Positions 1-64,000 of a stretch of 64,000 nucleotides of DNA are shown in pieces (positions within the stretch are counted from its first letter, which is position 1; each line of letters starts with the position of its first letter). The DNA is from Guillardia theta CCMP2712 (lineage: Eukaryota > Protista > Cryptophyta). The notes under the pieces were generated by a model. That model made no database searches and was not told the origin of the DNA. It worked only from the letters and a program-made list of their open reading frames with translations. Where the stretch lies: NCBI RefSeq assembly GCF_000315625.1, contig NW_005434659.1:435714-499713 (forward strand), read 5' to 3'. Made by a program: the position numbers and the translations under genes.

Positions 1-269
1 CGTTGGGGGGGGGGGGAGGGGAGGAGGAGGAGGAGGATTGTTTTAAGCAGCAACTACACGATGTTTGGATGGGCGACTCGTCAGCCGTAGAGAAAGACGT
101 AATATGAAGTAGAGGACAAGACAAGGAGGGAGAGTACGAGGAGAATTGGGATGTCAGACAGGATGGTCAGAGATGGGAAAGGCATGACAGGAGTTTCAGG
201 CCATTGCGCGGGTGGGAGGGCCCCTGTACGGTGGCTTGCTGTTTGCTCACGTGGGGACGAGGCTGGGAT

Positions 270-1627
270 TTAACGCCAGGCCGGCTGTTGAGTCAATCCA
301 CAATTTCTTCGTGCTTGCGATGCTGCTGTATGCATACCCGATCTTACACAGGGCCAACAAGCAGAAGCAGGCCTAATCTGATCTGATAAGCCTGCAAGGA
401 AACCTCTTCTTCTCGCTCCCCCTTCTGCTCCCCTCGCTCTTTTCAAGTACACAACCCCCACTCCTCAGCACCTCCCTCCTCCTTCTCCTACCTCCGACTT
501 AGTTTGAAACGTTTACAACATGCATTCTTTAGTACAGTCTCCTCCTAGTTCACATCGAGTAAGTCTGGCTCATGCTCCCGGCCCCTCCCTCCCTCATCCT
601 CATCAGCGACGGTCTGATCGACTTCTCCTTGCTCAACCAGTGATCTGCCTTCCGTCGTCAGTTCCTCTGCCGATGCCTCTTTGTGTCGGACCCACCTGCT
701 CCACCTCCTTGCTCCATCGACTGATCGTTGGGGCTGTTGGTGTGTAGCAGACTGTGTGAATCTGGCGGAGAGCAAGACAAAGGTTCAGCCTACCTCAGCG
801 GGGGCACGCAAGTGACGTGGGCTTCATGCTTGACGCTTGTTATGCTGTTAAGCTCGCAGTCAGCGCAATCTCAGCACAGGGGAACGAGCAAGTTCAACCT
901 GACATCTGTCAAGAACTTTCCCGTCCCTCTTGACAAGGGCAGGGTGCTGTCAGACTCCCTAGAGAACTTGTCTTGCTGGCTCCATATCATCCATTTGATA
1001 TACTGCACAACCTGCGGCATACTTGGCGGACGCACAGGGCGGCGCCTTCATTCTACCTTGCTCTGGTTGGCTACTGTCGCTCTCTGCAAAGGTGTATCCC
1101 CCTTGAGATCCTTGGCTTGCAAGTCCGCGCCGAGGTGAACTAGCATCTGCAACTTCAACCTCACAACGCCTCCTCTCCCGCACAACACCGAGTTGCCTGC
1201 AGGTTCTGAAGTTTTCCCGATGAAGCCGCCAAGTGGCATCTGATGCAGCACATCAATTGAACCTTCTCCTTCTCTTCACCCTCCTCTCCGCCCTCACGCT
1301 GTTCTGCCGGCAGCGTCTCGGCGCTCCAGGTCATGTCCAGCTTCGTACAGCATGTTGATGTCAGAAGGATAGCCTATCACCTGCATCCAAGACAGCAATG
1401 AGCATGCAACTCCCCGCACAGCAGTGAGATGCTCTCACAGCCGCAGCATGCAGCGGGGAGCCGAAGGAAGCAATCAACTTCTCGGTCCCTGAAGGATGCT
1501 TCGACCTATCCGAGTTGCCGTGCGAGCCTGATCTGCAATGATCCAGCATCTCCGTCCTCACGCACAGCGACCCGAGCCCCGAGCTCCCCTCTTGGTCGTA
1601 TCTAGACTTTGATTCTTGTCCTCCCAT
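270..1627 (-). CDS. Ankyrin-repeat protein, spliced; possible N-myristoylation. 3' end approximate.
   Basis: ORF pieces contain ankyrin motifs GSPLHAAA (1361..1657) and LVHLGADLQAKDLKGDTPLQRA (1048..1251). ATG at 1627 gives MGGQESK (MGxxxS). Confidence 0.6.
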
Positions 1628-2796
1628 CTGGGAGTGGAAGGTTTTCAATGTTCCCACCTGTTTGACCCCCCAAAGACAAGGGGACTCCTGGTTTCCTTGC
1701 TCTGTCTGTTGAGTAGTATTGGTTCTGCAAGCTCTTGTAAGTGTTTTTGATGGAACAAAGCAAGTCCCCAGAAAGATTGATGAGCCATTTCTGACTATGG
1801 TGTTAATTTCTAAACTATGGTGACAGAACTATTCTAATGGGCAACACTTGATCAACAAGCGACAAGAAATTTCTGACACATGATGCTCATCACGGCATTG
1901 GTGATAAGATAATTTGACACTATACGCATGGATATCGCCTGAGTTCATTTCTCATCAAGCTCTTCTCAAAACCTGCAATACTGTACCTTTGCCTACTAAA
2001 TCGCTGAAACTTTTTATATCTTCTGGCATCTTTTCATATCCAACATTTCCGGTCTACTCTCAAGATGTTCTTCTCATTTCTGCTCCTATTCTCCTCCTTG
2101 CTCCCCTCCTCGTCTCCCATCCTACGCATTTTCCGTTCCAACAAATTATTGGAAGGACCCTACCCATCAACCTCTCAGTCAAATCTTATACCCCCCACCA
2201 TCCCAGGGAAGTACCCCCTCCCCCTACTAAACCCATTCGCTACCGTACCTCCAAGTTTACTAACCCCACCCCCGGGACTGCCTTTCCTGACAACCTACCC
2301 GTATCAATACCATATCTAATTCGATATTTACACCCCTCCATGATATACCCCCACCCACTTTTTACCAGTGTCTCCACGACATGCACACCGGGGTCCGTTG
2401 GGGTCCACAGTGACCTCCTACCTACCCCCTTCAACTCCGCCTCATGATCAAGTTCAGTACCCCCACCCTCAGTTTCCCAGGCATGGACCCCTATGGCCTA
2501 TGGTAGTTTGGCAGATGTCACCTGGTGAAAGCTCTGTGAAGACTTCCGAAAGTGAGACAAGAGGAGATCTGGAGCAATGATGCAACTGAAGATGGAGATG
2601 ACAACTCAGGTAAGAAACAAAGACGTTGAGATGACGTAGCCATTGCAATGTCGTTCTTCTTGGAACCTGATTAAAGATCAGGTGAGGTGTGGTATCACAC
2701 GCAGTAAGTAACGACAGACTGGAATAAAGCAAGTTGTTTTTAAGGATTTTCAGAAAGAGAATATGCACAAAGAGTGGCAGATTTAGGAATTGTCGA

Positions 2797-3372
2797 TCAA
2801 TAGGATCCTTCAGCGAGATCTCTGTCTTCCTTATCATCTTTCGCCGCAAGGTTTGCAAGCTTAGCCCGTACTGCTGCCTCGCTGGCCGCTTGGCAAGTTT
2901 CGAGTGCCTGGTAGGTTTGTGTAAGATAAATTTGATCACACATTCAAAAAAGCACGAACCTTCTCATCAATGCATTCATCATCATCGGTGGTGACCTTGG
3001 GATCGCATGGCTTCATTACAAGCATGCATTCCTTTCAACAAATCAGCCAACAACTCGGAAGGACATCGCCGTAACTTCTCACCTCCAGCAATTCGTCATC
3101 ATCTTCGTCTGGCTTTGCTCTAAGCTGTACACTGGAACTGCAACAGATGAATCAGACAAGAATCAGGAGGCAAGATTCATCTTCTACATTTTGGCGTTGA
3201 CTTGAGGTGTGATGGCTGCTTGGGATGAGCGGAGGGCTGAAAGGCGATTAGAACACCAGGAAGTATGCGTCAAAGGGCGATGATCACCGAGATTGACCGG
3301 CTGGATGAAGCCGTAGGCAAGGGAGACGATGGTCAGGAAGAGACACAGGGCAGGGAGTACTCGGAAATTCAT
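2797..3372 (-). CDS. Small acidic 4-Cys protein with bipartite (signal + transit) plastid-targeting presequence; 4 exons
   Basis: MNFRVLPALCLFLTIVSLAYG|F is a signal peptide with Phe at +1, followed by an S/R-rich transit-like segment. Three GT-AG introns join in frame to ...KPDEDDDELLEECMLVMKPCDPKVTTDDECIDEKALETCQAASEAAVRAKL...EGSY*. Confidence 0.65.
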
Positions 3373-4433
3373 ATCTACAAAACGTGTTAATTGGATTCTT
3401 TCAACCACCTGTGAGTGATTTTGTAGACTTCACTTCACGATATTTCTCAACATCATGATACATGTCGCGAGATCGAGTTCACTGAGGAAGTTCATACCAT
3501 AGCAACAGGATTTGGTTGAAAATCCTGCTCCACTGCAATTTGATGCTATACAACCAATACATGTTTTGGCACTGTGGGAGGGGGAAACGAAGGCGACAGG
3601 AGCTCAAAAATCATCGAAAAGAGAAGGAAGGAGGAAAATCAGAGGAGTACAGATGGCACGCACGAGCAATGAAGGGGAAGGACGCGATCGTCACGCAGTG
3701 CATCGAGGGCATGGAAACCTGGAAGAGGCTGCGAGGAACGAGGAGGGGTGTGGGAAATGAAGCCCATTTGTAGGGGGTGGTAGTTCGAGTACCACCGGTG
3801 GTGTGCTGTGAAGGGGCGGTACTCACACCCACCCCCACACATTTACCAATCATTTCATTGAATACCACCCCGTTTCTAGTATTGCTCGTTGAAACCCCTA
3901 CACCCACCCCATGTTATTTCCCCTGCGCCTTTTGTTCCCTACCCCACCCTCTGCGAATCTTTCCTTGCTGTATTCCTACAAACCCCGCCACTCTCATGCC
4001 CACCCTACCACCCCCGTCAGCAATTAAAATAGGGTGCCCACCCCATGCAGAACAAGTCTACCCCCACCCCCACCCCCACCCCCACCCCCCCCACACCAAA
4101 GTGCGCATCTGATTATAAATGGATTACTTGTATTGTTTTTAAACTGAGATACTGGTACGGTTTCATAGACATCGACTAATAGTCATCCTCCCATTTGTGC
4201 CTGTATAAATAGATCTCATTTCTCAAAATAGATATTTCTCCCTAAATTAGATATAAAAAACTTACATTTGTAGCCAGCGGGGCTGTTTAAAAATAAAATA
4301 ATTTAAATTAAAACTACCCGTTAGTTCTATTGTAAACAAAATAGCTTTTTAAAACGAAAAATGTTTTAAAATCTCTTGATGTTGGCACGGTGATGCCTTC
4401 AAAATTTCGCTGAGGGGGGCCCGTGCATCGGAC

Positions 4434-4619
4434 ATGGCGAACGGCGGTCGCGGTGTGAGGGAAGGGAGGGAGATGGGGAGGAGGATGAAGGCATGCGGCG
4501 AAGCGGCTCTTGTGTATGGTAGATGCTGCATCCAGGCACAGAAGCTCGTCGACAAGGATGTCTGCAAGAAGGAGTTTCAGGAGCTCATGGCGTGTTTCTT
4601 GAAGGCGAAGCGGGCTTGA
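4434..4619 (+). CDS. NDUFAF8: Twin CX9C mitochondrial intermembrane-space protein, NDUFAF8-like complex I assembly factor
   Basis: CGEAALVYGRC...KDVCKKEFQELMACF has two CX9C motifs and closely matches the recalled NDUFAF8 pattern (CGAEAAAYGRCV...KDFCAREFEALRSCF). Confidence 0.75.
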   Translation: MANGGRGVREGREMGRRMKACGEAALVYGRCCIQAQKLVDKDVCKKEFQELMACFLKAKRA

Positions 4620-4639
4620 AAGAGAAGAACGCTTGAAGT

Positions 4640-7600
4640 TCATTCAGATGCAACAACAAGGTTAAATTTCCTCTCCGGGTACGATGCATGCGCATCGACG
4701 ATGATCCTCATGCACCTGCAAGGTTTCAATGCCCCGCATCGGAGACAACAAGACAGCATTACCTTAGTAGGTTGTCGGCGAAAAGGTTCATGTTAAATAG
4801 TTTCGTGTTGGACAGCTGCTCTCTATGTAGAATCTCACCTGCTCCCCTTAGCCTTTGAGCAACTTGTGCTAGCCTCTTGCTCAGCTCAAAGTAATCGTCA
4901 TGGTTGCGCGCGATGCCGATGGCGGCGTTCGCCGCGGCCATGATTCCTGCAGCAGTCCTTGCAGCCATCTTCTCGCCGGGTAGTGTCACGACAGGCACCT
5001 GGGAGGGAGCAAGCGGATGAGGCGGGAAGGAAGAAGCGGTCAGGAGAGCTACCTGAGCCCAGAGCATGTCGGAGGTTGTGCTGTGGCCGTTGTAGAGATG
5101 CGTGTCAAGAAACACGTCGCTGTACCCCTTGATGGCTAGGTGCTCCACCTTGGGGAAGGGCTCTGCAATGACCAGCCTGGCGGGGTCTATCCCCTCCTTC
5201 ACCGCCTCCTTCTGTAGAATCGCCTCCCCTCCGTGCCTGATCGTCCAGATGACGCTGCCGTTGGAGCTGCGCAGCAGGCGCATCCACATCCGGAACAGCT
5301 GCGGGTCGATCTTGTAGTGGTCGTTGAAAGCTCCGAACACTAAGGCTCCCTGCGCAGGAAGTCCAAGCTCCTCTCGCAGCTGATGCGGTCGGTCGACAGC
5401 GATCCCCGCCCGGCTGTCTCTCCTGTACGTCTGCAAGTTGCCGACAGGGTAGAAGGAGTGCGGCATGTACACCAGCTTCTCCGTGTAGCCGTGTGAGAGT
5501 TCCGGAGGGCTCGAGATCCTGTCGGTCAGGAGGTGCTGAGAGCGCAGAGACGCAGGGCCAGGAGGGGGGAAAGAACAGGGAGGAGAACGAAGTCAGGAAA
5601 GAGAGCATGGTAGGAGCAGAGAGAGGGGAGGTGGTGAGGGAGAGAAGGAACGAGGGAGACGTAGTATCAGCAGCAGGATCAACAAGGAAAGTCATTCTCC
5701 TCACCTGCACGTAGGAGGCTCCTAGGGTACCTGCGTATCCTTTGAAGGCAACCTGATGAGGGCGAGAGTGAGGGGAAAGACGGGCCGGTCCCACCTCACC
5801 TGAAGGGCGCAAGGGATGGCAGCGCTGACCGACATGGTGGCCTCGTTGAGCCATCCGGGGAGGTTAAAGAGCATGTGGAGGTTGAACTTGCGGATGGAAG
5901 ACGCGCAGTCGACCCCTTCGTGCTTGGCCCCATCGTCGGGGCGCTGGACCTCGGTGTGGAGGACGAGGAACCTGTCGCCGAGCAGCTTGCTGAGGGAGGT
6001 CAGGGGGGTTGGGAGCACAGGGCGATGTCAGACCGGATCCGCTCCTTGGACTTGTAATGGCCAATGCCGTCGCTTTCATGGTCGTTGATGGAAAACCAGA
6101 ACAGCTGCAGCCGGTTCGTCTCGATGGCACGTAGGATCTGACGGAAGCGCTCAGCTGAACGAGCTGGGGAAGGCGAGCAGGGAGTGAGTTCGGAATGTAC
6201 CGGATCCATCTCGAGCACGGAGACGACGTTGTTGGCAAACTCAGAGTCGTAGGTGCCCGTCCACAACATGCCGACGCGGAGGGGGGATAGGAGGGGAGGC
6301 GGGAGGGGGAGGGGAGTAGCGATCTCCGGTATTTTCTTCTGCGCTTCCCTCTGCAGTGAGAGGAAGGGATCAGTCGGGTGGCCTGCAGACCTCAGCAATT
6401 CACTTGCGTCAAGTTCCGGAGGGCGTGCAGGGAGAAAGGGCCCTTGTTGACCTGCTCTATCCAGTCAGGCCGCAGGACGCTGAGGCGAGGCTAGACCAAC
6501 TTGAAAAGGCGTCAGGACCCTCTCCATGGCAGTCCTGCTCAACAACTGATCCTCAATCTGAGCGTACTGCTCCCACTTGGACCAGTCGCAGTCCCTCTGC
6601 AAGCTCTCTGCAAGCGAGCATGAATGTCAGCCCAGAGTGGTAGGGAGGAACAATCTGCATTGAGGATGAGAAGAGCTCTGTACATCACCTAGGTATCTCC
6701 CCAGCGCGAGCAGGCATTCTTGCTTTCGTTCCTCCTTCGTCATCCCCTTGGATTCTCTCTTGCAAGCTTTGACTGCTTTCAAGTGCGCTCTCCTCGCCTT
6801 GTGGTGAAGATTTGCCTTGGTATACGCCGAGGCGACAAACAGCCAAAGGCGGAAGTTCGGTGCCCCCAGTTCGATACCTTCCCATCACTACCGTCAATGT
6901 TGTCCTGATACTGCTGCTGCTGCTGCTGCTGATGCTGATACTGCTGCTGCTGCTGCTGCTGCTGATACTGCTGCTGATACTGCTGCTGATACTGATACTG
7001 CTGATGCTGCTGCTGATACTGCTTCTGATGCTGATGCTGATACTGCTGCTGCTGCTGCTGCTGCTGCTGATTCTGCTACTGATTCTGCTGCTGCTGCTGC
7101 CCTTTCTCTGCCTCCTCTTCTCATCGTCCCCACCCTCACCTCTCTCCATCATCTCTGCTGCCTCCTCCAGCCTCCCGACTCCCATGTGAGCGAAGCCGAT
7201 CTCGATGTACACGGAGTGGTCGGAGGGGACGAGCTTCTGCGCGCGAAGGAGGTGAGGCAGGGCTTCCTCGAACCTGCCCAGCTTGACGAGAGCAGAGCCG
7301 AAGTTCCTGAGGTACTCCGGGTTGCCGGGCTGCAGGTCAATGCAGGCCCTCGCGTGCTCTAGAGCCTCATCGAAGCGCTTCAGCTGGTTGCATGCGACGA
7401 GGGCCTGACTGTGCGTGTAGTGGTCGGGGAGGAGCTTTAGGGACTGCTGGAAGAGGCTGAGCGCTTCCTCCACCCGGTTGACCTGCGTCTTGATCAGCCC
7501 GAAGCTGCGGAGCGAGTAACCGTTCCCGCTCCATCCTTTGTGCAGCATCTCGAAGCTTTCCTCCGCGAACTGCCATGGCACTGCTCCTGACATGGCGAGC

Positions 7601-8142
7601 TCGGCGACCTGGTTAGCAGCATGCAAGCAAGATCCGGGATCCTCCCTCCTCACGAGGTCGTCGTCGAGCATCGCCCGCAGCGCGCGCGCGGCCCCGGTCA
7701 TATTGCCCACCTTCCTGTAGCACTCAGCATGCGCTACGTGTCTGGCCAGCCGAGCATCCATCGCCCCAGCATGGCAGGAAGCAGCTCGGCCGAGCTGATA
7801 GCAGGGGAGGTAACCATCCTGTGCTGGTCCCTTGCCCGCTGTCCTCTCTGCCATGCCAGCCACCATCTCCCACAGCCCAGGATCGCAATCCTCCCTCCAC
7901 TCCGCCGCCGCCCAGTAGCATCGATACGCCCCTCCTTCGTCTCCCTGCACTCGCAGCATCTCGGCTGTCTGCAATGCTGAGCCTGCGTCGCCTTTCTTGG
8001 CCAGCGGGCATGAAGGATGTGACAGAGCCGCCGGCATGGCGAAAGCAATGAAGGGAACGAAGAGCGTCATTGCTATGGGCAGGCGCTTCTTTGACTTCTT
8101 CCTCCCTCCCGCCATGGGAGAGAGCGGTAGAGGAGGAGCCAA
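4640..8142 (-). CDS. TPR-containing GT41 glycosyltransferase (OGT/SEC-like), multi-exon
   Basis: TPRs (RNFGSALVKLGRFEEALPHLLRA). C-catalytic motifs FGAFNDHYKIDP, DVFLDTHLYNGHSTTSDMLW and VPVVTLPGEKMAAR. A last intron at ~4714-4761 gives ...FNLVVASE* at 4640. Confidence 0.85.
6905..7100. repeat. Imperfect (CTG)n / CTGATA trinucleotide tract inside an intron (~6878-7139) of the GT41 gene
   Basis: Direct repeat sequence. It is flanked by GT (gag|gtgaggg) and AG on the minus strand and produces spurious poly-S/L/A ORFs. Confidence 0.9.
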
Positions 8143-8297
8143 GGAGGAAGGGAAGGGAGAGGAGAGAGATGAGGAGGAGGACGCAGTCCGGAACGGGTTG
8201 CCTGGGCTGGCACTGGAGCAGTAGGGGAGGGGGAGGGGGGGCAGTGAAAAACTGCCAAGGGCGAAAGGGAGGGAAAATGTGAGGGCGGTATCATGAC

Positions 8298-8300
8298 GCA

Positions 8301-8361
<61 letters not shown>
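8298..8361. repeat. (GCAGGA)n hexamer microsatellite
   Basis: About 10 copies visible between the divergent GT41 and WD40 genes. Confidence 0.9.
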
Positions 8362-8365
<4 letters not shown>

Positions 8366-8402
8366 CATAGGAGGAAGTGCGGGGTAGGGGATCAATACAA
8401 GG

Positions 8403-11400
8403 ATGCAAGAGCAAGTGAAGGCGAGGGCGCTAGCATGCGCCATGAGCAGGGACGGGAGGCTCGTTGTTTGCACAGGGAAGGGAAGCAGCGTGCAGGTGTG
8501 GAAGAAGGAGGAGGAGGAGTGGAAGCGGGTGGAGGAGGGAGTGAAGAACATGGAGAAGGGGCACCAGGAAAGGGTGACGAGCATCGCATTCATAGAGGAC
8601 GAGGCCGTCCCTTCGAACCCACCCATGGTCGCCACAGCGTCGGCGGACAGGACCGTCAAGCTGTGGAGGCTTGTCAGCATGGCAGCGGCTCCGTCAGGAG
8701 GCAAGGGAGCTCCTGCGGTGCATGGGCCGACTGTGCTGGGCTACGACAAGAGGGCGGCAGTGCGGCTAGTCCTGGAAAACACCTGGCAGGAGGACCCGCA
8801 CATGCGCGACAACCTCCTGCTCCTTGTTGGCGGGCTGAGGAGGAACATTGCTCTCCTCCTGGACGTCGAGGAGGCGAAGTTTCACGTGAAGATGGTGGAG
8901 GTAAACGACAAGGATGTTGTCGTCGACGTTGCCTTCCTCCCCTCCCCCCTGACCAGGTTGCCTCCCCAGCCCCCCTCTCGTTATTTAACATGCGCTGCAG
9001 CCACGAGGACGGGCTCGACGTCCCTAAGGTCAGCGCAGAGATGCAGGTGACTCGAAGCTGCCGGGGATGCGCGGGAGTGACGAGCTGCAGGTTGCGGAGC
9101 TGCTTGAGATGGCAAGGGACAAGAGGAGCAAACTGTCTCGTTGCATGTTGTTGTGCTCGCACTTACATGCCTCCAGGTACCATGATGTGAGGCTGGAGCT
9201 CAAAAGCGCGAGGGTTGTGTTCGTCGACGACGGTACAAGTCATTTCCAGGCTATCGACTCGCTGCGTACAACTGGGAAGGAGGGGAGAGAGGAGGAGGAG
9301 GAGGAGGAGGAGAGAGGAGATGATGGAGAAGGGGAGGGGGAGGGGAAGGAGAAAGAAGACTCCAAGGCCGGGCATGTCTCGTACTGGTTGCTCCATCAGA
9401 CTCTTGTAGACGACAAGAACGTCTTCTGCGAGAGAAATTCTCTCTCCCACTCGGAGGCGATTTCCTGCCTCGACCTCCGCAGCACCAGGCGATCCCTTCC
9501 GCTCCTGGCGTCCGGCGGGCACGACAGGAGGGTGAAGCTGTGGAGTCCGTCCTCGAGGGAGGAGGGGGGGATAGACCAACGGTGGAGGTTGCTGGAAGTT
9601 CTTGATGCGCATGAGGGGCATGTGTGCGCCTTGAAGTTCAGCGAGGTGAATGGGAGGCTACTCGTCTCCTCCGACATGCGGGGGAACGTGGTCTGTTGGG
9701 GAGAGAGCATGCTAGAGGAGAGGGGGAGGCCGGAGGAGGGAGGAGGGAGAGGAGCGCGCTTCGTGCAGGTCTTCAAACTGAGGGAGGAGCTTGCGGTCAG
9801 ACATTTGAGCCTAGCAAGCCAGCCGCTGAGCGATCAGCTCAGGACGGCCATGCGCGCGCTCCTTCCGGCGCACTGGACGCATGCTGCACGGCTGCAGGTA
9901 GAGGAGGAGCAGATGAAGGAGGAGGACGTGGAAGCGATGGAGCTATCGCTAGCGCATCTCTCCTCCTCCTTCCACCGCGGGCTGGCGCTGTACGAGCACC
10001 TGAAAAAGTACGCGCGGAAAGTGGGAGCAAGGGACTTCAGCAGGTTCGGGAGGGGAGCTCTGCTGCAGGAGAGGATAGAGAGCTGGAAGATACAGCGATC
10101 GTACGCGCAGGCGGTGAATGAGGAAGGGATCAAGAGCCTGAGCAAGCTCGTGGGTCATCCTGTGGAAAATATCTTGCGGCACGTCATGGCCCATGACAAG
10201 CAGGCCGTGGAGGAGGAGATCCGTCGGCTGTCGCGCGAGTTTGAGAGGAGGAAGAGCTCAGTTTCTGCCATCGTCACGCGGTTGGAACAGAGCACTGGGC
10301 TGAGGAAGGAGCTGAAGCAAGGTTTAGTCTCCTTCCTCCTGGAGTTCTTCGTAGAGACCGTCAGCCAGCTCCTCCTCCCCCTCGAACCCGCCGGCCCATC
10401 GGGCGACTGGGACGAGCACGGGAGGCTGCTGGAGGAGGAAGCCGTGCGGGCTCTGACCTCCTCCCTCCTCCCCGTGACAAAGTTGCGGGAGGAGGTTGGG
10501 GCGCAGGAGCTCCTGCTGCGAGCCTTCAGCAAGTCGAACAGCGCGCTTCTTGAGGTCGTGTCGAGGAGGATGGAGGGGCTGAGGAGCGACCTCGTCCTCC
10601 TCCGCAAGAAGCTCCAGTATGCAGAGATAGTTGCCAGCACTGGGCTCGTAGTCGTAGCGACGTCATGCGAGGACATGCCGGTCACGGCCGGTCAGCCCGT
10701 CCACCTGGGGGAGGAGGAGGACGAGGAGGGGAGAAAGGGGAAGAAGCAGCTCGGGGTTGTCGAGCAGGTGCTGCAGCGAGGAGCAGGAGTGTTTCAGTCT
10801 ACATTCGCCTACAGAGTTAAGTTGAAAGGTGAGGGGAACCTCATTTCTTCCTCCCTTCCTCTTCATGCCCCACATCCACGATAGCTCCTGCTCTCCTTCC
10901 TGCTCTCTCTCGCCTCCTTTCATGACTTTACCAAAATGATTCCTCCTCCTGTGCTCACCCTTCTGCCTTCTCCCCTGCTGACTCCTCCTCTCGTTTCTCC
11001 ACTCCCGACCACTTACTCCATGCTCTCTTGTTGATTGTGAACAGGCCGCGAGACGACAGTCGATGTCACTGTTTCCAAGATGCCAGCACAGGTGTTTCTG
11101 CTTACCCTATCTCTCCCACCTCCACTTGCCCCCACCTCTCCACTGCCTCTGCTCCTCCAGACTGAACTTTGTTATATCCCTTTCGCCTTCTCCTCCTTCT
11201 CTCTCCTTCACACTGCTGTCAATCCCAACAAACCCGCTGTTCTATCACTTCTTCCATCTCCCAGCTCTCCTCCTCCTCTGGTGATCGGCCTCGTTGCAGT
11301 TCGGCGTCAAGCTCTGGCGCCTCCTCCCTCCCCTCCACTGTCTCATCACGAGTCAGAGCGCTGCAGAGCACAAGGTTGTCTCCCACGACATCCCCCTCAA

Positions 11401-14400
11401 GAACTTTCTCTCGCCCCCACCAGGAGCCCAGCTGCTGCTCCGAGGAGAAGGCTACACCGACGGCTACGTTCTCGTGGAGCAGCTGGAGCAGGACAGCGAG
11501 TCCCTCCTCTCCTCGCCCTCCGGCATCCTGGGCAACGTGGCGCTGGCAGACCTTCAGCTTCTAGAGCATGACTTCTTGCAAGTGCTCGAGCTCGTCCCCC
11601 TTCACCTTGTGGAGACAGCGGAGGAGGTGAAGGGCCTCTGCTTCGTTGGCCCCTCCTCCTCTCCTCTCCTCGTCGTCACCGTCTCCAACCGCCTGCTCTT
11701 CTTCTCTCCAACCGTGAGGGGACCCGGCGGGAAGAGGCTGCAGCACGTACGCACCAGGACTCAGGCCCAGCTGCGAGGGAGAGCAGAGGAGGGAGAGTTT
11801 CCCACGTGGGAGGCTGTTGAGGAGAGGGTTCACGATGCAGACATAGTATTCGTGCGCGATGTCTCCACAGACAGCTCCCCGAGCATCGTCCTCTCCTGCT
11901 GTCAGAGAGGGCTCGTCTCCTTCACAGACTGCCGGCCGCTCGTCTCGGACGGAGCAGCAGACAGGTTGTTCTCCAGCTACCTCAAGCAAAAGCAGCTGCT
12001 GAGGGTCTTGAGGACCATTGACGCTGAGATGGCGAGGAGGGAGGTCGACTTCTCGACGCTGCTCATCGACACTCAGAGGCTGCAGGAAGAGAAGTTGTCC
12101 CACCTCCTTGCCCTGCAGCTCAGTCGAAAAGGGGGAGGGCAGGAGGGGAAGCGCGAGCGCGAGAAAGCGCTGCAAGAGCTAGAGAGGATCTTCCGGACCC
12201 TGGACGAACGTCAGGACATGGTGGAGGAGATGAGTACGACTCTGATGTCTCGCCTTCCCTCCCACATGTTGAGCAAGCAGCTCTCATCTTATCACGTTGG
12301 CAAAGTCCTTGAGGTCACCCTGGATTGGATGCTGCAAGAGGGCCTGGGACAGGGGGGCAGGACTATCGCCGATCACCGGCACTTGAAGACGCTGCTCAGG
12401 ACGCCGACCATGTCGAGGAGGTCCTTGGACCCTTTGAAGCAGAAGATTGACCTGGAAGTCATCTTTCATCACCTCAAGGATACCCCCGACCGGCTCTCCC
12501 TCAAGAGGTTCGCTCAGTTCTGCAAGGGTCGCAGACTGGACAGGAGGTACCCCGGCGAGTTGGACGACCTGGCGCACACACTCTTCATGGGGCAGGTGAA
12601 TGAAAACTCCTTCCCCTTGTCGTTGTTGATGGGCGACGAGCAGGGCCGCGATAACGACGAGAATGTCGAAGCTGTGGAGCTCCTTGAGGTTGAAAGCATT
12701 GCCTCCTATCTCCCCCTCCTCCCCACCCCTCCCCTATCCTCCTATCTCTTCCCGTCTCCTCTCGTCTTTCCTCTTCTTCTTTGCCCTCCTCTGCCCTCTT
12801 CCTCTTCGTAGGCCTCCTCTTCGCTCCTGCGCTGGTTGCCTCTCTCCTCTCTCCTCTCTCCTCTCTCTCCTCTCTCTCTCCTCGTCTTTTCCCATCAATT
12901 CATATGTTTGCAGTTCCTGCTCTTCTTCATCCCTGAGTTGGACGAAAGTTACCTCTTCAGCCACCTCAAGGCTGGCAGCGAGGACGAAACTTTCCGAGCG
13001 GAAGATTGGCTAGTGGAGGAGGGAGAAGAGGAAGAGGATGTCGAACTTTTGCCGCAGGCCGATGACGACGAAGAGCAGGACGGTATACAAGAAGCAGGCA
13101 GGGTTACAGAGGCTCTGGTCAGAGCGGTAGACACGAACGCCATCCAAGTGCTGGATCTGTCAAAGTTCAAACTCTCGTCGCCAGAGGGCAGGATGGGCCG
13201 TGATGAGCTGGCTGCCATCCACGACCTCTTCAGCAGCATTGCCGCCTGCACATCGCTCAAGTATCTGTCCGTGGACTATCAGCAGGAGCTCTGCTCCTTC
13301 GACTTCTTCTGGCGTTCCCTCGCGCTCAACAGCTCCATCCACGAGCTCTCCTTGCAGAACTTGCAGCTGGACAGGAGGCACGCCGGTGCCATCGCAAGGT
13401 GTCTGGATCACAACACCACCCTCAGGAATCTCGACCTCAGTCACAACAACCTGACCCGAGGGCTCGGAACGATCGCCAGCTCGCTCGCAGACAACCAGAG
13501 CCTGCTATGTCTCGATCTCAGTGAGAACAACCTTGATGACGTGGACATCTCCGACCTCCTGGACGGCCTGTCGTACAACCGACAGCTGAAGAGCCTGTGG
13601 ATGAACGGGAACAAGATACTCCAGCACGGCTTCCAGCAGATCACAAGATGCCTCGAGAGCAGAAACTTCGTGGTGGAGAAGTTTTCCGCTTTCAATCAGG
13701 CAATCGACCGCGAAGGAAACCTGCAGATCAACGTCTGTGGGATGGACTGCTTCCTGTCAGTGAGGGAGGAGGAGCAAGAACTAGATCAGCAGACCTGTGG
13801 GTTTTGTCATGATGCTCGGGAGGGGAGGCGCTGACAAGCTTGTCCGCAGGCGTCCACCGGGCCGCGTCGGACAGTCGATGCCACGAGTTTGTCGACAGGC
13901 TGCTGCTGCTCGCAGCGGGGCAGGAGCAGGACGAGCTACAGCAGTTCATTCTGGACAACTTCACGTCCGTTCTCGACATCCCCATCCTCCCCTCCGTCGC
14001 CCGTCGCATCGTCCAAGGGCTGCGGTCCCACTTGGAGCTCATCCGAGTGCGGGGGTACCGACAGAAGATCGATCTCCTGCTCGCTCCAGAGGGGATAAGA
14101 GCGAGGAGGAGCAAGATGGCTCGGGAAGCTGCAAGGCTCAAGGAGCTGGTGGAGGACCTCCGTAGGAGCTCCTCCCCTCCTGCTCCTCGGTCCCTCGGAC
14201 GGGATCTGCTCCGCCTGTCTCCTCTCGTCTCCCTCCAGGAACTGCCTGAGTCCGTCGCGGCAGAGAAGCTGCAAGCACTCGCGTGCGATGTCGAGGACCC
14301 AGAGGACGCGGCGCTCTTGCTCCGCCTGTACTCGCCGCTCAGTGAAGAGCAGGGAAGTAAGGAAGCGCAAGAGCAAGGGCAAGGCGACAAGAGCACAGCC

Positions 14401-15903
14401 GAGTCTCTCCCCAAAGAGGACGCTGCTTCAGTCGTCGACGAAGCTGCACTCGAGGAAGGCGATGACGTGGTTTTGAGTGTCCTGGGGATCCCAAGAGGCT
14501 CTCAAGGGAAGTTGTTGGAGGTCAACGAGACACACAGAGCGCCCTCTGCCTCCTCCTCCTCCTCCTCTTTTTTTCACAATGTCTCCTTGCAGCGCTCCTT
14601 CTCTGCTTCCTCCTTCAGAACTCTTGCCGAGCAGCCGTCAAGCTCTCCCGGCCCGCTGGCCGAGCTGGTAAGGAGCAATCGGGAAGTTGAGGATGTTGCC
14701 TCGCAGGAGACGTCATGGGGAAGGATAGTGCGAGCAGAGAAAAATGTAGAGGTCCACGTGCACAAACTCGTGAGATTGGGGAGAACAACGTGGACTCTTG
14801 AGGACCTGTCGTTTCTTCCTTGGGACCAGTTTAAGGGTTGCCAGGCTGCCGACGAAGAGGAGGAGGAGGAGGAGGAGGAGGACGTTCGTAGCATCTCTGA
14901 GACTGTTCAGCATGGAAGACGGCTGGCACTTGCTGCTCTTGACGGATCGTCGGCTGGGTGTCTTGGGTGGCTGGACATGAAAATTTTCGAGCTTGTTGGC
15001 GCCACCGAAGGAGAGGAGAGGAGGCGACGCTTTGCACTGATGACCCTGCTGAGCTCTGACTGCAAGCAAGGCGCGTACAGGACGTCAGTCAGCAATGCTG
15101 GGCGGCAGGAGGAGGAGCAGAGGGGGGGAGGAGCGCGCACATGGGAATGGAATGAGAGGTTCAGATTCGCCCTCCCCGGCCGATCTTGCCGTCTGATGGT
15201 GGAAGTATTTGAGGAGCCTTCCTCTGGGACTAGCAGGTTCGTCGGGCGAGCCGAAGTTGCTGTAGAAGTTCACAGCAAGTTCGTCGTCTTCGATGGCCGA
15301 GCCGTCAAGCTCTCAGTGGATCAAGTCTCCCGCGACCAGGCTCGCTGCTTCCTCCTCACCAGTCCCCCGGGCTCGGCCTCGACGCCACCGACCTCCTCCG
15401 TCAGAATCCAGCTTTGCTGCCGTCTCCTCCGCTCACTTCCTGTAGCTGCCAACCTTCGTCAGTGGCTCTCCAACCGATCCTTGCTGCAGTTTGAAACGGG
15501 AGGCAGGCAGCAGCCTCCTCGCATACAGGGCGGCTCCGTTGGAGAGCGTGAGAGTTGTAGAGGAGAGGCTGCGTCGTATGCTGGAGCGCTCTCAGCTCGC
15601 AACTCCACCATAGACGAGGAAGAGGTCGAAGAGAGGGACGGGCTGACTCGCTTGCAAGCCGAGCATGTCTCCTCGCTTCCTCTCCAGCGTCCCAGGTCAG
15701 GTGGAGCGGATCGCGCCCCGACCTGGTCGCAACTTGTGGCTGATGGGTTCTATGTGAGCACCAAGGATGGAAGGGTCTGCCTTGAGCCGAGCTCAGAGGA
15801 GGCAAGGAGGGTCACCCTCCGCCACAGGGTCTTGTCTGCATTGCGATCGGCAGCTATGGTGCTGGAAGCCAGGAGGAGGAGAGCAAGACCCGTCTCAAGG
15901 TGA
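8403..15903 (+). CDS. Large multidomain protein: WD40 repeats, ribonuclease-inhibitor-type LRRs and a C2-like domain (multi-exon; could be more than one gene)
   Basis: WD40: VATASADRTVKLW, LLASGGHDRRVKLW, LLVSSDMRGNVVCW. LRR: LDHNTTLRNLDLSHNNL, LADNQSLLCLDLSENNL. C2-like: WEWNERFRFALPG..LMVEVFEE...RFVGRAEV. Consecutive + ORFs are separated by pyrimidine-rich intron-like gaps. Confidence 0.65.
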
Positions 15904-15951
15904 TCCGATCGCCTCTTGCAGTGCAGGGACTCGAAGAGACTCAGTGGGGGA

Positions 15952-16014
15952 AGGAGGAGGAGGAGGAGGAGGAGGAGGAGGAGGAGGAGGAGGAGGAGGA
16001 GGAGGAGGAGGAGG
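15952..16014. repeat. (GGA)n microsatellite
   Basis: About 20 perfect copies just 3' of the WD40-LRR-C2 stop. Confidence 0.95.
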
Positions 16015-16749
16015 ATCCTTGTTGTGTTTGACCAGACACGAGCCAATCGGTTGACTGATTTCGCAGGTGGAACCGCGCGAGCATGCTGCTGGATCGCTGG
16101 AATGAAGAGTTCTTCTGCCATGACTGACCGGTCTGCCCCTGGCTCGAACTCAGTCCACTAGTCTAGTAGTGGCACAGATGACGATGTTCCGGCAGCTGCC
16201 ATGACAGTGGGCACTGGCAGGCCCTCGGCACAGGCTGTGCCAGTCATGATGTGTCATAACCGCAAAACCCTTCACTGGGCCTGTGACATCCGACGGTGAG
16301 TCACAGTGAACTTCGGACTCACTGAAGAAACTTTCGGCTCTGGACACCGTGAATAAAACTTGTCGAGTCAAGTTCTGGTCAGGGTCAGGACACTGTTGTT
16401 GAGGCTCTGAAAGTCGAGTCCAATGACGACCCTTTATGCTATTCAGTCGCCACAGACCGCCATGTAGCGCGGCAGAGCTACAAAGAGGAGGGCCTCCCTC
16501 AGCTGTATGATTGAGGCTCCGCTCATGCGACGGTCACAGTCTACCGTATGATCCGAGTGTCATGCCGAAGTTTAAGCGGCTTCACAGTGATGCTGCAGTT
16601 GAACGCTCGGCCATCGTGACAGTGACACCGGCCTGTCTTCTGCACTGCCCGAGTCAACGTCAATTCTTCACCGTCATCTGATCTGCCAGGCTCAGAAGAC
16701 GATAAGAATGGGATGCTCAGATGACGATGAATAAGAATGATCATTTCAA

Positions 16750-17260
16750 TCATGGCATCGAATTGCCGGACGCGGCGGTGACAGTCACCCGTCGGCCCGG
16801 CATTGCCGGGCGGAGTCCGATCGTCCAGGCTGCCCGCCGGCCCGGCGGGACTCCGAGTCCCGGCCGGCCGCGCCGCCGGGGGCGGCGAGTCACGGTCCCG
16901 GGTCCGGGGAACCGTTGACTCGGGTGACGGTGACTTCCGATCACTGAGTGCGCAGTGACTTCAATGAACTGAGTCAGGACCGTGGACTCCGTTGAACTTG
17001 AGTGAAAGAGGGGAAACCGGGACTCGGGGGCCGGGAACTTCAGTGAAGAGAGAAGAAAAAAAAAGTGATTAACTCATTCAAGTTTACAAACTGGAATCTG
17101 GAATTTACAGGGAGCCGGCGGACCGTCGCCGCCGACGGCCCGGGCTTCCGATTGGCACTGAGCAACCGGCGGCGGCGCCCGGCCGCGAAGCCTGGCCCGG
17201 CCCGTCCGATCATCCGATTGCACTCAGTTACTCAGTGGCACGGTAGTAGGCTAGTCGTTC
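16750..17260. promoter_or_regulatory. GC-rich intergenic island of CCGG/GGCC words, short GTGAC/GTCAC palindromes and TGAGTCA sites
   Basis: GGTGAC-A-GTCACC at 16777-16789, TCACTG..CAGTGA at ~16941-16958, TGAGTCA at 16970. No credible ORF. Confidence 0.4.
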
Positions 17261-19698
17261 CGGGGCCTGTTTACTCAGGTCATGCTCCCAAGCGATGCTC
17301 ATCCTGTCGAAGGGGTGGGGTGATGTCAGCAAGGGATAGGATAGGCAAGATAAGGGTCATTTCTCATAGGTTTATACCGGTGCCCCAAAGAGGTATCTTC
17401 ACATCACCCCTATCTTATCCTACGGAGAGGTCCGATCTTCTTCTTATTCTTTTTTTCTAATTTTTGAATGTGACCACCGTGCCGTGCAGTAAAGGAGACC
17501 AAGATGTGTATGACCCCCTCCCACTAACCCTTATTCAGATAGTTCACCACCCCACCTCTCTTTTCCCAACCGTGTCTCGGAAACACCACCCTTCCCCACT
17601 CAACACCCTCATGTACTTTTCAACTACCCACCCACCATTAAAGTTAGCGCCTGAAATCTTGTATCCTGCCCCCCACTCCAACCCGACCTGTTTCTCGGTG
17701 CCTCGGGGAGGTCCCTGCCAGTGAGACTAAAACTATTTTATAATAGAACACGAAAGGACGCTTTTTCGTTTCAAGTCGTTCAACACCGTCTTCTAGCTTT
17801 CCTCCGGCGTAGAGCATCGAAAGCGAGTATTTCCCAATAAGAAGGTCATTCAAACGAAATTTGTCAATAAATTTGAAACTTGTCTCTCTATATTAGTATT
17901 TTGAATCTCATCAACACAAATGCATGCAGCTTGATGCTTTCAAATAACCTTATGGCGAATAAATCCTGGTCTGGCCATGTACCCTACTACTACCCATGTG
18001 ATGCTCTTACAAAAAGGAGGTAGGGTAGATAGAAGGAGCTCTCCGGTCAGTTGTGACCTACTGGGGTAGTCCGATGATCGGTACTGTGAAGCACTGTACT
18101 TTAACCTCCTTTCATTTAAATTGATTTAACTCCCTTAAAGGACCCTACCCCCCATATGGCTTCTTCATTTGACTGCACCGGTCATTTCACCCGGAACGGT
18201 TCCACCGACGTGGACACGACCTGTTCGTTGCATGGGAGACTGAGCAAGCACGTCATTAATGGCCATGGTTGAGTGATGCCCTCTTTCAACTAGTGCTCCA
18301 ATCAAAGTTTATTGTTGGTTGTACCATATCCCAAAGATATTCCACCTTAGATTCCCACACCAACGATAGTCTGTGCACTGTGCTAGACTGTACCCCACCC
18401 CCAATCCTCCTGTCGACCCACCAAGATTTTTCAATTATTATTTACCATATTTTATACCAAAAATTGAGATTTAGTTTTAAGCCTTTTTTTTTGTTTTAAC
18501 ACAAGTGCCATAATCGGCACAAGTGCTGTTGTAGGGGTGGGTACCTACCCGACCTGATCTCAATGAACTACCCCTATCTCCCATTGTTGCTGTGTGTTTA
18601 TAGCTCAATGGCACGGGGTATATGGGCTTATCAGTATAGGGGTGGTCCGACAATGGGGTGGTCCGTATATGAAGGAGATAGGGAGATCGCAACGATCCAG
18701 CTATAAGGTGGATTTTGTAGACCCTTCCCCATTCTCCACCACCCCACCGTCAACGAGATAATAAGCACCCGTAACTGACCCTCTAATCTTTGGGAAAGGG
18801 TGGGGTACTTGGACCCGTGCACCCTCCTGTCCTCGACGCTTTCCGCTTGCTTGTTCCTGCGCATGCTGTCCGTCGCCTAGTCTCACCCCCTTTGCACCCC
18901 CTCCCCCTCCGTCCCCTGTCTGGGATTTTCGTGTTGGCCCTCAGCACATTGTAGCTCGGGCGCATGAGCTAGCTTTCTAGAAGCGCTTCTTGTCTTCCTT
19001 TCTGAGTGATTACGTGGATCCTGCATGTCCTGACGTGCTCCGTACCCGTTTGCTGTTAGTCCCTCACTGTGCATGAGAAAGCATCAGAAGTCATTGATAC
19101 CCATGTCGTCAGAGCTGCCTGACTCATTGTGATTGTTGCATAATTCTGCTAAGCCTATGCCAGCAGGGTGTGCTGAATTGCATGCAGTGAATCTGATACT
19201 GTCCATTGTATGCCCAAGTTTGCGTCTGCTGCAAGTGCTTTTTGGGCCTCCCAGTTCTTGTCTCTCTATCCCAAACAAGCGTGAGGATCAGGCCTAGTTG
19301 AATAGTGTCAATAGACCGTTGAGAATCTTGTCATTGTTTGCCAGCATATATCACAAAGTTACTCAACGTTTGTCAACGTTTGTCGCAGTGGGCCCCAGTC
19401 CCCTATGTTGGTCCTCGTTGTATTACCTAAGAATACCCCTGTATATGCTCATCTTTACCATTTCAGACGCTTTCATGTATGTCAGTTTTGCTGTTTTGGT
19501 TGACTTTATATTTGAAAATGATCTTGCATGAACAAGCGTGATTTGACCGTTGTGTACAGATCGACGTCTGGTTCTACTGTCTGGCATAGTGCTTCTGTTA
19601 GGGAACAGTCGAATTCATCCAGACAGTATACAGCTTGCTGTAGCAGGTATTGGCACAACGGCGCAATCTGCTTAATCCTTGCAACGGCAAGTCTAGAG

Positions 19699-21411
19699 AT
19701 GGCAAAGGAAGGCGCTGGCATGGGAGACAGTGCGGGGCTGGGCAATGGATATGTTTCAATCCTTCCCATGTCCGACAACGGTTGCAGTCTCTCTGGGCAG
19801 CAAAGACAGCAAGTCGTCAAGCCCAGGATCAAGAGAAGGAAGAATCCTGAGGCCCACGATCCTTCGGAAGCCTTCCCAGTCGTGCTGAGCGCAGAGCTGC
19901 TGAAGAAACACTTTCACTTGCCACTATGCGTTGCCGCCAAGAAGATTGGGGTTTGTACGACTGCGCTCAAACAGTGAGTTAGAGATCAATTGATGTCATG
20001 TGAATGTGGGAGGGGATGATTGACACGTTGGTGCGTCGCAGGGGATGTCGAAAGATTGGAATCAAGAAGTGGCCTCATCGAAAGATCAAGATGTTGGAGC
20101 GATGCCGCGCTATCAACACAAGGAAAGAAGGAGGCAGCAACGATCAACTTCAGGTTGTGCAATACTGCTCCACGACTTGTCTCTCCTTACAACCTTCAGG
20201 ACTTGGAACGAGAGCTAAGCGGTATAGATGGAGCTTGCGACTTGTTGGAGGTGACCTGTCGATGATAAAGGAGATTGTTGCTGTTCTCATGTATATCTTG
20301 CAGTCCCGCAACGTCAACAGCATGCTTGATAGCGATGACAATTCTTCCATCTGTCCTTCAGAGATGTCACAGGTGCTGATCAATCGTCGTGCACTTCTCA
20401 GCTGATGTCGGTTCAGGCATCGACAGCAGGACTTCATATCGACGACAAAAGTCGATCTGCAGCATCCATCGCAGCGGTAATCCAAACCTTAGGACTCTCT
20501 TCTCCTCATGACATTTCCCGGACAGTTGTCCAATCAGATGGGAAGGGACGACATCTTCGCGCGCAGAAATTCCATCTGGGAGAATGTTGTGAGAAACTGC
20601 GACGTGTCCGGGGAGATGGACGATAGGAGTTTGACCTCGTCGAACAACGTGACGACTATTGATTGCTTGTAGACTCGTTGCTTACTGCTTCTGCAGGATG
20701 CCTTCGAGGACATGCCGGACTACAACTATTGGGAATCAGGTAAGAGTGGTCTACTGCTGGGTTACATGCAACTTTGTAACAAGCTTCCTAGGATCTCAAG
20801 CGCTTCTGAGGCCTTTGAATCAAGCGATCAGAGGTGGCTTCTTGGACAATCAGAGCTCTCACCGTGGGTCGGAGGATGAAGACAGGGCATCTCCTGCATC
20901 AAACCATAGTGGATCCAGCATTCCTGCGTCCCTCTTCACTTCCAACTGGATTCAGAACTTGCAGAATCGAGTCCCGAAGACGGAGTTCAGTGATGACGCT
21001 GCTTCACAAGATTCTGCACGCGGGGATCGGGCGAGTAGCACGAAAGATGCAGGAGAGGAGTCTCTTGCATGGACTGCCATCCACGAGCTGCAGAGCATGC
21101 AGGTGACGAGATGCTCGACTTCTCGACAGCGTCAGCCCCAGCTGACTCCTTCCCCGTTCTTGCAGACTCTCACTCAGGCGCTTCTTACCGAGCATGCGAA
21201 CATGGTGAACGAGCTTCTGAGCGCACAAGAGCTGCTGCTGAAGGAGCGGAAGCACTGCCGTGAGCTGCAGGTAAGGAGGTGGGAGGTACAGGAGGTGTTG
21301 ATCTTTGACGTGCGGGGTTAGGACAACATCAATGAGCTCAAGAAGACAGTCTCTCAACTGCAGATGCAGACAAGAAATGTAAATGATATGAGCGGAACCC
21401 TCGTCGCCTAA
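19699..21411 (+). CDS. RWP-RK domain transcription factor with C-terminal coiled coil (multi-exon)
   Basis: LKKHFHLPLCVAAKKIGVCTTALKQ|GCRKIGIKKWPHRKIKML is the RWP-RK signature across a GT-AG intron. Last exon DNINELKKTVSQLQ...TLVA*. Start is uncertain. Confidence 0.85.
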
Positions 21412-21932
21412 GGATGGGAAGCACTTGTATATGAGATGGAAGCATCATGTAGCCATAGCCTTTAGCGGTGACCTCATCGTTCTCACATAGTGTATCAGTA
21501 AAATTAGAAAATATATTCGTGGAAGTGATCAACACGCCAGTATGTTGGATGTCTGTTTGTTGGCAACAATGATGAATGTATTCTGTTGCAGAGGGCCACA
21601 TGGCAACGATTTTAAGCCTGGGCCTCTGACAACTAGCACAACGTTCGGAGAAATGGATCCTCGCAGAATCAGGGAGCTGAAACAGCATTATGACCTGTCA
21701 CGTGGATGGGACAGGGAAGATGTCGGAGGTCGTCATCACTCGTAACATTTTAATCGCTTCACTCTTCAACATCTGTGCATCACATGGAGCTGGACGCCGC
21801 CGCGAACAGGCTTGCGTTAAGAATAGACAGAAAGGAATAACAGACACAAAGTTTGACATTCTGACACTTGACACCGTCGAAACATTCATGTTATGAGACC
21901 GGGCTGGCAGCTGCTCCAATCCCCTCGCAAGC

Positions 21933-22737
21933 TCACTGGCTCACTTGCTTCACTACAGCTCGCCCGTTGTTGCCCATCCTGCAGTCGAGTTGGTGACACG
22001 TCAGCGACGTCAATGATGTGTTTCACTCTTGCCGAACCTTCGCAATGAGAGAATGGATCGCACATCCTTGAGAAGCACCAGACCCGAGAGGATCTAGGAC
22101 CAGTATGAGAAGCAGCTGCTGCACTGCCTCCTCTCTCTCCCTCCCTCCTTGTCTGCTAGCTCATCCACCCAATCTCAATGCACCCAATCTTCACAGGCTC
22201 CACTGTCATCGTATCCATGTTCATCATTACCACAACTATCTCCTTCATATCATCCTCCTCCTCCTCCATCACCACCACAACCTCCTCCTCCTCCTCATCA
22301 TCATCATCATCATCATCGTGCTCATCATCGCCATCTCCATCACTATCATCCGATCCCTTCCATTGCCTACCAGCCCTCAATCAATCAATCAACATCTATC
22401 ACTCACAGGTAGCAGAGAGAGGAGAGCATCGTCGTTGGGGTCGTTGTGCCACGTCTGGATAGGGATGCCGTTGTCTGCCTGCTCGTCTACTTCAGCCACC
22501 GGCAAACGTTGCACATCATGTTAAGACATGTAGACTGTATGCCGCCGGACAGTTGTCAACGATCACGACTTGGCTGAGGTCCTAGCAGAAGCAAACTCAA
22601 CAGACACAAAAAGAGCCAAGTGTCGCCTTACCTGCCGGACAACCGAGATGTCCTTGAGAAAATTTCCCTGCGATGTTGGTGAGAGTGCCGAATGCATCGT
22701 CGTCGTCGTCGTCGTCATCATCATCATCATCATCAGT

Positions 22738-22768
<31 letters not shown>

Positions 22769-24288
22769 GCAGCATAATCAGCATCATCATAATCAGTATC
22801 ATCATTCATCTTTCACAAATTCCATATCATCATCTTCGTCGTTATCATTGAAGTCATCTCCACGGACATCTTCACCTGCTCCACCCGACAGGAAGGTCGG
22901 AAAAACGACGAGAGATGCACTTTCCAGGGTCGATGAGGTCGATGACAGGATCAGCGTAGTGCTGCAGATGCTGTAAGCTCCAAGAGAAGAGAGAGAGGGA
23001 GGGAGGGGGAAAGAGAGCAACGAGAGGACAGAGGAACGAGATGAGAGAGGATGGCCGAGATACGAGGGGAAAGCGAGGGGGGGGGGCGGGGGGGGTTGGG
23101 GGAGGGGCAGGAGGAAAAAGATTTCAACCACCTGGAGGGAGGCGGTGAAAACAACCACCTCGTACCACCTTGACATAGCTTGCAGAAACAAGGACGTGTG
23201 GGGGCGAACAGCAACCTGGAAACAGCACAAGACTTATGTCAGGAAAGACTGAAGACAACCATGACAGGAGAGGCTGCGGAGGCGCTGCCGGACGGCGCGG
23301 GGAGGACACAAAACTCTTCCAACTCACATAGAAGGTGCAGCTGCGCTGGTCGCCGGACGCCGGGATGTGAATCTTCCAATTGTAGTAGTCGAGGGGCTGC
23401 GAGGGATCGCAGGCATCACTCGGCGAGGACAGGCAGCAGGACACGCTCACCTTGACGCTGCTGTGGACGAGAGTCTCGTCGAGATCGAGAATCTGCAAGA
23501 GTTGGGGTCAGGTCGCTCTGCCGATGATGCAAGGATAGGAATGCAAGCTCTGGGACCCACCAACGTCATCTTCTTGGAGTGGCATGCGTCCGCTATCTGA
23601 CACTTGAGCTTGCTGTCCCTGGCATGCAGGAAGGGATCCGGATAAGACATGCATGCCGTCTTGAGGACCAACCAGATTCTGCGCAGGAAGGAAAATTTCC
23701 TCGCTGTTACAGAGAAGAGCTTCTCAAGAAGGACCTCCAACCCGAAACAATTCTTCATCCTCTAGCTATCACAAGCTTCGTGCTGGGCGACGGACCACAG
23801 CACATCCGTGCATCATCGTCACCGCATCTGATGCCTGGCCGCTCACAGCATGTCGCCTCGGAATCTCTCTCCTGCCGCTCCTGGCAACTCCTAACAAGAT
23901 CTTCAACACCATGTCACGCATTGAGCACGTGAGGATAAGCATATTTCTAAAGACTGTGGACAAATGAGCCTTCTTCAATTTTCTCCTATTTGTCTTTAAA
24001 TGATCTTTCGCTATCGCCATTTCTTCTCCTTACAAAACTCCCTGATATCTGACTGCTTCTTTTTCTCCTCCTCTGACTCCTATTGGAAACTAGCATAGCA
24101 TTTCTTCTCATGTATCCCAGAGGAGTAGCAGGAAACCGCATCATCTCTTCAGCCATCCTCCTGATTTCCATACCCTCGCTCGTTTTCTCAGCTAATACAA
24201 ATGCTGGCCCATCGCACTCAACTCGAGCTCTCTTGTCATTCTCCTGATCTACAACTGACATCCTGACATCCTTGATGTCCTCTTCGAC

Positions 24289-24327
<39 letters not shown>

Positions 24328-24330
24328 CAT
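21933..24330 (-). CDS. NIF/FCP1-like HAD phosphatase, CTDNEP1 (Dullard/Nem1)-like; multi-exon; poly-Q N-terminus tentative
   Basis: ILDLDETLVHSS (DxDxT), VRPHTSLFLQAMSRWYEVVVFTASL, YADPVIDLID, FLKDIS, VIVDNCPAAY, DNGIPIQTWHNDPNDDALLSLLP and DVRSILSLR. Confidence 0.8.
22215..22860. repeat. Compound (CAT)n/(CCT)n/(CGT)n/(CAG)n microsatellites within two phosphatase introns
   Basis: Tracts at ~22220-22350 and ~22695-22850 lie between exon segments. Confidence 0.85.
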
Positions 24331-24930
24331 CCCTGTACTATCACCCCTCGTTCACTTCCCCTCACCGCTTCTCCCTCTTTCCCCATTTTCGTTCTATGCC
24401 CCCGCCAGTAGGAAATCAGTGTCTGAATGTCAATTGGACTCTCCAAATTTGAAATCTAAGAATAATATTTCGAGACAGACAATGGATTTACAGGGGCCGA
24501 ATAAAAAACAAGATGTAAAATCATAGTATGCTTTATATACCACTTCATAAAATAGTTTTAATACAATTTTCCTACAAATCTTGTACTGAAATATTATAAC
24601 ATTTTATTGAATCGTAGTGCAATGGACTGTTTTCAGTCAACCAGCACCGGCGGGTGTGAGGCCCGGCCCGGCCCGGCCCGTTGGCCAGTGACACTTTCCA
24701 GATCTGCCCCTGTTCCATTTTTGCTGTCTTATTCTAAGCTGGTAGTAATACTTTGAGGCGGGCTTGTTCAGCTAGTTCCGTAAAGTTGGATCCGTCCCGA
24801 TATGGCAGTACAGCAGCAGGAGGGAGTCTGCGGCGAAGGAGGGAGGACGGTGAACGTTTGAAGCATGAAGACTTGTCCTCTATCGTGGATGATGAGGAGG
24901 ATAGAGTGAATTGGCGGGCGGCTCAAAGCC

Positions 24931-27900
24931 ATGCCCCTCAAGGTCTTATATGGGAGGCAGAGGTTTCCAGCGTTGCTGCTGCTGTCGCTATCGTCCTTCA
25001 TGCTGGATGTGAGAGGGAAGAGGAGAGAGAGCGGTTCCAACACATCCGTGACTCCTCTTATTCTTCTTGTGGATGTGTACGATACAACTTTCCTGGTCGG
25101 GAGCAAGGACAGGTGTCTGCCAGCATGCAGAGATGGATCGGAAGGCGAGTGCAGGAAGGACCTGGGCAATGACGACGTCACCAGGTTCGGGCTCGGTCAG
25201 AGAAGGATGTTTGGGATAGTGAGAGACAACGGATGCCCCTTTCCTCATCTCAAGTCGATGAAGGAGAGTGCGCTCGCCCAGAACAAGATCTCAGCGGTGA
25301 TCCACACGGATTTTGTGCTCCAGGATGATTACGACGAGTGCAGCTCCGCTGCTCTTGCTCAGAGTCCCTTCGTTGGAGGCCATGAAGTCCTCAACTACAG
25401 CAGTGCGTTGAAAGTAGCCTGGCTGGTAGAGCCGCGGCAGCTCTCCTCCGCTTCATATGCCGTGGCGTCTGCTGCGCGGGAAAAGTTCGATCTCATCTTC
25501 ACGCACATGCAGGAATACGTGAGAGCGGATAGCAGAAAGTTCCGCTTCTGCCCGTTCGGGACGACCTATCTCCGGAGAAAACTCCACAAGATGCACAACA
25601 AGACCAGACGGGTGTCCATCATAGCGTCGAGGAAGGGCTACGACGAGGGAGGGATGGAGGGACACAGGATGCGGCACAATGTCATCCGCTCCTTCTCCTC
25701 GAGGATCGACGGGCTGTTTGCGAGCGGGTACGAGGGAAGCGAGCGAGGATGGCAGGACAACAAGGCGGCGGGGCTGCAGGACTTCATGTTCTCCATCGTT
25801 ATAGAGAATGTGAAGGAGGATTGCTGGTTCACAGAGAAACTTCTCGATTGTTTCCTCACAGGGACGGTTCCAATCTACTGGGGTTGCCCCTCCATCCACG
25901 AGCACTTTGATACCAGGGGGATGATCCTACTCGAGGACGTGAGGGCGCTGGACGAGATCCTCGGCCGTCTCTCTCCGATGCTCTACGACGAGTTGCTCCC
26001 TTTCGCCCGCAGCAACTTCAAGACGGCTCAGCGGCATTACCTGGATCCTCTCCTCTGGATGTGGGAGAGAGAAATCTCTCCCCTGCTCCGTGAAGTGGAG
26101 GAGGGGAGATACCGGCCAGTCAGCCAGGTGCGACCATGCAACGTCTCGCTCACCCCTGCAGAGCAGGAGGAGGACGCCTTAGCTGACTCGGCTGACTTAG
26201 CTGAAAGCCCGGACTTGATCATCCTCTTGCTAGTAGATAGGGAAGTCAGCCGGCACTTCCTCGCGCGGACGTTGGAGAGCATCCTTGGACAATCCTACGA
26301 GGGATGGAGGTGTATAGTGGCCGCGAACAATGCGAGTCTTCAGGACGTGCGACATGTAATGGAGGAACTGAATGTTGCCGTCGACACAGGCGGCAAATTT
26401 ACACTGCATGTATCCGGGAAGGGAGACAGGGAGGAGTACTCGCCTATCTACCACATCCTGTACTCACTGGAAACATTGCAAGACTCCGATGTCGTCCTCC
26501 TCCTCCAGGGGGGCGACTGGCTGCACGGGCGACGATCGTTGTGGGAGATCGCGAGGGCATACCGAGGAAACGTCTGGCTCACCTACGGCAGGGCGATTGA
26601 ATACCCGTCCGGAAAGGTTCAGGCTCATGTGCGAGGGATGAGCGAGGAAGAGGTGAAGGGCAACAGAGCCCGCTACATCGGCCACTGGACTTTCGGTCCT
26701 CCGTACTCCTTCAAGGTGTGACACGTGGGAGGAGGAGGAGGAGGGAAGTGACTGTGGATCCTTAGGTTGGTCTCGTTCGCGGCATCCACACTCACGACTT
26801 GACGTCCAACCTCAACCGCGACGTCCTGTTGACCTCCCTGTTCGATCGCGGCAAGCCAGAGCACGTCAAACTCGACGAGATGTACATGCAGAGCAGGGTA
26901 GACTTCAAGTCTCAGCGCAAGTTCGTAGATACCTTCCTCCCGCCCCCGGTGTGGGAGCCTGCGCTAATCTGGCCCCTCGTAGAGGTGAAGATGAGGTGCA
27001 TTGCGAAAGTTCCCTCTGATGGAGGACGAAGATGGCAGGTCGCCACGTCCTCTACCTCGATCGGATCGTCTACGTCTTCAACGTCCTCACGAGGAAGGAG
27101 CTCCACCGGCACTCCGGCATCTTCGGCCATCCGGCGGTCAGCATGGTGAAGCTAGAGCATACGACAAGAGTGGAGGGAGGAGGATGAGGAGAGCCTGGCA
27201 GGTGCGAGGACTTCCTCGATACACTCCGCTTGTTCCCCTCCATGCTCATGAGGGGAAGGTCTGCTCAAGGTCCTGTCATCCTCCTCTTAAGCACGTGTAG
27301 GTCAAGTGGCTGCAGCCGAGAGATGGTGAGATCTTGGTTGTGGAGGAGCTCTGCCAGGTGAGGACAAGGGAGGAGAAGCTATCCCCTTGCTAACTCTCCC
27401 TCCCTCCTCCCTCCTCCCTCCTCCCTCCTCCCTCCTCCCTCCTCCCTCCTCCCTCCTCCCTCTCTCTCTGTCTCGAAAGGACGGAGGAGACTGCAGTATC
27501 GTGATGGAGGTGGAGACGACATCCCTCGACATTCCCTGGCAAGGCTGCTTGAGAGGCTGGTTGAATCTCTTCCCCATCTTGGAGATCTGCTCTGCTCAGT
27601 TCCATGGGAAAATCTCCATCCTCAGCCTTCCATCGGGCGCCTACAACCTCGAGCTTCAATTCATCCCGAACCCGGACTCTCATCTGCAGCAAAGAGAGAT
27701 TGAGGACAAGCTCACCTTCTACGTGAGGAGAGCGCACGAGGTACCTTCCCCCCGCCTTCCCCTTGCCCCCTCTCCACCACACGCTCCACCTGACATCGTT
27801 TCGTGTACTGATTTCGACTATAGCCAGCCACCGTCATGGATGTTTTCCCAGGTACCTTTGCTTTCCCTCATTGCCCCCTCCCCTGCTTCGCGATTCCTCT

Positions 27901-28002
27901 ACCCACATTTCGAACGTTTTGATGGAGCGAGCAGAAGTTGAATTCAATCAAGTCATCGAACAACCAGAGTTCCGAGCGCCAAGGGTCAGGTGGGTTGAGT
28001 AA
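24931..28002 (+). CDS. Secretory glycosyltransferase fusion: GT10 (alpha-1,3-fucosyltransferase-like) domain plus GT2-like domain
   Basis: Hydrophobic N-terminus (FPALLLLSLSSF). GT10 motif FSIVIENVKEDCWFTEKLLDCFLTGTVPIYWG. GT2-like LARTLESILGQSYEGWRCIV...VVLLLQGGDWL...VWLTYG. 3' exons are approximate. Confidence 0.75.
27397..27462. repeat. (CCTCCCT)n heptamer repeat in an intron
   Basis: About 8 copies visible. Confidence 0.85.
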
Positions 28003-28153
28003 ACAATGTCGAGAAGCGAAAATGATTTATTCAAGCAAAATGAACTCTCAACGGATCCCTCGAACAACGATCAAAGCCTTAAACATTACAAACAGAAGCT
28101 CCAGCTTGAAGAAACAGCTGTCATCTCGCACAAGCAATCATCACACTTTCACT

Positions 28154-28624
28154 CTAGTTGGCCATGTCCTTCATATCAATAACCTGCTCCTTGCCCATGG
28201 CAATGAGGACAGTTACAAGAGTGTCGGTTCCCGCGTCGAAGCGCTCCTGGAGCTTCTTGGAGATGGTCTCATCCTCAGGAAGCTTCAAGTCGTCGCGCAT
28301 ATCGCCGTCCTTGGTCATGAGACTCAAGAACCCGTCCTCGCTAATGTCGCAAAGCTGGTACTCAGCACGGGTGACGATGGGCTCGGACAGCTGGGCAGAG
28401 GCAGGGCAGATAGCTTCGTACTTCTTCGAAGTGAAGATGTCGATGCCGACGAAGTGACACTTGGCTGCTCCGTGCTTTCCAACCTTAGCCTTGGACACGT
28501 CGACGATCTTGCAGGGCTGTCCCTTGATCACAAGGAAGCCTCCCTTGCGAGCAGCTCCTGCTTCGATGGGGGTGCAGTCAGCCGCCCCGGAGTCAGCCGC
28601 ATCATAATCATCATCGGAAGACAT
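28154..28624 (-). CDS. eIF5A: Translation factor eIF5A (156 aa, intronless CDS)
   Basis: RKGGFLVIKGQPCKIVDVSKAKVGKHGAAKCHFVGIDIFTSKKYE...EYQLCDISEDGFLSLM matches eIF5A over its full length. Confidence 0.95.
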   Translation of the reverse strand: MSSDDDYDAADSGAADCTPIEAGAARKGGFLVIKGQPCKIVDVSKAKVGKHGAAKCHFVGIDIFTSKKYEAICPASAQLSEPIVTRAEYQLCDISEDGFLSLMTKDGDMRDDLKLPEDETISKKLQERFDAGTDTLVTVLIAMGKEQVIDMKDMAN

Positions 28625-29914
28625 CCTGTAATTATAAGGGTGAGAAACTTTATCGCAACTCAAACATTCAGTAGCAAGAAGCTTAAACCCATGAATTTGA
28701 TTCTCTGCAATGCTCGTGGAAACTATTTCTTCCAAGGAAATCACAGCTAAAAGTGCGTGCAAATTGACATCAATGATTGAATGGATATGGAATCTCACAA
28801 ACTAACATCCTTAGCGTGTCGCAGCTGAAGAAAGGCGAACTATTCAAGTATCAAGCTGCGAACAAGCAAATTTTGATGTGTGGTTTGTGAACGAACAGTT
28901 TTCAGACGAAATTGAAAACAAGAAAGATTGCATGAGCAGGTAGGCATGGGAAAAACGATCCTAAAATAGGTGAGATCGAGGAAGAGCACAAAAACAAGGG
29001 AGCGCTGTCCACGCTTACAAAAGGCAAAGGATCGTTGTGAAATGGTTCAAGATGGTCATAACTTCGATGACAACGTAGTGCTAGATCTGTGCAATCACAA
29101 GATAAGAGGAGAGAGAGAGAGGGACCAGGAGGATCAGAGCAGGCAGAGCAGGAGGAGCAGGTGGGGCAGGCAGAGCAGGAGGAGCAGGAGGGGCAGGAGG
29201 CAGGAGGAGCCATTGCAAGAAGAAGCGCCATGTCAGAGGCTGCCGTCACGTGAATGGCCTGCATCACCCCACCCCTGTCTTTGTCATCTCAATGGATTGC
29301 CACCCTACCATATTTTCCCCTACCCTATGTTTTTGTACCCCTATGTTTTCAGTACCCCAATTTAGCTATTTGAAATAGGGGTGATGGTCTTTCACAAACC
29401 CTACCATCGATCCCATACAACACCTCTACCCACCTCGATTGGATGGAACCCCAATTTTTATCCCTACCCCTGCCATGCTTTTCTATTACCCCGTCCTTCT
29501 CCCATCCCTGATCATCCCTGCAAATAAGTACCCCACCCTCTTTCTCCGATGCTCAGAACCCCACCATCCCTACCTCATGACCCAATTTACCACCCCTGCC
29601 ACGGGACCTTACCTCTGAAGGCCCCACCCCTAGAACAGGAAAAGTACCCCTACCTTCCTCTGACTGTAGGTACCTTTGGTTTATTTTTGACAGAGCTACG
29701 TTAGAGTTCTGTACACCTGCCCCTCACCCCTGGTACCCCCTACCCCCAATTACAAGCTCAAACTACCCCCTGCATACCATTTGCTTAGATGATCTAGGAC
29801 CTCATCCCCAAGCAGCCCGGGCCCGGTCTGATAGGCTGCACTCATGGCTGCACTACTGAAGGCTGTCTGAAAGCCCGGGCAATTTTAAGATTTGACCAGA
29901 GATTGACCACAATA

Positions 29915-31397
29915 ATGCTCAGGCGTGCGGTGGCGACGGCGGCGGCGGCCATGGCGGCGGCATGTGGCTCTTTCAGCGAGGGTTCAGACCATGCTGTGCG
30001 TGTGGGAGGAGGAAGAGCCCTAGCCCATGGGATTCTCTTTGCGTCATCCAACGGTGCTGGAGCAAGGGGGATCAGAACGATGTCTGGACTAGACCACGAG
30101 GAGCAATGGGCTCTTGGGGGGTTTGACGCGCTAGGACATGATACTGGGCTGGAGGATGTGTGTCCTGACGTCCATGAGATGTTCGTCTACTTCGATCAGA
30201 CATACTTCAACGGGATGCTGCAGAGAAATGCTGTGATGGTCGAGTGGAGTCGGCGGATGACCCTGTGCGCTGGACAGTGCTCCTACCGGGGAAGAGAATC
30301 GCTCTGTAGGATAGCTCTGTCAGAGCCTCTTCTCAAGTACAGGACGAGCAAAGAAGTGAAAGAAACACTCTTGCACGAGATGATCCATGCATGGCAGTTC
30401 GTTACCGACGGAAACCGCGACAGGGAGGACCATGGCCCGAAGTTTCTCGGGAAGATGGAAGAGATCAACGGAGGGGCGAAGCGCGACATGTATGCAAATG
30501 ACGTCTCATCATGATGTTGATGCTGGAGGATATGACGCTCTTGCTCCCTCAGCTACAGGCCGCAGGCTGGATACGCAGTCGCTGTCTACCACACCTTCCA
30601 CCAGGAGGTGAACTTTCACCGGCAGGTACGACTGCGCATGCGGTACCTGGGAGGTTCGACCTGATGGTGGGGGCTGGGCAGCACTGGTGGCAATGCTTCT
30701 CGTGCGGCAAGCAGGTGAGAAGGTCGATGAATCGACCGCCGTCGGAGAAGGACTGCAGGTGCCCTCATGAATCTTGGCCTCCCCGGCTCTGAACGTGGTT
30801 GTCGACGCAAGGCTGTACCGGAAGAACAAGAAGACGGTCAGTTGCTCTGATCCGAGGTGACGTGCGATCTCTGTTCCATGTTACTCCACTGGGATGACGG
30901 CAAGGGAGGCAGATGCCTGTGGCACGTGCACGAGGCTACTTGCGGACAGCCTTTCACCAAGACCAGGAGCCCGTCACCGCCGAAGAAGAAGAACTGCAGG
31001 TTCTTGGCGCTCCACTGCCATGCCTGTGAGTGAGCGCGTGCTGGTGCAGGGGAAAGGATGCGAGAAGGATTGCGAAGAGCGAGAGCTCGACATGTAGCAG
31101 AGAGTCGACAAGACAGTCCGACCAGCAGCCATCAGTGGCAAACTCAGGCTGGCAAGAGGGTGATGGTGGTGGTGATGGTGAGAATGATCTGAGGCCGGGA
31201 GGATGAAGACTGATTTCTTTGGAGCAGAGACAACGGTAGAGAGCGTGGAGGTTGCATGCCCTGTATGCACCCGAAGGTTTCCTGATGAGGTCAGGCCGAC
31301 AGATGAATGGGGGATGGGGACTGAACAATACATTCAGAGAGATGTTATGGCGCATATCGACATGTGTTTAGCTAGACAAAAATTGTGTTCAAGATGA
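29915..31397 (+). CDS. SPRTN: SprT-like DNA-protein crosslink protease (Spartan) with C-terminal UBZ zinc finger; multi-exon
   Basis: VEWSRRMTLCAG, IALSEPLLK, TLLHEMIHA (HExxH), HGPKF, VYHTFHQEV, HWWQC, RRSMNRPPS. C-terminal CPVC...MAHIDMCL. Start may instead be at 30080. Confidence 0.88.
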
Positions 31398-31467
31398 GAA
31401 CTCTAGGAGTCTCTGCGCGATGGGGAAGAGCACAAAAGGTTGTGTTAACAGACGGAGGAGACGGCTC

Positions 31468-33906
31468 CTACAGTCTTGATCGTTTCGATGTATCATAGTA
31501 AACTGGCCCTTCTTTGAGCAGAAAGACCTGAAGTTGTGAAGGTCAACTTTCACAAGGATTGCACTAGAGATATCAAGACTCTACCTTCATGCCATGAGAC
31601 CAAATGGTGAAGTAAACATCCCAAATGATACTCCTGCAAGCCGTCAGCGAGCAGGACTGTGTCGACCAGCCCGCCCTACCTGACGTCGAAGTCGAAGAAG
31701 TACATATCCTCCCAAGACATGGCCTTCAGGACCGTGTACATGTTCTCCGACTCGAAAAACCACTGCCAACAAGCAGATCAGCATCCCCTCGTGCTCCTCC
31801 CGGCTCTGCCGACCTCGTTCATGGTGAAGTACTTGAGCACACCAAGGGCGTCCTTGATCTTCTTCATCGTCCTCGCCGCATCTGCCTTGCCCCCCTGCCA
31901 CGTCCCATCCTCACCGCTGCTCTCTGGCAGTTTCCACAGACCTTGAGCCTTGAAACAACGTCATGCGCCACCGCTGGGAGCTGATGCAGCAACAAGTCCA
32001 GCAGCCGGTAGACCGTCGAGCTCCTGGTCCACCTACATCTCCTTTAGCGACAGCAGAGGAGGAGGTGGTGGATTGGGAGGGGAAGGAACTGGGGGCAGGA
32101 TGGTGGAGGCGAGGGGGAAGGCTGTGGGAGACCTGAAGAAGATGGGTCCTCGGCTCTTGTCAGTCGGGTGTCTGTGGTAGTAGCCGGGCATGGCTTCGAG
32201 CATGAACTTCCAAGGGATGGGATTCCTTCCTGAGCTGCCGATGTTGACTATCTTGAGAGAAGATCGGCCTCCAGTGAAAGTCAGTGATTGTGAACGAGAC
32301 AATTCTAGAGAAAGAAATTCTAGAGTTGGGGAGGGGGAGGGAGGAATGCAAGGAGGAGGAGGAGGAAACGGAGAAGGTAAAAGAATCAAAGATGGAATTT
32401 TGACACACCCAAACTTCCTTCCTTCCCAGACGAGACAAACCATGCACAAGAAAGCATGCAGTTGACGACAAAATCGACAGGAATGAAGTCCACAACAAAG
32501 TCATCTCGGCCAGGAGCTACGTGTAGGACCCCAGCTGGAGGGAGCTATGGTCAGTGTCCGGCAGCGTCACAAGGCAACTTTACAACCTGCAACTGCCAAG
32601 ACCAGCCCCGTGGGCCCCACAAGAGTATCAATCCACCCTGACACTCCTGTCAGCCCTCCCTCCCTCCCTCTCCCTCCTCCCTCCTCCCTTCCCCTCCTCC
32701 CTCCCCAACATCCTCCCCCTTCCAACTCCCTCCTCTCATCGCGCCGTGGCTCTGCACCTGGCTCAGGCTCCTTGTACGCACAGGTGACGATGGTCGGCCT
32801 TACGATCAGGTAGGGGAGGCTGATCATTAGAGTCACCGAGTGAGCGGCAGGAGCAGGAAAAGAGCGTCGGGTCTCACCTCTCGCCAAGATCACGTAGGAC
32901 CAGCTCTCCGATACACCTGTGCGAGTTTCCTCACCGTCAGCGCTGCTGGCTCGCCTTGCTCAAGGAGGTCGTACTTGGTCAGGCAGTAGGAGTTGGGCCA
33001 GTGCCCGGAGGATTCGAGGATTTCCTCCGTCATCGCGCTGACTTCCTCTCTCGACATCTTGTCCACCCGCGACTTGAGCTGCCAGTAATCCGCAGGTACC
33101 GACCTGCCCGAACAGTTGACATCCAGCAAACACAACACAACACAAAGTAAGGACAAAGCAAAGGACGGAGTAAAGGCAACGTAAGGACAAAGTAAGGACA
33201 AAGTAAAGCTGGGACTACTCCCACTCTTCCCACCTGAACTCTTCCGGTATGACGTGGTTGGCTCTGACCGGTGCATTGACGTAGGCAGTGGAGACGTGGA
33301 TCAGGGCCTCTAGCTTCTTGATGCTGCCATGAAGGAGCTCTCACCAGCCTCCTCCTCCTCCTCCCCTGTTCTTCTCACCTCTTGCAGATATCAACGAGGT
33401 GGATCATACTGTCCACGTTGATCTTGAAGGCAGTCTTGAGGTGCTCGTTGAAGTTGATGGTAGCAGCGCAATGGAACACATAGTTGACATGCTCCTTCAC
33501 CAGCATGAAGTCCTCCTCCGACATGCCAAACCTTGGCAGGCAGACGTCGCCCTGCACGGCCCTGCACTTGCTCAGAGATTCTGGCCTGACACGACGGAGC
33601 TGGTTGAAACAAGAGGAAGGAAAAATCTCCTCCTGCAAACGTCGCTGGGCGGCGCTGCCGTTCTTGGTGTTTGACCGCAGCAACACGTACACCGTCTCTA
33701 CCTCTGGGCAGCATCGGAGGATCTTCTCGAGAAGAGCCTGACCCCCACCAATCATTGACCGTCACCATGCCTCTCCTCCTTGTTACCTTGCCAAGAAATC
33801 CCGAGCATCCAGTGATGAGGACGCTGCTGCCTGAGAACTGCGACCTGACCCTGGACCCATGGCTGACATCTCCTCTGCCTTTCTCCTTCATGTCTGACTG
33901 TGTCAT
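31468..33906 (-). CDS. FAR: Fatty acyl-CoA reductase (alcohol-forming; NAD_binding_4 + Sterile domains); multi-exon; ends in SRL
   Basis: VLITGCSGFLGK, ALLEKILRCCP, VFHCAATINF, HVSTAY, WPNSYCLTK (YxxxK), IVRPTIVT, GWIDTL. Last exons FDVR|SIIWDVYFTIWSHGMK|VFLLKEGPVYYDTSKRSRL*. Confidence 0.9.
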
Positions 33907-35228
33907 CGACGACAGGATCGGTTCCACATACGCCTTTTGCTCTGCACGCCCCTTGTTCTGACTCCCCCCTCCACTCTCTCCCCTCCTGCCCCTACTCCTC
34001 CTGCCTCTCCTCCTCCCTCCCTGCCTTCCGCTGCCACCCCTTCCTCTTCCTCAGGTATCAGTCACTCCTCGACGACCTGCCCATCACAGCGGCGATCTGC
34101 GAGCATCCCGAGAAAATCAGGATTCTCGACTCCCAGCCTCACAGATAGATCAGGCGCAAGGATGCGCCGCACCAGGCGCTGCACCTATCCGAGCATGTCC
34201 TGACTGACATCGAGGGGCTCGAGGAATGTGCTGACCTTCTTGTATGGCGTGACAAGCGACATCACCGGGAGGTAGAGGGAGGGGAACACGCGCTATGGTA
34301 GCGAAAGCACGGATGAGGAAGCGCTTGATGTTAGGGAGGACACGATGGCGATGTCGGATAGCAGCAGCAGCAGCCTCCACTGCGTCAAGAGAGGGAGCGG
34401 GTGTTTGGGGGGGGGGGGGGGGGGGGGAACAAGTGAAGATCCACGTTGCACTTTTGATTCGTACACGTTTGCAGTCTCGCACTCAAGATAAAGTCTATGT
34501 CTTGCCGTACCTGATATGAAATATGATGTGGATGCAACAGTTGTCTTTCATCAGATTAGCGCTGATCTTTTAGCGCTATTCTGATGAAGCGCCCAGCGGT
34601 CCCAGTCTTCCCGCAATCGACTTAGTCTTTCTGCCATTCGTCCATCATTGATATCGTTTACAAACCTTTTCTTGTTGGCTGGCTGAAATGAGAGGAACCC
34701 TAAGGTGTCCATGCTAGTGTAAAAAGAATGATTCGCTTGAGGTTCTGGATGACAGACGTTCATGTACAGAATCTGCTCATGTTTGATTGCATGCTGATCG
34801 TAATGGATGCCCTGGAAATCTTCAGTCGTATGAATAAAACCTGTTGCTCGCTTACATATTACTTGGTTTGCCGATGTGATTTGCAGAAAACAAGTGTATT
34901 CAAAATGATTCTTCAAGTCTACAACCATTCAGGGCTTCTGCCATGTGGAACAATGATGTTTGAGCCTGTCACACCGTCGAGCATGCAAATACACACATTT
35001 ACATCAGGTCTCTCAGATTATCATATCAACATTCAGCCCGCTATCGTAAGGACATTAGGGTTATCAGCATTCTTTAATGGGCTTATCAAAAATGCACTCT
35101 TTTCAACGACATCAATACGTGCATTCTGTAAAGATCTAGTCCTTAGCTTGTCGAAAGCGATTGCCTACACGTCAAATCAAATCTCATCTAGCGAGTACTG
35201 CTGCTTTACGTCTCCTTACCTTTGTCCG

Positions 35229-36806
35229 TCATATGTCACCAGACTGGTCAAACTCAGCGTCATTGTTGTCATGACCAAGTTTAGGCATGTTAAACACAAA
35301 GCGATCCGCTCCGCCCGCGCTGCTGATTTCAAGCCTGCTCAAGAATTCTGCGAGGTCCAGATAGATCCTGCGGTAGTGAGCCACGGACTCTCGTTGCCGA
35401 GCATCTGTCGTCCTGCCCATTTCGGTCAACATCCTTGCCAACTCTATCTCAGTGAGAAAGGCCCAAGGCTTTCCACATTTCTCTGATGTATGCTCCCACC
35501 CTGAGGTGGACTTCCTGATGCAGGCGGCAACGTAGGGTTGTGGGTACATGTTTGATCTCGCTGGATGTGTAAATTTGTCTGCTGGCACTGCAAATCCTCG
35601 AGATGACAACTCTCGACCCAGCTCGTTGGCAAAGAACATAACCTGAGCATGCAACAACCTCGCCAAGTGACCCTCAGGGCTCTCTTGCTGCTGCAGACCA
35701 CCACTCTGATTACTTACAGGCGTAAGAATGCTGGTCGGATTGGCTGTATAACCTGAGATGATTGCCCCAGCATACTGTGGCTTCATGTCTGGAAGAGGCC
35801 AATCGGCTTTGGGCATTCCACCTACCTTCCTCCAACCCCTACTTGCCATGCGGATCCCATTGCCTGGATTGCCTCCTCCATAAAACTCACGGTACCACTT
35901 GCCGAAATCTCTTCTCAGCCTTTCGAGAGCTCTTTGAGAGAACTGATCCGACAAGCAAGGGGTCAAGAAATAGTCAGAATGCATCAGAAGAAGCTTGTTG
36001 GTCGTATTGATTGCTGGCGCAAGGTCCAGCACCACATATGTAGCTCCAACTGAGTACGCCGCCCTCCAGATCTGATGAAAGAGAATTCCAGGACAATTAT
36101 GCAGTTCTGCAGCCTCTTGACCCATATTGATCTGTTGGAATTTTTGAGTAAGAAAAGCATCAATGCGTTCAAACTCTTCTCCTGCAGCTACAAAAAACAG
36201 GCGCTTGTTGTTCCTAGTTCCTGGACCATCTGGAACCTCGAAAGCATGTGGCACGCAAAGCTCAGCAGTGCCGTTTGTATCTCGGAATTTCCTCGATGCT
36301 GCTTCAAGCGAGATGGAAGAACCCGTGCGGAGGCCCCGTGGCAGCCTTGATGATAAGTAAGCTAAGTAATCGCCTGCTATCTCGTCATGCTGATCTGTGT
36401 AAACGGCCTTGCGAAATGCCAGTTGCAAGAGATTCTGCTGCCCGTCGCAATCGACCATGAGAACCTTGTTGTGTGAATTGCTTGCAAGCGCAAAGGCCAA
36501 GGAATGTGTTGTGGTGGTTTTAGCGACACCTCCCTTGTTGTTCCAGACCACGATGATCTTGGGACGATAGCTTTGAAGGCCTGCCAACTGGGTTGGGCCG
36601 CCTTCCTCCGGTACAAAATGATCCATATGAGTGACTGCGATTTCATGTTTCCTCGGCCGGTTGGTCACAGGTAGTTCCGCAGCTCGCTGATCGTTGGCAC
36701 CAGCTCGTCGTTCCTCACAATCTCGATATTCCGTGAGCGGAAACTCGATCTTCCGCGGTCCAGCGTTAACACGCTGGTAGATGTCATTCTCTGGGACAGG
36801 AGGCAT
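35229..36806 (-). CDS. ParA/Soj/MinD-superfamily ATPase (bacterial-type), intronless, ~525 aa
   Basis: Deviant Walker A IVVWNNKGGVAKTTT, A' motif KVLMVDCDGQQNL, Walker B YVVLDLAP, then SDYFLTPC..DQFS. One open frame; first ATG at 36806. Confidence 0.85.
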   Translation of the reverse strand: MPPVPENDIYQRVNAGPRKIEFPLTEYRDCEERRAGANDQRAAELPVTNRPRKHEIAVTHMDHFVPEEGGPTQLAGLQSYRPKIIVVWNNKGGVAKTTTTHSLAFALASNSHNKVLMVDCDGQQNLLQLAFRKAVYTDQHDEIAGDYLAYLSSRLPRGLRTGSSISLEAASRKFRDTNGTAELCVPHAFEVPDGPGTRNNKRLFFVAAGEEFERIDAFLTQKFQQINMGQEAAELHNCPGILFHQIWRAAYSVGATYVVLDLAPAINTTNKLLLMHSDYFLTPCLSDQFSQRALERLRRDFGKWYREFYGGGNPGNGIRMASRGWRKVGGMPKADWPLPDMKPQYAGAIISGYTANPTSILTPVSNQSGGLQQQESPEGHLARLLHAQVMFFANELGRELSSRGFAVPADKFTHPARSNMYPQPYVAACIRKSTSGWEHTSEKCGKPWAFLTEIELARMLTEMGRTTDARQRESVAHYRRIYLDLAEFLSRLEISSAGGADRFVFNMPKLGHDNNDAEFDQSGDI

Positions 36807-37302
36807 GTCTTCTAACGATGGATCAGGCTTCAAGCTTTCACTACAGTCGACGGTCGTGAGTCGTGCACCCTTGGAGGTGCTGAGACGGCGGGACTCCGGG
36901 GAGCGAAGCCGCGGTACTGCCTAGACTTAAGCAGCGGCTTGACAACGAACCCCTACTGTACTGTGAGTCTAAAACTCGAAGTAGTATACTATGACGGTCC
37001 CATTATAGTTCTCACTGTGACTGGTAACTCAACCTGATTTTAATTATCACAGTACAAGTAGTACCATCAAACATTTTTGATTTCAATACTGTGGGAGTAT
37101 TTTTAAAAAAACCTTGCTGGGAACAGCTATGAAATAAGGTCGCTGGGAACGGTCGTAGTATTGAGCTTTGAGTAAAGTCGGTCAAAAAAAAATTGAGTGA
37201 CTCCAACGCAACGGAAAATGTCAATTAAAAGCAGAGTCAGGGGCCGCTGGCGGGCCTCTCCCGTCCGAGTCACCCGGACCCTGGGCCCGGCTCGGGGTCC
37301 GG

Positions 37303-37316
37303 CATATTTATATAGC
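37303..37316 (+). promoter_or_regulatory. TATA-like element immediately upstream of Tfb2, preceded by a CCGG-rich patch
   Basis: catatttatatag lies ~15-28 nt before ATG 37331. Confidence 0.3.
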
Positions 37317-37330
37317 GCTTATCGGGCTGG

Positions 37331-39261
37331 ATGAGGGTCGTGGAGGACATGGCATGGGAGGTATGCAGGACGGTGGGGGAGCTGCCGGAGAGCGCGTGCT
37401 CGAAGCTCTACGAGAACCAGTGGGCCTGCGTCTCTATGATGAGGCTGATGCCTCCTCTCGGCAGACAGCTGCTCATGCGCCTCGTGCATCTCGGGCAAGA
37501 GCGGGTGGAGCTGCTGCGATGGGTAGACGAGGGAGAGGTTCAGCGACAGAGGTTGGAGGAGGTTGTGAGGAAAATGGAAGAAGTTAAGATTCTGTACTTG
37601 GACGAAGATGTGAAAGAATCAGATGGTGTTTCGGTCAGGATCAATCCAACGTTCAGCGAGAGGATCCTCCAGTTCCTTTTGCAGAGGGATACGTCTCCAT
37701 GGAGCAAGGGAAGGATCATGGGAGATAGTCCGGACACGACGGCTGAGGAGCTCCAACAATGGGCCCAAAATCGATGGGAGAGTATCCTACACTACATGGT
37801 GAGTCCGGGACTAGATCCCATGAAACGGCCCGAGCCAGGATGGAAGCCAACAAAGTGGGTGAGGGGGATTCTGGTAGGGGAGGACAAGAACGGAAATAGC
37901 TTCATGATGTCTCTGCAAAACCTTGCGCCGAAAATCACTGCCTTTGGGTTTCAATTCTTACTTCGTCCTCTTCGCAATCAAATCCTTCAGATGCTGATGC
38001 ACGTGCTCACCAAGAAAGGGTCCGAGAACAAGGACCTTCAGGACAGTCTCTCGTGCATTTTTCAGCTCAGCTTCTGCACTCTTGGGGCGGGATATCGTTT
38101 GGACCTTCTGTCTCGTAGCAACCAGGAGCTGATAACTTCTTTACATGACCTGGGAGCTGTATACTTCAAGCCGAACGATAGACAATACTTCTTCCCAACA
38201 CCACTGATCGTCAATCTTTGCACAGAAAGTGAAGTTCCATCAGGGCCCTCGACAGACGCAGGTCTCCAAAGAGTCATACATGACGTGTGAATTTATCGTG
38301 ACTTTGTACGAAGGTGTGGCAGATGAATTCAGCGCAGAGCCTGCAGCTGGGGTGGGGATGGGAAGATGCATAATAGTAGAAACAAATTATCGGATTTACG
38401 CGTATACAACCTCAGCACTACAAGAACAGGTACTTTCGCTTCCTCTCTCTTCTTCTCTCATTCTCATTGCTGACAATTTGTTGGTCAGATCTTGAGGTTG
38501 TTTACTCGGCCGATCTACAAATTCCCGCACATGATTATTGCAGTCATCACCCGGGAGAGTATCAGAAATGCTCTGGTAAGGGGGATTACTGCATCGCAGG
38601 TGCGTCAAATCAAAGAAAGCTTTGTTCTCACTGGATACGTTTGGCTCACTTTATCACCAGATCATCGAATATCTTAGAATGCATGCTCATCCTCAGGTGT
38701 GAATAATCACCTTGTCGTGTTCTGAAAAATGACGTCAACGACAGTGCCTTGAAAACTGGCCTATTGTTCCAGAAGTTGTAACAGATCAGGTGAGGCAGAT
38801 ACAGCTGCAAATGTTGAATGTTGTGCAAGCTGACGCAATCAATAGATCTGTTTTTGGGAACAAGAAAGATGCCGAATTCGTGCGGAACCAGCGGTTCTTG
38901 TCTTGTTCCTGCTTTCTGGTGCCTTTTGACTCGAGCAATGTGTAGGTTGCGTATCATAATTTTTTCAGTGGGGAGGCTCATAGAGCGGTGTGCTGCTTTG
39001 TCTTCTCTTTTTCGCGTCCCATGACATGGCTTGTCTCGTACCAACAGTGCGAGAAAGAAGCGCGCAGGTTGAAATTCAACGACAAGGGACCTGGCGAAGT
39101 TGCCAAGCGCGAAGCTTGCTTGTACAGCGACACCAGCGAACAGCTACTTGTAATCTTTCAACTTGTTGAACATGCGCTTGTTTCTCACTGCTGAGTAGGT
39201 GGTTCCTGAAGCTGCTGATCCCCTCATTCGCAAATTTATTGAAACGTCAATAAACGAGTGA
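37331..39261 (+). CDS. TFB2: TFIIH subunit p52 (Tfb2/GTF2H4); multi-exon
   Basis: KLYENQWAC, RWESILHYMV, ITAFGFQFLL, IIVETNYRIYAYT, ITRESIRNALVRGITASQ|IIEYLRMHAHPQ and PEVVTDQ. Confidence 0.92.
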
Positions 39262-39901
39262 CGCGAGTGACTTTCTAGCCTATCACCTTGAGCTTCAAGA
39301 GGCCTCGTGCACTTGCTCAGCTCATAGCAAATTACTCGTCACCTCGGCAAGAGTATGATGAATGAAATGCTTACAGCCATGACTGACAGACTGCCGAGGG
39401 TGTGACTTACTTTTGCCCAGCGCACCCTCATCGAAGTGCAGACTCATTGTAACTTTTTAAGTTCTCGTCGATGCTTCTCCGACAAAGGCACCATAGAAAA
39501 TCAAGCAGCTTTTCATACAAAGTCTCATTTGATTCTATTTGTATTCGAATCTTCTGAACAGCAACATCCATTGTACTTGCAGACACCGGAATGCAATACC
39601 CGCTGAGTCCGGGAAGTGAATGCAGTGTAGCATCTGACAATCTACTCTGTCTGAGTTGAAACTGACATGCATCTTGCTTCTCATATCACACGTCGAGGTC
39701 TTGTCTTGCATTTCATTCAGCAGCATGCCATTCATCTATGGCATCACTCAAACGGTCCAATTCAAATTCCGTAGCCCGGACCTACCTAGAACCCCGACCC
39801 CCCTCTATACTATTGACTACCCCCATCTTCTCCCTACATAGCGACCTCTGTGAGGTAGTCAGATTCGGCCAGGTTTGAATTCACCGAAGAGCGGCATAAA
39901 T

Positions 39902-41188
39902 ATGCTGTCGGCGGCACATGGCGTCAAAGCGAAGAGGAGCAGCACGATGGACGTCATGAGCACCATTCTTGAAGAGACGCGCAGAATATCAACCTCTTCT
40001 CTCTCATCATCTCAGCTTGATCAAGATATCAGCTCGGATGATTTAGAGTCATGTCTTTATAATACAATCAGTGGATTGATCTCTACAGATTCAACCCCAA
40101 TCAAGCAGTCAAGCTCAGATTTCTCGGTCGATGAATCAAATTTCGAAATCGAAGTTGCACGAAGAAGAATTCTCGACTTGGCCCAGAAGATTGGTCTCTA
40201 TGTGTTTTCATGCCTCATGGCTGGGAATGACAAACAAGAGGTAAGAAGTATACTTGTAGATTTCTTGAAGACGTCTCGGGGAAACGGCAGCAACTTGAGC
40301 TCCTCAGCAACCGAAGGGACAAGTGAAGATTTTCAAGATGAGATGGATTCTGGTATCGACCACTTTTCATCGACCAGCGAACTGGATAGTAGTCTCAGTT
40401 TCGAGGATGAAGTCGACAGCAGATTGTGTTCTACACCAGACTCTGTCAAATATATGGTTCCAACGAGTTCAATCAAAGTCAACAATATGCTAGATTATGA
40501 CCGCTCATCTGTATGCTCGAAGGAACATTCATCATCAAAACAATCCGGCGAGATATACCGTTGCTTTGAAGCATCTGGCAGAAACAAGTCTGATGATAAG
40601 AATTCAAACAGAGGGAGCATATCGGAATTCATCGCAAACCTCGGTACAATATTTCCGGAGCTTCTTGAATCATATCACTCTCAACCGTCTCGCACGAATC
40701 AACAAGACACAAGCATGGATACGGATGCTGATATGCCTGAGGCGTGTGATATTGGGTCAAACACAAAGAAAGACTCTAGTGACATGTCATTGTGCTCCTC
40801 GCCTGCAAAGTTATCAAACAAGTCGAACTTTGATCGAGCAAAGTCTGATTCTTCGATCGTTTCGGCAAACATGCAGTCAGTCGACCGACTCACCGAGGAT
40901 GAAAACAGCTCACACTCGATGGAGATTGCATCGCACATGGTCAATGAGGTTAACGCAAGCATCATGACATCTTTGAGCTATGCCAAGAGCGTTCTCAGCG
41001 ATTCCTACAAGCCAAGCGGCCTGATGTGTGCTGTGCAGAAACAGACTCGAAGGAGTGCAAGAAAGAGAATGAGACCTTTGCAGTTCTGGAGGCATGAAAG
41101 GATCGAGTACCAGAGGAAAAATGGTTCAGTAGTTCCTGAAATATCGTGTATCTTCGTCCTGACGCCGAACTCAAAGAAACGCGCGTAG
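39902..41188 (+). CDS. Ser-rich disordered protein with C-terminal CENP-C motif (CENP-C or KNL2-like centromere protein)
   Basis: TRRSARKRMRPLQFWRHERIEY matches the CENP-C motif (RRS.R.R..PL.YW..ER..Y). The remainder is low-complexity S/D-rich sequence. Confidence 0.75.
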   Translation: MLSAAHGVKAKRSSTMDVMSTILEETRRISTSSLSSSQLDQDISSDDLESCLYNTISGLISTDSTPIKQSSSDFSVDESNFEIEVARRRILDLAQKIGLYVFSCLMAGNDKQEVRSILVDFLKTSRGNGSNLSSSATEGTSEDFQDEMDSGIDHFSSTSELDSSLSFEDEVDSRLCSTPDSVKYMVPTSSIKVNNMLDYDRSSVCSKEHSSSKQSGEIYRCFEASGRNKSDDKNSNRGSISEFIANLGTIFPELLESYHSQPSRTNQQDTSMDTDADMPEACDIGSNTKKDSSDMSLCSSPAKLSNKSNFDRAKSDSSIVSANMQSVDRLTEDENSSHSMEIASHMVNEVNASIMTSLSYAKSVLSDSYKPSGLMCAVQKQTRRSARKRMRPLQFWRHERIEYQRKNGSVVPEISCIFVLTPNSKKRA

Positions 41189-41727
41189 CATTTTCATGAG
41201 CCAAAAAAGGCGATGAAGAGCTTTCGACTTGTTGATGCTCATATTAATATTCTCTCGCAAACAGTGACTTGTCTGAAGTTGAATGTTGCTATTACAAAGC
41301 AGTGATTAGAAACAACTATGAATACCATGGAAGTTGAAATTTGATCTGCACAAAGATTAGTCGTTCATGTAAGGAATCTTATACCTTGGACAAGCATTAC
41401 ATTTTCATATCCTGCAAAGCATTTAAACCCTGCCCTCTATTCTTTGAATTACCTGCTGTTGCGAAACAAAAGTTTTTCGAGGGGACTGATTTCATGTTCT
41501 TTGAATTCAATGATCTGCAAACTCAAGTCAGAATATCAAAGTCTCTGCGCAGGTCAAGCTTCCTGCATGCGAGGGATCCCGTTGTTGTCTAAGACTACCA
41601 TAGCACACTACAGCAGGACATCAATGACCCGTCCACCCTTTAGAAGAACTCGTCACATCATCGTCATCGTGTTCTATTTTAGTCCGGTCGGGCCTCCATG
41701 TGATGATTGTGAATAGGTAATCCTTCA

Positions 41728-43640
41728 TCAGCTGTCCCGTCGGCGATCCCACCACGACTTCCTTCTGCTCGAACCTCTCTGTTGTGTACGGTCTGCATGG
41801 TGCAAGTGAGTTGTCTCAAACGACATTCCCATGCGCACACACAGGTTCTTTCCATCTCTCACGATGTAACCGGGTCTTCCGACATGCCAGATCTGTTCTC
41901 GTATCGCTCCCCAGCAGCTCTGGAAGGTAGCACGGCCACAAAGCTTGTTCCAACAGAACTCCCCGTCGAGCTTGTCGCCATTGGCAAACGACAACCGACC
42001 CCTCCCGTGCCTGTGGGCAGCCATGAACTCTCCCTGATAGACATCTCCACGGTTGACTCCGCTTGACCAACTAGAAGGTGGAGAAGGAGAAGAGGAGGAG
42101 GAGGAGGAGGAGGAGGAGGAGGAGGAGGAGGAGAAGGACAGGAAGACTAATAAGTCGTGGGACACAAGCGACAGAGGAGTCACCGGTACACTCCCCGCCC
42201 GTCCGCCACTCCATTCATGAACTCTCCCTTGCAACGAGTCAAGACGGCAGGTCAAGGAAATACCATCGGCGGTCGTACCTGATAGCTGCTCCCGTCGGGG
42301 CAGAGAAGCTCGCCTCCTCCCAGCGCTCGATCCATCTTGAAGTGCCCGCTCAACACTGCTCCACTCTTCCTCCTCAGGGTCCCAAAACCATCCTTGGTGT
42401 CAAGAACCCACTCTCCTTCGTACTCCATCCACTGCAACAGCGTCAACAAGCCAGTAACCTCCTCCTCGTCTACTCCACCGAAGTTGACGCGCATCCCTGC
42501 CCATGCCGCAGTCCATTGGCATACTCTCCCTCATACAACATTCCGATCCCCTTTGCCTCCTCCTGCCCCTCTCCTTGTGCCCTCCCAGCTCGGTATTGAC
42601 CAGAGTGAAAACTCCCGTCCTTGCTGGTCGTGACTCCGATGCCCCATCGCTCACCCAGCGCGAACTCTCCTCTGGCCGGGAACACTTCAACCCCAGCTCA
42701 CCCTCAGCACCGACTCACCTGTACACGTCCAAGTTCTCGTAGACCCTGACCCCCTTCCCCTCCTCGAGTCTGTTCCAGTACCCCACGTGTCTCTCAATGC
42801 CGTTGGCCCACACGTATTCTCCCTTCCCTGTCCTCCTGCTGCCAAGTCAACCCGAAGCTGCGGCATGCTGCCATCCTCCCTGACCTCCCTGCCTCGAACC
42901 TCCCGCGGAACTGATCCCCGTTGGCGTACTTCATCACACCCTTGCCGTGAGGCAGCCCCCGTCTCCATTCCCCGTCGTACCTGCAGCCTCGTCAAGGGTC
43001 CGCAGCATGTATGTTTGCGCATACTTGTCTCCGTTCTTAGGAAGCTTGTACTGTGTCGACGTGCTCCTAACAGGCTCCGCATCCTGAGCATCCTGCTTCA
43101 TCTCGTGCTGCCGCGCGAAGCCTCGGTATGGAGGGCAGTGGATAGACCCAGCTTTGCCGAACTTGACCGATCCCTGGAGGGAACGCGTCAGAGGCAGGGC
43201 AGGGCAGGGCAGGGCAGTGCAAGGGAGGACAGGGCAGAGTAGAGTATGGCAGGGCAGGGCAGGGCAGGGCAAAGCTGAGCACCGTGCCATGCGCTTTCCC
43301 GAACTTCCACTCTCCCTCGTAGTGCGTCCCATCGCTGAAGCCCTTGATGACTTTCTGCCCCGGGAACATCAGCGAATGTTCAGCCTGCTCCACCTCCTCC
43401 TTCATGGCCCTCCGCTCCTCCTTGTGCGCTTCCATGGCCCTCCCGTCCTCCACATGCACATCATGGGGCTCCAGCTGGGCGTCTTCGGCCTCTTCCTCGT
43501 CAATGCGCTCGGACATCTGTAGAGAATCGTCATCCAAGATACACAATCCCTCCTCCTCCTCCAGCTCCTCCTCCAGCTCCTCCTCCAGCTCCTCGTCCTC
43601 CAGCTCCTCCTCTCCTAGCTCCTCCTCCTCCAGCTTCTCC
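41728..43640 (-). CDS. MORN-repeat protein with acidic N-terminus; multi-exon; start uncertain
   Basis: Repeated YEGEWKFGKAHG, YEGEYANGLRHGQG, YEGEWVLDTKDGFG and YQGEFMAAHRHGRG. Confidence 0.85.
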
Positions 43641-44083
43641 TCCTCCTTTCCCGTGTAGTTGCTCTTCTACTCATTTGAGTTCAATCCATTCGCTTTTCAT
43701 TGCTTCTCATTTCCTCTTCCTTTCCTCTTTCTCTCCCTCTCTCCCTCCCTCCCTCCCTCCCTCCGTCCCTCCGTCCCTCCCTCCCTCCCTCCCTCCCTCC
43801 CTCCCTCCCTCCTCGACTGGTCGAGACTGCATGGCAGGGGAAGGAATGACTAGCTCCTGTCAATCAACCGAAACCCTCGCGCGAGTCAAAATTGAATCCA
43901 GAGAGAGTGAAAATATGAGAATGGTGGGGGAAGGAGAGCGAGCGAGGAGGAAGGAGAGGAGCAGAGGAGAGGGCAAGAGGATGAGACGATGAGACATAGC
44001 ATGAGACACCACGGAGGCCAGGAGGAGGAGGAAGAGGAGGAGGAGGGAGGATAGAGGGTCGACGATTCAACGACGAGCCGACG

Positions 44084-46510
44084 ATGGTAAGGTCGAGCAG
44101 GGGAAAGAAGGCGATGCTGAGGATGATGAGAGACGTGATTTTGCACTCGGACGCAGAATCGTCATCATCCCCAGAGGAGGAAGAGGTAGAAGAGGAAGAA
44201 GAGAAGGAGGAAAAAGGGGAGAAGGAGGAACAAGGGCAAGAACAAGCAGGAGCAGGAGCAGAAGCAGGAGTACCAGGGCGCCACGATAGTAGCTACCCTC
44301 CTCTCAGACCAAGCTGTCGCTGTCAAGGGGATCAGGGAGGCGCAACTCCTGGGATGCTGCTGGAGCTGGTCAGAGATGTCTGCGCGTGCTCGGAGAGCAT
44401 GGCGGAGGAGCTTGCGGATGCGCGCGGGTACGCAGAGCGACTTGAGCTCCGCATGGAGGAGCTGGAGAGGAAGCTCAGGGAGAGAGACTGCGAGATCGCG
44501 TCGATGAAGGAGGAGGAGGAAGGAGCCACCTGCCTGCTCATGGGGCAGGTAAGCACATGCCATAGGAGCCTCGCAGAAGTCGAGGGAATGCTGAGGGATG
44601 CGAGGGAGGAGGCGTCCAGGGCTCGCGGGGCCCTGGAGCAGAGGAGCGCCGAAGTTGTGCAGTTGAGGAAGAGGATCAAGGAGGAGGCGGAGCAGGTAGC
44701 GGCGATGAGGGAGCAGCTCGAGCGCGCAGAGCAGACGAGCATGCTGCAGTCGGCCGTGGCTGAGTGGCGCAGGCACTTGAGCTTGCAGCGAGCGAGGAGG
44801 AGCGAGAGGGAGAAGGAGGGGATGCAGGAGAGGGTTCTGCTGGCGGGCGACCTGCTAAGAGAAGCTGCTGCTGTTGCTCAGGTGGCTCAGCCTCTTCGTG
44901 ACTTTCCATGACCTCTCGGCAGCACATGAAGAGCATCATGGAAGCAGACATGGCAGCCCTGGCGGCCGAACTGAATGCCTCCGGGAGGATGTTCGAGCAT
45001 GTCAACAGCACGCAACAACGTAGCTGCACTTGTCCTTGATAGAGGAGGGAGGAAGGGGAAGGGGTAGGAGAAGGGGGTGAGGAAGGGGTAGGGGAAAGGG
45101 GTGAGGAAGGGGTAGGAGAAGAGGAAGAGGAAGGGGTAGGAGAAGAGGAAGAGGAAGGGGTATGAGAAGGGGAAGAGGAAGGGGTAGGAGAAGAGGAAGA
45201 GGAAGGGGTAGGAGAAGGGGAAGAGGAAGGGGTAGGAGAAGGGGGAAGAGTTGAAGGGTTGACGAGTTTCCTTGCTAGGAGGCGCCAAGATCCTTACAAA
45301 GGTTCTTTCATGCGCGGACCTGACGCAATCTCGCGTGTAGGGAGTCAACGTCTCCCCTGACCCTCCTTGAAGCTCTTGCAACAGATATCAAGTCGAGAGA
45401 GACAACGAGTGCCTCTTCTCTGCTCTTGTCGAGCTGCAGGCGAGTACTTCTTCTTCCTCCTTCCCTTGCTGCATCCCAATCCTACCTCCTCTTCCTCCTC
45501 CTTCTCCTTTCTTCCCGTCCTCCCTGATTCCCCCCTCCCCCCCGCCTTCTTCCCCTTGATCCCTCCTCCTTTCCCCACTGCTGCCTCACCATGCTCTCTC
45601 CTGTTCCTCTCCCTGCTGCTCTCTCAGTCTCCATGACGCATGAGAGCAGGCTGACGTCCTTTCTGCCATCTCGGAGGTGCAGGAGCAGGAGAGAAGCCTC
45701 TGTCGTCAACTTCACGTGAGGGACGATGAAGGTGATGGTGGGTCGCTGCTGTCCTGTGAGCTCCGCGAGTGACAAGGCTCGTGCTGCTCTTGCTCTGCCA
45801 GATGTTGTTCATCTCTCTGTCTCCCGTCGCAGCTCCCACAACATGTCGGCAACCGAGAGGACCGTCCTCTCCGCCTCCCGCGCCTCCCAGCGCCTCTTGC
45901 AAGCAGTCAACAGACCCAGCAAGGTTGTCGAGCATCTCGCTTCCCTCCCTCCTCTCCTCTCCTCTCCTCTCCCTCCTCCTCTCCCTCCTCCTCTCCCTCC
46001 TCCTCTCCCTCCTCCTCTCCATCCTCTTCCTATCCTCAACTTGTTTCCGCTCGCAGCTAGCGCTGATTCAGCGGCTGGTGGACGATCGCAACAGCGCCAG
46101 GAGCCTCTGCAGGTCCGTTGGTGTCAACAGGGTCGAATTGACTGCTGGCTTAGAGACCTCCTGGTCGACGTCAATCTCATGCGCGAGCAGTTTGACAACG
46201 TCAAGACAGAGCTGGAGCTAACCATCCAGATGTTGATGGAGAACCCCTCCTTTCCTTCTCCTCCTGCCTCCCCTGCTCCTGCCTCGTCTCCTCCTGCCTC
46301 CCCTGCTCCTGCCTCGTCCCCTCCTGCCTCTCCTGCTCCTGCTTCTCCAGCGGTCTCTCCGCTGAGGAAAGACCAAGGAGCTTCACCACCACCACCTCCT
46401 CCTCGCCGGCTGTTGTTGGATGTTCTACCCGAGCATGGCGCGTATGACGTGTACCCACATGGCGCGATTCAAGCAGATTTCATTGTGCCGCACTCACGTA
46501 AGAGACCAGC
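44084..46510 (+). CDS. Coiled-coil hypothetical protein; multi-exon; 3' end uncertain
   Basis: E/R/L heptad-rich ORF 44084..44911, with further spliced segments (e.g. LRDLLVDVNLMREQFDNVKTELEL). Confidence 0.5.
45050..45248. repeat. Purine-rich ~24-bp minisatellite (AAGAGGAAGGGGTAGGAGAAGRGG) in an intron
   Basis: About 8 degenerate copies; the minus strand translates as FPFSYPFL repeats. Confidence 0.85.
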
Positions 46511-46711
46511 CCCAGCCCCTCTCCTCAGCCTTCGTTCCAGTGCAGTTAGTCGTCACTGTGGTGGATTTCTTTTCTCTTTCCTTCCACTTCTTTTTCCTTC
46601 ATTGTCGTCGCCTTCTTCGCTTTCTCTTGCTCTTTTCCTCCTCCTCTCACATCCTCTCTTTCTTTCCTCCTCTCCTCCTTTCCTCTCCTCCATCTTCCTC
46701 AACCACTTTGG

Positions 46712-48020
46712 CAGCATGGATTCATCCGCCAGACGCAACACCGGAGGAAGCCGACCTCATCTTCATCGCAGGAGCCCAGGTAGCAGTCCCGAGCTTCTCC
46801 TTCCCCCTCTCGCCTTCCTCTCCTCCTCCTCCCTTCCGGTTCTACCTCCTCCTCCAGCTCCAGCTCCTCCCCGTCCCCCCCTCTGTAGCTCCTCCTCCTT
46901 CCCTTCCTTTTTCTCCTCCTCCTCCTCGTCCCTCTGTAGCTCCTTCTCCTCTTCCTTTTCCTCCTTATCCTCCACAGGTCGTCTCCAGGTTTGGAGGAGG
47001 AGGCTTCTTGAGCTACCCCACGGCTGTGAGCAGCACCCTCCTCCCTCTCTCCGGCTCAGCCTGCTGGACCTTCAGAATCGAGAAGCTCCGCCCTGGTGCT
47101 GCGAGACGAGCGCGACAGCAGCTGACTTGCATGGGAAGGAGCCTCCTTGAAGATCGGTCTGCTGGTAGAGGAGGAGGAGGACGGGAGGAATCGCAGGACG
47201 GGAAGGACAGGGGCTGACCCAGGTGCTCATCCCTAGTCTTCCAGGTTAGCAAGTGACTCCCCGACGCTACAGGGGGGCGTGGCTGTGAAGATACGTGGGG
47301 CCCCTGCTCCTGCTGGAGCTCTGCTGGTAGCACTGGCAGAGTTTACTTCCTCGACAACCTCGGCGACATCTACGATGGACCGATGCTGAAAGGTGCTGCT
47401 AGATGAAGATTGGAGGACAGTCAGAGTCAGGAGGAGGATGAGAATACGTGGGATGATACGGATGATACGGACGGTAATAAGAAGCAGGAGGAGCAAGAAC
47501 AGAAGCAGGAGGGGGGCGAGAGGGGGGTGGAGCAGAAGAGCAGGAGCAGAAGAAAGGAACGAGGAAGAGGAGGAGGAGGAAGGAAGAGGAGGACTTTGAC
47601 GAACAATTGGCAGTGGAGACAGCAGACTCACTTTCGTCCCACGACTTCATCATGGTTGCCTTGCACATGGGCAAGTTTCTCTTCGCAACAGCACGGAAAG
47701 GATGCTTTGAGGTGCCTCTCCCCGCCTCTCCTCCTCCTGCTCTTCGCTTGGCAGTGCAGTTCACATCCAGAGGAGACAGCATATCTCTCGTCCATCAAGT
47801 GAGCAACTCCTCCCTCGCCTCCTGGTTTCATGTTTCTCCCCTTCCTCGTTCCCCCCTGGCCGCCTTCCTCCCCTCATTTCCAGAGCATGGAAGCCTTTCA
47901 TCCTTCCTTTCTCTTTGACTGCATGCTCTTTCAGCAACTCTGGGATAAGGGAGCTACTGAGGATCCCTTCTTTCACTTCACGCGCATTGTGGCCGAGCAC
48001 GATCTTCTCTATCAGCAGTG
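46712..48020 (+). CDS. Hypothetical protein fragments (may continue the preceding gene)
   Basis: Non-repetitive exon-like islands between SSR-rich gaps (AWIHPPDATPEEADLIFIAGAQ; HDFIMVALHMGKFLF; QLWDKGATEDPFFHF). Confidence 0.35.
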
Positions 48021-48193
48021 AGGTTTGCATGTTGCCAACACTAGTCGGTATCAGGGCGCGGGAGAGCTGTTTGCGTTAGATTGGGCTTCATGGCTGCAAT
48101 GAGAAATCGCACAAAAAGGAGCATGAGAAGCAAGCTCTCGCACGCACTTAGTGTTGATAATATACATTTGTGTGTACTTCCTGTTGCAGCAAT

Positions 48194-49705
48194 TCACAAA
48201 GAAGTGGAAACATGCGAGCCTTCTGGACTTCCGAATGCAAACAACAAAATCTTGAACAAGACAGCATCGTCCAGCAGCAAAAGTAGGCTGTCTGCTCCCA
48301 TTCTCCTGATGCACTCGGGTGTCAAGGAGCAAGAAAAACAAACAGGCTTCCAACCTGTGCTGACCCATGCATACAGCTATGTGTCGTTGCAACAGAAAGT
48401 CGATGAGACGATCAGCGTCACGGATAGCCACCATGCTCTCCCCCCTCGAGCCCGCTGAGATGTTTTGCAGGGCACGGACGATCCCTGCATCCCACAGACC
48501 TTGTATGCAAGCATTGACCAGGGTGATGTTCGAGATGCAATCCATGGCGAGCTCTAGAGTATTAGTACCAGTCTTCTGATCCCACGTGTTGCCAAGACTT
48601 GCGATAACATCTGCGAGACCATACTTCATTAACAGGGCAACATTCTTCTTGTTTGTTGTCATGTTCCGCAGTCCAAACAGAACCGCGGGAGGCAGCCAAG
48701 TGATGGTTGCGAATCTTTCCCCTCTGATTGCATATTCCAATACCTTTACAATTGTTCTAAGTGCAAACCCGTTTGCCTGTGGACAAACTTGATTGTTCAT
48801 GCCCGTGAGGTTAGCAAGAGCTAAAGTCCCTCGAGCGATGGTTGCCTCATTCTCGTTTGAGCTGGTATCACATTTTGCGCGCAGTGCAGGCAAAAGGATA
48901 TCTTCAACGAAGCCCTCCTTCAGCAGTATTTCCGAAACTAACGGGCAGCGAGAGAGGTGATTGATGACACCAAAAGCATGAAGTTTGAACTTCTTCGCAG
49001 ATTTCTGCAGACACGCAATCAATTGCGTTATGGTGTTATCAAGTAGACAACAGTGCTCATACCTTCAAAGCCCGAATGCTCCCCGGCACTTGGATGAACA
49101 ATCTCGCGGACTCTGTACAATTTGCAGCTAGATTGTTGATAACACGAACGGCGTCCACATCTGTCTCAAGTCTCTCAACAACTGCCTCCAACAACCCTGG
49201 AACTTTAACTATCCTCAAGCACACACGTTCGCTGCATGATGCCGCAAGTTGGCCATCGGTATTTGCGGCAGCCTGTGCCACTGCACGCAATGCAGCTGTG
49301 CTTGTGATCTCAAACTGAATGAATCTGAACGAAAAGGCAATCATATGCTGTTCCAGCATGTCAAAGATGATCAGTTACCTTGTCAAAGCTTCCAAAGCGT
49401 TGGGTGTTTCAACCAGCCTGAGCTTGCTTTCTACCCCTCGGATTGAATCGAATAGCCTTCCACTTGTAAGGACATCCGGAAATTCAGCAGCAAGTTCTAA
49501 TGCAACTTGCTGTGCATAAGCAGAGCTCCCAGGTTCAGCTATGTTCATCTCGTACAGTAGGCGCTGTGCAGAAGATTGGATCTGAAAAAGAAGTTCCTCC
49601 TGGCTTTCGCCATGCAATGTAGACGACACAAGATGCGATCAATGGCACAACATTGCCCAAAAGAAATTAACAAAACTGATATTTCCCTCCTGTGCAATTC
49701 TTCAT
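48194..49705 (-). CDS. ARM/HEAT-like helical repeat protein; multi-exon; start uncertain
   Basis: ARM-like segments AVRVINNLAAN, AFGVINHLSR, TLALANLTG, LFGLRNMTT and MDCISNIT. Spliced C-terminus MGQHRRMGADSLLLLLDDAVLFKIL...TSL*. Confidence 0.6.
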
Positions 49706-50194
49706 CCACCCATCAAACCCTTGTTCCACAAAGACCGTCTAGATGCTTGTTCCTCCCCGTCACCAGTTCCCACCTCTTCTCGTCTGCAGTTCAATTTTCA
49801 CTACCTCTCCCCTTGTCGACTCAGTGCCATCACTGTTCGGTTCTGCTTCCTCCTCCTCTCTCCCTTCGCCCCTCTCGCCCACATCGCTACTTGTCCGACC
49901 ATTGCCGCAGGGACGCAATGGGGTCGCAAAGTGCTAAAATGTTTTTAAAATTCAAGCTGTTTGGTACTAGCCTATATATTGTTTCTATAAAAAATATTCT
50001 ATCATGCCCCATTTGTACTTGGAAACCAGAATGTTTATACAAGATAAAACCATTAATCTGGTACTAAAAAGTTTAGGGGCATTACAATTATATACAGATC
50101 TTGAGTCACTTTAAGATACCAGTACAAACAGTTGTAAAACACAGTACAATGGTTGATATTGCAGTACCAACATCCTGACAGTAGTGATCTCGCC

Positions 50195-50830
50195 ACACTG
50201 TTTTACTGAACCGCCGCTGGGCCTGCCAGCACGGTCACCTGAGTGCCTGAGTGCCCCCCGGGCCCGGCCGTACTACCGGGCCCTTGCGGCAGCCGGGCTG
50301 ATGTCCCCGGCCCCGGCAAACGAAGTTTTTTACCCCCGCCCCGGGAGTTCGGGACCGGGAGTCACTACTGGAAGGGTCTCAACGGCCCGGGCCGAGGCTT
50401 GATAGTCCGACGGCCCCGATCATGGCACTGAGCGGCGGGCGGCGCGGCCGCCGGCACCGTTCAGCGGCACAGGCTCAGCCACTGGCCCGATCAGATGCAT
50501 GATGGTCACCGCCCGGCGTCACCGTCCGGTTCCGTTGCCGAACTGAGGCTTGCAAGACAGGCTCGCAGCTCAGCCTTCCCGAGGCCCCGGCGGGCTCCTG
50601 AGTGCGCGGCGGGGGGCTGACAGTGCGTCCGGGCCGCCCCGGGCCCCCGCGGGCCCCGCCCCGACTCGGCTCGCCGGGGCCGGCCGATGCCGCTGGTAGT
50701 TGTACGGTACTACTAGGCTAAGAGGCCCGGGCCGGGGGCAACACTCAGCCCCTCGTCGGAACTTGCGAACCGTCCGAGTCGGGGGGGGAGGCACGTTACC
50801 GGGCCGGAAAGTGACCAGATGATGTGGCGG
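50195..50830. promoter_or_regulatory. GC-rich CCGG/GGCC island between divergent genes
   Basis: Dense ccgg/gccc/cggc words of the same type as 16750-17260 and 61880-62560; no credible ORF. Confidence 0.4.
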
Positions 50831-51001
50831 CAAACTTTGATATGCTCAGCCGCCCTGATGCCGCCACTGATGCCGCAGGGAGGGCCCTGCCGAGGGGAGT
50901 CGAGCGACCTCTGCGTTTGAATGGCGCGTGATGGCGGGAAGGGGAGTAGAGTGTGTCTGAGTCAGTCCCTTGGAGCTGGTTGAAGTGTCAGTGTATCCGT
51001 G

Positions 51002-53336
51002 ATGAAGGCTGCTAGCTTCACCAGTAGTCCAGGTCACATGCATCATGGAGCCCCCCCGACGGCGAGGAAGCGAGCGGGGACTTTGAGTGTGACGACTGTG
51101 CTTTTTGCTGTGCTGTTGATCGGAATGGCCTTACTCGGACAACTGCACTTTTGTTCGGAGTTTGGAGTCGGGTTTGGCACACGGGCCAAGACTATGATGG
51201 AGTTGCAGAGGTTGAGGAATGCAGAGAAGAAGATGTATGAGTTGGAGTCTGAGATCGAGTTCATCATCGAGCTCGGGAAGCTGCGAGGCGTTGATCTGAG
51301 CTCATACAGGAACACGAAAGACAAGCATGCCACCTTAGGCTCCCTCCGCCCCAGGTTGAGATCACCGTCAGGCAATGCGGCTGGGACGTTTGATGGAGAG
51401 GATCGCATTAATGGCAGCGCAGTGGCCGGGCATCAAAACCGCACGAGGCACGAGAACAAGACCTTGCTCTCTGCTTATGAAGAGACAACAAGCTGGCTAG
51501 TGGCTGAGACTCCTTTTGGCTCCAACGACGGCGTTTATGACATTGTACCCCGATATGCAGTGACGGCCGGGGCGACTTACACTCGGTGGATGGAAGATCG
51601 ATTCAGAGAGAAGGGCGGGAGGTACTGGAACACGACCCGGAAGACGGAGGGGACGGAGAAGATCAAGAGGATTTGGATCTGGGGCGAAAGGAACAGCTGT
51701 ACCTCAGTAGTCACTGAGCTCATCCGGAAGAACTTCAACCTTGAGTGCGGCAACGACGGGCCGGCGCCCGGTGGGGCTCAGAAGGACAAGAACAAGTCGA
51801 AGGTGTTGGAAGTTGACTGTGTGATTGGCGGGTTGCCCTGGAAGCATGATTTCGTCCGGCGAGCAGGTAACATGCCATTTTCCATCGTTGAAACAGTCAC
51901 TGACTTGCCCGGGCGGCGGCCCGCTACCGCGTGCAGATTTCAGTAAGCAGGACAGCACCCTCAACATACTGGTGACGAGGCATCCCTACGAATGGCTCTC
52001 TTCGATGAAACGCCATCCTTTCTATGCACATCTTCATTACAACATGCCGTCGATGGAAGCATTTCTACTGAGAGAGTGGGTTTCCTTTCAGGTCGGCAAG
52101 GGCGCCCCGAAGCCTAAAGGCGGCAGGTCTTCCAAGATGACTTGGGCGGGCCTTGCCACGAAAACGAATCATTCTTGTATCACCAACAAGAGGCTGCTTC
52201 CGGGAGAAACCTGTTTGTTATCAGAGACACTTTACGAGTGCACCAGCCTGCCCGGAATGGACTCGTCGCTCTGGCAGCACTACAACAACGAGATTTCAAT
52301 CCCGAACTGCGAAAACGCAGAAACGAGCGCATCCTATTGTGTGGGTGCGTTCTTGTGCCTCTGGAAGAATTCTTCTAGGCCATGGTGGACGGACTTCGAC
52401 GCCTGGCAGCGGCTAGTCGAGAAAATCATTCACACTGCACCAGACTTCGAAAACAGCGTCGCCGGAGTGGCGTCGCTTGAACCAGGTTCAGCTCACAGTG
52501 TCAAGTACGAGTGCATCCCCGTGCCGGGGTACAGGAACAGCCTGGGGGATGAGTTGGCGCCTTCGATGTCTTGCCTGGACGGTCGCAAGTCATGGAACAA
52601 GTGCAAGGCCGGCAAGTTCTTGTGCGTGAACAAGGACAAGCAGCTGTGGGTTACCCACAGGAACGTCTGGAACTCGTTGAGGAAGATCCTGGAGTCAGCC
52701 AACAAGCATTTCCATTCCAAGGATGAGAAGCACACCAATTTCAAGGCGGCTCCTCGCCTGGCTGCGGGGGAGCTCCTACAAGACAGGGATCCGGACACTC
52801 TGGAGCGGTTCCCCAACATCCTTGCCATGAGGGAGGCGAAGATCATGGATTGGATGTTTATTTCTGACCAGATGTACAACTTCTCGTCTCACATTGCTTG
52901 CAGAGAGTTCTTCCTCGACCCGGCTGTGGTGCTGGAGAGGCTCCAACAAACTTTTGGGCTGGCGAGGAGGAGCCCTGGAGGCGGCTGGGACCTGTCGCAG
53001 TGCGAGATGGTGCACGGAGTGTCGTTTTGCAAGAACAGCAAGGGGAAGAAGGTAGCCTCGGACTGGAACGAGGCGAAGATGGTGGAGAAGAGAAACTTCT
53101 ACCTGTCGGGCAAGTTCATGCAGGACTTCACTCAGGACGCCCTTGACATCGCCAACGCATGGCTGAGCCCTGACCTGGAGGCCGCGCTGGGCTACGAGCT
53201 CGTCAACGACCTCACCTTGGCTTCTGCTCCTTACGATCCTATCAGCCGGTGCACCGTGCATCGACCGTACAACGCTCCCATGTCCGCAGCATGTCTCACA
53301 GAGTTCAAGCACAAGGCAGAGGCGGCGAGCAGGTAA
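51002..53336 (+). CDS. Type II membrane sulfotransferase-like protein (one intron, ~51867-51936)
   Basis: N-terminal TM (VLFAVLLIGMALL) and coiled stem. 5'-PSB-like IWIWGERNSCT, WKH, and 3'-PB-like LVTRHPYEWLSSM. Confidence 0.6.
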
Positions 53337-53864
53337 GAGGCTGCTAGCAGAGCCCTCTTGTAGCCTGTTCTCTCCTCCCTCCTGCCGTCCTGCCAGGCTG
53401 TTTGCTGCTCTTCCCCCCCTCCCCCCCTCCCCTCCCACCAATGCCATGGCGCCTTAAAAAAAAAATTAATTTCCGAAAATTGATTGTTATGATGTCACCT
53501 TGGCGGCTCGCCATGCTCGTTCACGTGCCCTTGCCTCCTCCTGAGCTCCTCTATGCCTGCAGCATCAGTCCTGCCAACTTCCTACCCTGCTAGCTCCTCC
53601 TCCTCCTCCTCTCCTTCTGCTCCGACACCCCCCCAGGGTATCCTTGAAGCCTGGTGGTTGATGTGCAAGTACAGTGAGCATGTAAGATCGCTCCTCTGGT
53701 AGAGGGGACGTTGTGAGCGGCAGAGGGCGACTCAGTCCGTAAATTTTAGGGCGGTCCCCGGTTGATTGCAGTTATCGTGAGCCAGCCAGTGGTATGAATC
53801 GAGCCCTCCCGGCAAAGAGCAAGATATCAAAACTACGCGGTCAGCCACTCATACGCTCCAAGTC

Positions 53865-53970
53865 CCTCCCTCCCTCCCTCCCTTGCTCCCTCCCTTGCTC
53901 CCTCCCTTGCTCCCTTGCTCCCTCCCTTGCTCCCTCCCTTGCTCCCTTGCTCCCTTGCTCCCCTCCCCTC
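53865..53970. repeat. CCTTGCTC(CCT) tandem repeat
   Basis: About 9 copies of 8-12-bp units. Confidence 0.8.
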
Positions 53971-54339
53971 CCTCGCTCCACCCCGGCCACTCCCTCCCCT
54001 CCTGACCTCAATTGATTATGATTGACTAGAGCGTAACGGAGAAGAACGGCCAGTCTATTTCGGGAGAGACGTCAGAGTGCGGAGATATGGCGGGGAGAAG
54101 TAGATGGAAGGGGACAAGGAGAGGAGAGCAGCAGAGCAGCAGAGCAGCAGAGCAGCAGAGCAGCAGAGCACTGAGACGCAAGGACTGAGCCATGGCAAGG
54201 GAGCAAGTAGCATGAGGTTCGGAGGATGTCTGGTTCAAGGATGCACCTTGAAGTTCTCTCTCTCTCTCCCTCTCCCCCCCTCCCTCCTCTCTCTTCCCCA
54301 TTGACTCGATGGTGACCGCAGAGACTCGAGCCTGCGGAG

Positions 54340-56606
54340 ATGAGGGTCGCACCGCATGACCCTTCCTTGACGAGCAGCGCGCCCCGCTACTCCCACGTCC
54401 TGCGGCTGGTTGGAGCAGGTGGGAGGGGAGAGGCGCCTCTGTGCTCGAGCCTGAAAGATCAACTTGACTCAGGGTTGCTCGTCTTCCTTGGTGTCGTAGC
54501 TGTCGTCAAGGTGACGAACGGCAGTCAAGATGCGGTCAACCTGTTGGCATCGGCCGTCAAGGGAGAACCGAGCAAGGCAGAGAGTGAAGTGCAGCACAAG
54601 ACCTCCCCCGGTTCATCTCTGAAGAGCGCGAAGCCAGGAGCTGCGGCCCAGTCCATGTCGACTCAGGTGGTGCCTAGTTGAGGGGATGCAGGACTCTCAT
54701 CGTCATCAGGTGGAGAAGCTGTCGCAGAAGATCAAGACGATCAAGTCGAAGAACCAGAAGCTGAGCCAAGTGCAGATGGCTGACCTCTACCGTGAGATCC
54801 AAGAGCTTGAGAAGCAGGAGAGGAGGCGAGTGGCTGCGAGGAAAGAGGTACCCCAGGAAGGAGGAAGAGAAAGGCAGGCTAAGGTTAACGGCAGGCCATT
54901 GAGAAGGCTCTCGATGCGACGTCCAAGTGCGACGATGCAGACTGGGGCTGCAAGAAGGCTCACGAGCAGCTGAAGTGGAAGGCAAGCAAGGACAAGTAGG
55001 ATGTTGACTTGGGTTTTCTTACTCTTGATCTTGACCTGCTTGTCTCCCTGTCAGGTACGAACGAGCAGCCATGACAGAAATCGCGAAAGAGGATCATGCA
55101 CGTGAAAACACATCTGAGGATAGCGAGACAGAGTTTGCAGCTGATGAGAAGAAGGCAAGTGAACTGTCCAGTGTCAAGCCACTTCAGACCTTGCAGCAGC
55201 GATCGCAACAGGCCGAGGTCAACACTTGTGTCACCACATGAGACTTTGTGATGAATGCTTGCTGTAGAGCGCTAGATCAGCCAAGGAGAAGGCGATGATG
55301 AGCATCTTGACCAAGGAGAGGCATGAGCTGGAGAAGTTGGACCAGGAGGAAAAGAAGGAGAGGGAGTTGCAAGCCGCCAAGAAACAGAAGATAGTCGATC
55401 AGAAGGTTTTGCTTGTGAGGATGGAACACTCAAAGAAAGTGACAAGTTGCGTTCAGATGGATAAACAACTTCAAGACGATGTTCGTTCCACCATCTACTC
55501 CTCGCGGTTGCAGCCGACGTTGCAAGAGGTGATGGAGCGTCGCGCAGGCTTGCCGAGCTTAACCTGATCACGCAGAGCCGGGCAAAGGAAGGAAGCAACG
55601 ACGAAAAGAGCAGCGCTGCTCATGTACCGATCCTATACTCCTCCTCCTCCTCCTGCTCCTGCTCCTGCTCCTGCTCTTGCACCTACGCTACTGACGAGGC
55701 CCCAGGACGTGTTGGCACGCCGATCGTCCATCAACGACGCTGTCTCGAGCAACCGCAAGGACCTGGAGGAGGCTGAGGCGATCGAGCAAGGGAGGAGGAA
55801 GGCGTTCGACGACCACGTGAAGCAGCTGAGAGACGAAGTTGAGAAGAGCCGCGAAGCTCGGGAGAAGGAGCTGAAGGGCAAGGGGAAGGTGAGGAGGAGA
55901 CGGCGAGTGAAGATGGAGCTGACGGGATCACCAGGAGTCACCCACAGCCAAGATGTCGCAATACGATCGTGACGTCTTCAACGCCGAGCAGAGCGAGAGG
56001 GCGAAGGTGCAGCTGGAGCGGAGTGAGCGAGAGAAGACCCTCAAGAACCACGAGCTGCTGGCCAAGAGGGAGCAAGAGGTCGCCAACGAGAAGGTCTCGC
56101 AGGCGCTCAAGGATGCGGACGACGCGACTGAGTTCATCCCCAACGTGAAGAGGATGAGGTCAGCGTCTGCTGCTCCTAGGTAGCCTGTGACGCTTCTCAG
56201 CCGAGTGGTGGAGGACGAGTACCACAAGGACTTGAACGAGGCGTCCAAGGTCGACGCCATGAGGGAGAAGGGTGAGAGGAGGAGGAGGAGGTGGAGGAGG
56301 AGGAGGAGGAGGAGGAGGAGGAGGAGGAGGATGAAATTTCTGTCAGATATGCATTCGAAGATCGCAACAAGCCTCAAGCAACAAGACGCAATGGCCAAGA
56401 AGATGGTACTCCTCTTCCTCTTCGTCACCTCTTCTTCTCCTCCAGCTCCCCTTCTGCTCCTTCTTTGTTACCCTTGCTGACGTCATCATCGGCAGCAAGC
56501 GCAAGCAAACCTCGAGGCCATGAAGGCGTTGCAGGAATCGGCAGCTGCTTCTGGATGGGGCGAGCAAGCGACGGGTCTGGCTGCCTCGCCCTCAGATGAA
56601 GTCTGA
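54340..56606 (+). CDS. Long E/K/R-rich coiled-coil hypothetical protein; multi-exon
   Basis: Successive charged helical exons (QVEKLSQKIKTIKSKNQKL; ELEKLDQEEKKERELQAAKK; EREKTLKNHELLAKREQE) separated by short GT-AG introns. Confidence 0.55.
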
Positions 56607-56893
56607 CGACTCGCAGCAGCAGGTCGAGCGCCTCCTTTGAGCTCGGCGCAGCAAGTGATCGCAGATCGGGTAAAGGAAGAGTCGCAGCCGAGGCTCCTCT
56701 GACACTCCTGGCAGGATGCGGAGGTAAAGACAATCCTGGGCTTCTAAGATTCTTGACCCCCCCGCTCGCCCCCTCCTCCTCCTTCCCCCGCCGCCATCAA
56801 GTTAACCAAACTTGAAATAAATCGTGTTCGACCTTACGTCCCCCCTTTCCCCCCCCCCCCCCGCGTTCCTCCTTGTCCCCAACTGCCCAATGG

Positions 56894-59182
56894 TCACGTC
56901 CACCCTCCAGCTGGAGTCTTGCCGAGCGTCTCCACCCTGCGCGCGAGCTCGTCCATAATGCCTGTGAACGCGTCGCCGTCCTCCGGGGGCCGCTGGTAGG
57001 TCATCCGCTTCCAGACCTCTTTGAGCCCCTCCTGCTTCCTCCGGATCACCGTCTCGTTGATGGAGGACAGGATACTCTCGAGCTCCAGGATCCTCCTCTG
57101 CTCTACCTTCACCGTGAACCTGGAGTAGTCGAGGCGCTGCTGGAACGGCAGCTGGACGTCGTCCGTCAGCAGCACGGGAATACACCCCAGGAGGATGGCC
57201 TCGAAGAAGCGCACGCTCCACAGCTCCCAGCCAGCGGGGGCCAGGCAGAAGACGGAGCGGAGCAGCTCGTCATGGTAGGAGGAGCTGTTGATCCTGTCGC
57301 TCACCACCCATCCCCTCACCCTGCTGTACCTCCGGAGGAGGAGCTGACGGATCCCGAGCGAGTAGTCCTTGTTGTAGAGCAGCGCCTTGACAGACCCTGC
57401 CGCCGTCCCCCGGAAGTAGACCAGGATGTCCCTCCCCCTTGTCCTTTCCCCCATGTAGCTAGCGGTCAGGGCAGGATGGGGGACGAGAGGAGGGATAACA
57501 ACGTCCTTGAACAGCTGGAAGCAGGGGAGCCTCGAACGGACCGCAAACTCCTCGCTGCTCCCCATGTGGTCTGCCGCTCTCGCCGCGTACCATGCCGGCC
57601 TGACGAGCGTGCGGTCGCCGGAGGTGACAAGGAGGATGGAGTTGTGCAGCTCCAGGAAGGGACCCTGGCACGACCCCCAGTCCGAGCTGAGCACCAGCAC
57701 GTGGTCAGCACCAGCAGAGCGGTCGAAGAAGGGGTAGGTCTGCCGGACATGCTCTAGAACAAGCTGCACGGCCTGGTATGTCTTGCCGATGTCAACGTCG
57801 TTGTCAGGCCAGCCGGGGCCCGGGCGGACGAAGTGAGAGGAGAGGAAGCAAGCGGCGTAGAGGGGGATGAAGAAGAGGTCTGCCGCGCCCGGATCGAGCG
57901 TGAGGGAGTCGCTGAGGAGGAGCTGCTCATGGATGTAGACCTCGGCCGCGTAGATGCTGTTGCGACATTGCTGCATGTTCAAGCTCAACATCGCTGAGTT
58001 CCACTGCGGGTGGATGTCGTAGACAAAGACCTTCATCTTCCTCCTCTTCTTCTTCCCCCGAGCCGGCGAGTCCCCCTTGGACTGGCCTTGATCGCGGAGG
58101 GACACGGACTGGCGGAAGTGCTGCTGCGCTTCTTCCTTCCTTCCCAGCATCTTCAGCACAGTCCCCAGCAGGAATCGGCTTTCAGACGAGGTCGGGTTGT
58201 AGGAGACAGACTTGAGCAGCAGGGCCTCTGCCTCTCTCAGTTTCTCCATCGTGCTGGAGTTCTCCTGCTTCTCCTGCCGCATCCACACTGGCAGACGGTC
58301 GCTGCCCTGCAGCCTCGCCTCTTCCTGCGCCATCTCCGTCGCTTCTCCCACCAGGATCTCCGCCATCTTCGCCAGCGCGTCTGCATCCTTAGGCTGGAGC
58401 TCAAGGCACTTTCGGAGGTAGGAGGAGGACAGCGAGTGGTTGCCGGCCAGCCTGGCAGCTATCGACGCCTCCTTGTAGGGAGACAAGGAGGAAGGGTTGA
58501 TCTTGATCGCATCCTCGTACATGCGACGAGCCTTCTCAAGGTACCCGAGCGTCAGGTAGGCATTGCCTGCCATGTACTTCAAGTTCCATGCATTCTCTGT
58601 GCTCCCTCCGCCCATGGCCTTCTCGTAGTGCTGCACGGCCTTGACCAGATCTTGCCTGTGGGTGTGATAGATGTACCCGATCTTGAAGTGAACATCTGCC
58701 GCGTTCGGCTTCGAGGCAGCTGCTTGCTCAAGGTACACAAGTGCCCCATCTTGGTCCCCCGCTAGAGAAACCTTCTCAGCCAGGAAGTACCAGAGGAAAT
58801 GGCTGAGCGCTGTTGCCGATAGCTCGTCATTGTAGTCAACGATTCTACTCTCTCCCTGATCGGGCAACAAGACTAGCGAGCCTTTGCGCTTGCCGGTGTA
58901 CTTCCAACCATCTTTCAGCAGGCAGAACCTCACCCTCCCCTCAAACACCATCGCAACCTCAATCAGCACCCTCTTCCCCTCCTTGCACGAGGAGCACTTG
59001 CTCCCTGTCACCAGGCACATCCAGACTCCTCTCTTCAGATGGTCGCGATAGCTGCTCTCGTCCATTGCGACTAGGCTCGGATTCGAATCCTTCCTGCATG
59101 CCACCAGGTGGAGGAAGAGCAAGGCTAGCAGTGAGACGAGGATCCACCCCCTCCGAAAGGGACGAGCGAAAGGGGGAACCAT
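56894..59182 (-). CDS. Secretory thioredoxin-like + TPR + exostosin (GT47) glycosyltransferase; intronless
   Basis: Signal/TM WILVSLLALLFLHLVAC. Trx-like VWMCLVTGSKCSSCK, then TPRs. GT47 motifs KVFVYDI, ADLFFIPLY, GADHVLVLSSDWG, DVVIPP and SVFCLAPAGWELWSVRFFEAILLGCIPV. Confidence 0.9.
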   Translation of the reverse strand: MVPPFARPFRRGWILVSLLALLFLHLVACRKDSNPSLVAMDESSYRDHLKRGVWMCLVTGSKCSSCKEGKRVLIEVAMVFEGRVRFCLLKDGWKYTGKRKGSLVLLPDQGESRIVDYNDELSATALSHFLWYFLAEKVSLAGDQDGALVYLEQAAASKPNAADVHFKIGYIYHTHRQDLVKAVQHYEKAMGGGSTENAWNLKYMAGNAYLTLGYLEKARRMYEDAIKINPSSLSPYKEASIAARLAGNHSLSSSYLRKCLELQPKDADALAKMAEILVGEATEMAQEEARLQGSDRLPVWMRQEKQENSSTMEKLREAEALLLKSVSYNPTSSESRFLLGTVLKMLGRKEEAQQHFRQSVSLRDQGQSKGDSPARGKKKRRKMKVFVYDIHPQWNSAMLSLNMQQCRNSIYAAEVYIHEQLLLSDSLTLDPGAADLFFIPLYAACFLSSHFVRPGPGWPDNDVDIGKTYQAVQLVLEHVRQTYPFFDRSAGADHVLVLSSDWGSCQGPFLELHNSILLVTSGDRTLVRPAWYAARAADHMGSSEEFAVRSRLPCFQLFKDVVIPPLVPHPALTASYMGERTRGRDILVYFRGTAAGSVKALLYNKDYSLGIRQLLLRRYSRVRGWVVSDRINSSSYHDELLRSVFCLAPAGWELWSVRFFEAILLGCIPVLLTDDVQLPFQQRLDYSRFTVKVEQRRILELESILSSINETVIRRKQEGLKEVWKRMTYQRPPEDGDAFTGIMDELARRVETLGKTPAGGWT

Positions 59183-59851
59183 TGTCCTTGGCACGTCAGG
59201 CAGGCAGATCTACAGGAGGAGGAGGAGGAGGAGGAGGAGGAGGAGGAGGACGAGGAGGAGGACGAGGAGGAGGAGGTCTCAAGGAGGAGGAAGAGGCGGG
59301 CGGGGGGGGGAAGAGGGACGAGAGTGAGATAGAGAGGAGAAGGGGACGGAGGAGGTCTCAAGGAGGAGGAGGAGGAGGTCAAGGACGATGGTGTGAGAGG
59401 CAGGGCATGTGAGCGAGTTCGTGCATGGTATAGCTCCCCGATTCCCGGCCCAGCATATCCCTCCCTCTCTTTCACAGTCCGCCTCAGAAGACTTTGTTAC
59501 AAGGTCCGCCTCGCAAGTGAGTTTCACTCAGCCGCCGGCCTGAAGTTGCCCGGGCCGCCGCCGGGCCTGGCCTGTCCCCCGGGCACACTGCGTTCAGGGC
59601 CTTCCCTAATTCACCGTGTCCGTCTGGCAACGCCAGCGAAATCACAACTGACTGGGCCCTCGGACTCTCAGGGCCTGGCAAGGCGGGCCTGCGGCAGTGC
59701 CATGATTGTTTCATGGGTATTCAATTAATCATGTTAGACACTTTCAAGTGACTGCAAACTTCAGTGAAAGGCGGTGGACACGGCGAAACCTGTACAGCCA
59801 GAAAGGCAACGAGTCGCCTGCGGATAACACAAGGCAAATCATTCATATACA

Positions 59852-61060
59852 TCATTCAGTCTGCCCTTCACTCGTCGGGCTCGGAGACGTCTCCGCAGGT
59901 TTGTCGCTGGCCGGTGCATCAGGGTTTTGTTGCTGTTTCATGGGGCAGTAAGGAGAAGACTGAGACAAGTGGACAAGCACTGACCTGGTACATGAGGGAC
60001 AACCTCGCCACGACCTTCACTCCGTTCAGCACCTTGCGAGCGCGTCTTGCCTTGATGTACTCCTTGAGAACCTTGCCCTGGCCCAGATCCTCGTTCGAGA
60101 CGCTTTCAATGTTGTCCATCAGTGAATGTTTCAGGCACTCCATGCTCGTCGGCCTCTTCTTCTGATCCACTGTGAGCAGGAGAGACACATACTGCCTCGT
60201 TTCCTTGGAAACATTCTTCCATGGATCTTTAGGAAACTTGACCTCGCCTTTCTGAATCAGAGACAAGAGCTCAGCCAAATTCTCGCTGTAAAATGGCGGG
60301 TAGCCAGCAAGCATGGTATACAAGATCACACCAGTTGCCCACACGTCGACCTTGGCATCGTATTTGACTCTTGTGCCTCTCCCTTGCGAAGCAATCATGA
60401 CAACTTCCGGAGCAAGATAGTCTGGGGTCCCACAGACTGTATTCATGCTCTGTTCACCCATTACAGGACGCAGACTCGACAGTCCAAAGTCAGCAATCTT
60501 CAGGTGCATGTACTCCGGCTTCGACGGGTTGTCAGACACCATCAGCAAGTTTTCTGGTTTGAGATCACGATGGCAAGCTCCAACCGAGTGCATGTGAGCA
60601 ATGCCTTCGAGAATCTGCTTGCAAGCTTCAGTCCATCCTGCTCACTGAAATGGCCCATATCTACAATCCTGTCGAATAGCTCCCCTCCCACTGCAAGCTC
60701 TTCCACCAAGTGCACTGCCTTCTTGTCTTCGAACACTTCCACCAACTTGATGCATCTCGGATGCGCCACTGCGATCATGATCCGAACTTCATGATCCAGC
60801 AGCTCTCTATCATAGTTCTCGTGCGACTTGAGCAAAGTCTTGATAGCAAACTTCTCACCAGTTTCTTTGTTGGTGCCTACTGCACATGATGCAAAGCTAC
60901 CCGATCCCAATTTCTTCCCGAAGGTGTACTTCTCTGTGATGGCAAGTTGTTGATAATTTCCCTTAGACCAATCGGCATCCGCTATTCCACCTACACCGAC
61001 CTTGCCATTCACTTGTGGGTCTGACTGATTCACAGCTTGCGAAGAGCTTCCACAACCCAT
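59852..61060 (-). CDS. CAMK-group (CaMK1-like) Ser/Thr kinase with N-acylation motif; 1-nt frameshift at ~60620 in this sequence
   Basis: [53 protein letters not shown] and [10 protein letters not shown]. The two halves lie in different frames. Last intron ~59935-59984. Confidence 0.9.
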
Positions 61061-61879
61061 CTCTATCAGATGATTGTCTCTTGCAGCAACCAGTCTTCAA
61101 TCTTGTTCAGGTGGGAAAGCAACGGATTGAGTGCCCTTCATTCGGTATAGCCTTTGCTTGACCTACGACGTCCCATCGAGAATTTCCTGGAACATTTACC
61201 TCAGAAACAAAGTCACGACTAAAATCTTTGCTTGAGAGAAAAAAAACCTATATCTCCTCATTCAGCAATACAATTCAAACAATACTGACAAAACTATTCT
61301 TCGTCTTGCAGGGAAATAACACCTATCTACATCTATTTTCGTTTGTAGTTACAATCAATTGCAGTACAGCACCAGTAACAACCCAGGGATGCTCTCCTAT
61401 TCTGAGTTGATTCTATCCTCCTAATACATCCCCCCCTCATCCTCCCTCCTCCCTCTAGATCCCTCTTTCAACGTCTCCGCACAACCCGTTGCACCATTGA
61501 GGCATCATGCTGTGGTAGGAGGTGGTAGGAGGGCTAGCACAGGGTCCTAGAATCCTAAAATATTTCGTTATATCCTAAAATTATAGGTCTTATGCACCTC
61601 CTAGTCCCAGGTCCTAGGACCTACGGTTGGTGGTACCTAACGGCGGCTAAACACTTGAACTTTTAGCAGGATACTAAAACAACTTTACAAAACCTTTTTG
61701 GGCTGGTTTTTAAAGGAGATAGTTACTTAGCGGAGTGTACCAGAACCGGTACATATCAGGACCAAAACATTAAAATGGTAGTGACTTATCATCCCCTCCC
61801 TTCTAATCAAAATCATTTTATGTGGTACAAATTTTATAGCCGTACAAAATGTTTTGTTAATTATAGAAATGGCTATACG

Positions 61880-62600
61880 AGGCTTGACGGTCATGATCGG
61901 TCGATCATGCCGGGCCGAGAGTCCCGGCCGGCCGGGCGATCATCCGGCCCGGGGCCCGGGGATCACCTGACTCCGAGGCCGAGTCAGTGACACAGTGATG
62001 GCATTGCGACCGTTGGCTGGGGGCCCCGGACCGTATGAGTCACCCCTGTGGACTCCTCAGTGACTGAGTCACTAATCACGTCACGGCGTGCCAGGCGGCC
62101 GGGCCGCAGTACAATAGGTGATCAGACTCTGTCTCCGATCAGATGATACTTGTGACCGTATCATAGTAGTATCGGACAGTGATCAACTTTCGTTGAAGTT
62201 ATCACCGAAGTCGTGACACTCAGTGACTATGACAGGCGTGAGGCCGCAAGATGCCAAAATTGAAAACTTGAAAACTTGGCAACTGAACCGTTCCGAAGGC
62301 CCGGAGGCCAGATGATCCACTGCCGTCGCTGAAAGGCTGGACGGCCGGCAGTCACGAGGTTCGCTGCCCGCCTTTCAACTAAGAAGCCTGTTTGGCAAGG
62401 TTTCCAGGCTATCGGTAGTATGTCTACTTTACCACCGGTAAGGTTCACCTGCACGCGCGAGCTGATCTGCGAATTCGGCACGCAGCCGCCCGCCGCCGCC
62501 GCGCGGGCGGGCTGAAATCACAGGCTTGGCGAGTGGGCCGATCGCCGGATGAGACGGTCACGAGTCACGGAGCTATTATCATCACAGCAACTCAGTCAGG
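61880..62600. promoter_or_regulatory. GC-rich palindromic island with TGAGTCA/GTGAC motifs
   Basis: AGTGACT-G-AGTCACT at 62059-62073, TGAGTCA at 62036 and 62065, and CCGG clusters. Confidence 0.4.
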
Positions 62601-62800
62601 CATTGAATACTTGAATATCATACTTCTTATGCCACTGGACTGGAGGACACTATTGGCAAGTTGATGCGTCAAAAGCTACACTGCTCGCCGGACTCAAGCC
62701 GAAGAACGTAGTGTGACGCAATTCAATCATTCATTCATTCATTGAAGGTAAGAAAATTTACAGCAAGACAAGCACTTATGAGGGATAAAATGACAGGGAA

Positions 62801-63302
62801 TCAATATGACTCAACATGTTTCAAAGCCTCCTCAAGAAGCAGAGTCGTATCGAAGCAAGCCACCAGGTAACGAGGCCAATGGCCTTCCTCTTCCTCGGCA
62901 TGCACGCTTTGTTGAGCTGGCATCTCTGGCCTTTCGGCTTGGATGCCGTTCTTTGTGGAATCCTGGAAGAAGGCAAGGATTGAATCGACGTCCGATTTGC
63001 ATGGAGCAACAAGCTGCAGCGTCGGGGTAGCTCTCACGTAAGGCCACTTGTCGATGCCAACTCTTCGGCAAGCTTTCTTCAAGGCAGTCAATGAAATACC
63101 CTGAGAAGGAGAGGGAGGGCTGTCAGGTTCGGATACAGGATAACAGGGAAGTGCTCACCAGCATATTAGCTGCGTCTCCTTGCTTCATATGAAACATCAT
63201 CGAGATGTCCTTCTTTGACAGTGTAACAACTGATTTGCTAGCAGAAATGGATGTTTCACCAGCCTTTCTCCGTGGGAAAATCCTTGCGACGTCGGTAGTC
63301 AT
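62801..63302 (-). CDS. Small RWP-RK domain protein (2 exons)
   Basis: IFPRRKAGE...LSKKDISMMFHMKQGDAANML|GISLTALKKACRRVGIDKWPY joined by a GT-AG intron (~63102-63158). Confidence 0.85.
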
Positions 63303-64000
63303 GGCTGAAGATAAGAGATCTGGGATTGACCAGGGTTGAAACAAAGTGCTGAGTCGGGATATGGATAGGTCGTAGGAGCCTGATGCTAGGTGCAGAGGGA
63401 TCAAGTAGGATGAAGTGCAAGGAAGCGGAGACACAAGGTGAGGATTGAAGTTTGCTGGAAACAAAATGAGAGGAGGGGAAGTTTAAATACAGGTGATATG
63501 GAGCAACAGGCTGGTGTAATAGGAGGAACACGTGGGCGAGGAGGAGCAAGCGCAGTTCAAGAGCCTGAGGTGCAAGGGGCCACTGGACAGGAGTTCTCCT
63601 TGCGGTGCTCCGAACCGTTGTGCTTGAGCTCGGGTGGAACTATGCTGACAGTTGCCCGCTCGAGATATGTCCCTTGATCAACCGACCGGAGGTCCGGATG
63701 TACTGTACCCCCATCGTCATAAGGGTTATAACCTATCAAAAGGGGGGTGGGGTGTTGAGTGATACATTGGGGGAAGGGGAGCTGTCTATTGAGTTGAGGT
63801 GAGAGAGGAGAGAAATGATAATTGAGGTACTAATGGATTGATACTAACAAGGAAATACTGCAAAGGAGCTTGTCGGGGGGTGCAGCTACGTATCCCTGCT
63901 TCTATCCTATTTGAAATGTATCGTTTTTGAATTCATACAGATTGAGTCGATGACTTTACTACGAAGCAGTCATGACCTGTAAGCTCGAAACGACTGCGTT

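What the first reader, a model, noticed from the sequence alone, without database searches (positions are those of the whole stretch)
35229..36806. Intronless prokaryote-type ParA/Soj-like ATPase in an intron-rich algal nuclear chromosome
Seen: a single 1.6-kb open frame with an intact deviant Walker A (NNKGGVAKTTT), DCDGQQNL and Walker B (LDLAP). It has a ~80-aa N-terminal extension, no evident organelle presequence and a long C-terminal region. It sits between two heavily spliced genes (FAR, Tfb2) and looks less GC-rich than them. Established: ParA/Soj ATPases are bacterial, plasmid or phage proteins; the eukaryotic relatives (plastid MinD, Get3, Nbp35/Cfd1) carry extra motifs or presequences not seen here. 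Inference: a horizontally acquired stand-alone ParA-family gene of bacterial or giant-virus origin, repurposed for an unknown positioning, DNA-binding or defence role. This is the best candidate for an undescribed system in the window.
Basis: partly seen in the sequence, partly recalled or inferred. Interest (0 to 1): 0.72.

Follow-up and report, generated by a model that had tools for sequence, protein, structure and literature searches.

The report
Stand-alone ParA ATPase gene in cryptophyte
A cryptophyte alga carries a real, intact, intronless and probably weakly transcribed nuclear gene for a bacterial-type ParA ATPase; it belongs to a small algal branch of a ParA lineage otherwise found in bacterial prophages and giant-virus-like DNA, a transfer to eukaryotes that a 2026 preprint has already described in outline, and its function is untested.

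Summary
Window 35229-36806 (minus strand) is one 525-codon frame, identical to the public gene model. It has intact ParA motifs and lies between spliced FAR and Tfb2 genes.

One correction: there is no separate C-terminal domain. The ParA fold runs from residue ~82 to ~495 (Z 24 to PDB 3pg5 and to Soj) and is lengthened by insertions. Only residues 1-81 and the last ~30 lie outside the fold.

The gene is not a contaminant, and it is not MinD, Nbp35 or Get3. It sits in a strongly supported clade of about ten to thirteen sequences that share its N-terminal and C-terminal motifs; one is from a haptophyte. The genome holds three more intronless genes of this lineage.

Rooted on Soj, a 38-row group holding every known eukaryotic row is sister, with moderate support, to a group holding stand-alone prophage ParAs. 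That 38-row group also contains a gene on a Mimiviridae-like contig.

This matches the "Euk1/Euk2 sister to prophage/transposon ParA" picture of Li, Burroughs and Aravind (bioRxiv, October 2026). The finding is therefore a new member of a known kind.

The likely mechanism is an ATP-sandwich dimer switch. A role against viruses or mobile DNA is a guess.

The parts
35229..36806 (-). Single-exon coding sequence, 525 aa plus stop, of a stand-alone ParA-clade ATPase
   Evidence: ORF list. Identical to public protein P0161. Pfam AAA_31 and CbiA. No splice joints in the parts of the frame that RNA contigs cover.
36564..36806 (-). Clade-specific N-terminal extension, residues 1-81. It carries a conserved I..RV..GPR.FE motif (about residues 10-22) and a second conserved patch (about 56-62). 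Residues 46-72 are modelled as disordered.
   Evidence: Alignment A3. pLDDT is 90-93 for residues 11-30 and under 50 for residues 46-72. The extension is absent from Soj and from prophage-type ParAs.
35322..36563 (-). ParA/Soj fold, residues 82-495. Relative to Soj it has insertions at about 140-161, 175-199, 304-335, 358-372, 379-404 and 455-481.
   Evidence: VIA-align: 3pg5_C Z 24.1 (290 aligned, model 82..493); H. pylori Soj 6iub Z 23.8 (261 aligned, model 80..492). ESM Atlas: bacterial 369-aa ParA, TM 0.87. Insertion map.
36510..36542 (-). Deviant Walker A, NNKGGVAKTTT (residues 89-99), with signature Lys91 and P-loop Lys96
   Evidence: Translation. Nearly invariant in the clade. Residues 90-94 meet across the predicted dimer axis.
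36429..36452 (-). Sensor / Walker A' motif, DCDGQQNL (residues 119-126). D119, D121, Q123 and Q124 are invariant in the clade.
   Evidence: The motif DxDxQ is the PriB1 mark named in the preprint.
36015..36035 (-). Walker B, VVLDLAP (residues 258-264), with D261 invariant
35232..35321 (-). C-terminal tail, residues 496-525. It holds a conserved F.FN motif (F503, F505, N506) and then a disordered acidic end.
   Evidence: Alignments A1 and A3. pLDDT under 50 for residues 509-525.
36807..37094 (-). Likely 5' untranslated region. It lies in a ~525-bp divergent intergenic region shared with Tfb2 (ATG at 37331 on the plus strand).
   Evidence: Contig of run X1 covers 36739-37094 without joints. X1 shows spliced flanking genes, so it holds RNA.
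35087..35228 (-). Likely 3' untranslated region
   Evidence: Contig of run X2 covers 35087-35310 across the stop codon.

Best explanation
This is a functional nuclear gene of the cryptophyte. It encodes a stand-alone ATPase of the ParA clade. It descends from the 'long ParA' lineage found as solitary genes in bacterial prophages and mobile elements (the lineage of PDB 3pg5 / DIP2308), not from chromosomal Soj, MinD, Nbp35 or Get3.

It belongs to a small algal subfamily (cryptophyte-like sequences, a haptophyte and environmental sequences). This subfamily added an ~80-residue N-terminal extension and a few extra loops.

Shown here: the gene is intact, intronless in the covered parts, probably transcribed at a low level, and shows a modest signal of purifying selection.

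Inferred: ATP binding brings two subunits together in the canonical Walker-A 'sandwich' dimer, and hydrolysis resets it. The dimer would then bind a surface or partner (DNA or a protein) through the lineage-specific insertions.

My best guess for the biological role, as the 2026 preprint proposes for eukaryotic stand-alone ParAs, is interference with invading or selfish DNA such as giant viruses or mobile elements, rather than housekeeping segregation. That last step is speculation.
For: Identity:
- AAA_31 at 1.6e-17 and CbiA at 1.3e-10.
- phrog_164 'ParA-like partition protein' at 3e-22.
- AF2 model with pLDDT 84.8 and pTM 0.88.
- Z 24.1 to 3pg5 and 23.8 to Soj across residues 80-495.

Catalytic motifs are intact and invariant in 14 relatives.

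Homodimer prediction: ipSAE 0.42 against a best control of 0.01. That mark was reached by 21 of 30 proteins solved as pairs of one chain and by 0 of 23 solved as single chains. The runs agree in at least 93% of contacts and the partner pLDDT is at least 77. The interface (residues 90-94, 122-125, 263-268, 288-296) is the canonical ParA one.

A real host gene:
- Identical to the public 525-aa model on a 1.05-Mb scaffold.
- A DNA contig covers 34677-37191 at the same depth as the flanks, and RNA contigs cover parts of the ORF at depth 3-5 against 9-16 for the neighbours.
- dN/dS is 0.30 against a 96.6%-identical environmental copy (9 synonymous and 9 non-synonymous changes, binomial P 0.013).

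Ancestry:
- 22 hits below 1e-30, with full-length relatives that include Pavlovales KAJ1618247.1.
- In the Soj-rooted tree the window clade has SH-aLRT 100. A 38-row group holding all known eukaryotic rows (support 89) is sister to the group of 19 rows that holds all eight prophage rows (support 90).
- Prophage copies are solitary and sit next to repressor or HicB genes, with no ParB.
- The PriB1/ConB1 marks (N before KGG, V in Walker A, Q two residues after DxD) are all present.
- The preprint describes Euk1/Euk2 clades as sister to prophage/transposon ParAs.
Against: - No biochemical or localisation data exist, and no partner protein has been identified.
- The dimer pass may reflect the model's memory of solved ParA dimers, as itself warns.
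- Expression evidence rests on contigs of runs whose RNA nature I infer from spliced flanks. The raw RNA run laid only 4 reads on the stretch (about 6 in 100 of the run was read), so it says nothing.
- dN/dS rests on 18 substitutions.
- Most of the 38 rows in the eukaryote-holding group have no organism label, so 'eukaryotic assemblage' is only partly shown.
- Key tree nodes have SH-aLRT 86-90 from a quick search. The careful search did not finish.
- Nothing in the window links the gene to viruses or mobile DNA, and there are no flanking repeats.
Confidence: 0.6

Rival explanations
1. The gene reached the alga through giant viruses (Nucleocytoviricota), or is exchanged with them, rather than coming straight from bacteria. 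It may serve or counter viral DNA handling. This rival concerns the route and overlaps the best explanation.
For: - P0058, in a 97-98% supported clade with the Guillardia paralog L002 and its Hanusia ortholog, lies on a 165-kb, 26.5% GC, ORFan-dense contig with FNIP and ankyrin genes.
- On that contig AAAATTGA occurs 19 times against 7.6 expected (0 of 200 shuffles reach 19). It sits about 40-60 nt upstream of most genes, including the ParA gene. From my own knowledge this is the Mimiviridae early-promoter motif.
- P0035 and P0104, also inside the 38-row eukaryote-holding group, lie on ORFan-dense contigs. One carries Ran_BP1. A neighbour of the other resembles Nucleocytoviricota clusters, weakly.
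- The ParA gene's third-position GC is lower than that of host genes.
- All four genes of this lineage in the genome lack introns.
Against: - No viral member was found inside the window gene's own 10-13-row clade.
- The IMG/VR scan with the clade profile found nothing.
- No viral genes or repeats flank the gene.
- No capsid or other hallmark gene was seen on any of the virus-like contigs.
- The direction of transfer, virus to host or host to virus, cannot be told.
Confidence: 0.3
2. It is a housekeeping positioning ATPase for a cellular cargo of the alga, for example an organelle genome, the nucleomorph or a cytoplasmic body, working as bacterial ParA/McdA/MinD systems do.
For: - The fold and motifs are those of cargo-positioning ParAs, including McdA and Soj at Z 22-24.
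- There is a modest signal of purifying selection.
- The N- and C-terminal motifs are conserved across the clade.
Against: - There is no signal peptide. From general knowledge, cryptophyte plastid or periplastid targeting needs one.
- A haptophyte, which has no nucleomorph, has the family.
- No Hanusia ortholog of this gene turned up, although the paralog's ortholog did. That source is a protein set in which a weakly expressed gene could be missing.
- Transcript depth is low.
- The nearest prokaryotic relatives are solitary prophage genes, not par operons.
Confidence: 0.12
3. It is a neutral, decaying relic of a transfer with no present function.
For: - Low transcript depth.
- Third-position composition unlike the neighbours.
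- Patchy distribution.
Against: - A 525-codon frame is intact with every catalytic residue kept.
- dN/dS is 0.30, P 0.013.
- Relatives at 30-50% identity keep the full length and the terminal motifs.
Confidence: 0.06
4. It is bacterial contamination or a misassembly in the nuclear scaffold.
For: The gene is prokaryote-like and intronless. No single independent contig spans from the ParA ORF into an exon of FAR or Tfb2.
Against: - DNA contigs tile the region with 3-5-bp breaks at equal depth, 4.6 against 4.9-6.1.
- RNA contigs cover parts of the ORF and its 5' leader.
- The closest relatives include eukaryotes, and members of its clade sit on contigs that look eukaryotic (for example next to split SMC_hinge fragments), not bacterial.
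- A 96.6%-identical copy exists in an independent metagenome.
- Three intronless paralogs lie on other scaffolds.
Confidence: 0.02

Closest known systems
Eukaryotic stand-alone ParA clades 'Euk1/Euk2' of the ConB1 conflict branch (Li, Burroughs and Aravind, bioRxiv 10.64898/2026.10.19.760177)
   Same: - A stand-alone ParA in a photosynthetic eukaryote with a secondary plastid.
- The PriB1/ConB1 sequence marks are present.
- The eukaryote-holding group is sister to prophage-borne solitary ParAs in my tree.
- A horizontal-transfer origin is inferred.
   Different: - I could not match this gene to their clades, because no accession list or supplement is held.
- Their text names metazoans and plastid-bearing eukaryotes but not cryptophytes, haptophytes or giant viruses.
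- The N-terminal GPR.FE extension and the giant-virus-like relatives are not mentioned there.
Prophage/transposon stand-alone ParAs (the preprint's 'STP' lineages; PHROG phrog_164); 340-390 aa
   Same: - The same long ParA fold with most of the same insertions (175-191, 304-317, 379-404, 455-481).
- A near-identical Walker A context, N[HN]KGGV[SA]KTTT.
- No ParB partner.
   Different: - Only about 25% identity.
- They lack the 80-residue N-terminal extension, several loops (318-332, 358-374) and the C-terminal tail.
- They are encoded next to phage repressor or antitoxin genes.
PDB 3pg5, DIP2308 of Corynebacterium diphtheriae (uncharacterised ParA-like protein)
   Same: It is the best solved match by sequence (1.2e-09) and by structure (Z 24.1, 290 residues aligned).
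   Different: - 18% identity.
- 361 aa, without the N-terminal extension.
- Its function is also unknown.
Chromosomal Soj/ParA of ParABS systems
   Same: - The same core fold (Z about 22-24).
- The deviant Walker A with the signature lysine.
- The predicted sandwich dimer.
   Different: - A long branch separates the two in the tree.
- This protein has about 150 extra residues of insertions plus terminal extensions.
- No ParB/parS partner is known.
- The NCBIfam ParA_partition score is 45.5 against a cut-off of 180.
Eukaryotic SIMIBI relatives: plastid MinD, Nbp35/Cfd1/Mrp (PF10609), Get3/ArsA
   Same: The same P-loop class. The genome also holds such genes: loci with a [CG]KGGVGK[ST] Walker A on contigs C3, C120 and C71.
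   Different: All these models score below their cut-offs here: minD_bact 26.9 against 212.9, PF10609 21.7 against 27.1, ArsA_ATPase 17 against 24.3.

Membership tests
ParA/MinD clade of SIMIBI P-loop NTPases | Deviant Walker A, KGGxxK[ST], with the extra signature lysine | tested here: met
   NNKGGVAKT, with K91 and K96. Nearly invariant in 14 relatives.
ParA/MinD clade of SIMIBI P-loop NTPases | DxD sensor motif after strand 2, and a hydrophobic-stretch-plus-Asp Walker B | tested here: met
   D119-C-D121 and VVLD261.
ParA/MinD clade of SIMIBI P-loop NTPases | The ParA fold | tested here: met
   Model pLDDT 84.8. Z 21-24 to more than 15 solved ParA/Soj/MinD/McdA entries over residues 80-495.
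ParA/MinD clade of SIMIBI P-loop NTPases | ATP-dependent sandwich homodimer | tested here: inconclusive
   Prediction only: ipSAE 0.42 against a best control of 0.01, with the canonical interface. The pass may come from memory of solved dimers. No biochemistry.
PriB1 / ConB1 branch as defined in bioRxiv 10.64898/2026.10.19.760177 | Asn at the N-terminal-most Walker A position, Gln two positions after DxD (PriB1), and a conserved Val inside Walker A (ConB1) | tested here: met
   N89/N90 before KGG, V94, and D119-x-D121-x-Q123. These marks are subtle, and the Val is also common in Soj.
Euk1/Euk2 stand-alone eukaryotic ParA clades (same preprint) | Stand-alone, in a eukaryote, and sister to prophage/transposon (STP) ParA lineages | tested here: met
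   Only ParA-family Pfam matches, one fold plus short extensions. In the Soj-rooted tree the eukaryote-holding group is sister to the group holding the prophage rows, SH-aLRT 86-90.
Euk1/Euk2 stand-alone eukaryotic ParA clades (same preprint) | Grouping with the authors' own Euk1 or Euk2 sequences | not testable with these tools
   No supplement or accession list is held. No bivalve or rotifer sequence could be identified among my hits.
Chromosomal/plasmid ParABS partition ATPase | Family-level score, and a cognate ParB or centromere-binding partner | tested here: not met
   ParA_partition 45.5 against 180, PrgP 28.5 against 400, RepA 22.7 against 348. Prophage relatives have no ParB next to them. 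I did not search the alga for a partner.
MinD | Family-level score | tested here: not met
   TIGR01968 26.9 against 212.9, and PRK10818 18.1 against 508. The C-terminus is acidic and disordered.
Nbp35/Cfd1/Mrp and Get3/ArsA | Family-level score | tested here: not met
   PF10609 21.7 against 27.1, ArsA_ATPase 17 against 24.3, GET3 subfamily 14.9 against 135.

The most novel reading that the evidence does not exclude
This ParA lineage is shared between algae and giant viruses. A Mimiviridae-like contig carries a member behind an early-promoter motif, in the same clade as a Guillardia paralog. The intronless nuclear copies, this gene included, would then be captured viral genes or host countermeasures that act on viral or mobile DNA in the cytoplasm or nucleus. 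That would be a eukaryotic ParA-based conflict system. The clade-specific N-terminal GPR.FE peptide might act as a built-in regulator of the ATPase.
Probability: 0.2. Interest if true: 0.7.

Novelty: new member of a known kind. Interest (0 to 1): 0.4.

Why it matters
ParA ATPases are the classic bacterial DNA- and cargo-positioning motors, and eukaryotes were long thought to keep only distant cousins (MinD, Nbp35, Get3). This gene shows that true ParA-clade proteins of a prophage-type lineage are kept intact in algal nuclei. It also gives a concrete, well-modelled and probably transcribed example on which the proposal of a eukaryotic ParA-based defence against selfish DNA can be tested.

The link to giant-virus-like contigs is not in the preprint. 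If it holds, it would point to viruses as the vehicle or the target.

The general phenomenon is already in the literature, and nothing here shows a function.

Tried and rejected
- Defence-system models (PADLOC) gave only P-loop-level hits to PDC-M28B, E 4e-4, which is not informative.
- The IMG/VR scan with the clade's own profile found no viral relative. An exact-match search for the Mimiviridae-like contig in IMG/VR found nothing.
- The genome-contig scan returned only 2 weak bacterial loci, because the pattern used was clade-specific.
- Two further word-index protein searches did not help with organism names. One was swamped by canonical Soj, though it supplied outgroup sequences. The other gave 3 hits.
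- The raw RNA-seq run X10 laid only 4 reads on the stretch, with about 6 in 100 of the run read, so it gives no expression level.
- There are no terminal or inverted repeats around the gene, so nothing marks it as a transposon cargo.
- The TnpB/Fanzor-like ORF beside paralog L002 looked like a partner. It is a multi-copy element that ends about 40 bp before the paralog's ATG, while the paralog itself is single-copy. It is an insertion, not a unit.
- I tried to map the Soj DNA-binding arginine onto this protein through the alignment. My script's motif was absent from the outgroup Soj, so nothing was mapped. DNA binding therefore remains untested.
- The careful (bootstrap) tree search did not finish in two runs, so only SH-aLRT values from the quick search are reported.
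- I considered nucleomorph or plastid targeting and rejected it, because there is no signal peptide and a haptophyte has the family.
Full report
**1. The observation**

The window has an open frame at 35229..36833 on the minus strand. From the first ATG, at 36806, it encodes 525 aa. This is letter-for-letter the public protein model P0161, which sits on a 1,047,173-bp contig.

Pfam gives AAA_31 at 1.6e-17 and CbiA at 1.3e-10. PHROGs gives 'ParA-like partition protein' at 3e-22.

The flanking genes are as stated:
- Tfb2 (PF03849, 1e-49) starts at 37331 on the plus strand.
- A FAR-type NAD_binding_4 exon (1e-31) lies at 33375-33755 on the minus strand.

The genome is 87 Mb in 669 contigs. That fits the 80%-identical Hanusia phi ortholog of a paralog.

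**2. Is it a real host gene?**

Contigs of runs X1 and X2 skip short GT..AG (and CT..AC) introns in both neighbours, so those runs hold RNA.
- In X1 the ParA frame is covered in patches, for example 35500-35915 and 36739-37094, at depth 3-5 against 9-16 for the neighbours. No joint falls inside the covered parts.
- X2 covers the stop codon and about 140 nt beyond it.
- Run X4 is unspliced DNA. One contig spans 34677-37191 at depth 4.64, the same as the flanks (4.9-6.1). The adjoining contigs abut within 3-5 bp.
- No single independent contig reaches an exon of a neighbour, so linkage still rests on the assembly plus equal depth.

An independent metagenome contig (L099) is 96.6% identical over 746 nt. 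It shows 9 synonymous and 9 non-synonymous changes in 233 codons, giving dN/dS 0.30 (binomial P 0.013).

Third-position GC is 0.51, against 0.62-0.74 in three neighbouring genes. No repeats bracket the gene. The N-terminus has no hydrophobic signal peptide.

**3. Anatomy**

An AlphaFold2 model built on a 55-sequence alignment has pLDDT 84.8 and pTM 0.88.

The second-look structural alignment puts the ParA fold over residues ~80-495:

| Match | Z | Residues aligned | Model range |
|---|---|---|---|
| 3pg5_C | 24.1 | 290 | 82..493 |
| H. pylori Soj 6iub | 23.8 | 261 | 80..492 |
| McdA (6nop), P1 ParA (3ez2), V. cholerae ParA2 (7npf, 7npe) | about 22-23 | 256-290 | - |
| pNOB8 ParA (5k5z), E. coli MinD (3q9l, 3r9j) | 21-21.5 | 239-289 | - |

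The best ESM Atlas match is a 369-aa bacterial ParA cluster, TM 0.87 by that row, 358 residues aligned.

So the 'long C-terminal region' is the second half of the ParA fold, lengthened by insertions. An alignment map shows:
- Absent from Soj: residues 1-81, 140-161, 175-199, 304-335, 358-372, 379-404, 455-481 and 501-525.
- Absent from the prophage-type long ParAs: only residues 1-80, a few loops (136-143, 154-161, 192-198, 318-332, 358-374) and 496-525.

The N-terminal extension carries a conserved I..RV..GPR.FE motif that is modelled with pLDDT 90-93.

A two-copy prediction with ATP passed the tool's mark. ipSAE was 0.42 against a best control of 0.01. That mark was reached by 21 of 30 proteins solved as pairs of one chain and by 0 of 23 solved as single chains. 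The runs agreed in at least 93% of contacts, and the partner pLDDT was at least 77. Contacts fall at residues 90-94, 122-125, 263-268 and 288-296, which is the canonical sandwich dimer. As the tool warns, this may reflect memory of solved ParA dimers.

**4. Relatives**

An exhaustive profile search found 5709 proteins at E up to 0.001 but only 22 below 1e-30.

The full-length members (P0010, P0012-P0017 and others) share both terminal motifs. One is a hypothetical protein of the haptophyte Pavlovales sp. CCMP2436, KAJ1618247.1.

The two closest, P0001 (49% identity) and P0002 (44%), come from a metagenome scaffold and from an assembly of run ERR1719409. From my own knowledge, not checked here, that run is a Tara Oceans metatranscriptome.

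Clade members on longer contigs sit in what look like eukaryotic contexts, for example next to split SMC_hinge fragments. There too the gene is a single open frame.

The genome holds three more intronless genes of this lineage:
- L002 on C26, 503 aa.
- L003 on C25, 541 aa, on a very long branch.
- A fused double ParA on C8, 978 aa.

Three further AAA_31 loci have a [CG]KGGVGK[ST] Walker A that looks Mrp- or Get3-like. I did not analyse them further.

**5. Phylogeny**

In a 98-row tree, all six rows known to be eukaryotic fall in one 58-row group (SH-aLRT 95) that contains no prophage row. Ten of the thirteen prophage rows fall in a neighbouring 30-row group.

In a tree rooted with four canonical Soj proteins:
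- The whole long-ParA family is one clade (support 100) on a very long branch.
- A 19-row group (support 90) holds all eight prophage rows.
- A 38-row group (support 89) holds all six known eukaryotic rows.
- These two groups are sisters (support 86).
- The window's clade of 10 has support 100 and a stem of 1.07 changes per column.

These are quick-search SH-aLRT values. The careful search did not finish. Most rows are unlabelled environmental proteins.

The IMG/VR prophage copies have a Walker A of N[HN]KGGVSKTTT, very like the window's. They are solitary, next to CI-like repressors, a HicB-like gene or unknown genes, with no ParB.

**6. Giant-virus-like relatives**

P0058 groups (support 97-98) with the Guillardia paralog L002 and its Hanusia ortholog. 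It lies on a 165-kb contig of 26.5% GC, packed with ORFan genes plus FNIP and ankyrin genes.

On the 18 kb held from that contig, AAAATTGA occurs 19 times against 7.6 expected (0 of 200 shuffles reach 19). It sits roughly 40-60 nt upstream of most gene starts on the coding strand, including the ParA gene (motif at 7949, ATG at 8001). From my own knowledge this is the Mimiviridae early-promoter motif.

P0035 and P0104, also inside the 38-row group, lie on ORFan-dense contigs. One has a Ran_BP1 gene. A neighbour of the other resembles Nucleocytoviricota clusters only weakly.

No viral member was found inside the window gene's own clade, and no capsid or other hallmark gene was seen on these contigs. 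The viral link is therefore a lead for the lineage, not a result for this gene.

**7. What is known**

Li, Burroughs and Aravind (bioRxiv 10.64898/2026.10.19.760177, 22 October 2026) describe ParA 'conflict' branches. Within the branch they call ConB1:
- Three Standalone-Transposon-Prophage (STP) lineages are sister to two eukaryotic clades of stand-alone ParAs, Euk1 and Euk2.
- They are inferred to have been acquired twice by horizontal transfer.
- The authors speculate that they defend genomes against selfish elements.

The marks they give for PriB1 (Asn at the start of Walker A, Gln two positions after DxD) and for ConB1 (Val in Walker A) are all present here.

Their text does not mention cryptophytes, haptophytes, algae by name or giant viruses. 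No supplement is held, so I could not check whether this gene is in their set.

No paper in the library mentions DIP2308. Only one paper holds both 'ParA-like' and 'giant virus', and it is about Asgard archaea genomes.

**8. Verdict**

The gene is a horizontally derived stand-alone ParA, with both bacterial mobile-element and giant-virus connections in its wider lineage.
- It is not recent, not unique to this alga and not an undescribed kind.
- Mechanism: an ATP-driven dimer switch is well supported by inference. The cargo or target is unknown. A role in conflict with viruses or mobile DNA is my best guess, at roughly one in three.
- No spliced model had to be joined, because the gene is intronless.

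Noticed in passing
L002:1-1297 (G000:C26:55851-57147): A TnpB/Fanzor-like ORF of 365 aa gives a weak Pfam Cas12f1-like_TNB hit (1e-4, below the cut-off). It belongs to a ~1.3-kb element with at least 9 copies at 99-100% identity across the genome. That suggests recent activity. This copy ends about 40 bp upstream of the ATG of the ParA paralog, which is itself single-copy.
   Followed up: partly
L016:1-17956 (JGI 3300035703 Ga0310140_0000185, a 165-kb contig): A 26.5% GC, ORFan-dense contig with FNIP and ankyrin genes. AAAATTGA occurs 19 times against 7.6 expected and lies about 40-60 nt upstream of most genes, which is Mimiviridae-like. The contig encodes a 651-aa ParA-like protein (P0058) related to a Guillardia/Hanusia paralog.
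   Followed up: partly
L102 (G000:C8:584000-589500): A 978-aa intronless frame holds two ParA domains in tandem (Walker A MHKGGVYKS and NYKGGVGKT; sensors DADGQCN and DGDGQCN). By BLAST its best hits are P0154, of unresolved placement, and rows (P0129, P0096, P0068) that sit with the prophage-type group in the trees.
   Followed up: partly
window 34433-34949: This stretch, between the FAR exons and the ParA 3' end, is covered by contigs of runs X1 and X2 at depth 8-16, higher than ParA itself. The only sizeable ORF (34551-34928, minus strand, 125 aa) has no Pfam match. It could be a FAR 5' exon or leader, or a separate non-coding transcript.
   Followed up: no
window 29903-30514 (+): An ORF with a SprT-like metalloprotease domain (PF10263, 1.3e-28).
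   Followed up: no
L007:7179-13339 and L008 (bacterial MAG GCA_004196295.1): A bacterial 1112-aa double-ParA protein (P0024) lies directly downstream of a 933-939-aa protein with no Pfam domain. The pair is conserved in three contigs and may be a two-gene system.
   Followed up: no
L017:754-10226: A 490-aa ParA-like gene (P0076) lies on a 24-kb ORFan-rich contig that also carries a gene with a weak Cas12f1-like_TNB (TnpB-like) hit, about 7 kb away.
   Followed up: no
L003:1360-2985 (G000:C25): A 541-aa intronless ParA-like paralog with Walker A NNKGGVLKT. It has a very long branch (2.34) and large charged insertions, so its placement in the tree is unreliable.
   Followed up: no
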